This document shows positions 1 to 64,000 of a DNA stretch of 64,000 nt, piece by piece. The DNA is from an uncultured delta proteobacterium (GTDB lineage: Bacteria; Desulfobacterota; Desulfomonilia; UBA1062). The position numbers and the translations under genes are program-made. Numbering within the stretch: position 1 is the stretch's first letter; the number at the start of each line of letters is the position of its first letter. A model generated the notes under the pieces. The model was not told the DNA's origin, did not search any database, and saw only the letters and a program-made list of their open reading frames with translations. The stretch spans positions 109,372 to 173,371 of the forward strand of contig CAVVYZ010000030.1 in assembly GCA_963752595.1 (NCBI GenBank), written 5' to 3'.

Positions 1-148
1 TCTGTTTTAGATGTAATTTTTGTGTCATTATTTGGGAGGTTTCGTCAGGGGATTTATATGCTCGTTTTCTTCAGGCAGGTACGAGCCGCTGCATAATCAT
101 CAGTATTTAAGGGTAGAATCTAAACTTGTTTGGGGTGGATATACTGCG

Positions 149-1339
149 ATGAATGTACTTCTCGAAGGAATCAGGATACTCGATTTCAGCTATCTCCTGC
201 CCGGCCCGTTTGCAACCATGATGCTCTCCGATCTCGGCGCCGAGGTTCTTCGGGTGGAATCACCCAGCAGGATAGATATGGCACGTCTGGCACCCCCCTT
301 TGTTGATAAAGATCAGCAGGTTTCCTGCATGCATGCCACGCTGAACAGGAACAAGAAATCAATCGCCCTTGACTTAAAATCCTCCCGGAGCATCGACATC
401 ATCCAGGGGCTCATCAAGGACAAGGGGTATGACGTCATCGTCGAGCAGTTCCGTCCAGGTGCCATGGCTCGTCTCGGGCTGTCTTATGAGTGTCTTGCCC
501 GGCTCTGTCCGGGACTCATCTACTGCTCCATTACCGGCTACGGTCAGACCGGGCCCTTAAGGGACAGGGCAGGCCATGATATCAACTATCTCTCCCTTTC
601 GGGCATCATGAGTTATTCCGGCAGGGAACGCACCGGTCCGTGCCAGATGGGAATCCAGGTGGCCGATGTCGGTTCCGGATCGAATAACGCAGTCATAGGG
701 ATCCTTGCGGCAATTATCCACCGGATGAAGACCGGCGAGGGGCAGTATATCGATATATCCATGACTGACGGGATGTTTCCCCACCATGTGGTCAGCGGCA
801 TCAGGACGCTCGTCGGCGATGCGGACCCGGGGCTGGAGACGGAGCTGCTCAACGGTGCATCCCTCTATGGGTTTTACGAGACCTCCGATGGTCAGTACCT
901 CTCGTTCGGGGGGCTGGAGCCGCAATTCCTCACGGCTTTTCTCAAAGCGCTCGGGCTCGAAGGGTATATCGATCGCCTCATGGAGCCGGAGATTACCAGT
1001 GAGATCAAAGTTCAGGCGGCTGAAAAGATACGTTCCCGGACGAGGGAGCATTGGATAGAGGTTTTTAGCACTGCCGATGCCTGTGTGGAGCCCGTGCTCA
1101 CGGTGTCGGAATCTGTTTCAAGCGGCCATGCCGCTGCTCGTGGGCTCGTTGTCGAAGTACCAGGCCCGGATGGATTGCCAATCAGGCAGATCGGCCTTCC
1201 CATACACTTCTCAGGATATGCACCTCAGTACCAGTGGGCCGGCCCTTCATTGGGGCAGCACACAACCGAGATTCTCCAATCTCTTGGAATAGCAGACCAG
1301 GAGATCGGGGATATGAAATCCAAAGGAATTATCGGCTGA
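149..1339 (+). CDS. CaiB/BaiF family (class III) CoA-transferase
   Basis: LEGIRILDFS..LPGPFATMMLSDLGAEV, NRNKKSIALDLK, EQFRPG, GYGQTGP..RAGHDINY motifs; ATG at 149 fits the family N-terminus better than the ORF start at 20. Confidence 0.92.
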   Translation: MNVLLEGIRILDFSYLLPGPFATMMLSDLGAEVLRVESPSRIDMARLAPPFVDKDQQVSCMHATLNRNKKSIALDLKSSRSIDIIQGLIKDKGYDVIVEQFRPGAMARLGLSYECLARLCPGLIYCSITGYGQTGPLRDRAGHDINYLSLSGIMSYSGRERTGPCQMGIQVADVGSGSNNAVIGILAAIIHRMKTGEGQYIDISMTDGMFPHHVVSGIRTLVGDADPGLETELLNGASLYGFYETSDGQYLSFGGLEPQFLTAFLKALGLEGYIDRLMEPEITSEIKVQAAEKIRSRTREHWIEVFSTADACVEPVLTVSESVSSGHAAARGLVVEVPGPDGLPIRQIGLPIHFSGYAPQYQWAGPSLGQHTTEILQSLGIADQEIGDMKSKGIIG

Positions 1340-1370
1340 TGAAAAAGCATATGAAAGGGGGAAGTAAGTT

Positions 1371-2828
1371 ATGGTTGGTATTACATCTTACGGAGGGTAC
1401 ATACCGCGCTATCGTTTAAGCCGCATGACGATCATCCAGAATATGGCGTGGTATTTCCCGGTAATCATGGCAGTAGCCGGAGGGGAAAAGGCGGTTGCGA
1501 ACTGGGATGAGGACAGTCTGAGCATGGCGGTTGCTGCGGCCTGTGACTGCATGGCCGCAAAGGACAGAAAGTCTCTTGGCGGGGTGTTCTTTGCCTCTAC
1601 CACCATGCCGTTTGCAGACCGGCTCAATGCGGGGATCATCGCTGCAGCCCTGAATGCCCCGGAAGGCGGTGTCACGAATGCGGATTTCGGTTCATGCCTG
1701 AAGTCAGGCACCACGGCGGCGATCTCAGCCTTGGAGGCTGTTGAATCCGGGCAAAGGAACAATGTGCTTGTGGCTGCATCCGACTTGAGAAAGTCGAAGA
1801 TGGCGACCATGGCTCGAGATGTTCACCGGAGACGGTGCAGCGGCAGTGCTCTTCGGAAGAGACAATGTCATTGCCGAGTTCAAGGGCAGCTATTCGATGA
1901 GTTATGATTTCATCGATCATTATAAGGGATTCGGCAAGGATTATGACTATCTTTGGGAAGAGAGATGGGTAAGGGATGAAGGGTACGGGAAAATCATACC
2001 CCAGGCCATACAAGGCTTTCTGAAAAAATATGGGGCCTCGATTGCGGATTTCGATAAGGTCATCTACCCTTGCTATTTCACCGGCACGCACCGCGAGATA
2101 GCCAAGAGACTCGGCATCGATCCTTCAAGGGTGCAGGACAATCTGCATACGTCTGCGGGGATACCGGAACAGCCCATCCTCTTATCATGCTCTCTGCCGC
2201 GCTCGAAGAGGCGAAACCGGGTGATAAACTCCTTCTGGCAGGCTTCGGACAGGGATGCGATGTGTTGGGCTTCGAAGCAACAGACAGAATCAAGGGGTTC
2301 AAGCCTGCCCGTGGAGTAGCAGGCTCTCTCGCTGCCAAAGTGGACCTGGTCAGTTACCAGAAGTATGCCAAATTCAAAGACCTCATTGCCGCCGATCTCG
2401 GGATCAGGGGCGAGGCGAACCCGAATACGTCTCTCACCGCTTTATGGCGCAAGCACAAGATGATCTTAGGCTTCGTTGGGGCGAAGTGCATGAAGTGCGG
2501 GACACCTCAATTTCCCCCGCAGCCCATGTGCGTAAACCCTGAATGCAACGAGGTAGGCCGGTTCGAAGATTATGAGTTCGCCGATAAAACTGGCAATATC
2601 CAGATGTTCACCGGCGACCTGCTCTCGCCTTCGGTCGACCCCCCGGCTGTGTACGGCCTCGTAGAATTCGACGGAGGCGGGAAGGCGTTCCTCGACTTCA
2701 CCGACTGCGATCTGAACCAGGTCAAGGTGGGAATGCCCATCACGATGTCTTTCAGGAGAAGGGTCCAGGACCGGGTGCGTGGCTTCACCGGATATTTCTG
2801 GAAGGCCGTCCCGCAGGTCGCAGGGTAA
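1371..2828 (+). CDS. HMG-CoA-synthase-like protein fused to C-terminal DUF35 (Zn-ribbon + OB-fold); two apparent frameshifts
   Basis: Three consecutive ORF pieces: MVGITSYGGYIPRYRL..DEDSLSMAV; GDGAAAVLFG; CGDTGTAHP..GFGQG, then CMKCGTPQFPP..CVNPEC and FTGYFWKAVP. Confidence 0.82.
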
Positions 2829-2839
2829 GGGGGTGCGAG

Positions 2840-4053
2840 ATGGCGAGCGGAATAAGAGATAAGGTTGCAATCATCGGGATGGGATGCACGAAATTCGGTG
2901 AGCGATGGAATGACGGTCCGGAAGAACTGATGGTTGAAGCATTCCAGGAATGCATCCAGGATGCCGGGATCGAGAAGAAAGAGATCCAGGCTGCATGGCT
3001 GGGCACTTGTTTTGATGAGATCATGGTGGGAAAGAGCGCCCTGTCGGCTGTCCATGTCGCTCTGAGGCTTCCCAATATCGCGGTCACCAGGGTGGAGAAT
3101 TTCTGCGCCAGCGGAACCGAGGCTTTCAGGGGCGCGGTCTATGCCGTGGCGTCGGGCGCCTGTGACTTTGCCCTGGCCATGGGGGTGGAGAAGCTCAAGG
3201 ATATCGGCTACGGCGGCCTGCCCGAGTTCAGCTCTGCCATGGGTACGACGAATTCGCTGTGGTTCCCGAACCTGACCGCACCCGGCGGGTTTGCCATGCT
3301 GGCCACCGGCTATGCGGCGAAATACGGCATCGATATCATGGATGTCAAGAGGGCCATGGCCCATGTATCGGTCAAGAGCCATGCAAACGGGCGCCAAGAA
3401 TCCCAAGGCGCATCTGAGAAAGCCGGTGACCGAAGAGCAGGTCCTGAATGTCGCCCATGATCGCCTTCCCCCTGGGGCTTTTCGACTGCTGCGGGGTAAG
3501 CGACGGTTCCGCCTGCGCCATCGTCACCACCCCGGAGATCGCGAAAACGCTTGGGAAAAAGGACATCGTCTCGGTGAAGGCCCTCCAGCTTGCCCTGAGC
3601 AACGGGACGGAGATGGCCTACGACTGGGACGGGGCCCATTTCATCACCACGACCAAGGCGAGCAAGGCGGCATACGAGGAGGCGGGCATCAAGAACCCGC
3701 GGGAGGAGATCAGCATGATGGAGGTGCACGACTGCTTCTCCATCACCGAGCTGGTGACCATGGAAGACCTCCACATCTCGGAGAGGGGCAAGGCGCCCAA
3801 GGATATCATGGACGGGTTCTACGACCTGGACGGGAAGGTCCCCTGCCAGGTGGACGGCGGGCTGAAGTGCTTCGGCCACCCCATCGGCGCCTCCGGCCTG
3901 CGGATGCTCTACGAGATGTACCTCCAGCTTCTCGGGCAGGGCCGGCGAAAGGCAGCTCAAGGACCCGAGATTCGGCCTGACCCACAACCTGGGCGGGTTC
4001 CCGATGATGAACGTCTGCAGCATCGCCATCGTCGGGAAGATATCGAGGCATAA
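2840..4053 (+). CDS. SCP2-type thiolase (acetyl-CoA acetyltransferase family), frameshifted
   Basis: VAIIGMGCTKFGE, VENFCASG (nucleophile Cys), DCCGVSDG, EVHDCF and GHPIGASG spread over pieces in different frames. Confidence 0.88.
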
Positions 4054-4071
4054 TTGAAAAGAGGAGGTGTC

Positions 4072-4524
4072 ATGGCTGATATTCGAAGGTCGGCAAGGAG
4101 TATCGCTCCGATAGCCTGGGAGGTTGAACGAGGCAAGATCCGGGAAATGGCAAGGGCGATCGGCGACCCGAACCCGATTTACCTCGACAGGGAGGCGGCG
4201 ATAAAAGAAGGATACAGGGATACCCCGGCGCCTCCGACCTTCCTCACCGTCCCCATGATGTGGTGCGCGTCCATGCCCGTAATGATCAATGACCTCAAGA
4301 TCAATTTCTTCATGGTCCTCCACGGGGAAGAGGAATACGAATATTACCGGGAGATCTATCCCGGCGACATCGATCACCGGCATCCCGAAGGTCGTCAACA
4401 TCGAGGAGAAGACGAGCAAGTCGGGCAGCGAAAATGGACATGGTCACCCTCGAGATCCTCTATAAAAACCAGAACAGGGAAAAGGTCGCAAAAGCCAGGA
4501 CGCTTGCTGGTCGAGAGGAAATAG
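4072..4524 (+). CDS. MaoC-like dehydratase N-terminal (hotdog fold) protein
   Basis: VERGKIREMARAIGDPNPIYLD..APPTF..VLHGEEEYEY; probable frameshift near the C-terminus. Confidence 0.82.
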   Translation: MADIRRSARSIAPIAWEVERGKIREMARAIGDPNPIYLDREAAIKEGYRDTPAPPTFLTVPMMWCASMPVMINDLKINFFMVLHGEEEYEYYREIYPGDIDHRHPEGRQHRGEDEQVGQRKWTWSPSRSSIKTRTGKRSQKPGRLLVERK

Positions 4525-4535
4525 GAGGCTCGACA

Positions 4536-5012
4536 ATGGTCGGAGAGCAAGAGTATATATTATCGAAGACTGTTCAGATCACGTGGCGATCAGATGCCTG
4601 ACGCTCTGTAAAGGGTCCGGTCCTGAAGCTCCAGCATGTCATGTATGCAGGCGCATCAGGCGATTTCAATCCGCTGCACACGGATGATGATTTTGCGCGG
4701 GCGGTGGGCATGAAAGACGGCGTGATCACCCACGGCATGCTCGTCATGGGGTTCGTGGGCCAGGCCATCACGAGCTGGGTGCCGAAGAAGATGCCTGAAG
4801 GTTTCGGCGTGCGATTTGCCGGGATGACCAGGCCGGGGAATACCATCACCATAACCGGCACGGTGATGGAAAAGAAGCAGGAAGCGGGGGAGAACCTCGT
4901 TACCTGCGAGGTCAGTTGCCGGGATGAGACAGGTGATGTAAAGATAACGGGAAGCTTTTCCGCGGCACTGCCGTCGAAGAGGGCTGATCGAACGAATGCG
5001 AGGAGGGAATGA
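4536..5012 (+). CDS. MaoC family dehydratase
   Basis: YAGASGDFNPLHTDD..HGMLVMG catalytic motif; RBS GGAGG before ATG 4536; 5' end frameshifted. Confidence 0.85.
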
Positions 5013-5015
5013 AGT

Positions 5016-5927
5016 ATGGCAAAGATCGATTTTACCGGGAGAGTTGCGATCGTTACCGGCGCAGGAGCCGGGCTTGGGAGGCAGTATGCCCTCGAGCTGG
5101 CGAAACGCGGGCGCGAAGGTGGTGGTGAACGACCTGGGCGGGACCCGGGACGGCGTCGGGCTCGAGCGATGCTGCGGCGAACAAGGTGGTGGACGAGATC
5201 AAGGCCCTGGGCGGCCAGGCAGTCCCGAACTATGACAACGTGGCGACGGTCCAGGGCGGGGAGAACATCGTGAAGACAGCCGTCGATGCCTTCGGCAAGG
5301 TGGATATCCTCATCAACAATGCCGGAATCCTCAGGGACAAGACCTTCACCAAGATGGAGGAGGAGAACTGGGATGCGGTCATGAACGTGCACCTCAGGGG
5401 CGCCTACTGCGTCACGCAAGCCGGCCTTCACCAATATGCGGGAGAACGGCTACGGCAGGATCATCATGACCACCTCGGGCGCGGGGCTGTTCGGGAACTT
5501 CGGGCAGAGCAACTATGCGTCGGCCAAGATGGGGCTCATCGGGCTCACCAATGTGCTCAAGCTCGAGGGGGCAAAGTACAACATCAAGACCAACGTGATC
5601 GTCCCCGTAGCCGCCTCCCGGCTCACCGAGGATGTGCTTCCGCCGCAGTTCTTCGAGAAGATGAAGCCCGATTTCATCACTCCTGCGGTGCTCTACATGT
5701 GCTCGGAGGAGTGCAAGGATTCGGGCATGATCATCAATGCGACCCTGGGATATTACAGCCGGACGGCCATCGTCACCGGGCCCGGCGCAATCCTCTCCGA
5801 CGGCAAGCAAGATCCCGAGCCCGAAGAGGTCATGGAGAACTGGGACAAGATCAAGAGCCTGGAGAACCCGAAATATTTCGATCAGCTCCCCGAGATGTTC
5901 GGCGTCCTGGGGCCGCTGCTTTCGTAA
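5016..5927 (+). CDS. SDR oxidoreductase (3-hydroxyacyl-CoA dehydrogenase, MFE-2-like), frameshifted
   Basis: [29 protein letters not shown] (YxxxK) across three ORF pieces. Confidence 0.88.
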
Positions 5928-6093
5928 CCGGTGTGAGGGGATAAGTGGGGCTCTTTTAAGCGTTTTATATTTTTATATAAAGAGCATGGAGTGGTATTCC
6001 CGTGGAGACAGAGAATCCAGGTACACGCCTTGATTTGTGGATTCCTGTCTTCATGGGATTGACACTTTACCCGTCTGTTTCTAAACGCGCCCT

Positions 6094-6781
6094 TTAGATG
6101 AGACCTCCGGCACGACAATAAAGCGGACCATATACTTCTCGGGCAGAAACAGGACGGCATGATCCCGACTCCACGGCGCCAACCGTGATTATATACCGCT
6201 TGTTCCTGTCGAGAGAAATATCCTTATCAGCTTGGACAGGAATTTTTACCGGAGGTTGAATGCTGATATCCAGGATGGAGGGTCTGTGGGAGTGGCCTCT
6301 GAACAGGATCGTGAATGGAACGCTTTCATCCCCGAGGAGCGAAGGGAGGAACTCGGAAAGAGGCCTCTTCGTAGCAGCGGGATAGTTGTATGGGGCCGAA
6401 TGCGTGAAGCACACCGACCCGAACTTCAGGGTGTAGGGCAATTCGCTGAACAGGGAGACCACCTCAGGAGGAGCATATTCTTTGCTTGCAGTCCCGATAT
6501 CGTGCAGGATTGTGCATTCGTTATTTCCCCTTACCGCCTTGATATGTATTTTTATGCAAGATATCAAATGCTTGAGAGATGATATGAGGGCTCAGGGAAT
6601 CGCACATATCCCCGAGGTGTATGAGGTTCTCCGCCCCAAGAGCCCTCAATAACTTGATTGCGCTTTTGAGGAGACCGTTCTTCCCGTGACTGTCAGACAT
6701 GATGCCTATGGGCGTGGTGAGCATAGCCGATTCCATATCCCAGGGATAATGGATTTGCCGGATCTTTTCAATCATCTTCAA
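6094..6781 (-). CDS. Calcineurin-like metallophosphoesterase, frameshifted
   Basis: IMSDSHG, IHLGD, VRGNNE, FTHS, FRGHSH motifs over two ORFs. Confidence 0.8.
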
Positions 6782-6817
6782 AGGAAGATATATGCATCGA
6801 AGAATGCACCATATTGA

Positions 6818-6846
6818 TTGACAGATAGGATAAGAGCTGTTATTTT
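6818..6846 (+). promoter_or_regulatory. Putative sigma70 promoter
   Basis: TTGACA (6818-6823), 17-bp spacer, extended TGn-TATTTT (6838-6846), about 50 bp before ATG 6894. Confidence 0.5.
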
Positions 6847-6893
6847 AAAGTTTAAAGTAAAGCTTTAAAACATCCTTCTCCAGGAGGTCTGCA

Positions 6894-8395
6894 ATGGCCG
6901 AATATGATGTGGTGGTAATCGGAGCGGGAAACGGCGGGCTTACCGGCGCGCTTACCCTGGCAAAGGCAGGACGGAAGGTGTTGCTCCTCGAACGGCACAA
7001 TGTCCCCGGCGGGTGCGCCACGAGCTTTGTGCGCGGCAGGTTCGAGTTCGAGGTGGCTCTCCACCAGCTGAGCGGCATGGGATCTGACGAAAGGCCGGGC
7101 CCCCTGAGGTCGGTTCTTGGCGAGCTGGGCGTTATGGACAAGCTTGAGTTCGTGGAGATGGAGAACCTCTACCGGGTAGTCTGGCCTGGATACGTTCGAC
7201 ATCACCCTCGAAGGCCGAGCGGGGAGCGATCATCGAAGACCCTCCAGGAGCGCTTTCCCAAGGAGAAGGAGGCAATCCCGAAGTTCTTCGACCTTGTCTA
7301 CGGCTTCAGCATGGAGATGGTCCAGGGGCTCTTCTTCCGCGATCCCGCGATATCCAAGGAAAAATATCCCCTGTTACTTCAAATATGCCTTCACACCCAC
7401 CCAGAAGGTCCTCGACGAGTTTTTTGACGATCCCTCTTCTGAAGGCCGTGCTCAGCATCTACTGGTCATATGTCGGAGTACCGCCCAGGTGGATGCCCTT
7501 CGGCGATTTTGCCATCATGCTCTTCGCCTACATCGAGTTCAAGCCCTACCACCTCAAAGGAGGGTCCCAGGCCCTCTCCAATGCCCTGCTCGACGAGTTC
7601 CTCTCGAGCGGCGGCGAGGCAAGGTTCAACTGCGGGGCGCAGAAGATCGATATCACGAACGGCCGGATAACCGGCGTAACCACCGAGCACGGGGACACGG
7701 TATCAACTCGCTACGTGCTCTCCAATGCCAGCGTCTCGGAGACCTACCTCAACCTCATGGACCCCGACCAGATGCCCCGGGATGCCCTGGAGGCATACCG
7801 GAGCTCCACCATCGGCCCATCCGCGTTCACCATCTACATGGGATTCGACTGCGAGCCCGGCGAGATGGGCATACAAGAAACAACGAATTTCATCACTACC
7901 ACGACGGACATGGACAAGGCCTTCTCCCAGTGGAAGACCACTGGAACAGCAGGAGGTGGGGGCTGCTCACCTGCTACGATGTCTCGGATCCCGAGCTTCT
8001 CACCCACAGGGAGCATCCCAGGCGGCATTCGTGGCGCTGCAGTACGCCGATCCCTGGTACCTCGTCCCTCCTCATCAGTACTACGACACCAAGTACCGGT
8101 ACGCAGACGGCATGCTCAAGCTCGCAGAGAGAGTGTTCCCCGGCATCAGGGGTCATATCGAGGAGATGGAGGTGGCGACACCCATGACCCACTTACGCTA
8201 TCTCGGGCATCCCGGAGGCGCCATCTACGGCTTTGATCAGTTTGCCAAGGATACCTCCTACTTCATGACCAACACTTCGCCTGTCCAAGGGCTTTACTTT
8301 GCAGGGGCATGGGCAGGCTCGGGGGCTTCCAGCCGACACTTACCTCGGGAAGATCTTCGGCGCGTGCGATCCTGAAATCCATGGCAAAGGGTTAA
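6894..8395 (+). CDS. Phytoene desaturase/retinol saturase-like FAD-dependent oxidoreductase, frameshifted
   Basis: VVIGAGNGGL, LERHNVPGGCATSFVRGRFEFEVALH, KGGSQALSNAL, ATPMTHLRY..GAIYG, GLYFAGAW. Confidence 0.85.
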
Positions 8396-8409
8396 AGAGG
8401 AGGACCGGT

Positions 8410-9604
8410 ATGAGTTTAAAAGATGTTCTGAAAGATATCGAAGGGTACCAGGAGATCAGGGAAGAAATCAATATCCTGAAAAAATACGGCACGGATTATT
8501 CCACCCAAAGGGGTCAGGCCAGGAAGGTCCTGGATCTGCTTCATCCCGGAAAACTAAAATTGCGAGTTTCAGAGGTCATTAGTGAAACTAAGAGCACAAA
8601 GACCTTCAGGATGATTTCAGCTGACGGATACCTGCCACCTTTCCAGGCCGGGCAATATATTAACCTCGTCATTGAAACAGGAGGAATTGTCACCAGCAGG
8701 GATTACAGCATTTCCTCAGCTCCGGGGCAGACAGCCTTTTATGATATCACGGTGCGGCAGCTTGGTGACGGTTTCGTATCAGATTATCTCCTGAACGATG
8801 TAAAGGTGGGAGACGAATTCGAGAGCAGCTCTCCTGCCGGGAATTTTTATCACAACCCCCTCATCCACGGGAACGATCTGGTATTTCTTGCCGGAGGGAG
8901 CGGGATTACCCCGTTCATGAGCATGATCCGCGAGGCTTCCGGCAGAGGTCTTGATCGTCGTATTCACCTGATTTATGGCAGCCGGACCCCTGATGATGTG
9001 ATCTTTGAACAGGAAATCGAGGACCTTTCCCGGAAACACCCGAATTTCAATTGGACACTCGTCATCTCGAATCCTCCGGAGGGATACACCGGCCGCACCG
9101 GTTTTATCACGGCTGATCTCATGAAAGAGACCCTTGGAGGGGATTTATCGGGCAAGACATTTTTTGTTTGCGGCCCTGAGGCGATGTATACCTTCTGTGA
9201 GAAAGAGCTTTATCGTCTGGACATTCCCAGGAAAAATATCCGCACCGAGATGTACGGGCCGCCGAAGGACGTTGCCGGACAGCCTGGATGGCCTGCCGGC
9301 ACCGGCCGTGACGAAATGGTCACTGTTTCCATAAAGAACGGAAAGTCAATCCAGGTGCGCACTACAGAACCCCTGATGAATTCACTAGAGCGAAACGGCA
9401 TTGTCATCCCTGCCTTATGCAGGTCGGGTGAATGCAGCCTCTGCAGGACAAAACTCCTGAAAGGAAAGGTTTTTCAGCCCGAAGGGGTCAAGACTTAGGG
9501 CATCGGACCGAAGGTTCGGCTATATCCACCCATGTATGGCTTTTCCCTTGAGCGATCTTGAAATCCTGCTGCCTAGTGGTGGATTCTCGAATTCATTTGG
9601 TTAA
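8410..9604 (+). CDS. FAD/NAD(P)-binding reductase with C-terminal 2Fe-2S domain (PDR/Hcr-like)
   Basis: FQAGQY, RDYSISS, LAGGSGITPF, VCGPEAM, CRSGECSLC; the last Cys (GYIHPCMA) is in a shifted frame ending at 9604. Confidence 0.85.
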
Positions 9605-9961
9605 AAATGGCTGAAAATGCAATCTTGCATATTGATTTATTACGAAATTTACAAATCGTATCTCCCTGAAAATTAGCTTCATTCATAGGTATTTTCTACA
9701 TATAGTACATGAGCTGGAAAAGGGCTTATCTGAGTGTTCTGCAAGCTTGACCAGCACCTAGGTATGTTATATGTGTTTTGCTGTCCTTATTTAATGATTA
9801 GCGTATCTTACAATTGGTCATTCCATGGAGATGGTTAATACACCGGGAATGGCGGAGCTTTGCTGTTAAAAGGGCTTATAATGATCTTGCATAAACGTGG
9901 TGAGGCTTTATTATCTCTTTCCAATTAAATATCAACAAACAACATCACTTCTGGAGGGGAA

Positions 9962-11122
9962 ATGGCTGTACAGTTCATTGACTTACATACTCAGCAAACA
10001 AGGATTTATGATAAGATTCTGGAGAATATCAAAAATGTCTTTTCTCATGGGCAATATATTATGGGTCCTGAAATCAAAATGCTGGAGAATCGATTGGGAG
10101 ATTATGTCGGAGCGAAATATGCGGTTTCCTGCTCATCAGGAACCGATGCACTCCTGATGGCCCTTATGGCATATGGAGTTGGTCCCGGGGATGCCGTTTT
10201 CACCACCCCGTTTACTTTCGTAGCGACGGCCGAGGTAATTTCCTTGCTCGGTGCTACCCCGGTATTCGTCGACATCGATCCGGATACGTTCAATATCTCC
10301 CCTGCTCAAATCGATAAAGCTGTCACAGCATTGGAGAACAAGGATCCGGGTATACATCCTCTACCAAAAGGATATGAGCAATTAAGGCCAAGAGGAGTCA
10401 TTCCGGTGGATCTCTTCGGCCAGCCTGCAGATTATGAAAAGATCAATGCGATCGGCTCTGCTAGAAAACTCTTTGTCCTTGAGGATGCAGCGCAATCCTT
10501 TGGCGGAGAATATAAGGGGAAAAAGGCATGCTCCCTCGCAGACATGGCAGCCACATCATTCTTTCCGGCAAAACCCCTTGGCTGCTATGGAGACGGCGGA
10601 ATGGTGTTCACCGATAATGACGACTTGTATGAACAGCTTACTTCTATCAGGGTACATGGAAAAGGCACTGACAAGTACGATAACATCAGGATCGGCATCA
10701 ACGGCAGATGCGATACCCTCCAAGCAGCGATTCTCCTGTCTAAATTCGAGATATTCCCTGAAGAGATCGATCTCAGGCAGAAGGTTGCCAAGCGCTATAG
10801 CGATTCGTTGAAGGATAGCCCAAACATCGAAACACCCCATATACAGAATGGCTTTCTTAGTGCCTGGGCGCAGTATTCGATCACCAGCAAAAAGAAAGAA
10901 GATATCTTAACTGCCCTCAAGAAGGCAGGCATTCCCACTGCTGTTTACTATCCCAAACCTCTCCATCTCCAGGGAGCGTACAGCTATCTGGGTCACAAGC
11001 CGGGTGATTTCCCTGTTTCAGAGGAAATAGCCGGTAAAATCTTCTCTCTGCCCATGCATCCGTATCTCACGGAGCAAGAGCAGAAGCAGATAACGGACGC
11101 AATCTTAAGTGCAGTAAGATAA
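9962..11122 (+). CDS. DegT/DnrJ/EryC1/StrS sugar aminotransferase (WbpE-like)
   Basis: SSGTDALLMAL, FTFVATAE, EDAAQSFG, SFFPAKPLGCYGDGG. Confidence 0.93.
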   Translation: MAVQFIDLHTQQTRIYDKILENIKNVFSHGQYIMGPEIKMLENRLGDYVGAKYAVSCSSGTDALLMALMAYGVGPGDAVFTTPFTFVATAEVISLLGATPVFVDIDPDTFNISPAQIDKAVTALENKDPGIHPLPKGYEQLRPRGVIPVDLFGQPADYEKINAIGSARKLFVLEDAAQSFGGEYKGKKACSLADMAATSFFPAKPLGCYGDGGMVFTDNDDLYEQLTSIRVHGKGTDKYDNIRIGINGRCDTLQAAILLSKFEIFPEEIDLRQKVAKRYSDSLKDSPNIETPHIQNGFLSAWAQYSITSKKKEDILTALKKAGIPTAVYYPKPLHLQGAYSYLGHKPGDFPVSEEIAGKIFSLPMHPYLTEQEQKQITDAILSAVR

Positions 11123-11129
11123 CTCATGA

Positions 11130-12716
11130 ATGGAGGAGGTTGTTTTGGAGAACAGTAAAGCTTTAATAGCAGTTGTTGGTGCCGGATACTGGGGGAAAAA
11201 TCTCGTAAGGAACTATGCCGAATTGGGAGTGTTGGGCGCTGTCTGTGACAGCAATCAGCAAACGCTTAATTCTTTCAATAAAGCATATCCCGAGATTAAA
11301 TGCTTCACGAATTTCCAGGAACTTCTTTCCAATCAAAATATTAAGGCAGTCTCAATCGCAGCCCCGGCCGAAATGCATTTTTCATTAGCGCGAGAGGCCC
11401 TTCTCTCTGGAAAGGATGTGTTTGTTGAAAAGCCGTTGGCATTGAGCCTCTCTGATGCCCATGAACTGAAAGAGATCGCTGAAAAGAATAACAGAGTCCT
11501 TATGGTGGGACATCTTCTTCAATATCATTCGGCTTTTATCAAGCTGAAAGAGATCATACACAATGGAGATCTGGGTAGGATTCATTATATCTATTCAAAC
11601 CGCCTCAGTTTTGGAAAGATCAGGAGGGAGGAGGATATCCTCTGGAGCTTTGCCCCTCACGACATTTCCATGATTCTCTCATTGGCTCAGGAGGAACCGG
11701 AGTATGTTATGGCAACCGGTGGAAACTACCTCCACAAGAAGATCGCAGATGTTACCACAACCCATCTGGAGTTTCCCAGTGGATTGAAGGCACATGTCTT
11801 TGTTTCCTGGCTGCATCCTTTTAAAGAGCAGATGCTCGTTGTAGTAGGAGACAAGAATATGGCGGTATTCAGGGACACTGCATCCTGGGGAGAAAAGCTA
11901 CTTCTCTACCCGCACAATATTTCATGGCATGATGGAATCCCCGAGCCGGAAAAAGGTGATGCCAAAAGCGTGGAGGTCGAAAAGAGCGAGCCGCTTAAAG
12001 CTGAATGCGCACATTTCATCGAGTGTATTACTTCAAGGAAGAAGCCTGTTACCGACGCTCAGGAAGGAATTGAAGTGCTTAGAATTCTCAAAGCGAGCCA
12101 GGATTCTCTCCTCAACAATGGAAAGAAAATATCTCTGAAGGAAATGCTCAAGAAGAAGGACACTTTTTTTGCCCATGAGACGTGTTGCATCGATGATGGG
12201 GTTGCCATCGGAACAGGGACAAAAGTTTGGCATTTCAGCCACATACTCAAAGGATCCAGCATAGGGAAAAACTGCAGTATAGGGCAGAACGTGGTGATCG
12301 GTCCTGATGCAAAGATCGCAAACGGTTGCAAGATCCAGAATAATGTTTCTGTATACAAAGGTGTTACCCTAGAAGATAATGTTTTTTGCGGCCCTTCAAT
12401 GGTCTTTACCAATGTGTTTAATCCTCGGGCACACATCCCGCGCATGGATGAGATGCGGACTACATTGGTAAAGACAGGCGCCACCATCGGAGCGAATGCC
12501 ACCATCGTTTGCGGCTATACCATCGGGGCCTATGCATTTATTGGAGCGGGGGCAGTCATAACCCGGGGCGCTCCCGATTATGCCCTCATGGTGGGCAACC
12601 CTGCCAAACAGATCGGGTGGATGTGTGAATGCGGAAACAGGCTCGATGATGGTTTCAACTGTTCGTATTGCGGAAAAAGGTATGAGCAATCGCAGGAAGG
12701 ATTATCGCCGGTTTAA
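11130..12716 (+). CDS. Fused Gfo/Idh/MocA oxidoreductase (WbpB-like) + hexapeptide N-acetyltransferase (WbpD-like)
   Basis: N-terminal VGAGYWG, VEKP, WSFAPHD; C-terminal [36 protein letters not shown]; real start may be TTG 11145. Confidence 0.9.
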
Positions 12717-12847
12717 GCCATTGGGCAAATTTTCTATGAGCCTGAACGCTGCAATGCAATCAAGGAGACCCACGATTACATCAGGAGGGAGCTACCGGAG
12801 CGTAGCGGTAAATGCTTTTGGGGGTAATTACGCAAAGGGCTTAGGAG

Positions 12848-13672
12848 GTGGATGTGGAAAAGAATAATCCAAACGAATGCTGTCAAGCTGACGAGATCGA
12901 TCTGTATGACCTGTGGCTTGTATTGAAAAAAAGGAGGATCACGATCCTCCTCATAGCCTTGATATCCTTAAGTGCCGCCTTCGCATACGCAGTACTGGCG
13001 CCGAAGGTCTACCGGATCACCAATACCGTTGTCATTAACCAGATACAGGAGAAGGATGAGGTGGAGCTCATCAACCCGGAAGAGATCATTGCTGTCTTGG
13101 CTGATCTCGATACGCTCCTGAAACACCAGAAGGAAAAGGCGGCGCATCTACTGAACATGCAGGGTAAGGACCTGAATGGAATCAGGAATATCAAGGCCTC
13201 TAGGGGCAAGAACTTGAATGTAGTACGGGTAGATATAGAAACACTCGACAGCAGAGCAGGCATTGCTCTCATGGAAGCATTGCCGGGTTATCTACAGTGG
13301 ATCCCCAATATAGCGGTCAAACTGGACATGCAGAAGGTGCTCATGGAAAAGAACAGGGATGATCTGAAGGCCATCATAGACGATCCAATGAGAGACCTGA
13401 AACTATCCCCTAATACGGTCGTATACGTGCCCTCCATTGACCTGTACACACTACGTGAGAAGTATAATCGTTTGAACATGATGATGGAGAAGATGGAAAA
13501 AGGCCAGATAGTTTTTCTTGTCTGGAAGAATGAGCCGTCTGAGAAGCAATACAAGCCGAAGAGGGTGATGAGTGTCCTGTTAGGTCTGGTTTTGGGAAGC
13601 TTTCTCGGATTCTTTGTCGCTATTTTCCTTGAATGGTCGGGTAATGCCCGACGAGTAAGAGGGTTTAAGTAA
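12848..13672 (+). CDS. wzz: Wzz-like chain-length determinant
   Basis: DEIDLYDLW..LKKRR + TM helix; C-terminal KPKR..LGLVLGSFLG TM. Confidence 0.8.
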   Translation: MDVEKNNPNECCQADEIDLYDLWLVLKKRRITILLIALISLSAAFAYAVLAPKVYRITNTVVINQIQEKDEVELINPEEIIAVLADLDTLLKHQKEKAAHLLNMQGKDLNGIRNIKASRGKNLNVVRVDIETLDSRAGIALMEALPGYLQWIPNIAVKLDMQKVLMEKNRDDLKAIIDDPMRDLKLSPNTVVYVPSIDLYTLREKYNRLNMMMEKMEKGQIVFLVWKNEPSEKQYKPKRVMSVLLGLVLGSFLGFFVAIFLEWSGNARRVRGFK

Positions 13673-13848
13673 ATGCACTTCAGAACGGTTTTCCATTTCT
13701 GATTAAGGGGACTTGCCATGGAAGATTCAATATTAAAATATGTTAAATGATTTTCTGGAATTATGAAAAGATCTAGTTTTATCTCACGATATTAAGAATA
13801 ATCGTAGCAATAAAATGTAACCAAAATAATAGCTAAAAATTCACAACA

Positions 13849-15177
13849 ATGTTGAAAAACTTTTTACAAGCTGGATTTGGCGGTTTTTTTAGCCAAGTAA
13901 TTGTTTTTTTATCGCTACCATTTATTACAAGACTTTATACACCAGCCACCTATGCAACGTGGGCAATCGTTATGGCAACGGCAGGTATTTTAGGCGCGGT
14001 CGCCTGTTTTCGCTATGAGTTAGCGATTGTTACCTCGAATGATGAAAATGATGCCAGTTCAATTTTCTGGGGATGTATTATATCATCCCTGTTAGTCGGC
14101 ATAATAATTTTCGGCAGCTATTTTATCTTTGCGCATCAGAGTTATTTCAATATAGGCAGAATTAAATTCAATCTTCTCCATCATTTTATTTTTATATCTT
14201 TAATGGCGGCATTAATGGGCATTGGCGCCACTTTGCAGTATTGGAACACACGCCATAAATCGTTCTTTCACAACTCCATTGCGCTCGTCGCGTCATCCTG
14301 CATCACAGTTATCATTCAGCTATTATGGGCATTTAAAATTTCACCCTCACCTTATGGTCTTTTACTTGGCAGCATTGGTGGGTTGTTAACAGCGATAATA
14401 TTTCAGTTGTCCGCGATATTTTTAACTAAAACAATCCCCGCATTGAACCTGACAATCATAAGACGCATCTTTGTGTGTTTGAAACAGCAACGGCGGTTTC
14501 TTCAATATTCGACGCCTTATGCGCTGTTTGGTGTTATCAGGGATAGGGCAACCATTCTCGTGATGGAGATGTTCTTACCGATGCAGGCCGTTGGTTTATA
14601 TGCACTTGCCTATCGGGTGATGAATTTTCCTGTGACTCTTGTAAGTAATGCTTTAAGACCGGTTTTTTTCCAGGCCTGTTCATCACAAGGTGTTAAGGCA
14701 ATAGAATCTCAATTGAATAAAATTATGAAATGGCTAGTCGTTCTTGCGATGCCTTGTATGGTTTTCTATTTTTATTTTGCTAACGATCTATTCACGTTAT
14801 TTTTTGGTCCACAGTGGCAAGGGGCAGGGCATATCGGCAAATTTTTGATCTTTCCGGTTGTGACATTTTTATTGGTAAACTGGATGGATCGCATTATGGA
14901 CGTGCTGGGAGAGCAAAAGCTGACCTTACTACTGGAAATAACATTTTCGACACTTTCTATATTTGGGCTATGGTTAGGTTTTTTCTTGCAATTGGGCTTA
15001 ACTGGCGCTTTATTAATTCAATGCAGTGTCCTCGTGTTATATAATATTGTTTACTTGATGATCGCCTATGGAAAAGCTAACTATAATAGAATTAAGCTCT
15101 TTAAACTAATGCCTTCGGCTCTTGTAATATCGGGAATAACAGTTTTTACTTTGGAAATTTTAAAGATGATTTTTTAA
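13849..15177 (+). CDS. wzx: Wzx flippase
   Basis: LPFITRLYTP, RYELAI, VGLYALAYR..P; many TM segments; AT-rich. Confidence 0.85.
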   Translation: MLKNFLQAGFGGFFSQVIVFLSLPFITRLYTPATYATWAIVMATAGILGAVACFRYELAIVTSNDENDASSIFWGCIISSLLVGIIIFGSYFIFAHQSYFNIGRIKFNLLHHFIFISLMAALMGIGATLQYWNTRHKSFFHNSIALVASSCITVIIQLLWAFKISPSPYGLLLGSIGGLLTAIIFQLSAIFLTKTIPALNLTIIRRIFVCLKQQRRFLQYSTPYALFGVIRDRATILVMEMFLPMQAVGLYALAYRVMNFPVTLVSNALRPVFFQACSSQGVKAIESQLNKIMKWLVVLAMPCMVFYFYFANDLFTLFFGPQWQGAGHIGKFLIFPVVTFLLVNWMDRIMDVLGEQKLTLLLEITFSTLSIFGLWLGFFLQLGLTGALLIQCSVLVLYNIVYLMIAYGKANYNRIKLFKLMPSALVISGITVFTLEILKMIF

Positions 15178-15201
15178 GTATTCGATTTAACGAATAACCA
15201 A

Positions 15202-16506
15202 ATGTCACGCAAAAGAATATCTGAAATTGCGGTAAGTTTTGTTGTCGCTCTCGTTATATATGGGTCATTTTATTATATTTATAAAATTTCGATATCCCCT
15301 GCACAGTTATATCAGAACTTCAATTTCAGGGAATTAACATGTGAGGTACATGCGATTGCCATCGGTTTTTTTTTATTACCCCTTTTATGGCTTCCGATTA
15401 AGCCTAAAAGACCATCTGATATGACCATCTGGCTTTTGTATATGTTTTCATATGCGCCAACGACCTTTATGTGCTTTCATATTATGAAAAATCCTTTTCC
15501 AGACGCGATATATTTACTAGCAACCTTGCTCATAGCACTTATTATTGTTGACCTTTTCAGACGTCACCACATCAAATTAATCATTCATTCAGATGTTTCA
15601 ATTAAATTGCCATTGGATAAAATTATTATTATGTTGTTGGTTCTTCTATGTGCATATGTTATCTATCTGATAAGATTTAATTTTAATCTTGATTTCGAAA
15701 ATATTTATGTCAGACGGCTTGCCGTTCAAGAATCTTCTACAATACTTTCTGGATATATTCTTGCCTTTGGCAGATCAGTAATTATGATTTTTTCTGTTTA
15801 TATGGCATTTGTTAAAAAATCAAAAATTGCATTTCTTGCATTGATTATTTTATCAGTAGGCATATTTTCATATGATGGAACGAAAGCTTCTTTGATTGTT
15901 CCCATGTTTTTGGTTTTGATCTATTTTCTGACTATTTATAAGAAAAGCAATGTTATGTTGAATATTATTTTGCTAAGCTTAATTTTATTATCAATTATTG
16001 AATTTGTCCGCCTTGATTCTAATATAATCAGTTCCTTCTTTACTCGAAGGATATTCGCAGTTCCCGGATTTCTAAATACAGCATTCTGGGAATATTATTC
16101 TGCTCATGACAAAGTAATGATGGCTGATTCTATAGGCAGATTTTTTGTTGATTCTTCGAATGTGATGGCTTCTACATTTGTAATCGGATATGAATATCTT
16201 AACAATTCGGAAACCAACGCAAATACAGGTACCTGGATGGGTGGTTATGCGCATTTCGGATTGATTGGTGTGATTTTGATGTCTATGTTGGCTGGCTTTA
16301 TCATCGGTTTGGTTGATAATTTAACCAAAGTAAAATTTGCTATTCTTGGTTATCTGGTTTGTACCTATATTGGAATTCTGTGGTCGGAACAAATGCTCCA
16401 TACTTCCATGTTGACAGGTGGCATTTTTTACATCTTGATATTTTTGTTTATATATTGCAATCCAAACATAATAAACAGCAAAATAAATTATTGCAGCGGC
16501 AATTAA
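15202..16506 (+). CDS. Putative Wzy polymerase; last codons come from a MITE
   Basis: Multi-TM, RRIFAVPG, NANTG..GGYAHFG..G; lies between wzx and sugar-modification genes. Confidence 0.68.
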   Translation: MSRKRISEIAVSFVVALVIYGSFYYIYKISISPAQLYQNFNFRELTCEVHAIAIGFFLLPLLWLPIKPKRPSDMTIWLLYMFSYAPTTFMCFHIMKNPFPDAIYLLATLLIALIIVDLFRRHHIKLIIHSDVSIKLPLDKIIIMLLVLLCAYVIYLIRFNFNLDFENIYVRRLAVQESSTILSGYILAFGRSVIMIFSVYMAFVKKSKIAFLALIILSVGIFSYDGTKASLIVPMFLVLIYFLTIYKKSNVMLNIILLSLILLSIIEFVRLDSNIISSFFTRRIFAVPGFLNTAFWEYYSAHDKVMMADSIGRFFVDSSNVMASTFVIGYEYLNNSETNANTGTWMGGYAHFGLIGVILMSMLAGFIIGLVDNLTKVKFAILGYLVCTYIGILWSEQMLHTSMLTGGIFYILIFLFIYCNPNIINSKINYCSGN

Positions 16507-16791
16507 AGAAATGAACATAAGCCTGGGCAAGAATCGTTTAGGATTCAGATGAATAATTGCCGCTACTATAATTGCGTTCAATATGAAGCGGTCATACTTT
16601 GCGGGGTTAAGGCAGCCTGCACATGCAACGGCTTTCTAGGGACAGGTGTGTCCGGAGCATGGAAATACTACCGGATATGAGAGAATTGGGGATGATTTTG
16701 GCTGGGAATTGAGACCTTTTTCTTGAGAAACTGATGAAAAAATACCAATCACCCCCAGATAAACGCTTCTTGCCGGATTGCGCAAAGGTCT
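16489..16791 (+). repeat. 303-bp direct repeat (MITE + IS5 right end), partner at 25062-25364
   Basis: Visual comparison shows one mismatch (GGATTGCGC vs GGATTACGC). Confidence 0.92.
16491..16568. mobile_element. 78-bp MITE (copy 1)
   Basis: Terminal IRs TTGCAGCGGCAATTA / TAATTGCCGCTACTA (13/15), TA on both sides; identical copy at 25064-25141. Confidence 0.8.
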
Positions 16792-16957
16792 TACATTGGC
16801 ATAATTTAAACGACATCGCTATCAATGTATTTGCGAAAAAGAAGCCGCGGACTTTGTTTGTTCAAACCTCTCAATATATTTGGAATAATAACGAAAGATA
16901 TTATGTTACATGGTACTAGCCTAAACCAATAAAAATAATTATAAGGTAAAATAAAAA

Positions 16958-18118
16958 ATGACATTTCAGAAAACATTAAAAGATGATTATCAGATTTGTA
17001 CACGTTGTGTGATGGATACAACAGACACTGGAATCACCTTTGGTTCAGATGGTGTGTGCAACCACTGCCGTGAATTTGATGAGGTAACAAGCAAATGGTG
17101 GTTTCCAAATGAAGAAGGCGCAAAGCGTCTATCTGTCATTATTGACCGGATTCGTGCGGCCGGGAAAAATCAGACATATGATTGCATCATCGGGTTAAGC
17201 GGCGGGATTGACAGTTCCTATCTTGCGCTAAAAGTCTATGAATGGGGTTTGAGGCCATTGGTAGTACACGTTGACGCGGGATGGAACAGCGAACTAGCTG
17301 TGGCCAATATCGAGAAGGTCATCAAATATTGTGGCTATCATCTGCACACGCATGTAGTGGACTGGGGGGAAATGCGCGATTTACAGCTAGCCTATATGCG
17401 TGCCGGTGTCGCCAATCAAGATGTCCCACAGGATCACGTATTCTTTGCCAGCATGTATCATTTTGCAATCCAACACCGGATTAAATATATATTAACTGGA
17501 GGAAATATTGCAACAGAATGTATCGCCCCAAAATCATGGCATGGTAGCGCAATGGATGCTATTAACCTAAAAGCTATTCATCGAAAGTATGGAGAGAGGG
17601 CTTTGAAAACTTATAACACTATAAGTTTCTTCCAATGCTATATCAGGTATCCCTTTATAAAAAAGATGCGGACTGTGCGTCCACTTAACTATATGCCTTA
17701 CAATAAAGAGGCCGCAATTGATGAAATGCAGCGCTTAGTTGGATGGCGCTCTTATGGTCGCAAGCATGGCGAATCCATATTTACTAAACTTTTCCAGAAC
17801 TACTATCTGCCGGCTAATTTTGGGTATGATAAGCGTCGTCCCCATTTGTCCAGCCTCATAGTTACAGGTCAATTGACGCGTGAAGAGGCGCTGCGCAAAT
17901 TGGAGGAACCACTTTATGATCCCTTGGAGCTTGAACGTGATATCGAATACTTATGCAAAAAATTACAGATAACCAGGAATCAATTTAAAGAGTTCATAAA
18001 TGCGCCTTCACATCATTATACAGACTTTCCAAACTGGGACAGACGCTATCAAACACTCAAAGGCATCCAATCATTAGTTGCTCGTTTGTTGGGTCGCGAG
18101 ATAAGGGTTTATTCTTGA
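16958..18118 (+). CDS. N-acetyl sugar amidotransferase (WbuX/WbpG family)
   Basis: CTRCVMDT..CNHC, YDCIIGLSGGIDSS PP-loop, DVPQDH, KHGESIFT, GYDKRR. Confidence 0.92.
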   Translation: MTFQKTLKDDYQICTRCVMDTTDTGITFGSDGVCNHCREFDEVTSKWWFPNEEGAKRLSVIIDRIRAAGKNQTYDCIIGLSGGIDSSYLALKVYEWGLRPLVVHVDAGWNSELAVANIEKVIKYCGYHLHTHVVDWGEMRDLQLAYMRAGVANQDVPQDHVFFASMYHFAIQHRIKYILTGGNIATECIAPKSWHGSAMDAINLKAIHRKYGERALKTYNTISFFQCYIRYPFIKKMRTVRPLNYMPYNKEAAIDEMQRLVGWRSYGRKHGESIFTKLFQNYYLPANFGYDKRRPHLSSLIVTGQLTREEALRKLEEPLYDPLELERDIEYLCKKLQITRNQFKEFINAPSHHYTDFPNWDRRYQTLKGIQSLVARLLGREIRVYS

Positions 18119-18225
18119 ATTAATGAAAAGCAGGGTATTATTAAATATACACTAGATCAACTTAACAATGTTTCGATCCTAAAAAATATTGGTTCTATGA
18201 CCTATTTATTTGCGATGATAATAAG

Positions 18226-18852
18226 ATGATCTCAATACTAAATTACGGAATGGGCAATCTTGCTTCCGTCCATAATATGTTTAAAAAAGTGGGAGTACCC
18301 AGCAGGGAGATCATGACCGCAGATGCAATTAATACTGCACAGGCACTGGTTATTCCTGGTGTTGGCAAGTTTGATCATGCCATGCGTCAGATCACGTCCA
18401 TGGGGCTGCGGGAAGCTCTAGATCAAGCAGCACTTGTTCGAAAAATTCCTATACTTGGTATTTGCTTGGGTATGCAGCTTATGACACGCAGCAGTGAGGA
18501 AGGACTGTTACCAGGGTTGGGATGGATCAAAGCTGACACCAGACTGATTGATGGCACTAACCAGAATCTGCGCGTACCACACATGGGCTGGAACTTAGTG
18601 AAGATTGAAAAATCCAGTCCCTATTTTGAGGATTATTTTACGGAGCATCGTTTTTATTTTGTGCATTCCTACGCAGTGCAGTGTGATGATCTTGCCGATA
18701 TTCTAACGACCACAGAATATGCGAGTAAATTTGTCTCCTCGTTTTATGTTGATAATTTTGTCGGTGTCCAGTTTCACCCGGAAAAGAGCCATAAGTTCGG
18801 CGCGCATTTTCTTTATCGATTTGCCATGGCACATGGTTTGGGTGCTTCATGA
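18226..18852 (+). CDS. HisH-like glutamine amidotransferase subunit (WbuY/HisH2)
   Basis: YGMGNL, PGVG, GICLGMQL, PHMGWN, FYFVHSY, QFHPEKS. Confidence 0.92.
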   Translation: MISILNYGMGNLASVHNMFKKVGVPSREIMTADAINTAQALVIPGVGKFDHAMRQITSMGLREALDQAALVRKIPILGICLGMQLMTRSSEEGLLPGLGWIKADTRLIDGTNQNLRVPHMGWNLVKIEKSSPYFEDYFTEHRFYFVHSYAVQCDDLADILTTTEYASKFVSSFYVDNFVGVQFHPEKSHKFGAHFLYRFAMAHGLGAS

Positions 18853-18970
18853 TGCCATAAATTATGAGAGAGGTTGTTCTATCCATACTAAATAAGTGCA
18901 TGCAAAAAATGACACAGTGCGCAATATATGCCCATTTATTAGTAACCTTTTTAAAGGCTAGGATTAGAGT

Positions 18971-19741
18971 ATGTTGCTGAAAAATCGTGTCATTCCTTGT
19001 CTTTTACTTAGTAACGGCGGCTTGATTAAAACACGCAAATTTGCCAGCCCTAAGTATATAGGTGATCCTATCAATGCCATCCGCATCTTTAACGAGAAAG
19101 AAGTGGATGAGTTAATGGTGTTGGACATCACTGCCAGCAGGGAGCAGCGCGAGCCCGATTATGACTTCATAGCGCAGTTTGCAGGCGAATGTTTTATGCC
19201 TTTAGCCTATGGGGGTGGCATTAGAACTATAGAACAGGCGAGGCAGGTGTTTGCTCTTGGTGTGGAAAAGATATGTCTGCAGACGGCCGCTTTGGAAGAT
19301 GTTTCGCTAATCAGCTGTTTGGCAGATCAGTTTGGCCAACAGAGCGTGATGGTGTCCGTTGATGTCAAGAAGGATTTGTTGGGTCGCCATAAACTATACT
19401 CCGCTGCAACTGGAAAAACATTGCCGGGTGATTGGGTCACTTATATGATGCAAGCTGTGCAATTCGGTGCAGGTGAAGTTTTGCTGAATGCTGTTGATCG
19501 TGATGGCATAATGCAAGGCATGGACTTGGTGATGATCAGAAGGGCTGCGGAATTGATTGCCGTGCCGTTAATAGCTGTTGGTGGTGTTGGCAGTTTGGCT
19601 GATATCAGGGCCGCTGTTGATGCAGGAGCAAGTGCTGTAGCAGCAGGTGCCTTTTTCGTATTTCATGGCCCCCACCGGGCCGTGCTTATTACATATCCAA
19701 GCTATAATGAGCTTAAAGATACTTTGATACCTGTTTTGTGA
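18971..19741 (+). CDS. HisF-like subunit (WbuZ/HisF2/AglZ family)
   Basis: RVIPCLL, YIGDPINAIRIFNEKEVDEL, C-terminal HRAVLITYP typical of glycan-linked HisF2. Confidence 0.92.
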   Translation: MLLKNRVIPCLLLSNGGLIKTRKFASPKYIGDPINAIRIFNEKEVDELMVLDITASREQREPDYDFIAQFAGECFMPLAYGGGIRTIEQARQVFALGVEKICLQTAALEDVSLISCLADQFGQQSVMVSVDVKKDLLGRHKLYSAATGKTLPGDWVTYMMQAVQFGAGEVLLNAVDRDGIMQGMDLVMIRRAAELIAVPLIAVGGVGSLADIRAAVDAGASAVAAGAFFVFHGPHRAVLITYPSYNELKDTLIPVL

Positions 19742-19851
19742 TGTGACATTCATGACCGCAACACCAGCAAGAAAATAGCCCTTGAGCCTTAGACCTGGTT
19801 TATTTCAGTCAATACTTTTTATAAAAATATTTTAAACAGTAAGGGAAATTG

Positions 19852-20723
19852 GGGTGTGTTTGCAAAGCTCATAACCAGAGGAATATAGCACCGATGACCC
19901 ACATGGAGCGATAACTGTCTGCTCGTTTATCATATCTTGTTGCTATGGAGCGGAATTGTTTGAGCCTGTTGATGAGCCGTTCGATCCGGTTTCTCATCCG
20001 ATAGGCTGCACGGTCGAATGGGCCACCCCGTTTATTATTGCTCTTCCTCGGGATCGTTACATGGATGCCATGTTTCTTAAGATACTCTCTGATCCACTGG
20101 GCGCTATATCCCTTGTCTCCGACGATGCGTTCGGGGCGATTTCTTGGTCTCCCTCCATGGAGCCGATTGATCGACCCATGTTCCATAAGGTCAAGGAAAG
20201 CTGTGGTGTCATGAGCTTCGCCGGGAGTAAGGGCAACCGTTATCGGTTTGCCTTCCCCTTCCGCCCGGAGGTGGACCTTGGTCGAGAACCCACCTCGACT
20301 ACGGCCAAGAGCCTCTTCTCTCTGCCCCCTTTTTTTGCACCCGCTGCATTCTGGTGTGCTCTTACAACCGTGGTATCAACGAAATGGACCTCCCAATCCA
20401 CATTTCCTTCCGAATCCGAGTCGGCCTGCAGCTCAGAGAGTATCCGGTCCCATACCCCGGCATCTCTCCACCTGCGAAAACGACTGTGTATGGTCGACCA
20501 TGACCCGTATCTCTCCGGGATATCCCGCCAGGGCGCCCCGGTCTTTACCTTCCAGAGGATCCCGTTGATGATCTTACGATGGTCTTCCGCGGGCCGTCCT
20601 GTTTCTGGTTTCCGGGCCGGGAGATATCCTTTGAGCTTTTCCCATTGCTTCTCTGTGAGTTCATGCCTTCTGTTCATTCCTATTTTGATGCTGTGGCTTA
20701 GTATTAAGTTTGCACACACACCG
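19852..20723 (-). mobile_element. IS5 family (IS427 group) element with two-ORF transposase
   Basis: ELTEKQW..GAPWRDIPERYGSW..RFRRWRDAGVW; GDKGYS..RNRIERLINRLKQFRSIATRYDK; IRs GGGTGTGTTTGCAAA / TTTGCACACACACCG; A7G slippery run on the minus strand near 20326-20337. Confidence 0.9.
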
Positions 20724-20799
20724 TAGTTGAATGTGGACACTTATTTGTCTAAAAATATCTTATAAATCTGAATTATTGGATCAAGGGATGTAAATATAA

Positions 20800-21536
20800 G
20801 TGAAGTTAAATTCAACATCTGGGATACTCTATGTTCGCGCAAGTCTTAGTCCATTTTCTGAACATATTAAGAGCGCAGGTGGCGTTATCGAGTTTTTCAC
20901 CAATCTTTTTTGTTTGATGAAATTATCGTACCGCATTTTTTTAGAGCGCGGCCATTTTGGCAGCCAGCATCACACTTGCCTAAGGTAACTAATTCCGGCT
21001 CATTAGGTAAAATGGTGGCTAATCATGAGCAAGCTTTTGTCAGTAGACACCCCTCACATAGTTTTGCAGGCATCGGCCCACGCGTGACTAATGTTCTTGA
21101 AATGCATGACTACAATTCATCGTGTTTTTTCCCGATATCAGAACTTGCTGCACGATACGATTTTTCTATGTTGTTGCTAGCATGTGTTAAAGAAAGTCCC
21201 GGATTCTCAACGGTTCATGCTGTTCAATATGAACTTGGCCTTTCTCAAAAACATCTTATCAGGCATTTACTTAGATGGGACATAGATCTGGGTGATAGGA
21301 CTAGAAGTATTAAGGCGCATGAGTCACCCGGTTGTAGCCAGTCATTTGATAAGTTCTACCCTTTTTATGAAAATGATGGAAATCTTATTCGCGGAGAATT
21401 GTTCGGCAAGTCTTATATTTTCATTAAATCGGCTAGGCAGGCAATGAAATCAGAGAGGGAAATTTTAAGAACCAATCCCCGTTTTGTAGATTGCGGTAGC
21501 CTGATCTGCTCTACGTGTAGATTTCGTCTTTACTAA
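20800..21536 (+). CDS. AAC(3)/YokD-family N-acetyltransferase (frameshift near 20905)
   Basis: ILYVRASLS, IIVPHF, SGSLG, SRHPSHSFAGIG, STVH, C-terminal C..C..C. Confidence 0.65.
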
Positions 21537-21543
21537 GGATATC

Positions 21544-22689
21544 ATGTATATCTTTTCATCCGAAATTAAAGTGCCTTGTGGGTGTTGCCTAGGGGGATAC
21601 GGTGATTGTACTATCGATAATATAAATAAGGGAGGTTCTTTGCATGCAAATGGTCTCGGGTTCAAAGAGTCAGCAAATCCAAGATTTATTGAGGTTTGTT
21701 CGATAGATGCGTTGTATCCGGGTGATTTGGTAATGCGACAAGCTAACCCGATGATTCAGCGAATTTTCGCTGCGTCACATACGCACTTTGCGCCAATGCT
21801 TGATGCTACAAAACCAAGTTTAGGTCGGCACTCACCAGATATGGTTGCATCGTTTGAGCATGCAATCGAAGGTGCAACAAGAGAGAGAATTGAACCAAAT
21901 CAATGTCTAATTTTCAGAGGGGAGGTCAAGTTACCAATCTATCGTCGTTTTGATTACCCCAAATCATTTGTTAACAATGTGTTGACACGACATGCTGGTC
22001 TGTTTCCAAATGAAGCCCATGAAGTTGATAGAGGTATCTATATCTTTCTTTTTCTGAATGGTTCGACTAATTTATTTGTGATCACTTACCATGCGTGTCA
22101 TCCCGTAACTAGGCACGATATAAAAGCCGTGTCAGCAGATTATGTAGATGCAATCCGACACGGTATATTTGAACGTTTTGGAACATCGCATTGCTTGTTT
22201 TTCTTAGGATGTGCAGGGGATATCCGGCCCAACTTTGCAAAAAAAAGAGTGATGTGGTTTCCGAAAAACCGGTTTAATTGGCGATTTAAGTATCCACCAT
22301 CAGAGATGGATCAGGATGAAGCAGATCAGCAATATCTGAATGCTGTCTATACTGCGAGCCCAATAGCCTCATTTTCAGTGAATGGTTCCGATTTTATTTA
22401 CAAACTCCGAAATCTTAATGTGCATGGTGTTGGTAACATATCTGTTCCCGAAGTTCACATAGGGAAATACGTGATATTTTCTTTCTTTCCATTTGAAATG
22501 TCGCATCGTTTTCACCTGGCAACGCGCTTGAATAAGGCGATGCCTTTGAAATTCATAGTTTCCTGTTCAAATCATACGTTGGGCTATCTACCTTATCCAA
22601 ATCAGCTTTCTTCTGGCGGTTATGAAGTTGATGGTTCACGGAGAGATATGGGGCTTAAAAACCGGCTGCTCTTAAAGGAGACCTTTTGA
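21544..22689 (+). CDS. Neutral/alkaline ceramidase-like amidohydrolase, hypothetical
   Basis: LGGY, SIDAL, ASHTHFAP, YHACHPV, SADY, FLGCAGD, GYLP, GGYE motifs. Confidence 0.6.
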   Translation: MYIFSSEIKVPCGCCLGGYGDCTIDNINKGGSLHANGLGFKESANPRFIEVCSIDALYPGDLVMRQANPMIQRIFAASHTHFAPMLDATKPSLGRHSPDMVASFEHAIEGATRERIEPNQCLIFRGEVKLPIYRRFDYPKSFVNNVLTRHAGLFPNEAHEVDRGIYIFLFLNGSTNLFVITYHACHPVTRHDIKAVSADYVDAIRHGIFERFGTSHCLFFLGCAGDIRPNFAKKRVMWFPKNRFNWRFKYPPSEMDQDEADQQYLNAVYTASPIASFSVNGSDFIYKLRNLNVHGVGNISVPEVHIGKYVIFSFFPFEMSHRFHLATRLNKAMPLKFIVSCSNHTLGYLPYPNQLSSGGYEVDGSRRDMGLKNRLLLKETF

Positions 22690-23789
22690 TAAAAACAAGG
22701 ATTGCCCATCTAACTACGACACATGCAAGAGATGAAGTTCGTATTTTTCACAAAGAATGTACAAGCATTGCCAAAGATGGATACGACGTGCACCTTATTG
22801 TTGCTGATGGGAAAGGGTTTGATCAAGCAAATGACGTTAAAAGACATGGTGTGGGCCGTACCTGCGGCCGTTTTCAACGGGTCTTCATTCAACCCTGGAA
22901 GATATATTTGATGGCACGACGGCTTCATGCATCGATATATCATTTGCACGAACCCGAGTTATTATTCATTGCCCCACTGTTAAAGCGAACGGGCGCACAT
23001 GTTGTGTATGACAGTCACGAAGATGTGCCACGTGCAGTAATGGGGCGCGAATGGGTTCCACCATTACTTAGGCGATTGGTATCGTTTGCTTTTGAGTCAT
23101 TTGAAGACTGCATTGTCAGCCAGATATCAGCTGTTATTGCAGCCACGCCACATATTGCATCGCGTTTTTCAAAGATAAATTCAAGAACCATTACTGTGAA
23201 TAATTTTCCACTTCTTAGTGAGATGGTTGAACCGCTAAAGTCATGTAGGGATGCGGAAACGTTCTGCTATATTGGTGGTATGAGTCGGACCCGTGGGGTG
23301 ATCGAGATGATACATGCATTGGATCTTGCTAATGCACGGTTGATATTGGCTGGTCCATTTGAGAATGCGAACACAGAGCTTTCTGCAAGGGAATTGGCCG
23401 GTTGGTCGAAAGTGGACTTTCGTGGCGTTGTGAGCCGCAAAGAGGTTTATCAAATTATGGCTCAATCGTGCGCAGGGTTGATTTTATTTTATCCTGAGCC
23501 TAATCATGTCAAAGCTCAACCCAACAAAATGTTCGAATACATGTCTGCAGGTCTTCCCGTAATCGCGTCTAATTTCCCCCTTTGGTGTGAGATCATCGAA
23601 AGCAATAACTGCGGCCTTTGTGTAGATCCGCTTGATCCTAAGGACATTGCTGCTGCGATTGATCGCCTTGTAATGAATCCTGATCTTGCGCGGCGCATGG
23701 GTGAGAATGGACGCCAAGCAGTTTTGAATAAATATAACTGGTCTATCGAAGAAAAAAAGTTGAGCTCCTTTTATGATGCATTACTTTGA
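22686..23789 (+). CDS. GT4 glycosyltransferase
   Basis: RIFHKEC, HLHEPEL, YDSHED, QPNKMFEYMSAGLPVIASNF. Confidence 0.9.
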   Translation: MIKTRIAHLTTTHARDEVRIFHKECTSIAKDGYDVHLIVADGKGFDQANDVKRHGVGRTCGRFQRVFIQPWKIYLMARRLHASIYHLHEPELLFIAPLLKRTGAHVVYDSHEDVPRAVMGREWVPPLLRRLVSFAFESFEDCIVSQISAVIAATPHIASRFSKINSRTITVNNFPLLSEMVEPLKSCRDAETFCYIGGMSRTRGVIEMIHALDLANARLILAGPFENANTELSARELAGWSKVDFRGVVSRKEVYQIMAQSCAGLILFYPEPNHVKAQPNKMFEYMSAGLPVIASNFPLWCEIIESNNCGLCVDPLDPKDIAAAIDRLVMNPDLARRMGENGRQAVLNKYNWSIEEKKLSSFYDALL

Positions 23790-24002
23790 TCTTCTAAAAA
23801 TGAAGTAATTGAAGGTATAATTACTGGCTCAATAAAAAACATTGCAATCTCAGCCACGCGTACTACGCACGCCATGGAACTGATGTAATCCTGGATATTC
23901 GCATCATAACGATACAGCATTGATAACTAAGAAAAAGGCCCAACAATAATCCATCCGGAAGAAAGGAAGGGACAGAGAAAGAAGCCGGAGGATGATTACT
24001 CT

Positions 24003-25365
24003 GAGGCCTTTGCACAAATCCGGCAGTTCCGGGGCGAGACGCAGAGCCGATTATCAGCGATAATGGCATTTAATGCAATGATAATATTGATCAATTATGG
24101 TACATTCTTTCCATCTTGTGAATCAAGGGGAGGGATGGAATGGGATTCAAGGAGTACGAGAGGAACATGAGTTTTCTGGATCTTGAATTGAGCAAGACAT
24201 TGGGGTCTTCGAGGACGCAGCGGTTTTTGAAGGAGATCCACGATCATATCAGGTGGGAGCCGTTGGAACGTATCCTGAAGGGAGTCTACCCGGTGGGGAA
24301 GTCGGCAGTGGGCAACAGTGCCTATCCTCCGGTGATGCTTTTAAAGGCGTTAATGCTGCAGAAGTGGTTTGGGATCAGGAGTGATCCTGAACTGGAGAAC
24401 CAGATCAACGATCGGATATCATTCAAGGTATTCATCGGGCTGCCTTTTGGGAACCCATCTCCAGATCACAGTGTGATTTGTCGGTTTCGTGAGCGGGTTG
24501 GCAGTGGATGCGAGGCTGGTGAGATCGGCATCGAGCCCTTTAAGCAAGGACAAGCTTGAGAAGGTGCGTGAAGATCGGGAGCAGAAGGAACAAGAGGGGA
24601 TAGGCAAGCCGATAAAGTTCAGCCGGGATCTGGAATCTGACTGGACAGTGAAGAATGATAATCCGGTCTATGGGATGAAGGAGCATACGTCTATTGATGT
24701 AAAGAGCGGGCTGGTATTATCGATGGTGCTCTCGCGAGCATCCGAGCATGACACGAACTATTTACAGTATGTGGTAATCAAGGGGATTCATACAAAGAAG
24801 CTGCCGCCGAAGGTGTGGATAAGGGGTATCATGGGCAAGTAAACCGTGAGTTCTTGCATATCAATGGGATAGCAGACGGGATCATGCGCAAGGATGAGAG
24901 GAATGCAAAGCTGACAGAGCTTGAGGTAGAGCGAAACAAGATGATCGCGAAGGTTCGCTATAAGATCGAGCAGTATTTTGGGGTCACAGCCCTACACCAG
25001 GGAGCCTCCCGAGCCCGGTTCACCACTCTTGCCCGGGAGGGATGGGACAGAATCTGCCAGGTATTGCAGCGGCAATTAAAGAAATGAACATAAGCCTGGG
25101 CAAGAATCGTTTAGGATTCAGATGAATAATTGCCGCTACTATAATTGCGTTCAATATGAAGCGGTCATACTTTGCGGGGTTAAGGCAGCCTGCACATGCA
25201 ACGGCTTTCTAGGGACAGGTGTGTCCGGAGCATGGAAATACTACCGGATATGAGAGAATTGGGGATGATTTTGGCTGGGAATTGAGACCTTTTTCTTGAG
25301 AAACTGATGAAAAAATACCAATCACCCCCAGATAAACGCTTCTTGCCGGATTACGCAAAGGTCTC
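24003..25365 (+). mobile_element. IS5 family (IS1106-like ends) element, degenerate
   Basis: IRs GAGGCCTTTGCACAA / TTACGCAAAGGTCTC; LLKALMLQKWFGIRSDPELE, PDHS, YKIEQYFG; ~80-bp internal deletion near 24500, 4-bp deletion near 24815, MITE insertion. Confidence 0.9.
25064..25141. mobile_element. 78-bp MITE (copy 2) inserted in the IS5 transposase 3' end
   Basis: Comparison with the uninterrupted paralog at about 37830 (CAGGTTATTGCGTTC) shows a clean insertion with duplicated TA. Confidence 0.85.
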
Positions 25366-25376
25366 GGGGTATCTTT

Positions 25377-26015
25377 ATGTTTAAAATAGGTAGAGTTTTA
25401 GTTTTGGCACCGCATACGGATGATGGGGAATTCGGTTGTGGGGGCACGATAGCAAAGTTGATTGATGAAGGTAAAGAGGTTTATTATGTTGCTTTCTCTG
25501 ATTGCGAGAAATCGCTGGACCCCGGCATGGCACCGGATACGCTCGTTAAAGAATTAATGAGTGCCACAAAGGAATTAGGTATTCCGGAAGGGAATGTTCT
25601 TGTCAAAAAATATGAGGTCAGATGCTTCGGCAGAGATAGGCAGGATATATTAGAAGACATGGTATATTTTAACAAGCATATGAATCCTGACATAGTGTTC
25701 CTTCCATCACCTAAGGATCTGCATCAGGATCACAACACAATTGCAATGGAAGGGCTGCGGGCATTCAAACTGACTTCAACTATCCTCGGTTACGAGGTGC
25801 CATGGAACAACCTTTCCTTTAACACGACAAGCTTTGTGACGCTGAGCGAAGATAATATAAATAGAAAAATTGATGCATTAAAATGCTACGAATCACAAAC
25901 CAACCGTTTTTATTCATCTGGGCAATTCATAAGATCATTAGCCATAACACGAGGAACACAAATCGGTACACAATATGCGGAGACTTTTGATGTACTCAGG
26001 TGGATCATTAGATAA
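25377..26015 (+). CDS. PIG-L/LmbE family deacetylase
   Basis: LAPHTDDGEFGCGG and DLHQDH metal motifs; GYEVPW; YESQ. Confidence 0.9.
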   Translation: MFKIGRVLVLAPHTDDGEFGCGGTIAKLIDEGKEVYYVAFSDCEKSLDPGMAPDTLVKELMSATKELGIPEGNVLVKKYEVRCFGRDRQDILEDMVYFNKHMNPDIVFLPSPKDLHQDHNTIAMEGLRAFKLTSTILGYEVPWNNLSFNTTSFVTLSEDNINRKIDALKCYESQTNRFYSSGQFIRSLAITRGTQIGTQYAETFDVLRWIIR

Positions 26016-26062
26016 AATATGACAACGCCAACACAGTATACAACGTACATTGAGGATATGAC

Positions 26063-27397
26063 ATGGCGAGTATATTAGACAAAATTGAACTGCTAAGTTA
26101 TCAAGAGCACTATGAAAAAGTTGATAAATATTTACTGATCAATCAACTAAAATATGTAATGGAAAACAGCCTATTCTATTATGATAAATTCAAGAGTTCC
26201 CGCGTTAACACAATTCCGTCAATAGATGCGTTTTTAGATTTACCATTTACAGATAAGCGTGAAATTCTTGATGAGCAAGCATCATATCCCCCCTTTGGCA
26301 GACTGGCGATTGGCAATGATGTACGTTCGTTAAGAAGGGTTCATGTGACTTCTGGTTCAACTGGGAAACCGGTATATATCATTTTAACGGAGAATGATTT
26401 AGCGGCAACAGTTGAAGCTGGAGGAAGAGCTTTTAGGTGTGCTGGATTAACGCCTGATGATACAGTGATTCACTGTCTGAACTATTGCTTGTGGGCTGGT
26501 GGTGTTACAGACCACCTCAATCTGGAAGCGACAGGCGCAACGGTAATCCCTTTTGGCGTCGGAAATACGGTAAACCTCATACGAACCATTCGTGATTTGC
26601 ATCCGACGGCAATATCCTGCACACCATCATATTTATCGCGTCTTGAGTATGTATTAGAAAAAGAGTTCAACGTGCAACCGCCGGAACTTGGCCTTAAGAA
26701 AGCCCTCCTTGGCGGTGAGGGTGGCGTTCAAGATACCAAGGTGCGATCAAGAATTGAGACAACATGGAATTTGCGAGCGATTGATGCTAACTATGGCATG
26801 GCAGATGTGCTTAGTATCTTTGGATCAGAATGTGAAACAAGAGAAGGTATGCATTTTCATGGGCAGGGTATTCTTTATCTTGAACTAATTGAACCGGAGA
26901 CAATGAAAGTACTCTCTTTAGAAGATGGACAGGTGGGTGAAATGGTTTTGACAACTTTAAAAAGAGAAGCACAGCCTCTTGTCCGCTATCGAACTGGTGA
27001 TGTGGTGAGAATTGTCTCAACAAAACAATGTAAATGTGGGAGGTCATCATTTAGATTTGTCGTTATTGGAAGAACTGATGAGATGATTGTGGTGCGGGGT
27101 ATAAATGTTTTTCCATCCGTGATAACAAATATTTTATCAGAACGCCCCGATTGGTTCACTGGTGAATATGAATTTGTGTTGGACAATCCGCCTCCAATTG
27201 AAAGACCTCTTTTAAGAATTGAACTTAAGGCTACAAACATCAATGCGGCGGATAGAACTATTGAATCATTCATTCAAAGAAAATGTAGAGAGAACTATAA
27301 TTTTACGCCCCGCATCCAATTATTAACTATAGGCACCTTACCGAGGACGGAAGGTAAGTCCAAAAGGCTTAGAAGGGTTTATCAGGAAAAGGAATGA
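26063..27397 (+). CDS. Phenylacetate-CoA ligase (PaaK) family adenylate-forming enzyme
   Basis: LPFTDK, TSGSTGKP, CTPSY, GGEG, NYGMAD, PLVRYRTGD, GRTDEMIVVRGINVFPS, LPRTEGK. Confidence 0.88.
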   Translation: MASILDKIELLSYQEHYEKVDKYLLINQLKYVMENSLFYYDKFKSSRVNTIPSIDAFLDLPFTDKREILDEQASYPPFGRLAIGNDVRSLRRVHVTSGSTGKPVYIILTENDLAATVEAGGRAFRCAGLTPDDTVIHCLNYCLWAGGVTDHLNLEATGATVIPFGVGNTVNLIRTIRDLHPTAISCTPSYLSRLEYVLEKEFNVQPPELGLKKALLGGEGGVQDTKVRSRIETTWNLRAIDANYGMADVLSIFGSECETREGMHFHGQGILYLELIEPETMKVLSLEDGQVGEMVLTTLKREAQPLVRYRTGDVVRIVSTKQCKCGRSSFRFVVIGRTDEMIVVRGINVFPSVITNILSERPDWFTGEYEFVLDNPPPIERPLLRIELKATNINAADRTIESFIQRKCRENYNFTPRIQLLTIGTLPRTEGKSKRLRRVYQEKE

Positions 27398-27529
27398 AGT
27401 AAAAAAAGAGACATCGCTACAACCAATATTCAATGCCATTAGTAAGGTTTCTGACGCCATCGTGCCAATGGATCAAGTAAGTCTATGACATTATAAAACA
27501 GATAATCGTAATCAGGAAAAGAGGGATTT

Positions 27530-28420
27530 ATGCCTGTCACAAGTTCGGACGTAGCACATTTTTTAGAGAAAAAATTAAATGGGGCTTCCGTATCTATTGA
27601 TAAACCTGCTGATTTGAATGAATGTGGCTCGTCAGATATTGTGTGGGTCAAAAAGTTTAGTCCTGAGCGTTTAAGCATCTTGGAATCGAGGCGGCCAGGT
27701 TTAGTTATATGTGATGAGACAACATCTCAGAATACACTTGTTTCAAACATTATATCTAATAACCCACGCTTGGATTTTATCAAGGTTATGAACCATTTCT
27801 TTTCACGCCCACCCAAAATAGGAATTCATCCAACCGCAATTATTGAAGAAGGCGCTATATTAGGAAGCAACATAAGTATCGGTGCATACTGCTGTATCGG
27901 AAGCCAGGTGAAGATAGGTGATAATTGTGTGATACATTCTGGTGTTGCGATTGAAGGTAAAGTTCACTTGGGAAGACAATGCGTAATTAAATCAAATAGC
28001 GTGATAGGCGGTGAAGGCTTCGGTTTTGAATATGATGAAGATGGGAATCCAATACATTTCCCGCATATTGGAAGAATAGAAATTGGAGATGATGTCTGGA
28101 TTGGTGCATGTTCAACAGTTGAAATCGGTGCTCTCGGTGCAACAGTAATTCGTAATGGATGCAAGATTGATGATTTAGTCCAAGTTGGTCATAATGTCAT
28201 CGTAGGCAAAAATACGCTTATAATGGCCAATACGATAATTTGCGGCGGTGCGATTATTGGCGAAAAATGTTGGATTGCTCCTAATAGCGTTGTAAAAGAG
28301 AAAATCAGGATTGGCAATAGGGTGACTATCGGCCTTGGTTCTGTAGTAATCAGAAATATTGAGGATGACATCATAGTCGCTGGTGTACCGGCAGCGCCAC
28401 TTAAGCCTAAGAATAAGTGA
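27530..28420 (+). CDS. LpxD-like hexapeptide N-acyltransferase
   Basis: NPRLDF, IHPTAII, GGEGFGF, FPHIGRIEIGDDV, KIDDLVQVGHNV. Confidence 0.85.
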   Translation: MPVTSSDVAHFLEKKLNGASVSIDKPADLNECGSSDIVWVKKFSPERLSILESRRPGLVICDETTSQNTLVSNIISNNPRLDFIKVMNHFFSRPPKIGIHPTAIIEEGAILGSNISIGAYCCIGSQVKIGDNCVIHSGVAIEGKVHLGRQCVIKSNSVIGGEGFGFEYDEDGNPIHFPHIGRIEIGDDVWIGACSTVEIGALGATVIRNGCKIDDLVQVGHNVIVGKNTLIMANTIICGGAIIGEKCWIAPNSVVKEKIRIGNRVTIGLGSVVIRNIEDDIIVAGVPAAPLKPKNK

Positions 28421-28464
28421 TAAATAAACTTCCTTATTGATATTTTCGATAAAAGGAGAGGTAT

Positions 28465-29361
28465 ATGTATAGAATTAAAAGAATAGAGATTTGGGCATCT
28501 GAGATAGCGGAATACCTCAATAAGCCATTTGTGGGAAAGGATTTTATCATAAAAGATCTCCATTCCATTAAAACTAATAAATCTTTCATAAATCATTTAA
28601 CTGCAAACGATGAGATTAAAGATGATATTTTAGTGATATCTAAGGCGCCATTTGATCAACTGAAATGTGGAGGATACATAATATCAGAAAACCCAGATCT
28701 TGATTTAGCCTACTTGCTACGAGAATTCTTCACGGTTTCGTCAATCAGTGAAGTACATGAAACTGCAATTATAGCTGAAAATGCGAAGATTGGTCGCAAT
28801 GTCATGATAGGCGCAAACTCTGTCATCGGTGATGATGTTGTCATTGGCGACAATACAAAAATCTTGAATAATGTAGTTATAAATGGTCCCGCGGAGGTAG
28901 GCAAATTTTGTATAATTAAGGATGGTTCTATTATTGGCAGCGAAGGGTGGGCATTTATTAATGATGAAGATGGTATACCTCTACATGTTCCGCAAGTGGG
29001 CCGCATCTTGATTAAGGATAGAGTTTGGATTGGGTCAAATGCTACAATAGAACGAGCAATGATTGATGAGACGATAATAAGCGAGAATGTAAAAATTGAT
29101 GACCTTGTACATGTTGGTGGAGGATCTATTGTTGGGGAAAAAGCTCAATTGACCGCAGGCGTGGTGGTCGCCTACTATGTAAATATTGGCCTTTGTACAG
29201 TAATAGCACCCAATGTGGTCATTAGAGAGCATGTTAACATTGGTGATAATGTATTGGTTGGACAAGGGGCTGTTGTCATTTCTGATCTTGAAGGTGGTAA
29301 TGTATATGTAGGTAATCCGGCACGTTTTCTTAAGAAGAATGTAATAATACATGGACGGTAA
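28465..29361 (+). CDS. Second LpxD-like hexapeptide protein
   Basis: VHETAII, GSEGWAF, VPQVGRI, KIDDLVHVGGG, VGNPAR. Confidence 0.82.
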   Translation: MYRIKRIEIWASEIAEYLNKPFVGKDFIIKDLHSIKTNKSFINHLTANDEIKDDILVISKAPFDQLKCGGYIISENPDLDLAYLLREFFTVSSISEVHETAIIAENAKIGRNVMIGANSVIGDDVVIGDNTKILNNVVINGPAEVGKFCIIKDGSIIGSEGWAFINDEDGIPLHVPQVGRILIKDRVWIGSNATIERAMIDETIISENVKIDDLVHVGGGSIVGEKAQLTAGVVVAYYVNIGLCTVIAPNVVIREHVNIGDNVLVGQGAVVISDLEGGNVYVGNPARFLKKNVIIHGR

Positions 29362-29363
29362 AT

Positions 29364-30449
29364 ATGGAAAAGGATATATTTAAAGAAAAGATAACGCCTT
29401 TCCTCCAGGAAAGGCTTGCTAACCTCGAATCCTCTTATGGTAAAGAATCAGCCGCTTATAAAGGCCTTGCACTTCAATATGTAAGAAGTAACATGGAGAA
29501 TATTGAAACAGAAGAATGTAATTTGAAACATTATGAAGCGGGCCTGGAAGCACAAGAGTTATCAGATGGTGTGCCTGGAATTGAAAGATTATACAAAAAA
29601 ACCATAGTCGTTGAACCAACCCTCATTTGTCTTGCACATTGCCGGTATTGTTTGCGGAGTAATTATAAGAAACATACGCTTACAGAAAAACAACTTATTG
29701 AGATAGCAAAGTATTGTGGTAATGAAATGAATCGCATAAGTCTCAATGAAATGCTGATTACCGGTGGTGACCCCCTTATTGTACCGCAAAGGCTTGAGGT
29801 GCTTTTGAATGCCTTGATTGAATATGCCTCTAATATAAAAATTATCAGAATTGGTACGCGGGTGCCAGGTCACGACCCAAGAAGAATTGATGAAAGCATC
29901 GTTGCCCTTTTTAAAAATAAGCCCACATTACGATTTGAACTTGCCACTCAGATTAATCATCCCATAGAATTTTTCCCGGAAGTTCAAGAAGCCTTTAAGA
30001 AGATCAGTGAGTTAGGGGTTAAAATATATGCGCAAAATGTTCTATTAAAAGATGTGAACGATAATATCGATACGCTTAATGAACTATATAGCGAAATGAG
30101 AGGAAATAATATTGAGGCACACTACCTCTTTCATTGTATCCCCATGATTGGAATACATCACTTGAGAACCAGTATAGGAAAAGGATTGGACTTAATCAAA
30201 GAATTGGTCTGTTCTGGAAAAATCTCAGGCCGGGCTAAACCAATGTTTGCGGCTATGACAGACATTGGGAAGATTACATTCTATGAGGGAGTTATTCAAA
30301 AAAGAGAAAATGGACGTGTTCTTTTGCAAAGCAATTATCGTTATGTGGATAGATTGAAATGGAATCCATCATGGCAGCTACCCAAAACGGCAGAGATTGA
30401 TGAAAATGGTTTATTACGGGTTTGGTATGTCGATGGCGAAGACTCATGA
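29364..30449 (+). CDS. KamA-family radical SAM/PLP 2,3-aminomutase-like protein
   Basis: ITPF, CLAHCRYCLR, LITGGDPL, IIRIGTRVP, INHP.E, QNVLLKDVND, HYLFHC, IGK. Confidence 0.85.
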   Translation: MEKDIFKEKITPFLQERLANLESSYGKESAAYKGLALQYVRSNMENIETEECNLKHYEAGLEAQELSDGVPGIERLYKKTIVVEPTLICLAHCRYCLRSNYKKHTLTEKQLIEIAKYCGNEMNRISLNEMLITGGDPLIVPQRLEVLLNALIEYASNIKIIRIGTRVPGHDPRRIDESIVALFKNKPTLRFELATQINHPIEFFPEVQEAFKKISELGVKIYAQNVLLKDVNDNIDTLNELYSEMRGNNIEAHYLFHCIPMIGIHHLRTSIGKGLDLIKELVCSGKISGRAKPMFAAMTDIGKITFYEGVIQKRENGRVLLQSNYRYVDRLKWNPSWQLPKTAEIDENGLLRVWYVDGEDS

Positions 30450-31747
30450 GAATTTGGTTGGTTTCTATAGGTGAACCAATACCAACAAGCTCTGACAGTA
30501 ATTCTCGATTGCTTCGAACAGGATATTTTGCTAATTTACTGTCACAATATGGCCATGATGTAATCTGGTGGTCTTCTGCATTTGATCACTTCAGAAAAAA
30601 GCAGCTTTGCACTACGGATAACGATTTTATTATTAATCAGAATCTTACTATAAAGCTTTTGTGTGGCTCAGGATACAAAAGTCATGTGTCGCTTAAGCGG
30701 GCCTGGGATCACTGGATAATCTCTAGGAAGTTTTCTTCGGCCATTAGGAAGGAGATTATACTTCCGGATCTAATTTTAGCTGCATTACCTACGATAGATC
30801 TCTGCTATGAATCAGTTGTGTTCGGGAATCAACATGGCATACCAGTAGTTCTTGATATGCGAGACATGTGGCCAGATATTTTTGTTGATCTCGCTCCTGA
30901 TTTCTTAAGACCATTAACACGACGCCTTTTAAGTTATCAGTTTCGGAAAGCTGGATACGCATGCGAAAAAGCCACGGCTATTGTTGGGATAACGGATGAA
31001 TTTGTTGTATGGGGTTTAAAACGGGGACAACGTAGCTGGCAAGAATTCGACAAATCATTCCCCTTTGGATATTCGATTCAGGCCACAACAAGAGAATCAG
31101 AGGACAAAGCATATATTGAACTCAGTCGTCGAGGAATTCGTTTCGATGACAACAACTTATATGCTCTTTATATTGGATCGCTCAGTCGCAATGCAAAGTT
31201 AGGTGATATCATATCTGCAAGCAGAATTCTTTATGAGCAAAACTCGAAATGGCAGTTTATTGTATGTGGCGATGGTGATTGTGTTGATCTAATAATAAAT
31301 CATGCTAGCAAATATCCAAATGTAAAATACGGGGGTTGGGTAGATAAAAATTTGATTCATGGTCTAATGCGACGATGTCATGTTGGGTTAAATCAACTTC
31401 CTGATCGATACGATTTTCTTGCCACCATCAACAACAAAGCCATTGAGTATATGAGCGCGGGACTCCCTATTATTTCAAGTCCGGATCGGGGTGTTCTATG
31501 TGAGCTTCTCAAGATGCATGAGTGCGGGATAAGTTATTCTTCTGGTGATGCTGCTGCTCTAGCTGCGACGCTTTCACGATTTTATGATGACCGGGATATG
31601 CTAAGGAAAATGTCACAGAACGCCATGCTGCTCTTCCAAAAACGGTTTCCCGCAGAAAAGGTTTATACAGAGATGATGGAGCATTTGGTGATGATAGCGG
31701 AAAATACAAAACAGAATCAATCTTTTAGAACAAGACACCAATTTTGA
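30446..31747 (+). CDS. GT4 glycosyltransferase
   Basis: IWLVSIGEP, FDH, DMRDMWPD, NKAIEYMSAGLPI. Confidence 0.85.
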   Translation: MRIWLVSIGEPIPTSSDSNSRLLRTGYFANLLSQYGHDVIWWSSAFDHFRKKQLCTTDNDFIINQNLTIKLLCGSGYKSHVSLKRAWDHWIISRKFSSAIRKEIILPDLILAALPTIDLCYESVVFGNQHGIPVVLDMRDMWPDIFVDLAPDFLRPLTRRLLSYQFRKAGYACEKATAIVGITDEFVVWGLKRGQRSWQEFDKSFPFGYSIQATTRESEDKAYIELSRRGIRFDDNNLYALYIGSLSRNAKLGDIISASRILYEQNSKWQFIVCGDGDCVDLIINHASKYPNVKYGGWVDKNLIHGLMRRCHVGLNQLPDRYDFLATINNKAIEYMSAGLPIISSPDRGVLCELLKMHECGISYSSGDAAALAATLSRFYDDRDMLRKMSQNAMLLFQKRFPAEKVYTEMMEHLVMIAENTKQNQSFRTRHQF

Positions 31748-31774
31748 GCATAACATATTTTCGGGAAATAAACT

Positions 31775-32701
31775 ATGAACAGACAGGACGACATTATGAT
31801 TGACAAGAAAATACAGCAGAAAATTGAGTATAGGCCCTCTCTGGCTGGGCGCCTGGCAAGGATTTTCATACCATTGCTTCAAGCAATACTTCCGCCAAAG
31901 GCATACAGAGTGATCTATGATGGACTCTATAAGGGCTACAAACAGATTCTCAGAGCGAGCTATGTAGTAAGGGTACTCGAAGCAAGACTCTTTGGTGATC
32001 GGGAGCAGCAGTTAAAGACATCACTCACACGACAGTTACTCCCCTACAGCATGGGAGGATGGAAGGCGCTCGAGAATGCATTCGAAGTTACTGCGTTTGT
32101 CGAACAAAAAAAAATCGAGGGAGCCTTGGTTGAGTGCGGTGTAGCTGAGGGGGGTACTGCTGCGATGATGGCTCTGACAAATCTGGAACTTGGAGCGAAT
32201 ACGCGACAAAAGTGGTTTTTCGACTCCTATGAAGGCCTACCTGAGCCAACTGCTGAAGACTACGAAGGCGGTAAAGCGGGCCATTTTATTCGTCCACTTC
32301 AAAAAGGGGCATGTCTAGGGACCATTGAGCAAGTCAGTGATTTGATGTTCGATAAATTACACTTGCCCAAGAATGAGGTTCATCTGGTGAAGGGCTGGTT
32401 CCAAGACACGGTGCCCGTTCATCGTGAGAAAATAGGGCCAATTGCTGTGCTGCGTCTGGATGGTGACTGGTACGAGTCCACCAAGATACCACTGGAATAT
32501 TTCTTTGATCAGATTAGTGTTGGCGGCTTTGTAATCATTGATGATTATGCAACTTGCTTCGGTTCTCATAAGGCGGTGGATGAGTTTCGAGCAGATCGCA
32601 ATATTACTACCCCATTGCGCCCTGACGGGCGGGGAGGTGCTTGGTTTGAAAAGCCGACCTCAGACAACAGATTCAAGAAGAACGAGGCAAGCTTCGGGTA
32701 A
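31775..32701 (+). CDS. TylF/MycF/NovP family O-methyltransferase
   Basis: GALVECGV..GG, FDSYEGLP, VKGWFQDT, LRLDGDWYEST, IIDDY. Confidence 0.9.
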   Translation: MNRQDDIMIDKKIQQKIEYRPSLAGRLARIFIPLLQAILPPKAYRVIYDGLYKGYKQILRASYVVRVLEARLFGDREQQLKTSLTRQLLPYSMGGWKALENAFEVTAFVEQKKIEGALVECGVAEGGTAAMMALTNLELGANTRQKWFFDSYEGLPEPTAEDYEGGKAGHFIRPLQKGACLGTIEQVSDLMFDKLHLPKNEVHLVKGWFQDTVPVHREKIGPIAVLRLDGDWYESTKIPLEYFFDQISVGGFVIIDDYATCFGSHKAVDEFRADRNITTPLRPDGRGGAWFEKPTSDNRFKKNEASFG

Positions 32702-32719
32702 TGTACCCAGAGAGAGTAA

Positions 32720-33406
32720 ATGAATAAAACCGGATTAATAGAAGCTCAGACTACTTGTACAGGAGGACAGATAAAATCCGTCATCCATCCCGCTTGGGCG
32801 CTGGTTCTAAAGCGGTCGTTCGATATGGTGTTTTCCTCGTTTGTACTCCTTTTGATATGGCCGTTGATTGGGGCAGTGGCTATTGGCATTAAGTTGTCCA
32901 GCCCTGGGCCGGTCTTTTACAGAGGCGTAAGGACAGGCTTACACGGGAAACCTTTCCGAATCATCAAATTCAGAACCATGATAGAAGGTGCCGAATCTCT
33001 GGGTGGGCCTACTACAGGCACTAACGATCGGAGAGTAACCCGTATTGGCTCCTTCCTCCGTCGAACCAAGATCGATGAACTACCCCAGTTCCTGAATGTC
33101 TTGTTGGGGGATATGAGCCTAGTTGGACCTCGCCCAGAAGTGTTTGAATACACGGCAAATTACGAAGGTGAGGAAAAATGCATTCTTTGTATGCGCCCTG
33201 GTATAACTGATTACGCGTCAATAGAGTACGCCGACCTTGATGATCGTGTGGGGAGTAGAGATCCAGACAGGTACTTTCGTGAACATATCCTACCCCACAA
33301 GAATGCATTACGGATCAAATATGTGAAGGAATGGTCCCTTGGCTCAGATTGCAATATTCTCTGGGTGACCTTTTGCCGGGTCGTGAAGAGGATTGCTGTT
33401 CAATGA
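32720..33406 (+). CDS. Bacterial sugar transferase (initiating phosphoglycosyl transferase)
   Basis: [36 protein letters not shown]. Confidence 0.92.
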
Positions 33407-34353
33407 GCATTTTGGAGACAATGCATCTGGGTAATACTGGTCCTTATGCCAGTCGTCTTGGTATGGGCTGTTGGGCAATAGGCGGTCATGGGTGGGGAAA
33501 GGTGAGGGAGGAGGAATCCATCCGGGCTGTAAAGTGTGCATTAGATAGTGGAGTCACATTTTTTGATACGGCAGATGTGTATGGGCTTGGGAAGTCAGAA
33601 ACATTATTAGCAGATGTGCTGGGCTCATCCCGCACAAAAGTTGTGATTGCAAGCAAAGGGGGCGTCCGTTGGAACGATAGTGGGCATATATGGACAGATA
33701 TCTCACCGACCTACCTGAGACTAGCTATAGAAAATAGCCTTAAAAGATTGAAACTGGATTGCATTCCCCTTTACTATATTCATAAATTTGATGATATAAC
33801 CCCTGTACAAGAGAGTATTGCAGCCCTTGAGCGTATGCGTAAGGAAGGTAAGATCGGGTCTATCGGTGTTTCGAACGTCTCTTCCGATCAACTGTTACAG
33901 GCCTTGCAGGTTGCACCGGTAGCAGCGGTTCAGGTTCGGTTGAATATCTTTGATCGAGATGCGAGTAAGGATTTATTCGACATTTGTAAAAGGCAGGGCA
34001 TTACACTTGTTGCTTGGGGCGCACTTGCGGATGGACTATTAACCGGTAAGTTCAAGGCCGATATGAAGTTCTCAGACGACGATCATCGGAGCAGGATGCC
34101 AGAATTTAAAGGGAAATTATTTCTGGGATATAACAGATGCATACAATCGCTTGAGCAGGTGGCTACCGAAAGGGGACGCCGGGTTGGCCAACTTGCACTT
34201 CGCTGGGTCTTGGATCTTGAGCCTTTTACATGTGCGCTTTTCGGCGCAAAAACGGATACTCAGGTAACTGAGAATTTGGGCGCGGATGGGTGGAGCTTAA
34301 CAAAGGTAGATCTCACAGCTATCGATTCCATTGTGGGTAAGTTTGGAAGATGA
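33403..34353 (+). CDS. Aldo/keto reductase
   Basis: LGMGCWAIGG, FFDTADVYG, SLKRLKLD, KEGKIGSIGVSN, GLLTGK. Confidence 0.9.
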   Translation: MSILETMHLGNTGPYASRLGMGCWAIGGHGWGKVREEESIRAVKCALDSGVTFFDTADVYGLGKSETLLADVLGSSRTKVVIASKGGVRWNDSGHIWTDISPTYLRLAIENSLKRLKLDCIPLYYIHKFDDITPVQESIAALERMRKEGKIGSIGVSNVSSDQLLQALQVAPVAAVQVRLNIFDRDASKDLFDICKRQGITLVAWGALADGLLTGKFKADMKFSDDDHRSRMPEFKGKLFLGYNRCIQSLEQVATERGRRVGQLALRWVLDLEPFTCALFGAKTDTQVTENLGADGWSLTKVDLTAIDSIVGKFGR

Positions 34354-34354
34354 T

Positions 34355-35332
34355 ATGACTTTCTCAATCGATGCATTATATGATTTGTATAAGACCATGC
34401 TTCGCATACGCTTTTTCGAAGAGGGCCTGGTGGAACCCATCCTGAACAGAGAAATCCACACGCCCTGCCATCTTTACAGTGGTCAGGAGGCTGTAGCCGT
34501 TGGCCTCTGCAAAGCCCTTTCCCAGGATGATTATATCTTCGGCAACCACCGTTCGCATGGCCATTTCCTGGCCAAAGGAGGTTCCTTGCAGGCCTTGGCG
34601 GCCGAGATCTACTGCCGGGAGACCGGCTGCTCCCGGGGCCGTGGTGGTTCTATGCACCTGATCGATCCCACAGTGGGCATGCTTGGTTCGGCGCCAATCG
34701 TGGCCGGGACCATCTCCCTGGCTGTAGGCGCGGCCCTTGCCTCTTTGATACGAAAGGACGGCCGCGTGTCCGTGAGCTTTTTCGGGGATGGAGCTACCGG
34801 GGAGGGTGTCCTGTATGAATCCATGAACTTCGCCGCGCTAAAAAAACTCCCGATCATATTCGCCTGTGAAAACAATCTATACGCTACCCACATGCACATC
34901 CGGGAGTGCCGCGTCAACCAGCCGATCCGCAAGATTGCCGAACCCTTCGGGATTGATAATCATGAAGTGGATGGGAATGATGTTCTGCAGATCTACGGTA
35001 AGGTACGACAGGCCGCAGAGGCCTGCCGGAAGGGAAATGGTCCGGTTTTCATGGAGTTCTTGACCTATCGCTATCGCGGCCACGTAGGGCCGGATGACAA
35101 TATCCAAGGGCTCCATACGGATATCAGACCCCAAGAAGAGTTAACCCAATGGTTTGAGAAAGACCCGATCCGGAGACTTGAGCGGCACCTCATGGAACAC
35201 CATTTGATGGACGAGCAAGATCTGCTGCCTATCAAGGATGAAGCAGAAAAAGAGGTACGGGAAGCTAAGGCGTACGCAGAAAACAGTGCACGACCGAGAC
35301 TTGAGGAGATGGCCAAATATGTCTTTGCATAG
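34355..35332 (+). CDS. ThDP-dependent dehydrogenase E1 alpha subunit-like
   Basis: HLYSGQEA, HRSHGH, GRGGSMH, FFGDGA..ENN, TYRYRGH. Confidence 0.92.
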   Translation: MTFSIDALYDLYKTMLRIRFFEEGLVEPILNREIHTPCHLYSGQEAVAVGLCKALSQDDYIFGNHRSHGHFLAKGGSLQALAAEIYCRETGCSRGRGGSMHLIDPTVGMLGSAPIVAGTISLAVGAALASLIRKDGRVSVSFFGDGATGEGVLYESMNFAALKKLPIIFACENNLYATHMHIRECRVNQPIRKIAEPFGIDNHEVDGNDVLQIYGKVRQAAEACRKGNGPVFMEFLTYRYRGHVGPDDNIQGLHTDIRPQEELTQWFEKDPIRRLERHLMEHHLMDEQDLLPIKDEAEKEVREAKAYAENSARPRLEEMAKYVFA

Positions 35333-36299
35333 AGAATTATCCTACAGTCTGGCGATCAACGAGGCGCTCCATCAAGTGATGTCGATGGACCCCTCAGTCT
35401 TCCTCATCGGGCAGGGTGTAAAAAGTCCCTGGTATGTAGGAAATACTGCCCGTGGTCTCATAGAAAGATTTGGAGAACGTCGGGTGATTGATACACCTGT
35501 ATCCGAGAACGGCATCACCGGGGCAGCCGTTGGGGCGGCTATCGCTGGCATGAAACCGGTGGTGGTCCATCCCAGGATAGATTTCATGATGTATGCCATG
35601 GATCCAATCATTAACGAGGCGGCGAATTGGTTCTATATGAATGGCGGCCTGGCAAATGTTCCGGTCGTTTTCTGGGGCATCATCAACCGGCGGGGTGAAC
35701 AAGCGGCCCAGCATTCACAGGCTCTTCATGCTGTCTTTGCCCATGTTCCCGGGCTCAAAGTGGTCATGCCCGCCACTGCTTATGATGCCAAGGGACTGAT
35801 GGTCGCTGCCATTCAGGATCCCAACCCCGTTGTTTTTATAGATGAACGATTGCTCTACCACCTTGAAGAGTCTGTTCCGCAAGAGATATATCGCGTAGAG
35901 ATCGGTAAGGGTTGTATCCGCAGAGAAGGAAAAGACGTAACGGTTGTGGCAGTTTCACTGATGGTTCATGAGGCCATAAAGGCGGCTCATGAACTTGTCG
36001 ACGATGATATTGATGTAGAAGTCATAGATTTAAGGACCATCAAACCGCTTGATCGAAAAATAATAATGGATTCAGTCCATAAAACAGGACGGCTTGTTGT
36101 TGTTGATGTTGGCTGGCGATCATTTGGTGTTTCGGGGGAAATTGCTGCCTTGGTAGCTGAGACAGCCTTTGAGTCTTTGAAGGCACCAATTTTGCGAGTT
36201 GCTCTCCCCGACTGCCCGGCGCCGGCCAGCATGATGTTGGAAGATGAATACTACCCGACAGCAAGAGATATTGTTGAAGCGGTACGAAGACTCATGTAA
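35319..36299 (+). CDS. ThDP-dependent dehydrogenase E1 beta subunit-like
   Basis: DTPVSE, AAQHSQ, PGLKVV.P, DLRTIKPLD; overlaps the alpha gene. Confidence 0.92.
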   Translation: MSLHRELSYSLAINEALHQVMSMDPSVFLIGQGVKSPWYVGNTARGLIERFGERRVIDTPVSENGITGAAVGAAIAGMKPVVVHPRIDFMMYAMDPIINEAANWFYMNGGLANVPVVFWGIINRRGEQAAQHSQALHAVFAHVPGLKVVMPATAYDAKGLMVAAIQDPNPVVFIDERLLYHLEESVPQEIYRVEIGKGCIRREGKDVTVVAVSLMVHEAIKAAHELVDDDIDVEVIDLRTIKPLDRKIIMDSVHKTGRLVVVDVGWRSFGVSGEIAALVAETAFESLKAPILRVALPDCPAPASMMLEDEYYPTARDIVEAVRRLM

Positions 36300-36320
36300 G
36301 AATATGATATTATAAATTAT

Positions 36321-36685
36321 CACTACTGTCCGGTTAATCTGGAAACAAAAACAATTGGTTGGATTCAGTGATGGTTTCAGAAGTGTAGTCAAGGCGAGTA
36401 AGTGTTTGCAATAATGGTGATTTTTCAAAAAGAGTAAGGCTCAAGATTTGTAGAATTGTGTAGAGCTCGAAGTCGAGCTTCAGACGTTTCTTCATGATAG
36501 CAACGAGTACATAGACGGCAATAGCAATCCGGATTTGAGTCTTCACCGCATTTTCACGGGTTCCGAAGAAGGCCTTGATTCTTAGGTGCTGTTTGATCCA
36601 CTTAAAGAAGAGTTCGACCTTCCAGCGAGCTTTGTAGATTTGGGCAATGATCAGTGCCGGGAGCGTGAAGTTGTTTGTAAGGAAG
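36321..36685 (-). mobile_element. IS4 family remnant (transposase 3' end and terminal sequence)
   Basis: Minus strand reads FLTNNF..YKARWKVELFFKWIKQHLRIK..ENAVKTQI; ends TTAACCGGACAGTAGTG; cut at the IS5 left end. Confidence 0.8.
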
Positions 36686-38054
36686 GAGACCTTTGCACAA
36701 TTCCGACAGATCTGGGGCGAGGTATAGAGCCGATCATCAGCGGTTATGGCATTTAAGGCAATGATAATATTGATTAAATATGGTATACTCTTTCCATCTT
36801 ATGAATCAAGGGGAGGGATGGAATGGGATTCAAGGAGTACGAGAGGAACATGAGTTTTTTGGATCTTGAATTGAGCAAGACACTGGGATCTTCGAGGACG
36901 TAGCGGTTCTTGAGTGAGATCCATGATCATATCAGATGGGAGCCAGTGGAGAGGATACTGCTTGGGGTTTACCCGGTAGGGAAGTCTTCAGTGGGCAATG
37001 TAGCCTATCCCCCTTTAATGTTATTAAAGGTGTTGATGCTGCAGAAGTGGTTTGGGATCAGGAGTGATCCTGAACTGGAGAATCAGATCAATGATGGGAT
37101 ATCATTCAAGGTATTTATAGGTCTACCCTTTGGAGATCCGTCTCCTGATCACAGTGTGATTTCGCAATTTCGGGATCGGGTGGGCAGCAAGGCGATGGAG
37201 AAGATACACGCAGAGCTGTTGAGTCAGTTGCGGTCAAAGGGTTTTTTCGATCGATGCCGGTCTGGCGGTGGATGCGAGATTGGTACGTTCGGCATCGAGC
37301 CCATTGGGCAAGGACAAGATTGAGAAGGTGCGTGAAGAGCATGAGCACAAGGACAACAAAGGGGGGATAGGTAAGCCCGTGAAGTTCAGCCGGGACCTGG
37401 AATCTGACTGGACGGTGAAGAACGATGTGCCTCTTTATGGGATGAAGGAGCACGCGTCTATTGATGTAAAGAGTGGGCTGGTACTATCGACGGTACTCTC
37501 GCGAGCATCGGAGCATGACACGAACTATTTTCAGTTTGTGGTGATCAAGAGCATGCACACCAGGAAGATGCCGCCTGTGGTGTATGCGGACAAGGGCTAT
37601 CATGGGCAGATGAACCGTGAATTCCTGCATATCAATGATATGAAAGACGGGATCATGAGGAAGGATGAGAGGAACGCGAAGCTGACCGAGCTGGAGATAA
37701 AGCGCAACAAGATGATCTCGAAGGTGAGGTATAAGATTGAGCAGTATTTTGGTGTGACAGCACTCCACCAGGGAGCCTCGCGAGCTCGGTTCACTACCCT
37801 TGCGAAGGAGGGGTGGGACCGGATGTGTCAGGTTATTGCGTTCAACATGAAGAGGTCTTACTTAGCGGGGTTAAGGAAGCCGGCGCATGCAGCTGCATGC
37901 TAGGGACAGGTGTGTCCGGAGCATGAAAATGCTGCCGGATATAAGGGGCTTGCGGATGATTTGGCAGGGAATTGAGCTCTTCTTCTTGAGAATTTGATGA
38001 AAAATTACCAATCAGTCCCAGAAAAAAGCTTCTTTCTCGATTACGCAAATGTCT
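36686..38054 (+). mobile_element. IS5 family (IS1106-like ends) element, transposase pseudogene
   Basis: IR GAGACCTTTGCACAA .. TTACGCAAATGTCT; paralog of 24003-25365; TAG at 36901 where the other copy has CAG; frameshift near 37245. Confidence 0.9.
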
Positions 38055-38070
38055 AAATCTTTGGAAAAGA

Positions 38071-38961
38071 TTATGGCCGCTTCTTGTCCGGCCAGGAATA
38101 CCAGCTGTCAAAAAGCACATACCCTGCGGTGATTCCCTGGGATATTGCTCTTTTCAACATCATAAGGGCAAGCTCAAGCTTGGTATACATCGAGGCTTCC
38201 CTGCTCATCTGACCACTGATGCTCCGGGCATCGCCGATACGTTCTTCAGGACTCTTTGGATGACGTTTCTTTCCGTATTTATAGGAAAAGTCCAAAGCAT
38301 ACATCCCCTTGCCTGTGAAGAGGCCGAGCACGACAACAGTATAACCAAGCACCGAGCGGTTCACGGTATGATCATGCAAGAAAGATACGTTCTCAATATC
38401 TCTGCCCCTCTTGGAGAGTATGCTATCGTCAAGTATGAAGCATCTCTCCTCTATAGGTGCCTCGTCGAACTTCAGAACCCTCCGGATCTCCTTCATGATA
38501 TAGTACAGAAACGATCGCCAGCGGTATCCCCTGGCCTTGAACCGATAAAAGGTGTCCTTCCTGCTGCTTGTGTACTGCTCAAGGTGATTGCGGCAGAAGC
38601 TCCGAACAGTACGTATTTTCAGCAATGGCAGAAGTACCAGCACGAACAGGATCTGTGCTGCATGATACCCATCCTTCTTGATAATCTTCGCCTTGTTCAT
38701 CTGCGTCCTGAATCCAAGCCGACTCAGTCCTTCGTCAATCTTGGTCTCAAATATCCGCCCCTCTTTATCCAAGTATTCCTCGATTTCTCCTTTGAACGCT
38801 TTGCCCGGTGTGATATACATGATCAGGGACTCCTTTGCGGTGTATTGTTTGTCTTATCAACAACTTATATACCACAAAAGCGAGTCCCTTTCACCATTTT
38901 CCTTGCTGTTTTATTGACTTTTCTCACCCCATCCCTTCAAATAAGGGTGCGAAACTTGAGT
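38071..38961 (-). mobile_element. Truncated IS4/IS701-superfamily (DDE) element, 5' part
   Basis: FILDDS..K, ENVSFLHDH, GY..VVLG, YVLFDSWY then abrupt end; putative terminus CTCAAGTTTCGCAC at 38961. Confidence 0.72.
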
Positions 38962-39274
38962 TATGTATTCGTGAAACCGTAAGGATTGAGCAAGGGGTGG
39001 ACAAGAGACAGGATTTTGATATCCCTGGCAGAAAAAGGAATATTCTGCGGCACAGAGAATATCCTGAAGTACATTTGGTAAAATATTTTTATAATTCTGA
39101 ATGGAGAATGTGCGAGGGCGATAAGAAACGGTTGAAAGTCACAAAACAATTTGGCGAGGCCTCCATGCATGATGGTTCAGGTTCATCTTACGCTTGAGGA
39201 ACCGGATATGCATTTCATTGTGGAACGGATGGCTGGTGTATTGAGAAATGGTGTGTAATCTTGCCATTCTTAAC

Positions 39275-39302
39275 TTGAACTATTTGATAATTCGGGTATA
39301 AT
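39275..39302 (+). promoter_or_regulatory. Putative sigma70 promoter for the capD-like gene
   Basis: TTGAAC-16 bp-TATAAT about 65 bp upstream of ATG 39367. Confidence 0.42.
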
Positions 39303-39366
39303 AGATAATTATCTCAAAAAGATATTGATTTGTTCATGTGATTATACGTCAGAGGCTGGTTAGATA

Positions 39367-41310
39367 ATGCAGGTTTTTTTCAAAAAGAATTTCTGGATTA
39401 TTTTTCTGCTGGATCTGCTCCTGCTGTCAGTATGCTACTACCTCGCATATTGGCTGAGATTCGACGGGGCCTTGACTCCGGCTGTCAGGAAAATGATCTT
39501 GTCGACCATTCTCCCCTTGTTAGGGATAAAAATTACCTGTTTCATTTTTTTTGACCTGTACAATGGCATGTGGAGATATGTCGGCATAAAAGATCTCATC
39601 AATGTCATCAAGGCTTCGGTTTCCGGGTCTTTGTTATTTGTGGTCTACCTTGCAACATTATATCACTTTTCGGGAATCTCCCGGGGCGCCTTGCTTGCAG
39701 ATGCAGTATTGACCATAGTCTTCATCGGCGGGGTGAGGCTGTTGATCCGACTCTATTATCAGCGCGACCAGGGTTTTTTTGATGAAATAATCTTCTGGCG
39801 CAAGGCTCAAAAAGAAACTACGAAAGTCCTTATTATCGGAACAGGGTATCTTGCAGTAAGCCTGTTGCGGGAGATCCGTGATGAGAAAAAACTCAGTTAC
39901 CGGGTGATGGGTTTTGTGGACGCGGGTTCAAAGAATAAAGGGATGAAAATACATGGAATCCCAATTCTTGGCGCTCTGGGAAATATTCCCCAACTGGTAG
40001 GATATTACGGTATCGAGAATATACTTATTGCCGATGCCGGGTTAAAACCCCAAGAGATTGCAGACATAATTCAATCCTGCGATGGCTTGGGGGTTCACTT
40101 CAAGGTCATTCAGTCGCTTTCCGAGATGATCGCGAATAATGTCGCTGACAATCTCAGGGATATCAAAGTGGAGGACCTTCTTGAAAGAGAGCAGATCTCT
40201 CTCGATATGCAGCTCGTCAGGGCCGAGATAGAAAACCAGACTGTCCTGATAACCGGCGCCGGTGGGTCGATTGGTTCCGAACTTGCCAGACAGATCCATG
40301 CGTTCAATCCCAAACGGCTTATTCTCCTAGATAATGCTGAGACGCCATTGTACCAGATAGACATTGAGCTTCAATCAAAAGCAGGTGAAACAGAAATTAT
40401 CCCCTGCATAGGTGATGTACGGAGCAGGCGTGGGTTGGACCGCATATTCCATAAATATAAGCCGCAATTCGTGTATCATGCGGCTGCTTATAAACATGTG
40501 CCCATGATGGAGTTATCTCCTCTCGATGCAGTGAACAACAATATTATCGGGACATTCAAGCTGGCAAGTGTGGCCTGCAAGCATCATGTCAACAAATTCG
40601 TTCTGATATCAACAGACAAGGCGGTGCGGCCCACATCCGTTATGGGCACAACCAAGAGAATTGCGGAAATGGTCGTGCAGTCTCTGAATGGAAACGGAAC
40701 CCGGTTTTTGGTGGTACGTTTCGGGAATGTCTTGGGAAGCAACGGCAGTGTTGTGCCTCTGTTCCAGAGACAGATAGCTTCCGGAGGGCCGGTAACGGTT
40801 ACCCATCCCGAGGTCACCCGCTATTTTATGACCATTCCCGAGGCAGTCATGCTGGTGCTGCAGGCCGGTTCCATCGGTAAGGGCGGGGAATTATTCCTGC
40901 TCGACATGGGTGAGCCGGTGAAAATACTCGATCTGGCCAGGAATATGATACGCCTGGCAGGGCTCGCTCCTGATCGGGACATCAAGATAGAATTCATTGG
41001 AATGCGCCCAGGTGAGAAGTTGTATGAAGAGTTGCTCATAGACGGTGAAGGAGTACTTGACACTGCATATGAAAAGATCAAGGTCTGCAACAATGCAAAT
41101 GGATTCGATGAAACGACAATCTTTGAAGCTATTGAGCACTTTAATCTATTACTGAAAGACTCCCGGGATAATGAGTCTGTTATCAAGGTCTTGGAAAATC
41201 TTGTACCGGCTTTTCAATTAGACACTCGTCTTCAAAAGACGGAAGCAACGAAAAAATATACTATTACAGAGAAGGATAAGAAAATTAATCTCGAGGGTAC
41301 GATACATTGA
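39367..41310 (+). CDS. Membrane-bound nucleoside-diphosphate sugar 4,6-dehydratase (CapD/PglF/WbpM)
   Basis: Four N-terminal TMs, TGAGGSIGSE, HAAAYKHVP, STDKAV, VRFGNVLGS, RPGEKLYEEL. Confidence 0.93.
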   Translation: MQVFFKKNFWIIFLLDLLLLSVCYYLAYWLRFDGALTPAVRKMILSTILPLLGIKITCFIFFDLYNGMWRYVGIKDLINVIKASVSGSLLFVVYLATLYHFSGISRGALLADAVLTIVFIGGVRLLIRLYYQRDQGFFDEIIFWRKAQKETTKVLIIGTGYLAVSLLREIRDEKKLSYRVMGFVDAGSKNKGMKIHGIPILGALGNIPQLVGYYGIENILIADAGLKPQEIADIIQSCDGLGVHFKVIQSLSEMIANNVADNLRDIKVEDLLEREQISLDMQLVRAEIENQTVLITGAGGSIGSELARQIHAFNPKRLILLDNAETPLYQIDIELQSKAGETEIIPCIGDVRSRRGLDRIFHKYKPQFVYHAAAYKHVPMMELSPLDAVNNNIIGTFKLASVACKHHVNKFVLISTDKAVRPTSVMGTTKRIAEMVVQSLNGNGTRFLVVRFGNVLGSNGSVVPLFQRQIASGGPVTVTHPEVTRYFMTIPEAVMLVLQAGSIGKGGELFLLDMGEPVKILDLARNMIRLAGLAPDRDIKIEFIGMRPGEKLYEELLIDGEGVLDTAYEKIKVCNNANGFDETTIFEAIEHFNLLLKDSRDNESVIKVLENLVPAFQLDTRLQKTEATKKYTITEKDKKINLEGTIH

Positions 41311-41547
41311 AGAGGTCTTTGTTATCATTGTCATAATGAACACCTCCCGATATTCATAACCTGAAATAGTTCCAGTGAAACCTTTGTGTAGTTCCAACTT
41401 TGGCAAATCTCGATTATGAGCATACCTCCGGTGATGAATGTGTATCATGTCAGAGAGTTGTCTTCAAGGAAAGATCAAACTGTGAAACATAAATCCTGAA
41501 AGGATGAACGTTTTGCCGGCATGGTCGGCAAGCACGAGAACGAAGGT

Positions 41548-42831
41548 ATGAATACAAATGGAGCATTATATGTTGTAGGGATAAAGTCATATATTCTCCC
41601 CATTCTTTTGATAGGTGCTATTTTATCTGAAATAAACATTACTCTTCTTGAAGGGAATATCTCAGTTAAGTTTAGTATAGGCGATATTATCATCTTTGTT
41701 ACAGTTCTCGGCTATGTGTATTATTCATGGGACAACCTAAAAAAAATTGCTACCAGAAACATATCCCTCATTATCATAAGTTTGATATTTATTCTGGTCT
41801 CGTTATGTACCAGCTGCATTCATAATGATTACTGGCTTATTTCACTTAAGTTCTGCATAAAAATCTGCATACTTTTCTTCTTGCTTACTTTAATCTATCA
41901 GGATTCGCTTATATCTCGGGGTACATTAACGGCACTATTCTTGATTATGATATTTATTAATGTGGTTGGGGTATTAGAATATTTTTATTATGATAAGATG
42001 GAAAATATTTTATTACTTTTTAAATCTAAGGATAGTCTGGCTACATATAAGTATTCGTTTGTAAGTTCAATTTTCCCGAGTACTAACACGTTCGCTGTCT
42101 TCAATGCTGTATTTATCGTCACTTCGTTGTACATCACATCGCATTACACTTTTTTAGTAAATCGATATTTATGCTGCCTTAGTCTCCTACTCTGCATAGT
42201 AGGTCTTTTCCTGTCTTCAAGCAGGAACGCATTATTGACCCTTATCGTTGGAGTATTAGCCCTGGTAGTTTCATTGGTAAAAGGGAAGAAAAATCTCCTG
42301 GTAGCGTTTGCAATACTATTGTTTTCTCTCGTCATAATATTTTCCGGTCTATACATCCAGAAACCCCTTGCAAATAGATTTGCAGATTTAGTTTCCATTC
42401 CATCAATGATGTTTGATGGAAATACCCTCGGGATAGGAGTAGTACTGCAGGCTAGATTGGATATTTGGAGAAGAGGAGTGGATTTATTTATAGAAAAGCC
42501 GATTTTCGGGATTGGTGCAAGCCAGTTTATAATGAGAAATGAGTTTGACGGTGGTGATACCATACATCTGCATAATATATTTGCCGAAATACTCGTGAAT
42601 CATGGCATTGTCGGATTTGCACTCTTCATGGCTCTCATCGGAGCTTGGTTTAAGAATGCAATTAGGGGTTGGCAAGTGTCATTAATTATTACTCTTTTTG
42701 TTTCTCACCTGTTTGATTGTTTTGTTTTTTACAACATAATATGGCTCATATTCACACCATGGATAATTGCTCTAACAACCAGAAATAACGCAGAAATGTT
42801 TATTATGAACAATTTTAACTACTTAAAATAA
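41548..42831 (+). CDS. O-antigen ligase/polymerase (Wzy_C) family protein
   Basis: Multi-TM, LSSSRNA, RLDIW..KPIFGIG, HLHNIFAEIL..GIVG. Confidence 0.82.
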   Translation: MNTNGALYVVGIKSYILPILLIGAILSEINITLLEGNISVKFSIGDIIIFVTVLGYVYYSWDNLKKIATRNISLIIISLIFILVSLCTSCIHNDYWLISLKFCIKICILFFLLTLIYQDSLISRGTLTALFLIMIFINVVGVLEYFYYDKMENILLLFKSKDSLATYKYSFVSSIFPSTNTFAVFNAVFIVTSLYITSHYTFLVNRYLCCLSLLLCIVGLFLSSSRNALLTLIVGVLALVVSLVKGKKNLLVAFAILLFSLVIIFSGLYIQKPLANRFADLVSIPSMMFDGNTLGIGVVLQARLDIWRRGVDLFIEKPIFGIGASQFIMRNEFDGGDTIHLHNIFAEILVNHGIVGFALFMALIGAWFKNAIRGWQVSLIITLFVSHLFDCFVFYNIIWLIFTPWIIALTTRNNAEMFIMNNFNYLK

Positions 42832-42875
42832 CAAGTTGTAATCACAAGAGTTGGTCTTAGCGAGCATGTAGTATT

Positions 42876-44126
42876 GTGGATACCATAAAAAAGAATATTT
42901 TCTATCAAGCCCTTGCCCAAGTAGGAGGCAAGGGCTTGATGTTTTTTGTTTATATGCTACTTGCAAGGATTCTCGGTCCTGCACTCTATGGCATCTTTGG
43001 TTATACCCTTTCCTCCATCCAGATCATTAGTGGAGTCTTCTTTGATCTCGGTCTTTTATTGATTGTTACGAAAGAGTTATCTGGCGGCAATGATTCGATA
43101 TATATACCAGCATTATGGCTGAAAGTGGGGGGTTCTATACTGGGGAGTATACTTTTTTTCCTATTGATCCCAGTTCTCCACTTCCCTCTTGTCTTAACCA
43201 TATCACTTGTGACCTGGGCTATTTTTAATTCGTTCACAGACTTCTACTTTTGCGTATTCCGTGCAAAAAGCAAGATGTACGGTGAAGCGATTACAATGAT
43301 AAGCCAGAGGCTTTTCCTGCTGGGTATGCTCTACCTCATTTACGCTGGATCTATATATCATTTTCAATCCTTAGAGCTCTATGCAAGCGGAGCAGCATTC
43401 TGTTGCTCTGCCTTGTTCGGGCTTATAGTGGCCTTCTTGCTAGTAAGACGGATGTTCCCTTCTTTCCTGTATCACAAAGAGAAGAGAATGGTGGTCCGTG
43501 AAGTGAAAGCCCTTGCAAAAAAGGCATTGCCCCTTGTAGGGGTGAGCTTTTTTGGTTTTATTTATTACAAAATTGATATCGTTCTCCTGGGGCTTCTTTC
43601 CACTAACGAACAAGTGGGATTTTACAATGCATCATACAGGATCATCGAGGCATCATTATTGATACCAATGATTGTAACCAATACCCTGTATCCCAGGCTT
43701 GCGCTCTCATGGGTTAATAATTTTGAAAGATTCAGCAGGACATTTAAGAAGGCTGTCGCTGCCTTATTATTGGTGTCGTTGTTAGTGGCGATGAGCATTG
43801 TCACCTTGTCCACTCCGATTGTAGTTACCTTGTTCGGCAGGGAGTTTCAGCCATCAGCCGAGATACTCTGCTTGCTGGCAGGCACCGTCGTTATGGTGTA
43901 TCCAGGTTATTTAATGACTCAATCTCTGGTTATATTGGGTAAGCAGAAGGGGTATTTGTTCGTTACGATAAGTGCTGCAGTTATTAATATTGTGCTAAAC
44001 TGTTTTTTTATTCCGCTATGGCAGGCAAAAGGGGCGGCAGCAGCTACAATCATCACTGAGGCGTCGGTAACGTGTATAGCTGCTTTTATCATAATCCGGC
44101 ATATTAAAATCAGGAGACAGGGTTGA
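42876..44126 (+). CDS. Second Wzx-type flippase
   Basis: LARILGP..YG, DLGL, IYYKIDIVLL..VGFYNASYR, GAAAAT. Confidence 0.88.
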   Translation: MDTIKKNIFYQALAQVGGKGLMFFVYMLLARILGPALYGIFGYTLSSIQIISGVFFDLGLLLIVTKELSGGNDSIYIPALWLKVGGSILGSILFFLLIPVLHFPLVLTISLVTWAIFNSFTDFYFCVFRAKSKMYGEAITMISQRLFLLGMLYLIYAGSIYHFQSLELYASGAAFCCSALFGLIVAFLLVRRMFPSFLYHKEKRMVVREVKALAKKALPLVGVSFFGFIYYKIDIVLLGLLSTNEQVGFYNASYRIIEASLLIPMIVTNTLYPRLALSWVNNFERFSRTFKKAVAALLLVSLLVAMSIVTLSTPIVVTLFGREFQPSAEILCLLAGTVVMVYPGYLMTQSLVILGKQKGYLFVTISAAVINIVLNCFFIPLWQAKGAAAATIITEASVTCIAAFIIIRHIKIRRQG

Positions 44127-45244
44127 GAATCGGTATCGATGCACGGGTTATGTCTTTGAAAGCAGGCGGCATCGGAAGATATACGCTGGAAATGGCTAAG
44201 TCCATGGCTGCCCAGACAAAGGCAAATGATCATGAATTTATCCTGTATCCCGGGAAAGATACCGATATTCTTGAACTGCCGGATAATTGGAAATACTCGA
44301 AGAGAAAACTTACTTCCCGGGGCATCCTGCGTTCCCTGTTCTATTCCTACATAGCCGGGAAAGACCGGTTGGATGCATTTTACTCTGCAGATTATCTGGG
44401 GCCTGTATTACCCATGCCATGCAAAACAGTGATCACCATACATGACCTTATTCCCATTGTTTATCCCAGTATTACACGATTCCAGCACAGGCTTGTCGGG
44501 AACTATCTTTTGCCCCATGCCATGAGGAATGCTTCGGCAATTATATCCGTATCAACGGCAACGAAAAAAGATATCCTGAAGTATACTAGTGTCCCTGAGA
44601 ATAAGATAAAAGTAATTTATGAGGGCAAGAACGCATCCTTCTATCCAAGAGCTCAGGACGACAGGGCTACCCGTGAAGTTCGTTCTTACTATGGAATAGG
44701 AAGGGATCAGTATTTCTTATCTCTTGGCGTATCGGACTCCAAAAAGAATATAAAAAAAATCATAAAAGCCTTTTCAGAAGCTATCAAGAGATTAGAAAGC
44801 AGATGCATACTTGTGTTAGCAGGGAGCACCGGACAGAACAATTCAACACTGGAGCACCTGATTAATGAATTGCACATACAGGATAAAATCCTGTTTACCG
44901 GTTTCGTACAGGATGAGCACCTTCCGCTTCTGATGAGCGGCGCGCGGGCCTTCTGCTTTCCTTCACTTTACGAAGGTTTCGGCCTGCCTGTGCTGGAGGC
45001 TATGGCCTGCGGTTGCCCGGTCATAACCTCAAATATTTCATCTCTGCCTGAAGTCGCCGGTAATGCGGCCCTGCTTGTCGACCCCGCCAACGTGGAACAG
45101 CTTTCACAAGCCATGGAAAGGCTTCTTAAGGATGATGAACTGTATAATGATTTGAGAGCCAGGGGTATTTCCCAGTCAGAGAGATTCTCGTGGGAACATG
45201 CCGCAGCAGAACTACTCGAGTTGCTGGTATCGACAAATCGATGA
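44123..45244 (+). CDS. GT4 glycosyltransferase (MtfB-like)
   Basis: [35 protein letters not shown]. Confidence 0.92.
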   Translation: MRIGIDARVMSLKAGGIGRYTLEMAKSMAAQTKANDHEFILYPGKDTDILELPDNWKYSKRKLTSRGILRSLFYSYIAGKDRLDAFYSADYLGPVLPMPCKTVITIHDLIPIVYPSITRFQHRLVGNYLLPHAMRNASAIISVSTATKKDILKYTSVPENKIKVIYEGKNASFYPRAQDDRATREVRSYYGIGRDQYFLSLGVSDSKKNIKKIIKAFSEAIKRLESRCILVLAGSTGQNNSTLEHLINELHIQDKILFTGFVQDEHLPLLMSGARAFCFPSLYEGFGLPVLEAMACGCPVITSNISSLPEVAGNAALLVDPANVEQLSQAMERLLKDDELYNDLRARGISQSERFSWEHAAAELLELLVSTNR

Positions 45245-46368
45245 AGAAGATATCTTTGGTCATTGACTCCAGGGTCATAAAGAGCTCCGGCATTGGAGTA
45301 TATCTTCAGGAATTATTACCGTATATCTTGAGAACCGGCAATTTTCATGTATCCCTTTTAGGGAGGAAACAGGCAGTCGAAGAGACTTTCCGGGGAAACG
45401 AATTAAATGAAGCCAAGATCATTGAATGCAGCGCCGGCATATACTCTTTGCGTGAGCAGGCTGAGATCCCCTTGAAAGTGCCGCCATGCGATATATTCTG
45501 GTCCCCCCACTACAATATTCCCATACTTCCTATCAGGGCAAAGCATCGCGTAGTCACCATCCACGATGTTTATCACCTTGCCTATATACATACATTGAAT
45601 CTTGTTGAGAAGCTGTACGCCAGAATGGTCCTCCCTCTCGCTGCTGTCCTTTCTGAAAGAGTAGTTACAGTTTCATCCTTTTCAAAAAGTGAGATAGTGA
45701 AATACACCGGCATCAAGCCGAAAAAGATAGAGGTAATTCATAATGGTGTGGATTATCTCAAGTTTCAGGATACAAAGGATAATAATGTTCTGAATCTATC
45801 GGGCAGTTACCTGCTTTATGTCGGCAATGTCAAACCGCATAAGAATATCATAGGGCTCATCAGTGCCTTTGCCATGTTTCACAAATCCTTTCCGGACGTG
45901 AAGCTGGTAATCGTGGGTAAGAAAGACAACTTCATTCATGGCATTCAGAACCTGGACGTATTCATAAAAAATCTGGAAATTGATGGGCATATTGTGTTTA
46001 CCGGGTTCGTCGAGAGTGATGCTCTGTATAGCCTTTATAAAAATGCATATGTGTTTGTGTTTCCCTCTCTCTATGAGGGGTTCGGCCTTCCTCCTATTGA
46101 AGCCATGGCATCGGGCGTCCCTGTGGTGGCTTCTCGATCTGCATCCATTCCTGAGGTGTGCGGTGATGCTGCAGTTTATGTAGACCCCCACAACCCCCAG
46201 GATATCGCTCAGGGAATTATTAAGGTTTTTCGTGATGATTCCCTCCGGAATGAGCTAATCGGAAAAGGCTATGCCCGGGCAAAGTGTTTTCCCTGGCAGG
46301 CATCTGCAGCGAAACATGTGAAGCTTTTTGAAGCAATAAATGGTAATGATAACTTCCTGAATGATTGA
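45241..46368 (+). CDS. GT4 glycosyltransferase (MtfB-like)
   Basis: [36 protein letters not shown]. Confidence 0.92.
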
Positions 46369-46445
46369 TTGATCTTATATGCTTTGGACAGCATAAGTAT
46401 CAGAAAACAATTAAAAAGATAATCCATAGGACTTTAAAGAATACC

Positions 46446-47567
46446 ATGAGAGTCGCTTTAATTCATGACTGGCTGACCGGTATGAGGGGAGGGGAGAAGT
46501 GTCTTGAATGCTTCTGCGAGATGTTTCCGGATGCTGACGTATACTCATTGCTCCATACAAGGGGGAAATGCTCAAAGACCATTGAGCGCATGAAGGTCAT
46601 AACTTCCTTTGTTGATCGTATTCCCTATAAGGATCGCTATTACCGTCACATGCTTCCCTTGTTTCCCGTTGCCATCGAGCGTTTCATATTGAAAGATTAT
46701 GATCTTATCTTAAGCTCCAGCCACTGTGTCGCAAAGGGCATTATCCCAGGTCCCGATGTTCTGCATATTTCATACGTGCATTCGCCCATGAGGTATGTCT
46801 GGGACATGTACGATGAGTATTTCGGAAAAGGCAGGGTACATCCAATTATCGGCAAGGCTATCTCATTCTTTGCCACATACCTGAGGGCGTGGGATGTGGT
46901 TTCCTCTGCAAGGGTCGATCATTTCGTAGCAAATTCCAATCATGTTGCGCGCCGGATTGAGAAGTACTACCGGCGAGAGGCCTCGGTGATAAATCCTCCG
47001 GTTGATCTCGACAGGTTCAGGATATCAGAAAAGACTGAAGATTATTATTTGATAGTTGCTGCCTTTGTTTCGTACAAAAGGATCGACCTGGCGATAGAGG
47101 CGTTCAATGAGTTGGGCTTGCGGTTGAAGATAGTGGGGACAGGTCCGGACGAAGCGATGCTCAAGAAGCTGGCAGGCCCTACGATCGAGTTCCTCGGCTG
47201 GACAGATGATGATGCATTGGCGGATCTGTATTCACGGTGCAGGGCCTTCATTTTTCCGGGCGAGGAAGACTTCGGCATCACCCCGCTGGAAGCAATGGCA
47301 TCCGGAAGGCCGGTCATCGCATACGCAAAAGGCGGTGCCCTGGAAACGGTAAGGGGTACTGAATGTGACAGCCCGACAGGACTTTTTTTCAAAGAGCAAT
47401 CCAAGGCTGCTCTGGTTGCCGCTATCGAGCAATTCGAAAATAACCTGGCATTATACAGCCCTGATGCCATTCGTAAGCACGCTTCCCATTGGAAGCGGGA
47501 CAGATTCAAAGATGAAATGGCCCGAACCATCGAGGAGCTTTTCATGAGTCAGAACAACAAGAGCTGA
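46446..47567 (+). CDS. GT4 glycosyltransferase (WbaZ-like)
   Basis: MRVALIHDWL..RGGE, HSPMRYVWD, YKRIDL, EEDFGITPLEAMASG. Confidence 0.92.
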   Translation: MRVALIHDWLTGMRGGEKCLECFCEMFPDADVYSLLHTRGKCSKTIERMKVITSFVDRIPYKDRYYRHMLPLFPVAIERFILKDYDLILSSSHCVAKGIIPGPDVLHISYVHSPMRYVWDMYDEYFGKGRVHPIIGKAISFFATYLRAWDVVSSARVDHFVANSNHVARRIEKYYRREASVINPPVDLDRFRISEKTEDYYLIVAAFVSYKRIDLAIEAFNELGLRLKIVGTGPDEAMLKKLAGPTIEFLGWTDDDALADLYSRCRAFIFPGEEDFGITPLEAMASGRPVIAYAKGGALETVRGTECDSPTGLFFKEQSKAALVAAIEQFENNLALYSPDAIRKHASHWKRDRFKDEMARTIEELFMSQNNKS

Positions 47568-47593
47568 AGAGCGAAGTCAGCGAATCCAAGAAT

Positions 47594-49024
47594 ATGATAA
47601 AACTCGGGTATAAGTTCCTGAAACAGGTCTTTTGTTCCCTCGCCTTGTGCTGTTCAGATATCTTTGCCTTGGCAGTGAGCTTCTGGCTTGGGTACTATTT
47701 CAGGACATGGTTTTTTGTAGATGTGATCCCCATATTCCCGCCCATACAGCATCCAGTAGAAGTGTATTTAGGCATGTGGCCTCTTTTTTTGCTCTTGATC
47801 CTGATGTTTGCATATGGAGATCTCTACCCGTCTATAGGGATGAGCTTTTGGGAAGAATCAAAAAAAATTCTTAAAAGTACTATGGTTGCTTTTGCTGCTG
47901 TAGTTATTATGACCTTTATAACCAAGACCTCGGTGAATTTCTCAAGGACTGTGGTGGTTATGGCATTTTTAATTTCCATTTTGATGCTGCCTGCAATGCG
48001 AAAATCCATGCGGTCTTTTCTCAGGATGTTGGGATTATGGGAGAAGGCTATTGTGCTCATAGGGACGGAAGCGGCCGCGAGAGAAGTGCTGTGCAATCTG
48101 AAAAAGCATCCTGACTGGGGTTACATCACGGCAGGAGTAGTTCTTCAAAAAGGAGAGACCGCGCCGGAGGGGATGAAACTTATAGGATATGTCGAGAATA
48201 TGAGAGCCCTTTCCTTCAAGGTTGATGAAGTCATTGTGGCAATGCCCGATGTTTCCAGAAAGAAGCTGGTAAGTATCGTTGAAGGTGCCTCAAGGTTTGC
48301 ACCTGTCGTAAAGGTTGTTGCCGATCTCCATGGGTTGGCGTCCGTGGGGGTGAGGACCCATGATCTTGACGGGATGCTCCTCCTTGAGATGGAAGACAGG
48401 CTTGCTTTAAGGAAGAACAGGGTAATGAAACGTGTGTTTGACCTTATATGTTCCGTTTTTTGCTTGATTGTCCTATCGCCGCTTTTTGCCCTGCTGGCAC
48501 TCCTTGTGAAGCTTGATTCCCGGGGGCCTGTTTTTTTCGGGCATGCTCGTGTGGGAAAGGACGGAAAGGAGTTCATTTGCTACAAATTCAGAACCATGGT
48601 CCCAAATGCTCAGCAGGTCCTCGAAGATCTCCTGAAGAATGATCTGGAAGCAAGATCGCAATGGCAAAAGGATTATAAACTTAAAGATGATCCAAGAATT
48701 ACGCGAGTTGGAAACATCTTGAGGAAGACAAGTCTTGATGAGCTCCCACAGATCTGGAATGTCCTCAAGGGAGAAATGAGCTTAATAGGTCCAAGGCCTA
48801 TCGTAACTGATGAGATAGAAAGGTACGGCCAGAAGTTGAAGTATTTTATTAAGGTAACTCCCGGCATTACCGGACTTTGGCAGGTTTCCGGAAGAAATGA
48901 TATAGATTATGATGAGAGGGTGCTCCTTGACGAGTATTATGCTAAGAACTGGTCTCTTTGGTTGGATATTGAGATCTTATTGCGAACGATTGGCGCGGTT
49001 TTAAAGAAAAACGGGGCATATTGA
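47594..49024 (+). CDS. wbaP: Undecaprenyl-phosphate sugar phosphotransferase (WbaP-type)
   Basis: N-terminal TMs, KRVFD, KFRTM, KLKDDPRIT, TSLDELPQ, PGITGLWQVSGRN. Confidence 0.9.
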   Translation: MIKLGYKFLKQVFCSLALCCSDIFALAVSFWLGYYFRTWFFVDVIPIFPPIQHPVEVYLGMWPLFLLLILMFAYGDLYPSIGMSFWEESKKILKSTMVAFAAVVIMTFITKTSVNFSRTVVVMAFLISILMLPAMRKSMRSFLRMLGLWEKAIVLIGTEAAAREVLCNLKKHPDWGYITAGVVLQKGETAPEGMKLIGYVENMRALSFKVDEVIVAMPDVSRKKLVSIVEGASRFAPVVKVVADLHGLASVGVRTHDLDGMLLLEMEDRLALRKNRVMKRVFDLICSVFCLIVLSPLFALLALLVKLDSRGPVFFGHARVGKDGKEFICYKFRTMVPNAQQVLEDLLKNDLEARSQWQKDYKLKDDPRITRVGNILRKTSLDELPQIWNVLKGEMSLIGPRPIVTDEIERYGQKLKYFIKVTPGITGLWQVSGRNDIDYDERVLLDEYYAKNWSLWLDIEILLRTIGAVLKKNGAY

Positions 49025-49036
49025 GCCTATTTCCAT

Positions 49037-50422
49037 ATGAAGACAAATATGTTAGTACCGGAAATGACATTGAGAATTCAGAAAGTAGATTCAATTTCTC
49101 CGAATGTGATGATGTGGATAGTATCCGCAGTTGCAGTGCTTTCGCTCCTTCCAATATGGTTAAATTATGACATTATTTCTCCAGATGGGGCTTTTCAGTA
49201 TATACCGACAGCTCGGTTCTTCCTTGAAGGCAACTTTCTCGCGGGGCTCTCACAACCACAACCCCTTTTCCCCCTGCTGATCGCAGGTGTTTCATGGATG
49301 ACTGGATTCAATCCTGAGCTTGCAGGCAGGATGCTTTCAGCAGGTGCATTCATACTTGCTGCCCTGGGAATGTTTAAGCTCAGTGAGCTCATATTCCACG
49401 ACAAGTGGATAGCACTGATTGCTGTGCTCTTTCTTATAACTAACCGTGAACTTGTGGAAAACTCAGTGGATTGTCTGAAGGAATCTCTGCTTGTAGGTTG
49501 CATTCTCTGGGGAAACTATTTTGTTCTAAAAGGGATCCAAGCTCCTGGTCGTGTTAGAATTGCCCTGCTCTTGGGTGGGCTCCTTTTCCTGCTTGGGATG
49601 TTCATGCGAAGCACGACCCTCTTTTTTGTAGAGGCGTGGCTGATCTTATGGGCATTCAATAAAAAAGGCAGCAGGGTGATGCGGATGATTCTGCTGGTAA
49701 TCCCGGCAGTGCTGTTTGTCTTTCTATGGTTTATCAATCCGGAGTTGCCGTTCTATAAAAAGAGTTATAATCTTGGCCTTATATTTAATGGTCCCCACAC
49801 AATATACAGCGTCCTGCAGGCGGCAGGAGGAACTGTAGTTGATTTTTTCAGCACAGGGAATCCGTTCATCGTAGTAATAGGATGCATCGGTCTCTTTTTC
49901 CGGGAGAAGGATCTGTACAGCATCCATCTATGCCTGGCCATGGCGATTTTCCTGGCAATCCTATCTGCATGGGAATTTGTCTCAGGAAGATATCTTCTGG
50001 TTCTGATTGCTTGGATATGTCCTCTTGCTGCATACACTACCATGATGATGGCCCGCTCTATGAACAGGACGGGAAAGATCGCCGCTTTTCTGGTGGTGAT
50101 TACCGCATGCATCTTCTGGATGGACAAAGCCTTAGAGGGGCCGGATACCAATAAGATTGCAAGAAAGGATGCGGGGTTTTATATACTGGAGCACGCCGGA
50201 CCCGATCAGAAAGTAATTACAAATCGGGACCGGCTTGCTTTCTACGCCAAAGGGGAGTATGTCCCTCTTGAAGAAGCTACCGATGCAAAAAAATCCTCAA
50301 ATATACTTGCCATAGATATTGAAAAAGCAGATGGTAAGGCTGAAAATGCAGAAGTGAAAGCTCTCGGGAAAAAACCGGCACGGGTTTTTGGTACGATTTA
50401 TGTATACCTTCCCGGATCTTGA
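49037..50422 (+). CDS. GT-C fold membrane glycosyltransferase (ArnT/PMT-like)
   Basis: SPDG..Y, PLFPLLIA, GR.LS, KE, RY motifs in a multi-TM protein. Confidence 0.65.
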   Translation: MKTNMLVPEMTLRIQKVDSISPNVMMWIVSAVAVLSLLPIWLNYDIISPDGAFQYIPTARFFLEGNFLAGLSQPQPLFPLLIAGVSWMTGFNPELAGRMLSAGAFILAALGMFKLSELIFHDKWIALIAVLFLITNRELVENSVDCLKESLLVGCILWGNYFVLKGIQAPGRVRIALLLGGLLFLLGMFMRSTTLFFVEAWLILWAFNKKGSRVMRMILLVIPAVLFVFLWFINPELPFYKKSYNLGLIFNGPHTIYSVLQAAGGTVVDFFSTGNPFIVVIGCIGLFFREKDLYSIHLCLAMAIFLAILSAWEFVSGRYLLVLIAWICPLAAYTTMMMARSMNRTGKIAAFLVVITACIFWMDKALEGPDTNKIARKDAGFYILEHAGPDQKVITNRDRLAFYAKGEYVPLEEATDAKKSSNILAIDIEKADGKAENAEVKALGKKPARVFGTIYVYLPGS

Positions 50423-50444
50423 CCAAATATTCACCCGATGATAG

Positions 50445-50894
50445 ATGATTGAACCAGATGACTGCTCTTTGATGAAATTGGCCTTGGAAGAGGCTGAAAT
50501 TGCTGCGTGTCAGGGTGAAGTGCCTGTGGGAGCCGTTCTCATTATCGGCGATCAGGTATATCGGGGACATAACCGGGTTATCAGTGATCATGATCCTACA
50601 GCACACGCCGAGATTGTAGCAATTCGCGAGGCTGCGCGAGCTGTCGGAAATTACCGGCTGCCAGGAGCGCGACTCTATGTTACATTGGAACCATGCATCA
50701 TGTGTGTTGGGGCAATTGTCCAGGCACGTATAGGAAGGCTTGTCTACGGTACAAGCGACCCGAGGTATGGAGCAATCGAATCGATGTTGAAATTTATGGA
50801 TTTAAATATTAATCATAAACTAGACATCTGCTCTGGAGTCATGGACCAGCGAGCGAGCGCTCTTTTAAAGGATTTTTTCCAGGCAAGACGATAA
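50445..50894 (+). CDS. tadA: tRNA adenosine(34) deaminase
   Basis: GEVPVGAV, DPTAHAE, NYRL, VTLEPCIMC. Confidence 0.93.
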   Translation: MIEPDDCSLMKLALEEAEIAACQGEVPVGAVLIIGDQVYRGHNRVISDHDPTAHAEIVAIREAARAVGNYRLPGARLYVTLEPCIMCVGAIVQARIGRLVYGTSDPRYGAIESMLKFMDLNINHKLDICSGVMDQRASALLKDFFQARR

Positions 50895-50987
<93 letters not shown>

Positions 50988-51147
50988 TAATATCAATGAC
51001 TTAAGTCAAAAAAACCTGTAAACAAACTGTAAACAAGATTCGTTTAATCCTATCTGCCTTAATCCAAAGAATGCATTATTTTAAGTTATACTCCTTAAAG
51101 ACGATAACCTTATATTATGAAGTAGTGTTTTAGGGAGGTATACAGTA

Positions 51148-51819
51148 GTGTCCCTTGCGGATAGAGATTATTATCGTGAAAGCTGGAAAAAAATAAGTTC
51201 CAATAATGGTTCAGGCCCTAGACCACCAGTTAATAGCAGTAATATTTGGAAGAAGATACTTGTAATAGTTATTGTTATCATTGCTGTTTTACATACCTTT
51301 AACGTTCGACCAGGAAATCTGAGTTCATGGCTTTTTAGCATTTTTATCGAGGATGCCAAAAATCTACCTACTACCAAAGTTCCTCAGCTTCATCCCATCA
51401 CCGACGCCTTTATATCGGAGCAACCTCTTCCAGAGAATGGCTCATGCAAGATGTTCTATACTCAAGAAAGTTATGTAGCTCCCTTCACAGTAACAACTGA
51501 TCCAAATAATCATTATATTATTAAATTAGTTGATTCTTCTCAGAACCCAGTATTATTTCTCTTTGCCAAAGCTAACAGCACAGTCAGTTTTAAAGCTCCC
51601 CTTGGGAGCTATGAGCTGAGGTGGGTTTGTGGCGAAAAGTGGTATGGGTATGATCATTTATTCGGGAACTCATCAGAATATAAAACTGCTTTGAAGCCAC
51701 TTGAATTTTTAGAATATAGAACTGCTTCGGGCAAAAAGATCCTGGGTCAAACTGTCAAATTTAACAAAAACATAAACGGTAACTTGCCTTCAACACAAAT
51801 TAGTTCTAGCCAGTTCTGA
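51148..51819 (+). CDS. Hypothetical single-TM protein (island cargo)
   Basis: RBS GGAGG, N-terminal DRDYYRE, one hydrophobic helix, soluble C-terminal domain. Confidence 0.7.
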   Translation: MSLADRDYYRESWKKISSNNGSGPRPPVNSSNIWKKILVIVIVIIAVLHTFNVRPGNLSSWLFSIFIEDAKNLPTTKVPQLHPITDAFISEQPLPENGSCKMFYTQESYVAPFTVTTDPNNHYIIKLVDSSQNPVLFLFAKANSTVSFKAPLGSYELRWVCGEKWYGYDHLFGNSSEYKTALKPLEFLEYRTASGKKILGQTVKFNKNINGNLPSTQISSSQF

Positions 51820-51828
51820 GCTTAGCAA

Positions 51829-52974
51829 TTACCTTTTAATTCCCACCACTTTATTCAATGCATTCCTCAAAGTGACCGGGCTTGCTTCAGCATATGCATC
51901 GGTCATCTGCCTATTAGTATGTCCGAATAACTGTCTCACCAAATCTTTATCCACCCCGGCATTTATCATCTGACACCCCAAGCTATGTTTTGTTGCATTG
52001 TATAGCTTTATCCTGGGTACTCCTGCCTCATCACAAGCCTTGTTCCAGATCCGGTTAATCGTGCTCCTGGTGTATGGCTTGCCTGTCACCGAATAAGTAA
52101 ATCTGTATCTCAAGTCTCTGTCAGGTGCATTATCTAGAACCTCCATTAATGGCTCTATTATGGGGTAAGTGCGCTCAATTTTTGTTTTAATGTTCACTTC
52201 CTTTTCATATCGATCGAATGTAACTCTGAACATGATGTTGCTTTTTCGTATGTCGATCTTTCTGAATGCTCTGGCCTCTGAGGGCCGGCAGCCGGTTAGC
52301 CTCATGAAATCGAAAATATATCTGTCATTAGATGGTATTTTAGCGAGGATGATATCCTGATCCTCGCTATCTATCCAGATAACAGCCTTCTTCCCGGTAC
52401 TTACCATCGGGAATTTCGGTATTTTTGATATATGCCCTGACTCATATGCATCGGACATAATTTTGTGAAGACATCCAAGGACATTCTTCTTTCCCTTTGC
52501 AGCTCTACTTATTTGATTGCTGAAATCCTTCAACTTATCACTTGTTATATCTGGCAGGTATTCATTCCCGAGATAAGGTAGGATATGATTTTTCAGGCTA
52601 TTGCTATAATCATGTCTCGTAGTATCCGATATTGAGGATTCGATCCTCTCAATCCATCTTTCAGTATAGGCCTGCAGGTGCATAGGCTTTGCTGTCTTAT
52701 ATCTTGCCGGATTAAATATTCCCCGCTCTATCTCGCTGTTAATTATGGATCTTAACTCTGTTGCATTTGCTTTAGATGTGCATGTTATGAAGTTGCCGCC
52801 AATGGGCATAAGATAAATATGATGCCGTTTACCATCCCATGTAATGTCAACATACCATGTTTCTCTTTGTTTGTTTTCTCGGACCTGTCCCCATTTTGAC
52901 ATAAGGTATGTTACCTCTCCAGGAATATGAGTAGGTAAAATACGCTCAAGTGAGGGAAAGGGCAAGGGAGTCAT
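51829..52974 (-). CDS. Tyrosine recombinase/integrase
   Basis: Y..SLKNHILPYLG, TGCRPSE, IKTK, YNATKHS, LFGH..MT..Y. Confidence 0.9.
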   Translation of the reverse strand: MTPLPFPSLERILPTHIPGEVTYLMSKWGQVRENKQRETWYVDITWDGKRHHIYLMPIGGNFITCTSKANATELRSIINSEIERGIFNPARYKTAKPMHLQAYTERWIERIESSISDTTRHDYSNSLKNHILPYLGNEYLPDITSDKLKDFSNQISRAAKGKKNVLGCLHKIMSDAYESGHISKIPKFPMVSTGKKAVIWIDSEDQDIILAKIPSNDRYIFDFMRLTGCRPSEARAFRKIDIRKSNIMFRVTFDRYEKEVNIKTKIERTYPIIEPLMEVLDNAPDRDLRYRFTYSVTGKPYTRSTINRIWNKACDEAGVPRIKLYNATKHSLGCQMINAGVDKDLVRQLFGHTNRQMTDAYAEASPVTLRNALNKVVGIKR

Positions 52975-53093
52975 AATTTCAACTCACCACCCTATGATAC
53001 TTACTTCTTTTTCTATTAATCTTCTCGTTTAAATCAATTTGTCAATGGGAAGATAAAAGTATACCAATTCTGAGAATGAAAAGTATACCACCC

Positions 53094-53879
53094 TTACCCG
53101 ATCGTGCCATGAGAATCGACCCCGTCCTTTGAGATTTTTCCCCTTAAGCGGAAGCTGTTGCCTCTGATGTTGATTACGACGCTATGATGAAGCAAGCGAT
53201 CAAGGATCGCCGTGACGACGACCCGGTCGTGAAAGAGCTCGGTCCAATCGGTGAATGCCTTGTTGGATGTCAGGATAGTGCTGGCCTTCTCATAGCGGTT
53301 GGCAACGAACCGGAAAAAAAGATTGCATTCCTGCCGGTCGATGGGCGTGTAGCCGACTTCGTCAACGACCACAAGCGCCGATTTGTAATAGCTTCTCCCT
53401 CTGCCGGAGCGGCCTGTCTCGTGGTCTTTCCTGAGTTTCCCGATGAGGTCCTCCATGGTAGTGAAGTACACGCTTAATCCCGACTGGCAGGCTTTCACCG
53501 CTAAAGCTACGGCCAGATGAGTCTTGCCCACCCCAGGAGGACCCAGGAAGATCACGTTCCCCCTCTGGCGGATGAAGGTCAGGTCGAACAGCGACATGAC
53601 TTTCTGCCGGTCAAGGCCAGGCTGGAAGGTGAAGTCGAACTCGTCGATGGACTTGATGAAGGGAAGCCCCGAGATCTTCAGCGTGGTTTCCACCCGGCGC
53701 TGCTCTTTCTGGGCCACTTCCTCTTCGAGCAGGTCATCGAGGAAGGAGAGATAGCTTTTCCCCTGTTCCTGGGCTGTATGAATAACGCCATCGAGAATTT
53801 CCCGAATCCGTGGGAGCCTCAACCGGGTGAGGTTGGCTTCGATCCTCTCGAATACCAGGGTATCGCTCATATCGTACAC
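53094..53879 (-). CDS. istB: IS21 helper ATPase
   Basis: GPPGVGKTHLA, VVDEVGY, LTSNK..W, AILDRLLHH, GNSFR. Confidence 0.93.
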   Translation of the reverse strand: MYDMSDTLVFERIEANLTRLRLPRIREILDGVIHTAQEQGKSYLSFLDDLLEEEVAQKEQRRVETTLKISGLPFIKSIDEFDFTFQPGLDRQKVMSLFDLTFIRQRGNVIFLGPPGVGKTHLAVALAVKACQSGLSVYFTTMEDLIGKLRKDHETGRSGRGRSYYKSALVVVDEVGYTPIDRQECNLFFRFVANRYEKASTILTSNKAFTDWTELFHDRVVVTAILDRLLHHSVVINIRGNSFRLRGKISKDGVDSHGTIG

Positions 53880-55195
53880 CCCGCTGCATGGGCATAGGCG
53901 GACACAGGCCTGGTCTCAACATCCATATCATACCGGGGTTTCATCGGTGAGATGGTCAGCTTTGCCCGACCCTTTGCCGGTCTGCCATGATGGTATTTCC
54001 TGGCGTTCATTGCCGGATCCTTGCGAAGGGCCTCATAGAAGCTCTTGTCCTGCACCAGGTGGCCTCTCCCTGTAGGTATCTCGTAGGTGACGATGTGCCG
54101 GTTGTCGGCAAACACTCTCATGGTCTTATCCTTTACCCGAAGCACGATCTCTTTGCCCACAAGAGTATGGGGAACAACAAAGCTGTTGCCTTCAAAGCGT
54201 ACCGTGCAGTCTTTGTGCACCTTCCGGTATACCCGGTACGAGGTGTCGAATGGACGCGTGGGCAAGGACTTCAAGTAAGGCTGCTCACGCTCGAACCGTA
54301 CCCGCACCACTTCATGGGTTGTCCCATGCACCCTCTCATCCTTGATGGCAAGCCACTCTCGCAGATCCCGGTTTGCTGTCTCAAGGCAAGTGAATCCATA
54401 TCCTCTCCAGAATCCTTCCCGGATGAAGGAATACGGCCTCTCTACCTTGCCCTTTACCCAGGCGGCATAGGCAGGAGCCACCCTGAGGTTGAACCCGTAA
54501 TGTATGGCAAACCCCTCAAGCGTTGCATTGAACCTGGTCTTGCCCGCAAGCTTTCCGATGTAGACGTTCCTCATCCGGTCATAGAGGATCTCTCCGGGAA
54601 CTCCTCCAAAGAAGGCAAATGCCCGGATATGGCAATCCAGAAAGGTCGGCAGGTCACAGTGCTCGATGAACTCGGCATAGAGTTTGCGCGAGTATCCCAG
54701 AATCATGCAGAACAGATAGTACTTCTTAATCGAGCCATCATCATGCTCCACTTGAAACTCGCCGAAATCTACCTGCGCCTGGAATCCGGGCTCGCTCTCG
54801 AACCGCATATAGGCTATGCGCTGCGATTCCTCCTTGAGCTTATGGACCTTCAGCTTCACCAGGTCATAGCTACCTGTATATCCAAGCGGTTTAAGGTGAT
54901 CATAAATCCAGGTAGCCTTGTATTCGGGATCTTCATCAAGCCAGACCTTGATGTTCCCCATATAAGGGTCAAGCTTGCTCTCCCTCACAACCACTCGCCG
55001 TTCACGCTCACAGATTTCGGGGTCTTCAAGGTACTTGTGCACTGTCTTCCGGGACATCCCAAGCCGCTTGGCAATCTGCCTTTCGGATAATCCCTGCCGT
55101 TTAAGCGCCACGATGTCCATCACATCTCCCATTCTCTTCACCCGAGCCCTCATGGTTCCGTTTCTGCACTCCATCAAGTGCTCCTCGGAAACCAT
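53867..55195 (-). CDS. istA: IS21 transposase
   Basis: HTH SERQIAKRLGMSRKTV, RFESEPG.QAQVDFG, LGYSR, LYDRM, KGKVER. Confidence 0.93.
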   Translation of the reverse strand: MVSEEHLMECRNGTMRARVKRMGDVMDIVALKRQGLSERQIAKRLGMSRKTVHKYLEDPEICERERRVVVRESKLDPYMGNIKVWLDEDPEYKATWIYDHLKPLGYTGSYDLVKLKVHKLKEESQRIAYMRFESEPGFQAQVDFGEFQVEHDDGSIKKYYLFCMILGYSRKLYAEFIEHCDLPTFLDCHIRAFAFFGGVPGEILYDRMRNVYIGKLAGKTRFNATLEGFAIHYGFNLRVAPAYAAWVKGKVERPYSFIREGFWRGYGFTCLETANRDLREWLAIKDERVHGTTHEVVRVRFEREQPYLKSLPTRPFDTSYRVYRKVHKDCTVRFEGNSFVVPHTLVGKEIVLRVKDKTMRVFADNRHIVTYEIPTGRGHLVQDKSFYEALRKDPAMNARKYHHGRPAKGRAKLTISPMKPRYDMDVETRPVSAYAHAAGCTI

Positions 55196-56420
55196 GTCGG
55201 GGCGGCTGACTACTTCCCGGGGGACACATTCCCCCCGGCCCCTTTGAAAAATCCTTTAATCTCCTTAAAACGAAAAACCTAAAAACCCTCTGGGTGGTAT
55301 ACTTTCACTTTCCCATTTTGGGTCCCTTTTATCATTCCCAGAGACACAATTGTCCTAATCTTACTTTTTGAAACTTCATCCATAAGAGCGCTCAAGCATT
55401 CAGTCATTGACACTTCATGATTATCATCAGCATAGTTCTCTTCTAATTTGAGTGCATACAGGGAAGTCATGGTGCCAAGAGTTTGTTGAGCGAGTCTCTT
55501 TTTGTCAGTTCTAATCGCTTTTACTCGAACAGAAGGATTAGCACCTTGAGATTTTTTATAACCTCCTTTAACATTCTGCCACCATTCAAGTGTTTCTCTT
55601 TGTGTATGATGTGTTCTTGGTCTGTCTTGGAATTTTAGCCATTCTGTAAGATATGCCCAGATATTTCTTCATTTATAAAAAGGTCTATTATCAGATTTAT
55701 TAATAAGGATTTAATTGCTTCTCGTCTTAGCTGGAATTCTATCCTGATGATCTTTTTATCATCTGGGACTTGATCAAGCTTCCATATGTTGAATATCCAT
55801 GTCTTTTTTGATTTGTATAGGATTTCAAATGCCTTATCGTATATACGGGCAATGATTTGACCCTTTCCAATACTGAGACCCGTGAAATTGGGACCGGTTC
55901 GATGGCTACTGTTGTCTCTTGCCCTTGTGACTAAATATTCCAAGATCTTCTAGACCACATGCTTGAAGGGACGACCATATCAATACAAAAATCAACTCTG
56001 CTAGGTTTGATTTCTATGATGTATGTTCCAATCCCTTTGATCAGTTCTAATATCCAAAGGAATGCATTTTCTGCACCCATCCTCCAAAGCGCTTCAGAAC
56101 GTATTTCGACCATAACACTAGGTCTTGATCGTGGATCTATCCAATTACCAATTTTGAGAACATAATCATTTGAAACAAGTATCCAGGTGAAACCCTTGCT
56201 ACCATGGGGTTTAATATTGAATTTCCATTCCTTAGAACTATCTTCAGTCTTTAATAAGCCTTCAGCGTCTTGGTCTGATTCCTTTGATTTATCTTTTAAC
56301 TGATCAAAATAAGTAAATAAATTTATGTTATTCCAACTTAAATAGATGGCTAGGTAAAGAGTATCTATTCCTGAAGCTAGGACCTGATAATCTTCAATTT
56401 TCACGTTAGCAGGGGGGCTG

Positions 56421-56633
56421 TTAGTCATTTGCCCCCCCTTTGCTCATTCGCTCCACTCCCCGTGTCGCTTTTCGCTCAAGGATGGAATCGGCAAGAAGAG
56501 AAGCCCTCCGACGAGCTATAAGTTGCCCATTCTCGGACTTCTCTTCTTGCACTGGGCTTCGCCCAGTACGGCAATCACCTTTATCCTTCCCAAGGAGATC
56601 ACTATAGTCATGAATGTAGTTTTCTTTCGCCAT
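56421..56633 (-). CDS. Small hypothetical protein overlapping the rep start
   Basis: 70 aa ORF whose stop overlaps the rep ATG region. Confidence 0.4.
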   Translation of the reverse strand: MAKENYIHDYSDLLGKDKGDCRTGRSPVQEEKSENGQLIARRRASLLADSILERKATRGVERMSKGGAND

Positions 56634-56972
56634 AGCTTAATCTCGTTGTTCAGGTAGAGCACTATCGCACCAAGAAGAGGGCGATATTTCCCCTACTTCA
56701 AGTGTACAAAAGCAATCACCTGGACATAAAACCAGTTGCTTTACACAGTATAAATTTAGACTAGCTTTTCTTGGTTTTGAGGTATGATGCTTGAATTAGT
56801 TTTTGATATTATTGTGGGATTTTTATAGAGGGTATTACCTTCGGTTTTACTTATTTATTGAGCTCCCTCTGATGGCTCAATCTCATTTCCCCATTATTTT
56901 AGTATTTAGCATACCTTCTATAATAATAATATTACAAATTATCATAAGTTGTCAATATTATTTTAAAACATG

Positions 56973-58383
56973 GAGCCGATTGCAAAACTCCCAAAGAGGG
57001 ATAATATTGCGAATACAGCATATAAGTAATGAAATAAAGAAGAGAAAGCTCTATTCTTTTTGTGCCGAGCAAAAAGAAAGGAGAAGCGATGAGCAATCTC
57101 TTCGAGATATGGAATACCACACAGGCAAGACTTTTTCCATGGTTGGAAGAGAGACTCGATCCATTGAGTGAGAAGGAGCAGCAGTTTGTGAAGGTTGTCT
57201 GTCTGATGGACCTGCCGAAGCACATGCAGGGGTATCGCTGGAGCGGGATAGGGAGGAAGCGAGAGGACAGGGTCTCAATCGCCAAGGCGTTTGTGGCGAA
57301 GGCGGTATACAATTTTGAGACGACGAAGGTGCTCATAGAGTATGTGAGGGGATGCAAGAATCTGAGACGGTTATGCGGATGGGAGGCGAGAGGAGATATT
57401 CCATCGGAGTCGACCTTTTGCCGGGCGTTTGCGGAGTATTCCCGTGGATGCCTGCCGGAGAAGATACACGAGGCGATGGTGAAGACACATTGCAGGGACA
57501 AGATAGTTGGTCATGTAAGCCGGGATGCGACGGCCATAGCGGCACGAGAGAAGGCGGTAAAGAAGCAGATGGATGAAACCGCGCCGTTGCCGAAGAGGAA
57601 ACCGGGTCGCCCCAAGCAGGGAGAGGAAATTGCTCCCAAGCCTCCGAAGAGGCTGGATCTTCAGGTTGGTCGGAGCCTGGAGGAGAATCTAAAGGATCTG
57701 CCATATCATTGTGCTGTAGGGACCAAGATAGACAGCAAGGGATACAAGATGACCTGGAGGGGATACAAGCTGCATATCGACTGTATTGATGGGGATATTC
57801 CGGTGAGTGCATTATTAACCTCTGCGGCAATGCATGATTCCCAGGCAGCGATACCGCTTATGCAGATGACGTCCAAGCGGGTGATAAGTCTGTATGATCT
57901 TATGGATTCTGCCTATGATGCGCCGCAGATCAAGGAATTCAGTGAGGCGCTCTCGCATGTTCCGATCATTGATCCCAACCAGAGGCGAGGAGAGAAGATC
58001 CCGCTTGATCCAGCCAGGAAAGCTCGTTTTGCGCAAAGGAGCAGTATAGAGAGAGTGAACTCGTATCTGAAAGACAATCATGGCGGAAGTCATATCCGGG
58101 TAAGGGGAGCATCCAAGGTCATGGCACATCTCATGTTCGGGCTCATTGTCATAACGGCGAATCAGCTTTTTCAGATGCTTTGTTGAAAGGGGTATTTGCA
58201 AACTTGGACATATTCTTGGTACTTCTTGAGCAGTCATGGCGGATAGCTACGCCCGAAAACCGGCATATTTGGCGATTTTTAGAAGTAACATCAGGTAAAT
58301 GGCTCACATGACCATGAACATAGAAAGTGGCAGCGTCTTTGGGCTTCAAAATCTAAACCGGCTGAGAGTTTTGCAATTGGCTC
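56973..58383 (+). mobile_element. IS5/IS1182-like DDE element (transposase 57062-58186)
   Basis: IRs GAGCCGATTGCAAAACTC / GAGTTTTGCAATTGGCTC; LRRLCGW, PSESTF, SRDAT, GYKLH, MDSAYD, ERVN. Confidence 0.88.
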
Positions 58384-58565
58384 TACAGTATACCTACAGA
58401 TCATTAGCTTTTCAAGGAGTCTGTTACACCACCAGAGAGAATGGCATGAAGGCTCAGTTCTGGTTCGCCATATTGGTTTATGTATTTCTGGCAATCTTTA
58501 TTTAAACCTTAAAATCTACAGCAGCCTACATAAAATCCTACAGATTCTGAGCGCCTCGATACAAG

Positions 58566-60100
58566 AACCCTACAACGGGTGAAGGGGGTGTTCTTTGAAA
58601 AATGAGCGAGGAGGCCATAGAATAATATGAAGAACAATCACAAGGAGGCGAACCATGCTTCCAGAGACGAGGCAAGAAGAAGGGATGTATTCCATCCCTC
58701 AGTTTAATGTGAAACAAGAAGACGTAGAGGGGTTTGCAGAGGACTTGAAAGAATTTTACGAGGCTTTTCGGGGATGTTTTGCCCGGAGCGAGCCGCGGGA
58801 GAATGCATTTCGCTATCTGGAGGGGAGGTTCAGTGGCCTTGAAAGGAAGACGATCGAGCCGATAGCGCTGCATGAAGAAGGTGCAGATGTGCGGCGGATG
58901 CAGACTGCGATCGCGGATGCGGTCTGGGATGAGGATCAGATGCTCCGGACGTATCGGGGGATGGTGAACGAAGATATGGGAGACCCTTGAGGGGGTGCTG
59001 ATTGTGGATGAGAGCGGATTCCGGAAGAAGGGGACGGAGTCTGCGGGGGTGCAGCCGCAGTACTGTGGGACTGTGGGGAAAGTGGACAATTGCCAGGTGG
59101 GGGTATATGCGGGGTATGCATCCCGGCATGGCTATGCACTGATAGACAAGCGGCTGTTCATACCGGAAGCCTGGTTTGATGAAAAGCATGCGGACAAAAG
59201 AGAGAAGGATGCTTTTCCTCCGGGGCTTGCGTTCAAGACAAAGCATGAGCTTGCTTCCGAGATGGTGGAAGGGATTCTTCACGAGGGGATTCTTCCGGTG
59301 AAGTACCTCGTGGCGGATACCGTGTATGGGGAGAGTTCGGATTTTTTTGACGCCATAGAATCCCATCCTGGCATCACCTATTTGGTTGGGGTTGCCTCCG
59401 ATACGCTCTGCTGGCCGAAGGAACATCCTGCCATGGAGAAGAGGACGTATCGATACGGCGGGGTGGTCCGGTTGAAGGAGATCGTTGCCGGGACGGAAAA
59501 GAAGCCGGTGAGCGTAAGAAAGCTTGCGGGGATAATCCCCGATGTGTTCTGGTACCGGCGGAAAGTATCCGAGGGGACCAAGGGCGCGATCAAGTATGAG
59601 TTCACCAGGAGGCTGGTGTCCCTGGCCAGGGAGGGGCTCCCGTACAAAACCGTGTGGCTTGTCATAAGGCGGAGTCTCGATCGGAAAGAGTACCAGTACT
59701 TCATCAGCAACGCTCCCCGAAGCACCCGGCTGGAAGTGTTCGTCTGGCTGAGCGGCATCCGCTGGGCCATCGAGCAGTGCCTGGGGGAGGCGAAGGGGGA
59801 AGTGGGCATGGACCAGTATGAGGTGAGGAAGTACCCGGCATGGAACCATCACATGCTCATCTGCATGCTCGCTCATTTCTTCCTGTGGCACGAGATGATC
59901 CGGTTGGGAAAAAAAAGCACCGCATATTACCGTATCGCAGATGAGGATGCTTCTTTCAGCGATCTTGCCCATGAAAACCCTGAACACGCAGGAGCTTATC
60001 AATCTGGTCTTGTGGATAGAAATCAGAAACCATCGGGCTTTCCTGTCCCATAGAAAACATAAGCTCAAGGAAGGGGCGGGGCATGACGCGTTGTAGGGTT
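58566..60100 (+). mobile_element. IS701 family element (transposase 58655-60096, frameshifted)
   Basis: Perfect 12-bp IR AACCCTACAACG / CGTTGTAGGGTT; IVDESGFRKKG, QYCGTVGKVDNCQVGV, RWAIEQC..AKGEVGMDQYEVR. Confidence 0.9.
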
Positions 60101-60377
60101 AAAGTACTACAGCAATCAAAGAGTTTTGCAATTGGCTCCATGGATTATAATATAAATATTCTGCCCTTTTCTTCTCTCAAAGGGTTTTTTAAAGTGATTT
60201 TGTATATTTTTTGTTCGCCTTTGATTTAGTTTGCGGACATGTTTTGTAAACAGATTGTAATGGATTGCCCGAAAAGCAAGGCCTAGAGCTGCTTGTTGGT
60301 GGGTTCGAATCCCACCCTCTCCGCCATATATTTTTTCTGGATTTTCCCTTGCTATTGGAATTGAATATCTGCAAAAG

Positions 60378-60659
60378 CTACTTGGTTTTCTTTGCAGTAG
60401 TTTTATTGTCGATAATCCAGCCGTATTCAGTAACTTCAACTTTTTTCCTGGTTTCCACCCGCTTCACCGGGACTTCCTTCCTTGTTATCCTGTATACCTT
60501 TCCTTCACCTGTGAAGTGTTTCAAGGCTTCTTCCTGGCTCCGATAGATCTCGATTTTCTGGGTGCCGAAGAGGGAATCCTTGATAATAGCAAACTCTTCT
60601 GCCATACCGGGAATGGCCCAGCACAGGATGATGAAAGCAATCATGAGAAAACTCTTCAT
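60378..60659 (-). CDS. Hypothetical exported protein
   Basis: Signal-peptide-like N-terminus MKSFLMIAFIILCWAIPGMA; 93 aa. Confidence 0.6.
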   Translation of the reverse strand: MKSFLMIAFIILCWAIPGMAEEFAIIKDSLFGTQKIEIYRSQEEALKHFTGEGKVYRITRKEVPVKRVETRKKVEVTEYGWIIDNKTTAKKTK

Positions 60660-60903
60660 AACAACTTGCCCTATTTATAGGTGATTGACTTTTTTATGTC
60701 TCCTGTCAAGACCGTGTTTATTTTTCTTGAAAGATCAATACCTTGGTGATTGTGCGGGCAGGAACCAAGGCTCGCTTTGAGATTTACTTTAGCCATACTT
60801 TATGCTACTTCACTATTGCCTGTTCTTTGAAAAGATGCAACCGGAGGGAGATCTCGTTTCTCTCTATTGGTAAGTAAAAGCGTTTATTTATTCATCTGCA
60901 TCT

Positions 60904-60996
60904 GGAGAGATGTCCGAGTGGTCGAAGGAGCGCGATTGGAAATCGCGTGTACCGCCAAAAGCGGTACCGAGGGTTCGAATCCCTCTCTCTCCGCCA
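60904..60996 (+). tRNA. tRNA-Ser (anticodon GGA)
   Basis: CGCGA-TTGGAAA-TCGCG anticodon arm, long variable arm, GTTCGAATC, GCCA. Confidence 0.95.
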
Positions 60997-61002
60997 TGAA
61001 AA

Positions 61003-61121
61003 GGCCGTGCAAAGGGCCGTGTCTCATGCAATACAGCGCTGCGAACTCCGTCAGGCCCGGAAGGGAGCAGCGGTAAGCGGTACGCTGTATGTGTATGTAA
61101 GGCGCGGCCCTTTGTGCGGCC
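61003..61121 (+). ncRNA. ffs: Signal recognition particle RNA (4.5S)
   Basis: Core TCAGGCCCGGAAGGGAGCAGC in a long hairpin followed by a T-tract; canonical position upstream of dnaX. Confidence 0.92.
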
Positions 61122-61165
61122 TTTTTTCTTGAATTATCACTCTATGAATACTAGGATGCTTTCCC

Positions 61166-62716
61166 ATGTATCAAGTAATCGCACGAAAATTCAGGCCTCA
61201 GAGATTTGAAGATGTAATCGGTCAGGGGCATGTGACGGAGATATTGAAAAATGCCATCGAGATGGACCGTCTTCCCCATGCCTTCATCTTTTCCGGCCCG
61301 CGGGGCGTGGGAAAGACCTCGGTTGCAAGGATTCTTGCCAAGACAATCAATTGCGAAAAGGGTCTCACGAGTACACCGTGCAACGCATGCAGGATATGCG
61401 AAGATATCACTGCATCCCGGGCAGTGATGTCTTTGAGATAGATGCAGCCTCCCATACCGGCGTTGACAACATCAGGGACCTTATCGAGAATTCCCGGTAC
61501 GCCCCAAGCATAGCGCGTTACAAGACCTTCATTATAGACGAAGTTCACATGCTTTCCCGGAACGCCTTCAATGCCCTCCTCAAGACCCTTGAAGAGCCCC
61601 CGGAGCATGTCATTTTCATTATGGCCACGACTGAGCTTGCAAAGGTTCCGGTAACAGTTCTTTCGAGGTGTCAGAGGTATGATTTCAGGCGCATCCCCGT
61701 TGATGAGATAATAGCTCACCTGATGTCAATCGCAACCGGGGAAAACATTCGAATCAGCCCCGATGCTTTGATGATTATCGCTCTTCAGGCAGATGGCAGC
61801 ATGCGTGATGCCCAGGGCATGCTTGAACACGTAGCCGCGACCCAGGCAGAGTCCATCGAAGTTGAAACTGTTGAAAGCATGCTCGGTTTAGTGGGCAGAT
61901 CAACCATGCATGATCTCCTGACGTCCATCCTGTCAAAAGACGTCCCGGCCGTGCTCGATGTGATAAGCAGAGTGTATCAGTATGGTCAGGATCTCGGCCA
62001 GCTGTACCGGTCTTTAATGGAAAGCTTGAGGAATATGATGGTGCTCAAGGCCGGTTATTGCCAACCTTGCACTGCCCAAGGAAGAGAAATCTTTCCTCCT
62101 GGAGATGATCAGGGATGTCGCCTTTGAGGAGTTGCATCGGATAGTGAGCGTCCTCATCCATTCGGAAGAGGATTTCAAGTACACCAGCCTTCCCAAGATT
62201 ACCTTGGAGACGGTTCTCCTCAGAATCGTGTCGGCCCCCGGATCTTACCGATATTCAGCAGGTAATCCAGGCCCATCAGGGAAGCAAGGGGCGGTTCCGG
62301 TGAGGCAGACTGTTCAGATTCCTGCCGCTGAAAAGTACAAGAAGCCTCTCTCGACGCTGCCCCATTCCTGGGACGGGCTTTGTTACATATTTGAAAGATC
62401 ATGATCAGCCGCTCTATGCAATGCTTACCAGTACGACCCGGATCAGTGAAAAGGAAGATATAATCCTACTGGCTCTGCCCACAGTTCTTTTATCGCAGAG
62501 CAGATAAGGAAGGCCTTGCCGGAGATCAATAAGAAAGCACAGGCATTTTTCAAAAAAAACATCGGTATCCAGGTGGAAACCATTGATGCGCAGGAGCAAA
62601 ATGCGAAAAAGCAAAGGCCCTCCGAGGTGCGCGCCCAGGTTATGAAATCCCCGGTTGTCAAAGAAGTCATGGCTGAATTTAACGGAATGGTCAAGGATGT
62701 CAAGCCGAACGAATGA
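61166..62716 (+). CDS. dnaX: DNA polymerase III gamma/tau, several apparent frameshifts
   Basis: ARKFRPQ, GPRGVGKTS, EIDAASHTGVD, IIDEVHML, KTLEEPP, SRC, GSMRDA. Confidence 0.9.
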
Positions 62717-63678
62717 TACCCTGACTGCCCTGGAGGGCGTCAAGAGTCTGCCATGCTACCGATAGTGAGGGGGGAACCGGGGTAACGGTCATTCTTTTTG
62801 ACAGGCCTGCCATTGGTGCAGTGGATATCACCGGTATGGCCACCTCTTCAAGGCAGATCGATTCTCTCGATGCATGCATCCCGGCACGGCGGTCCATGCC
62901 GTATGCCTTGCAGGGGGGTCTGCCTTCGGGCTCGATGCAGCCTCCGGCGTTGTAAGATATCTCGAGGAGGAGGGAGTCGGTTTTGATCTCGTTGTGGCAA
63001 GCTTCCCGTGGTGCCGACAGCTGTTATATTCGACCTGTCCTTCATGGACCCCTCTGCCAGGCCGGATGCATCGATGGCCTACGAGGCATGCAAGTACGCT
63101 TCTTCTTCTCCTGTTGCGCAGGGGTGCGTAGGTGCAGGAACCGGTGCAACCGCCGGGAAAGATCAGAGGCGTCCGTTCTGCAACGAAGTCGGGCCTTGGC
63201 TCGAGCATGGTCTCCGGTAACGATGGCGTGCGGATGGGTGCGCTGGTTGTGGCGAACTCCTTGGGCGACGTCCTCGACGAGCAGGGCAGGATCATCGCCG
63301 GCGCCCGGGAAGGAAAACGCTTTCTCAATTCGTTCGACGCCATAGCAAGGGCGAGGTGCGGACGAAGATGGGCGCTCCGTGGCAATACCACCTTGTGTGT
63401 CCTCGGTGACCGATGCCCGCCTCGACAAGGTAGCGGCCTTGCAGGTGGCCCGCATGGGCGGTAACGGCCTGGCCCGGCACATAGTCCCCTACAACACGCC
63501 CCTGGATGGAGACATGGTGTTCTGCTTTTCCATAGGGGACAAGGAAGCCCATCCTCTCCACCTTGGGGTCCTGGCCGCACAGGCAGCCAAGGATGCGCTG
63601 GTGAATGCGGTTCGCAATGCCCACGCCATGGGCGGACTCCCGCATCGCAGGGATCTCAGGGGTAAGACGAATATCTGA
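62697..63678 (+). CDS. P1/S58 (DmpA-like) peptidase, frameshifted
   Basis: NDTLTALEGV, GGSAFGLDAA.GV, VPTAVIFDL, GCVGAGTGATAGK, NSLGDV, NTTL, DGDMVF. Confidence 0.82.
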
Positions 63679-63820
63679 TCGTATAGTGCAGACCCTGTAC
63701 CGGATTTCAATCCGCGATGGTCTAGTGTACATACTCGAAGATCAAGGATCAAGCGCTTACTCCTTAGGTTGTTAAAACCGTTGACAAAAACCGCTTTACT
63801 TCAGTAGAAGAAAAACCCGT

Positions 63821-63897
63821 GGCGGAGTAGCTCAGTTGGTCAGAGCATGCGGCTCATATCCGCAGTGTCGGGGGTTCAAGTCCCTCCTCCGCTACCA
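63821..63897 (+). tRNA. tRNA-Met (CAT), elongator type
   Basis: GGCGGAG acceptor, TGCGG-CTCATAT-CCGCA anticodon arm, GTTCAAGTC, ACCA; TTGACA at 63781. Confidence 0.93.
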
Positions 63898-64000
63898 ACT
63901 CTTACCCCTGTGTCTATGGTTTTGCCGTATAGCTGATTGTAAAGAATCTTGACAATAATCGTGATTCAAATCGGCAGATAAGATATCCTGATAAAATATA

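Follow-up and report, generated by a model that had tools for sequence, protein, structure and literature searches.

A KamA-like radical-SAM enzyme recurs with a PaaK-like ligase and an LpxD-like acyltransferase in surface-glycan loci, and the trio may add β-amino acids to sugars

Gene content of the locus

The window (the whole 64,000-nucleotide stretch of DNA analyzed here) contains, in the reading of its open reading frames (ORFs), six intact plus-strand ORFs that follow one another without interruption at positions 25377–31747. This bears out the first-pass annotation, which described six contiguous, co-oriented and intact genes. Together with the region immediately upstream, the features are:

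20910..23789, plus strand: AAC(3)-like acyltransferase, ceramidase-like ORF and GT4 glycosyltransferase; directly 5' of the PIG-L gene in L102, the closest syntenic relative
24140..25087, plus strand: transposase broken into DUF772 and DDE pieces, located between the upstream GT4 gene and the PIG-L gene; absent in L102
25377..26015, plus strand: PIG-L family de-N-acylase (PF02585); accessory gene whose product would release the acceptor amine
26063..27397, plus strand: predicted BvaA-type (PaaK-fold) β-amino-acid CoA ligase; core; six-residue pocket match
27530..28420, plus strand: LpxD-like β-helix acyltransferase 1; His221 (H239 in Escherichia coli) kept, C-terminal helical domain absent
28465..29361, plus strand: LpxD-like β-helix acyltransferase 2; member of the clade lacking this His
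29364..30449, plus strand: divergent KamA-like radical-SAM enzyme; core; predicted 2,3-aminomutase acting on an amino acid other than lysine, probably valine
30446..31747, plus strand: GT4 glycosyltransferase; outside the conserved core

The intergenic gaps from the PIG-L gene through the KamA-like gene are 47, 132, 44 and 2 bp. The GT4 gene was originally annotated as overlapping the KamA-like gene; the overlap stands, but the start is better placed at ATG 30446, which overlaps the KamA-like stop codon as ATGA and is more likely than TTG 30422. The block at 20910–31747 has a GC content of 0.38–0.44, against about 0.53 for most contigs, carries transposase remnants on both sides and was not found in 40 relatives. 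Scans for promoters (31 hits vs 23.3 ± 4.9) and terminators (6 vs 6.0) were both near chance.

The genome encodes the canonical counterparts of the cassette genes elsewhere: lpxD on contig C5, paaK on contig C9, and a lysine-type kamA on contig C1, where it adjoins two Ddl-like genes. The original observation that ACP and epmA genes are missing was upheld, in that a six-frame motif scan of the window found no acidic ACP-like ORF, and the genome (84% complete) produced no match above the EpmA/GenX cut-off.

Distribution of the conserved trio

Removal of 13 of the 80 genome loci, in which KamA identity was below 38%, left 67 loci of the KamA-like subfamily. In 26 of these, spanning 12 named phyla, the KamA-like gene is found together with the PaaK-like ligase and an LpxD-like acyltransferase (the LpxD matches in L015 and L018 were excluded from the trio counts because they group with canonical LpxD), and 24 of the 26 trio loci have glycan genes alongside. 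Among 33 well-flanked metagenome loci containing the ligase, some of which duplicate genome loci, the KamA-like gene is present in 25 and an LpxD-like gene in 24. The co-occurrence of the three genes is far above chance, and this trio is the conserved unit. Neither the PIG-L gene nor the second LpxD-like gene belongs to this core, both being accessory: across 37 non-redundant trio loci, a close PIG-L homolog is present in 11 and two LpxD-like genes in 9 (as well as in L013), with a GT4 orthologue in only 2. Orthologues of the window GT4 were found only in L004/L088 (87%; L085 is a fragment of the same locus) and L102 (73%). Thus, of the proposed recurrence of a six-gene cassette in glycan loci, the trio holds, whereas the full set does not behave as a conserved unit.

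The KamA-like gene also occurs in other settings. It is accompanied by an A-domain, an ACP and AAC(3) in five other glycan loci, and in L064, the protein is fused to an ATP-grasp domain. Both this ligase and the A-domain plus AAC(3) module are missing from 29 of the 67 subfamily loci, many of which lie outside glycan loci; the BvaA-type ligase is absent (E ≤ 1e-40) from five alphaproteobacterial genomes with a stand-alone KamA-like gene. The ligase, in turn, is found in the glycan loci L093 and L129 with no KamA-like gene within the retrieved DNA, and ligase matches in three further genomes lack the BvaA signature. Plasmid records contain no close relative of the KamA-like protein, the matches listed being 27–32% identical. 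A 71% identical KamA-like protein (P0020) is present in Geomonas oryzisoli. In the archaeal locus L043, an acyl-CoA synthetase adjoins the KamA-like gene; we dropped it as a candidate third activating enzyme because it scores above the threshold that defines the housekeeping 3-hydroxypropionate-CoA ligase.

The ligase and its predicted substrate

The residues L139, W144, D150, G218, N243 and I252 of the window ligase correspond to all six pocket substitutions that separate BvaA from PaaK1 (L167/W172/D178/G245/N270/I278), as numbered in the published description (PMC4619459). According to the same source, BvaA is the characterized β-valinyl-CoA ligase of Pseudomonas sp. SBV1, found with BvaB ammonia lyases, and its product has m/z 866; it far prefers β-valine over 3-aminobutyrate or β-alanine, both minor activities, and is inactive on the α-amino acids tested, β-lysine and phenylacetate (PMC4619459). 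The comparison was made with the published residue numbers and a stand-in protein, P0330, in place of BvaA's own sequence; P0330 fits L167/W172/D178/G245/N270 at one offset, as well as the 466-residue length and the primer-derived C-terminus, and has the sixth pocket residue, Ile, at 279 rather than 278. The window ligase is 42% identical to this stand-in and 28% identical to the genome's own PaaK. Assignment as phenylacetate-CoA ligase was rejected: all six PaaK residues (Y136/F141/A147/A214/I236/P245) differ, and the TIGR02155 score is 232 bits against a cut-off of 646. The pocket therefore appears to be that of the β-amino-acid CoA ligase BvaA, although 42% identity to the stand-in would leave room for another β-amino acid.

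The W, D and N of the signature are invariant in all 71 KamA-linked matches, and positions 218 (G/A) and 252 (I/M) vary among relatives. The signature is common to a large family, including all 37 matches with no KamA-like gene in the retrieved DNA, and the relatives without an aminomutase belong mostly to bva-like catabolic clusters; those on plasmids repeat the bva layout, with the BvaB1 residues E113/E133/F139 conserved in the ECH-fold partners in two of three.

The KamA-like protein

The KamA-like protein scores below every KamA-family cut-off (138.7 bits for TIGR00238, with a curated cut-off of 199.2), and its structural model, in a Foldseek search, best matches KamA itself (PDB 2A5H, E 6.5e-21; next family, 3e-6). 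In the subfamily alignment, C89, C93 and C96 of the CxxxCxxC motif are invariant, as are R98 and K303 (40 of 40 rows), which are equivalent to R134 and K337 of LAM, presumably the carboxylate-binding Arg and the PLP Schiff-base lysine, respectively. The window protein has I259 and M298 in place of the LAM aspartates D293 and D330, respectively, which bind the side-chain amine of lysine, whereas the KamA encoded on contig C1 keeps both aspartates. Close to the cofactor, the protein also departs from LAM at several positions (R116 to T, W226 to E, G256 to Y, and Y287 to H), so that the use of PLP is uncertain. The protein is predicted to be a non-lysine 2,3-aminomutase, with valine the leading candidate substrate.

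The LpxD-like and PIG-L proteins

The closest solved relative of the LpxD-like proteins is LpxD. Both score below the TIGR01853 cut-off (208 and 167 bits vs 242.5), and gene 1 exceeds the PRK00892 subfamily cut-off. The cassette genes form a clade apart from the genome's own LpxD, and both proteins end just after a G(V/N)PA motif, without the C-terminal helical ACP-binding domain. Protein 1 keeps the catalytic His (H221) and protein 2 has Gly in its place; genes of the second type are the sole LpxD-like gene in about ten loci. In LpxD, D232 and Q236 read the β-substituent of the donor; D232 is kept in both cassette proteins and Q236 in protein 1, and N233 is replaced by Asp in both.

The PIG-L protein (PF02585, E 1.9e-15) has both metal-binding motifs, HTDD (HxDD) and HQDH (HxDH), and its structural matches include Dac and BshB. 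In the 37 non-redundant trio loci, a deacetylase without an aminotransferase or NeuB was found in 11, the reverse in 16, both in 8 and neither in 2 (Fisher p 0.005, with related loci not being independent). The deacetylase role fits this pattern, in which one kind of gene tends to stand in for the other.

Predicted route and alternatives

We consider it likely that the trio supports a β-aminoacyl glycan route. In the first step, an amino acid would undergo a SAM/[4Fe-4S]/PLP-dependent radical 1,2-amino shift, the reaction class being suggested by the fold and motifs, and valine as the substrate by the ligase and the hydrophobic pocket. ATP- and CoA-dependent activation by the ligase, the best-supported step given the BvaA pocket match, would be followed by N-acylation of a sugar by a CoA-type β-helix enzyme. 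Gene complementarity suggests that the acceptor amine is provided by PIG-L deacetylation here and by aminotransferases elsewhere. The GT4, which is adjacent, may take up the sugar. The predicted product is an N-(3-amino-3-methylbutanoyl) sugar, which would add positive charge to the coat. The aminomutase–ligase–acyltransferase logic of the first-pass annotation is thus supported and sharpened by the BvaA pocket; the GT4 and the full gene set fall outside what is conserved.

That the trio is a portable surface-glycan module that takes L-valine through β-valine and β-valinyl-CoA to the amine of a nucleotide-linked amino sugar is a tentative reading, to which we give slightly less than an even chance. 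We are somewhat more tentative still in suggesting that enzymes of the KamA-like subfamily are natural L-valine 2,3-aminomutases and that the trio installs β-valine on surface glycans, including nonulosonic-acid pathways, in at least 12 phyla.

The strongest alternative, which we regard as unlikely but serious, is the same route with another small or branched amino acid: 2-aminobutyrate to 3-aminobutyrate, alanine to β-alanine, or isoleucine or leucine to their β-isomers. The minor BvaA activities, the variable pocket positions 218 and 252, and the separation of glycan-locus ligases from catabolic ones in a FastTree tree (SH-like support 93) are compatible with such a substrate; against it, the window ligase equals BvaA at six of six pocket positions and, on chemical reasoning, the valine C3 radical is tertiary, whereas that of alanine is primary and unfavorable. 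2-Aminobutyrate is not among the standard pool amino acids, which counts against it.

Appreciably less probable is that the β-aminoacyl group is an intermediate that is later N-acetylated, N-formylated, N-methylated or α-hydroxylated, with PIG-L perhaps acting on the acyl amine. In some loci, the neighbors of the KamA-like gene include long GNATs, a formyltransferase, a methyltransferase and PhyH-like dioxygenases, and the block contains three acyltransferase-fold genes (one AAC(3)-like and two LpxD-like), but no tailoring gene is constant across loci, and deacetylases tend to be found where aminotransferase/NeuB genes are absent. Other radical chemistry by the KamA-like enzyme, for example, on a sugar or a CoA ester, would agree with its subthreshold scores and remodeled cofactor side; given the invariance of R98 and GK303, and actinobacterial neighbors that activate amino acids (A domains, ATP-grasp ligases and NRPS), with no sugar genes detected nearby, we find it improbable. 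A PIG-L/LpxD-like pair that copies LpxC/LpxD, with a precursor of lipid A or of a glycolipid as the acylated target in place of a polysaccharide sugar, would account for the LpxD and PRK00892 matches; it is marginally less probable again, considering the separate canonical lpxD, the distinct clade devoid of the ACP-binding domain, and the same-clade gene near the KamA-like gene in the archaeon L043 (to our knowledge, archaea do not make lipid A). Least probable of all is a catabolic or unrelated island lying in a glycan locus by chance, as the largely catabolic ligase family, the flanking transposase remnants and the failure to find the block in 40 relatives might suggest, because the block has an acyltransferase in place of an ECH-fold partner and trio loci almost always include glycan genes.

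If the β-valine reading is correct, an uncharacterized radical-SAM subfamily would gain one testable prediction, the conversion of valine to β-valine. A valine 2,3-aminomutase would be an enzyme activity new to biochemistry and would open a route to a β-amino acid whose amine-bearing carbon is tertiary. Our literature search found no description of such an activity or of sugar decoration with β-valine. The enzyme would also be a biological source of the β-valine consumed by widespread bva-type catabolic clusters, for which the available part of the β-valine catabolism work names no natural source (PMC4619459). As a cationic counterpart to the side chain of anthrose, a β-valyl amide would give the glycan a positive charge, which could influence surface charge and the binding of phages. 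Because β-valyl and valyl are isobaric, mass spectrometry alone would miss it.

Comparison with known systems

The wfpC–G genes of Flavobacterium psychrophilum are, like the cassette, an exchangeable block for an unusual acyl group, here the O-antigen R-group, which a PglD-like enzyme adds to a UDP-amino sugar, as the available part of the source describes (PMC6519341). That route differs in being based on an ACP and ketoacyl synthase and in yielding 3,5-dihydroxyhexanoyl, and the same part mentions no aminomutase or β-amino acid (PMC6519341); a 3-amino-5-hydroxyhexanoyl group was considered for this O-antigen and rejected. An "aminomutase" in a Legionella O-antigen locus is the unrelated glutamate-1-semialdehyde 2,1-aminomutase.

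Compared with the KamA family, which includes AblA, EpmB and the glutamate and arginine 2,3-aminomutases, the KamA-like protein has the same fold, the CxxxCxxC motif and the equivalents of LAM R134, R198, R202, Q258 and K337. It differs in lacking the GGGGK loop and in both termini, and its subfamily has I/V for D293 and M/L for D330. With LpxD/LpxC, the cassette shares a β-helix N-acyltransferase with the N-terminal domain and D232, and de-N-acetylation ahead of N-acylation, but it is without the ACP-binding helices, has Asp for N233, has lost the His in one clade, and has PIG-L replacing LpxC. The ligase resembles BvaA in its PaaK fold, pocket and identity to the stand-in; BvaA works in catabolism together with ECH-fold lyases, whereas the window ligase lies in a glycan locus, where its partners are acyltransferases and an aminomutase-like enzyme, and its direction is therefore predicted to be biosynthetic.

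The anthrose side chain carries a β-hydroxy group made by a hydratase, in a pathway that includes AntA and AntD, the latter with a β-helix fold. AntD was not among the 29 PDB matches of the second LpxD-like protein. As far as the available part of the source describes it, naming 3-hydroxy-3-methylbutyryl-CoA and AntD (PMC8141488), the likeness is that a β-substituted branched C5 acyl-CoA is transferred to the amine of a nucleotide sugar by an N-acyltransferase; in the cassette, a radical-SAM aminomutase, together with a dedicated ligase, would instead supply a β-amino group.

Glycan locus and the six-gene cassette

The six open reading frames delineated in the first-pass annotation are all present, intact and in the same orientation, and their gene labels agree with the family scans:

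25377–26015, + strand, PIG-L deacetylase
26063–27397, + strand, PaaK-like ligase
27530–28420, + strand, LpxD-like acyltransferase 1
28465–29361, + strand, LpxD-like acyltransferase 2
29364–30449, + strand, KamA-like radical-SAM enzyme
30446–31747, + strand, GT4

The GT4 gene probably starts at the ATG at 30446, overlapping the KamA-like stop codon as ATGA. The surrounding glycan locus is composite and encodes, upstream, a DegT aminotransferase, a dehydrogenase-hexapeptide fusion, Wzz, Wzx, WbuX with HisH- and HisF-like proteins, an AAC(3)-like protein and another GT4, and, downstream, TylF, a priming transferase, an aldo-keto reductase, E1 alpha/beta and a CapD-like protein. The genes at 20910–31747 have a GC content of 0.38–0.44 and a GC3 of 0.30–0.41; GC3 is 0.44–0.62 in TylF and the genes beyond. 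A broken transposase lies between the upstream GT4 and PIG-L in the window; these two genes adjoin in L102, the closest syntenic relative. Because canonical lpxD and paaK genes and a lysine-type kamA lie at other sites of the genome, which contains no match to EpmA over the cut-off, the cassette genes are not housekeeping copies.

The AAC(3)-like gene and a ceramidase-like ORF (20910–22689; the latter label is an ESM Atlas lead, with PF04734 on 12–21% of cluster members) are kept with the cassette in L102 and would form a second deacylase/acyltransferase pair. The aldo-keto reductase and E1 alpha/beta genes (33331–36299), common to locus L004, resemble branched-chain sugar synthesis. The ORF at 19956–20726, which has 96–98% identical copies on contigs C17 and C24 of the same genome and no Pfam match, is probably a mobile element gene. 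On contig C1 of this genome (G000; L172:4075–7399), two D-Ala-D-Ala-ligase-like genes come after the canonical lysine-type KamA; together they would make up an uncharacterised module for beta-lysine ligation, distinct from the cassette.

Conservation of the KamA-like enzyme, ligase and acyltransferase

The KamA-like protein produced 974 matches among 3068 candidates, the best 120 each more than 50% identical, and 80 genome loci were fetched, 67 of them at identity of at least 38%. Among these 67, the trio of KamA-like enzyme, ligase and LpxD-like acyltransferase was found in 26, the KamA-like gene with the ligase only in 7, an A domain plus an AAC(3)-like gene in 5, and none of these combinations in 29. 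The trio loci span 12 named phyla, and 24 of the 26 matched at least one of 15 glycan marker queries. In the reciprocal, ligase-first search, which covered 33 metagenome loci flanked by 3.5 kb or more on either side (several duplicate genome loci), a KamA-like gene was present in 25, leaving 8 without an aminomutase gene, and an LpxD-like gene in 24. Across 37 non-redundant trio loci with flanks of at least 8 kb, 11 had the close PIG-L gene, 9 had a pair of LpxD-like genes and 2 had a GT4 orthologue. Of the six-gene cassette initially proposed as a unit, the trio is what recurs in glycan loci; the full set is not the conserved unit. The KamA-like subfamily is sporadic: 3 of the phylum's 401 genomes have it, and none of the 40 nearest relatives, 11 of which are congeneric, does. 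Such a distribution is the one shown by exchangeable O-antigen modules.

In L007, L009, L033 and L047, two or three conserved proteins of 370–450 residues, without a convincing Pfam match, adjoin the trio (L007:7937–9052, L047:10290–11648, L009:7366–8541).

The putative aminomutase, the ligase and their candidate substrate

The KamA-like protein scores under every KamA-family cut-off, and its predicted structure (pLDDT 89) best matches the lysine 2,3-aminomutase (LAM) structure 2A5H (E 6.5e-21), well ahead of other radical-SAM enzymes. In the alignment with 2A5H, C89/C93/C96 form the cluster motif, R98 corresponds to R134 and K303 to K337, all invariant in 40 alignment rows, whereas D293 is replaced by I/V and D330 by M/L; both Asp are retained in the C1 KamA. 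The functions assigned to these positions follow structural work on LAM; an open-literature search retrieved no paper that spells them out. The LAM positions R116, W226, G256 and Y287 are altered as well, so PLP use is only putative. This protein can be read as an amino-acid aminomutase whose substrate carries a small, uncharged side chain.

The ligase narrows the choice. According to excerpts of its description (PMC4619459), BvaA of Pseudomonas sp. SBV1 is a PaaK-like ligase that forms beta-valinyl-CoA; it turns over 3-aminobutyrate and beta-alanine to a small extent and accepted none of the alpha-amino acids, beta-lysine, fatty acids or phenylacetate tested. Its pocket differs from that of PaaK1 by Y136L, F141W, A147D, A214G, I236N and P245I. 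All six changes are present in the window ligase (L139, W144, D150, G218, N243 and I252, mapped via the 2Y27 alignment), and W, D and N do not vary in any of the 71 KamA-linked and 37 unlinked ligase matches covering all six positions. As a stand-in for BvaA we used protein P0330: judged against the same excerpts, five BvaA residues fit at one offset, giving 466 residues, the sixth, Ile, is displaced one place later, and the C-terminus is the sequence encoded by the published bva reverse primer. The window ligase is 42% identical to P0330 over 425 residues, versus 28% to the genome's PaaK. The pocket match and this similarity make it very likely that a small beta-amino acid is activated by the ligase, beta-valine being the foremost candidate. 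Beta-valine would also fit the hydrophobic pocket of the putative aminomutase and the favourable tertiary radical that valine would form at C3.

Among the ligase loci without the aminomutase gene, an enoyl-CoA-hydratase (ECH)-fold gene adjoins the ligase in L133, L155 and the shorter-flanked L107, resembling the bva cluster; L149 has a similar gene, and L137, L138, L147 and L160 a 254-residue ORF in the corresponding position. Variovorax and Caballeronia plasmid relatives combine the ligase, an ECH-fold gene, an amino-acid transporter and a sigma-54 regulator in the layout of bva, as far as the excerpts describe it, and two of three of their ECH genes carry E113, E133 and F139 of BvaB1 at identical numbers.

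Other genomic settings of the KamA-like subfamily

Five NeuB loci (L021:11113–15009, L024, L031, L036 and L045) combine the KamA-like gene with an A domain, ACP and AAC(3), and most with DUF4910; in a verrucomicrobial glycan locus (L064:8681–11056) the KamA-like domain is fused to an ATP-grasp domain, and in actinobacteria KamA-like genes adjoin ATP-grasp ligases or NRPS genes. The variety of folds for activation and transfer found around this one enzyme argues that it makes an amino acid employed as an acyl donor. Several solitary alphaproteobacterial copies run counter to a single story; in five such genomes, no ligase of the BvaA-type family was found at E ≤ 1e-40.

The solitary alphaproteobacterial genes in L017, L026, L038 and L042 are surrounded by housekeeping genes close to groES/groEL, and no BvaA-type ligase was found. 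The Streptomyces loci L020, L029, L030 and L052 have a preATP-grasp/PGM1-type ligase just behind the KamA-like gene, in most cases together with an MFS exporter; these genes may make up a cluster for a small peptide containing a beta-amino acid. An actinobacterial subgroup with pocket residues V80, D84, L100 and L/M290 (L051, L055, L056, L057, L059 and L065), several members of which are near NRPS, KAS III, TauD or PhyH genes, probably has another substrate. An archaeal nonulosonate locus (L043, Nitrosopumilus sp.) encodes a KamA-like protein, an LpxD-like protein of the cassette clade and PhyH, and no BvaA-type ligase was found in that genome.

Proposed transfer to a sugar amine

In E. coli LpxD, as covered by excerpts of PMC6286764, H239 is the base, D232 and Q236 bind the donor beta-hydroxyl, and the C-terminal domain binds ACP. 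Both LpxD-like proteins retain D232, have a second Asp in place of N233, and end soon past a G(V/N)PA motif, lacking the helical domain. This motif is typical of CoA-dependent beta-helix acyltransferases, and the extra acid next to the beta-substituent site would suit an ammonium group. LpxD-like 1 retains the catalytic His; LpxD-like 2 falls in a clade of 17 rows (support 95/94), 16 of which lack it. Because this clade supplies the sole LpxD-like gene in about 10 loci, LpxD-like 2 is probably not a dead copy, and base-less N-acyltransferases have precedent, for example QdtC. The two proteins might each serve a different amine, or they might assemble into a mixed trimer.

The 37 trio loci include 11 with a deacetylase only, 16 with an aminotransferase/NeuB only, 8 with both and 2 with neither (Fisher p 0.005, although related loci are not independent and polysaccharide loci often carry CE4 genes). 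This split supports PIG-L as an alternative source of the free sugar amine. From the neighbouring genes, candidate acceptors in the window are a 2,3-diamino uronate or a QuiN/FucN derivative.

Comparison with known systems

The aminomutase-ligase-acyltransferase route of the first-pass annotation is thus supported in part and narrowed to a beta-valine candidate by the pocket match, without the six genes being a conserved unit. Taking all forms together, we consider it likely that a surface glycan is decorated with a beta-aminoacyl group; beta-valine specifically is a tentative assignment, at slightly less than even odds. Open-literature searches, with subscription papers and carbohydrate structure databases outside their scope, found no beta-valyl or 3-amino-3-methylbutanoyl glycan; among the papers listed for beta-valine, the BvaA paper was the sole relevant one. 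Nor did the papers listed point to a radical-SAM valine aminomutase producing a beta-amino acid, or to KamA or an aminomutase in O-antigen or glycan synthesis; one candidate checked for the valine aminomutase and one for the O-antigen aminomutase were both unrelated. Beta-alanine, aminobutyryl or such groups were not found in the excerpted part of a marine-glycan review. The anthrose pathway and the O-antigen R-group modules, so far as partial sources describe them, share with the cassette the combination of an unusual acyl donor, acyl-CoA in anthrose, and a beta-helix N-acyltransferase. What would be new relative to both is the supply of the donor by an aminomutase and the predicted substituent.
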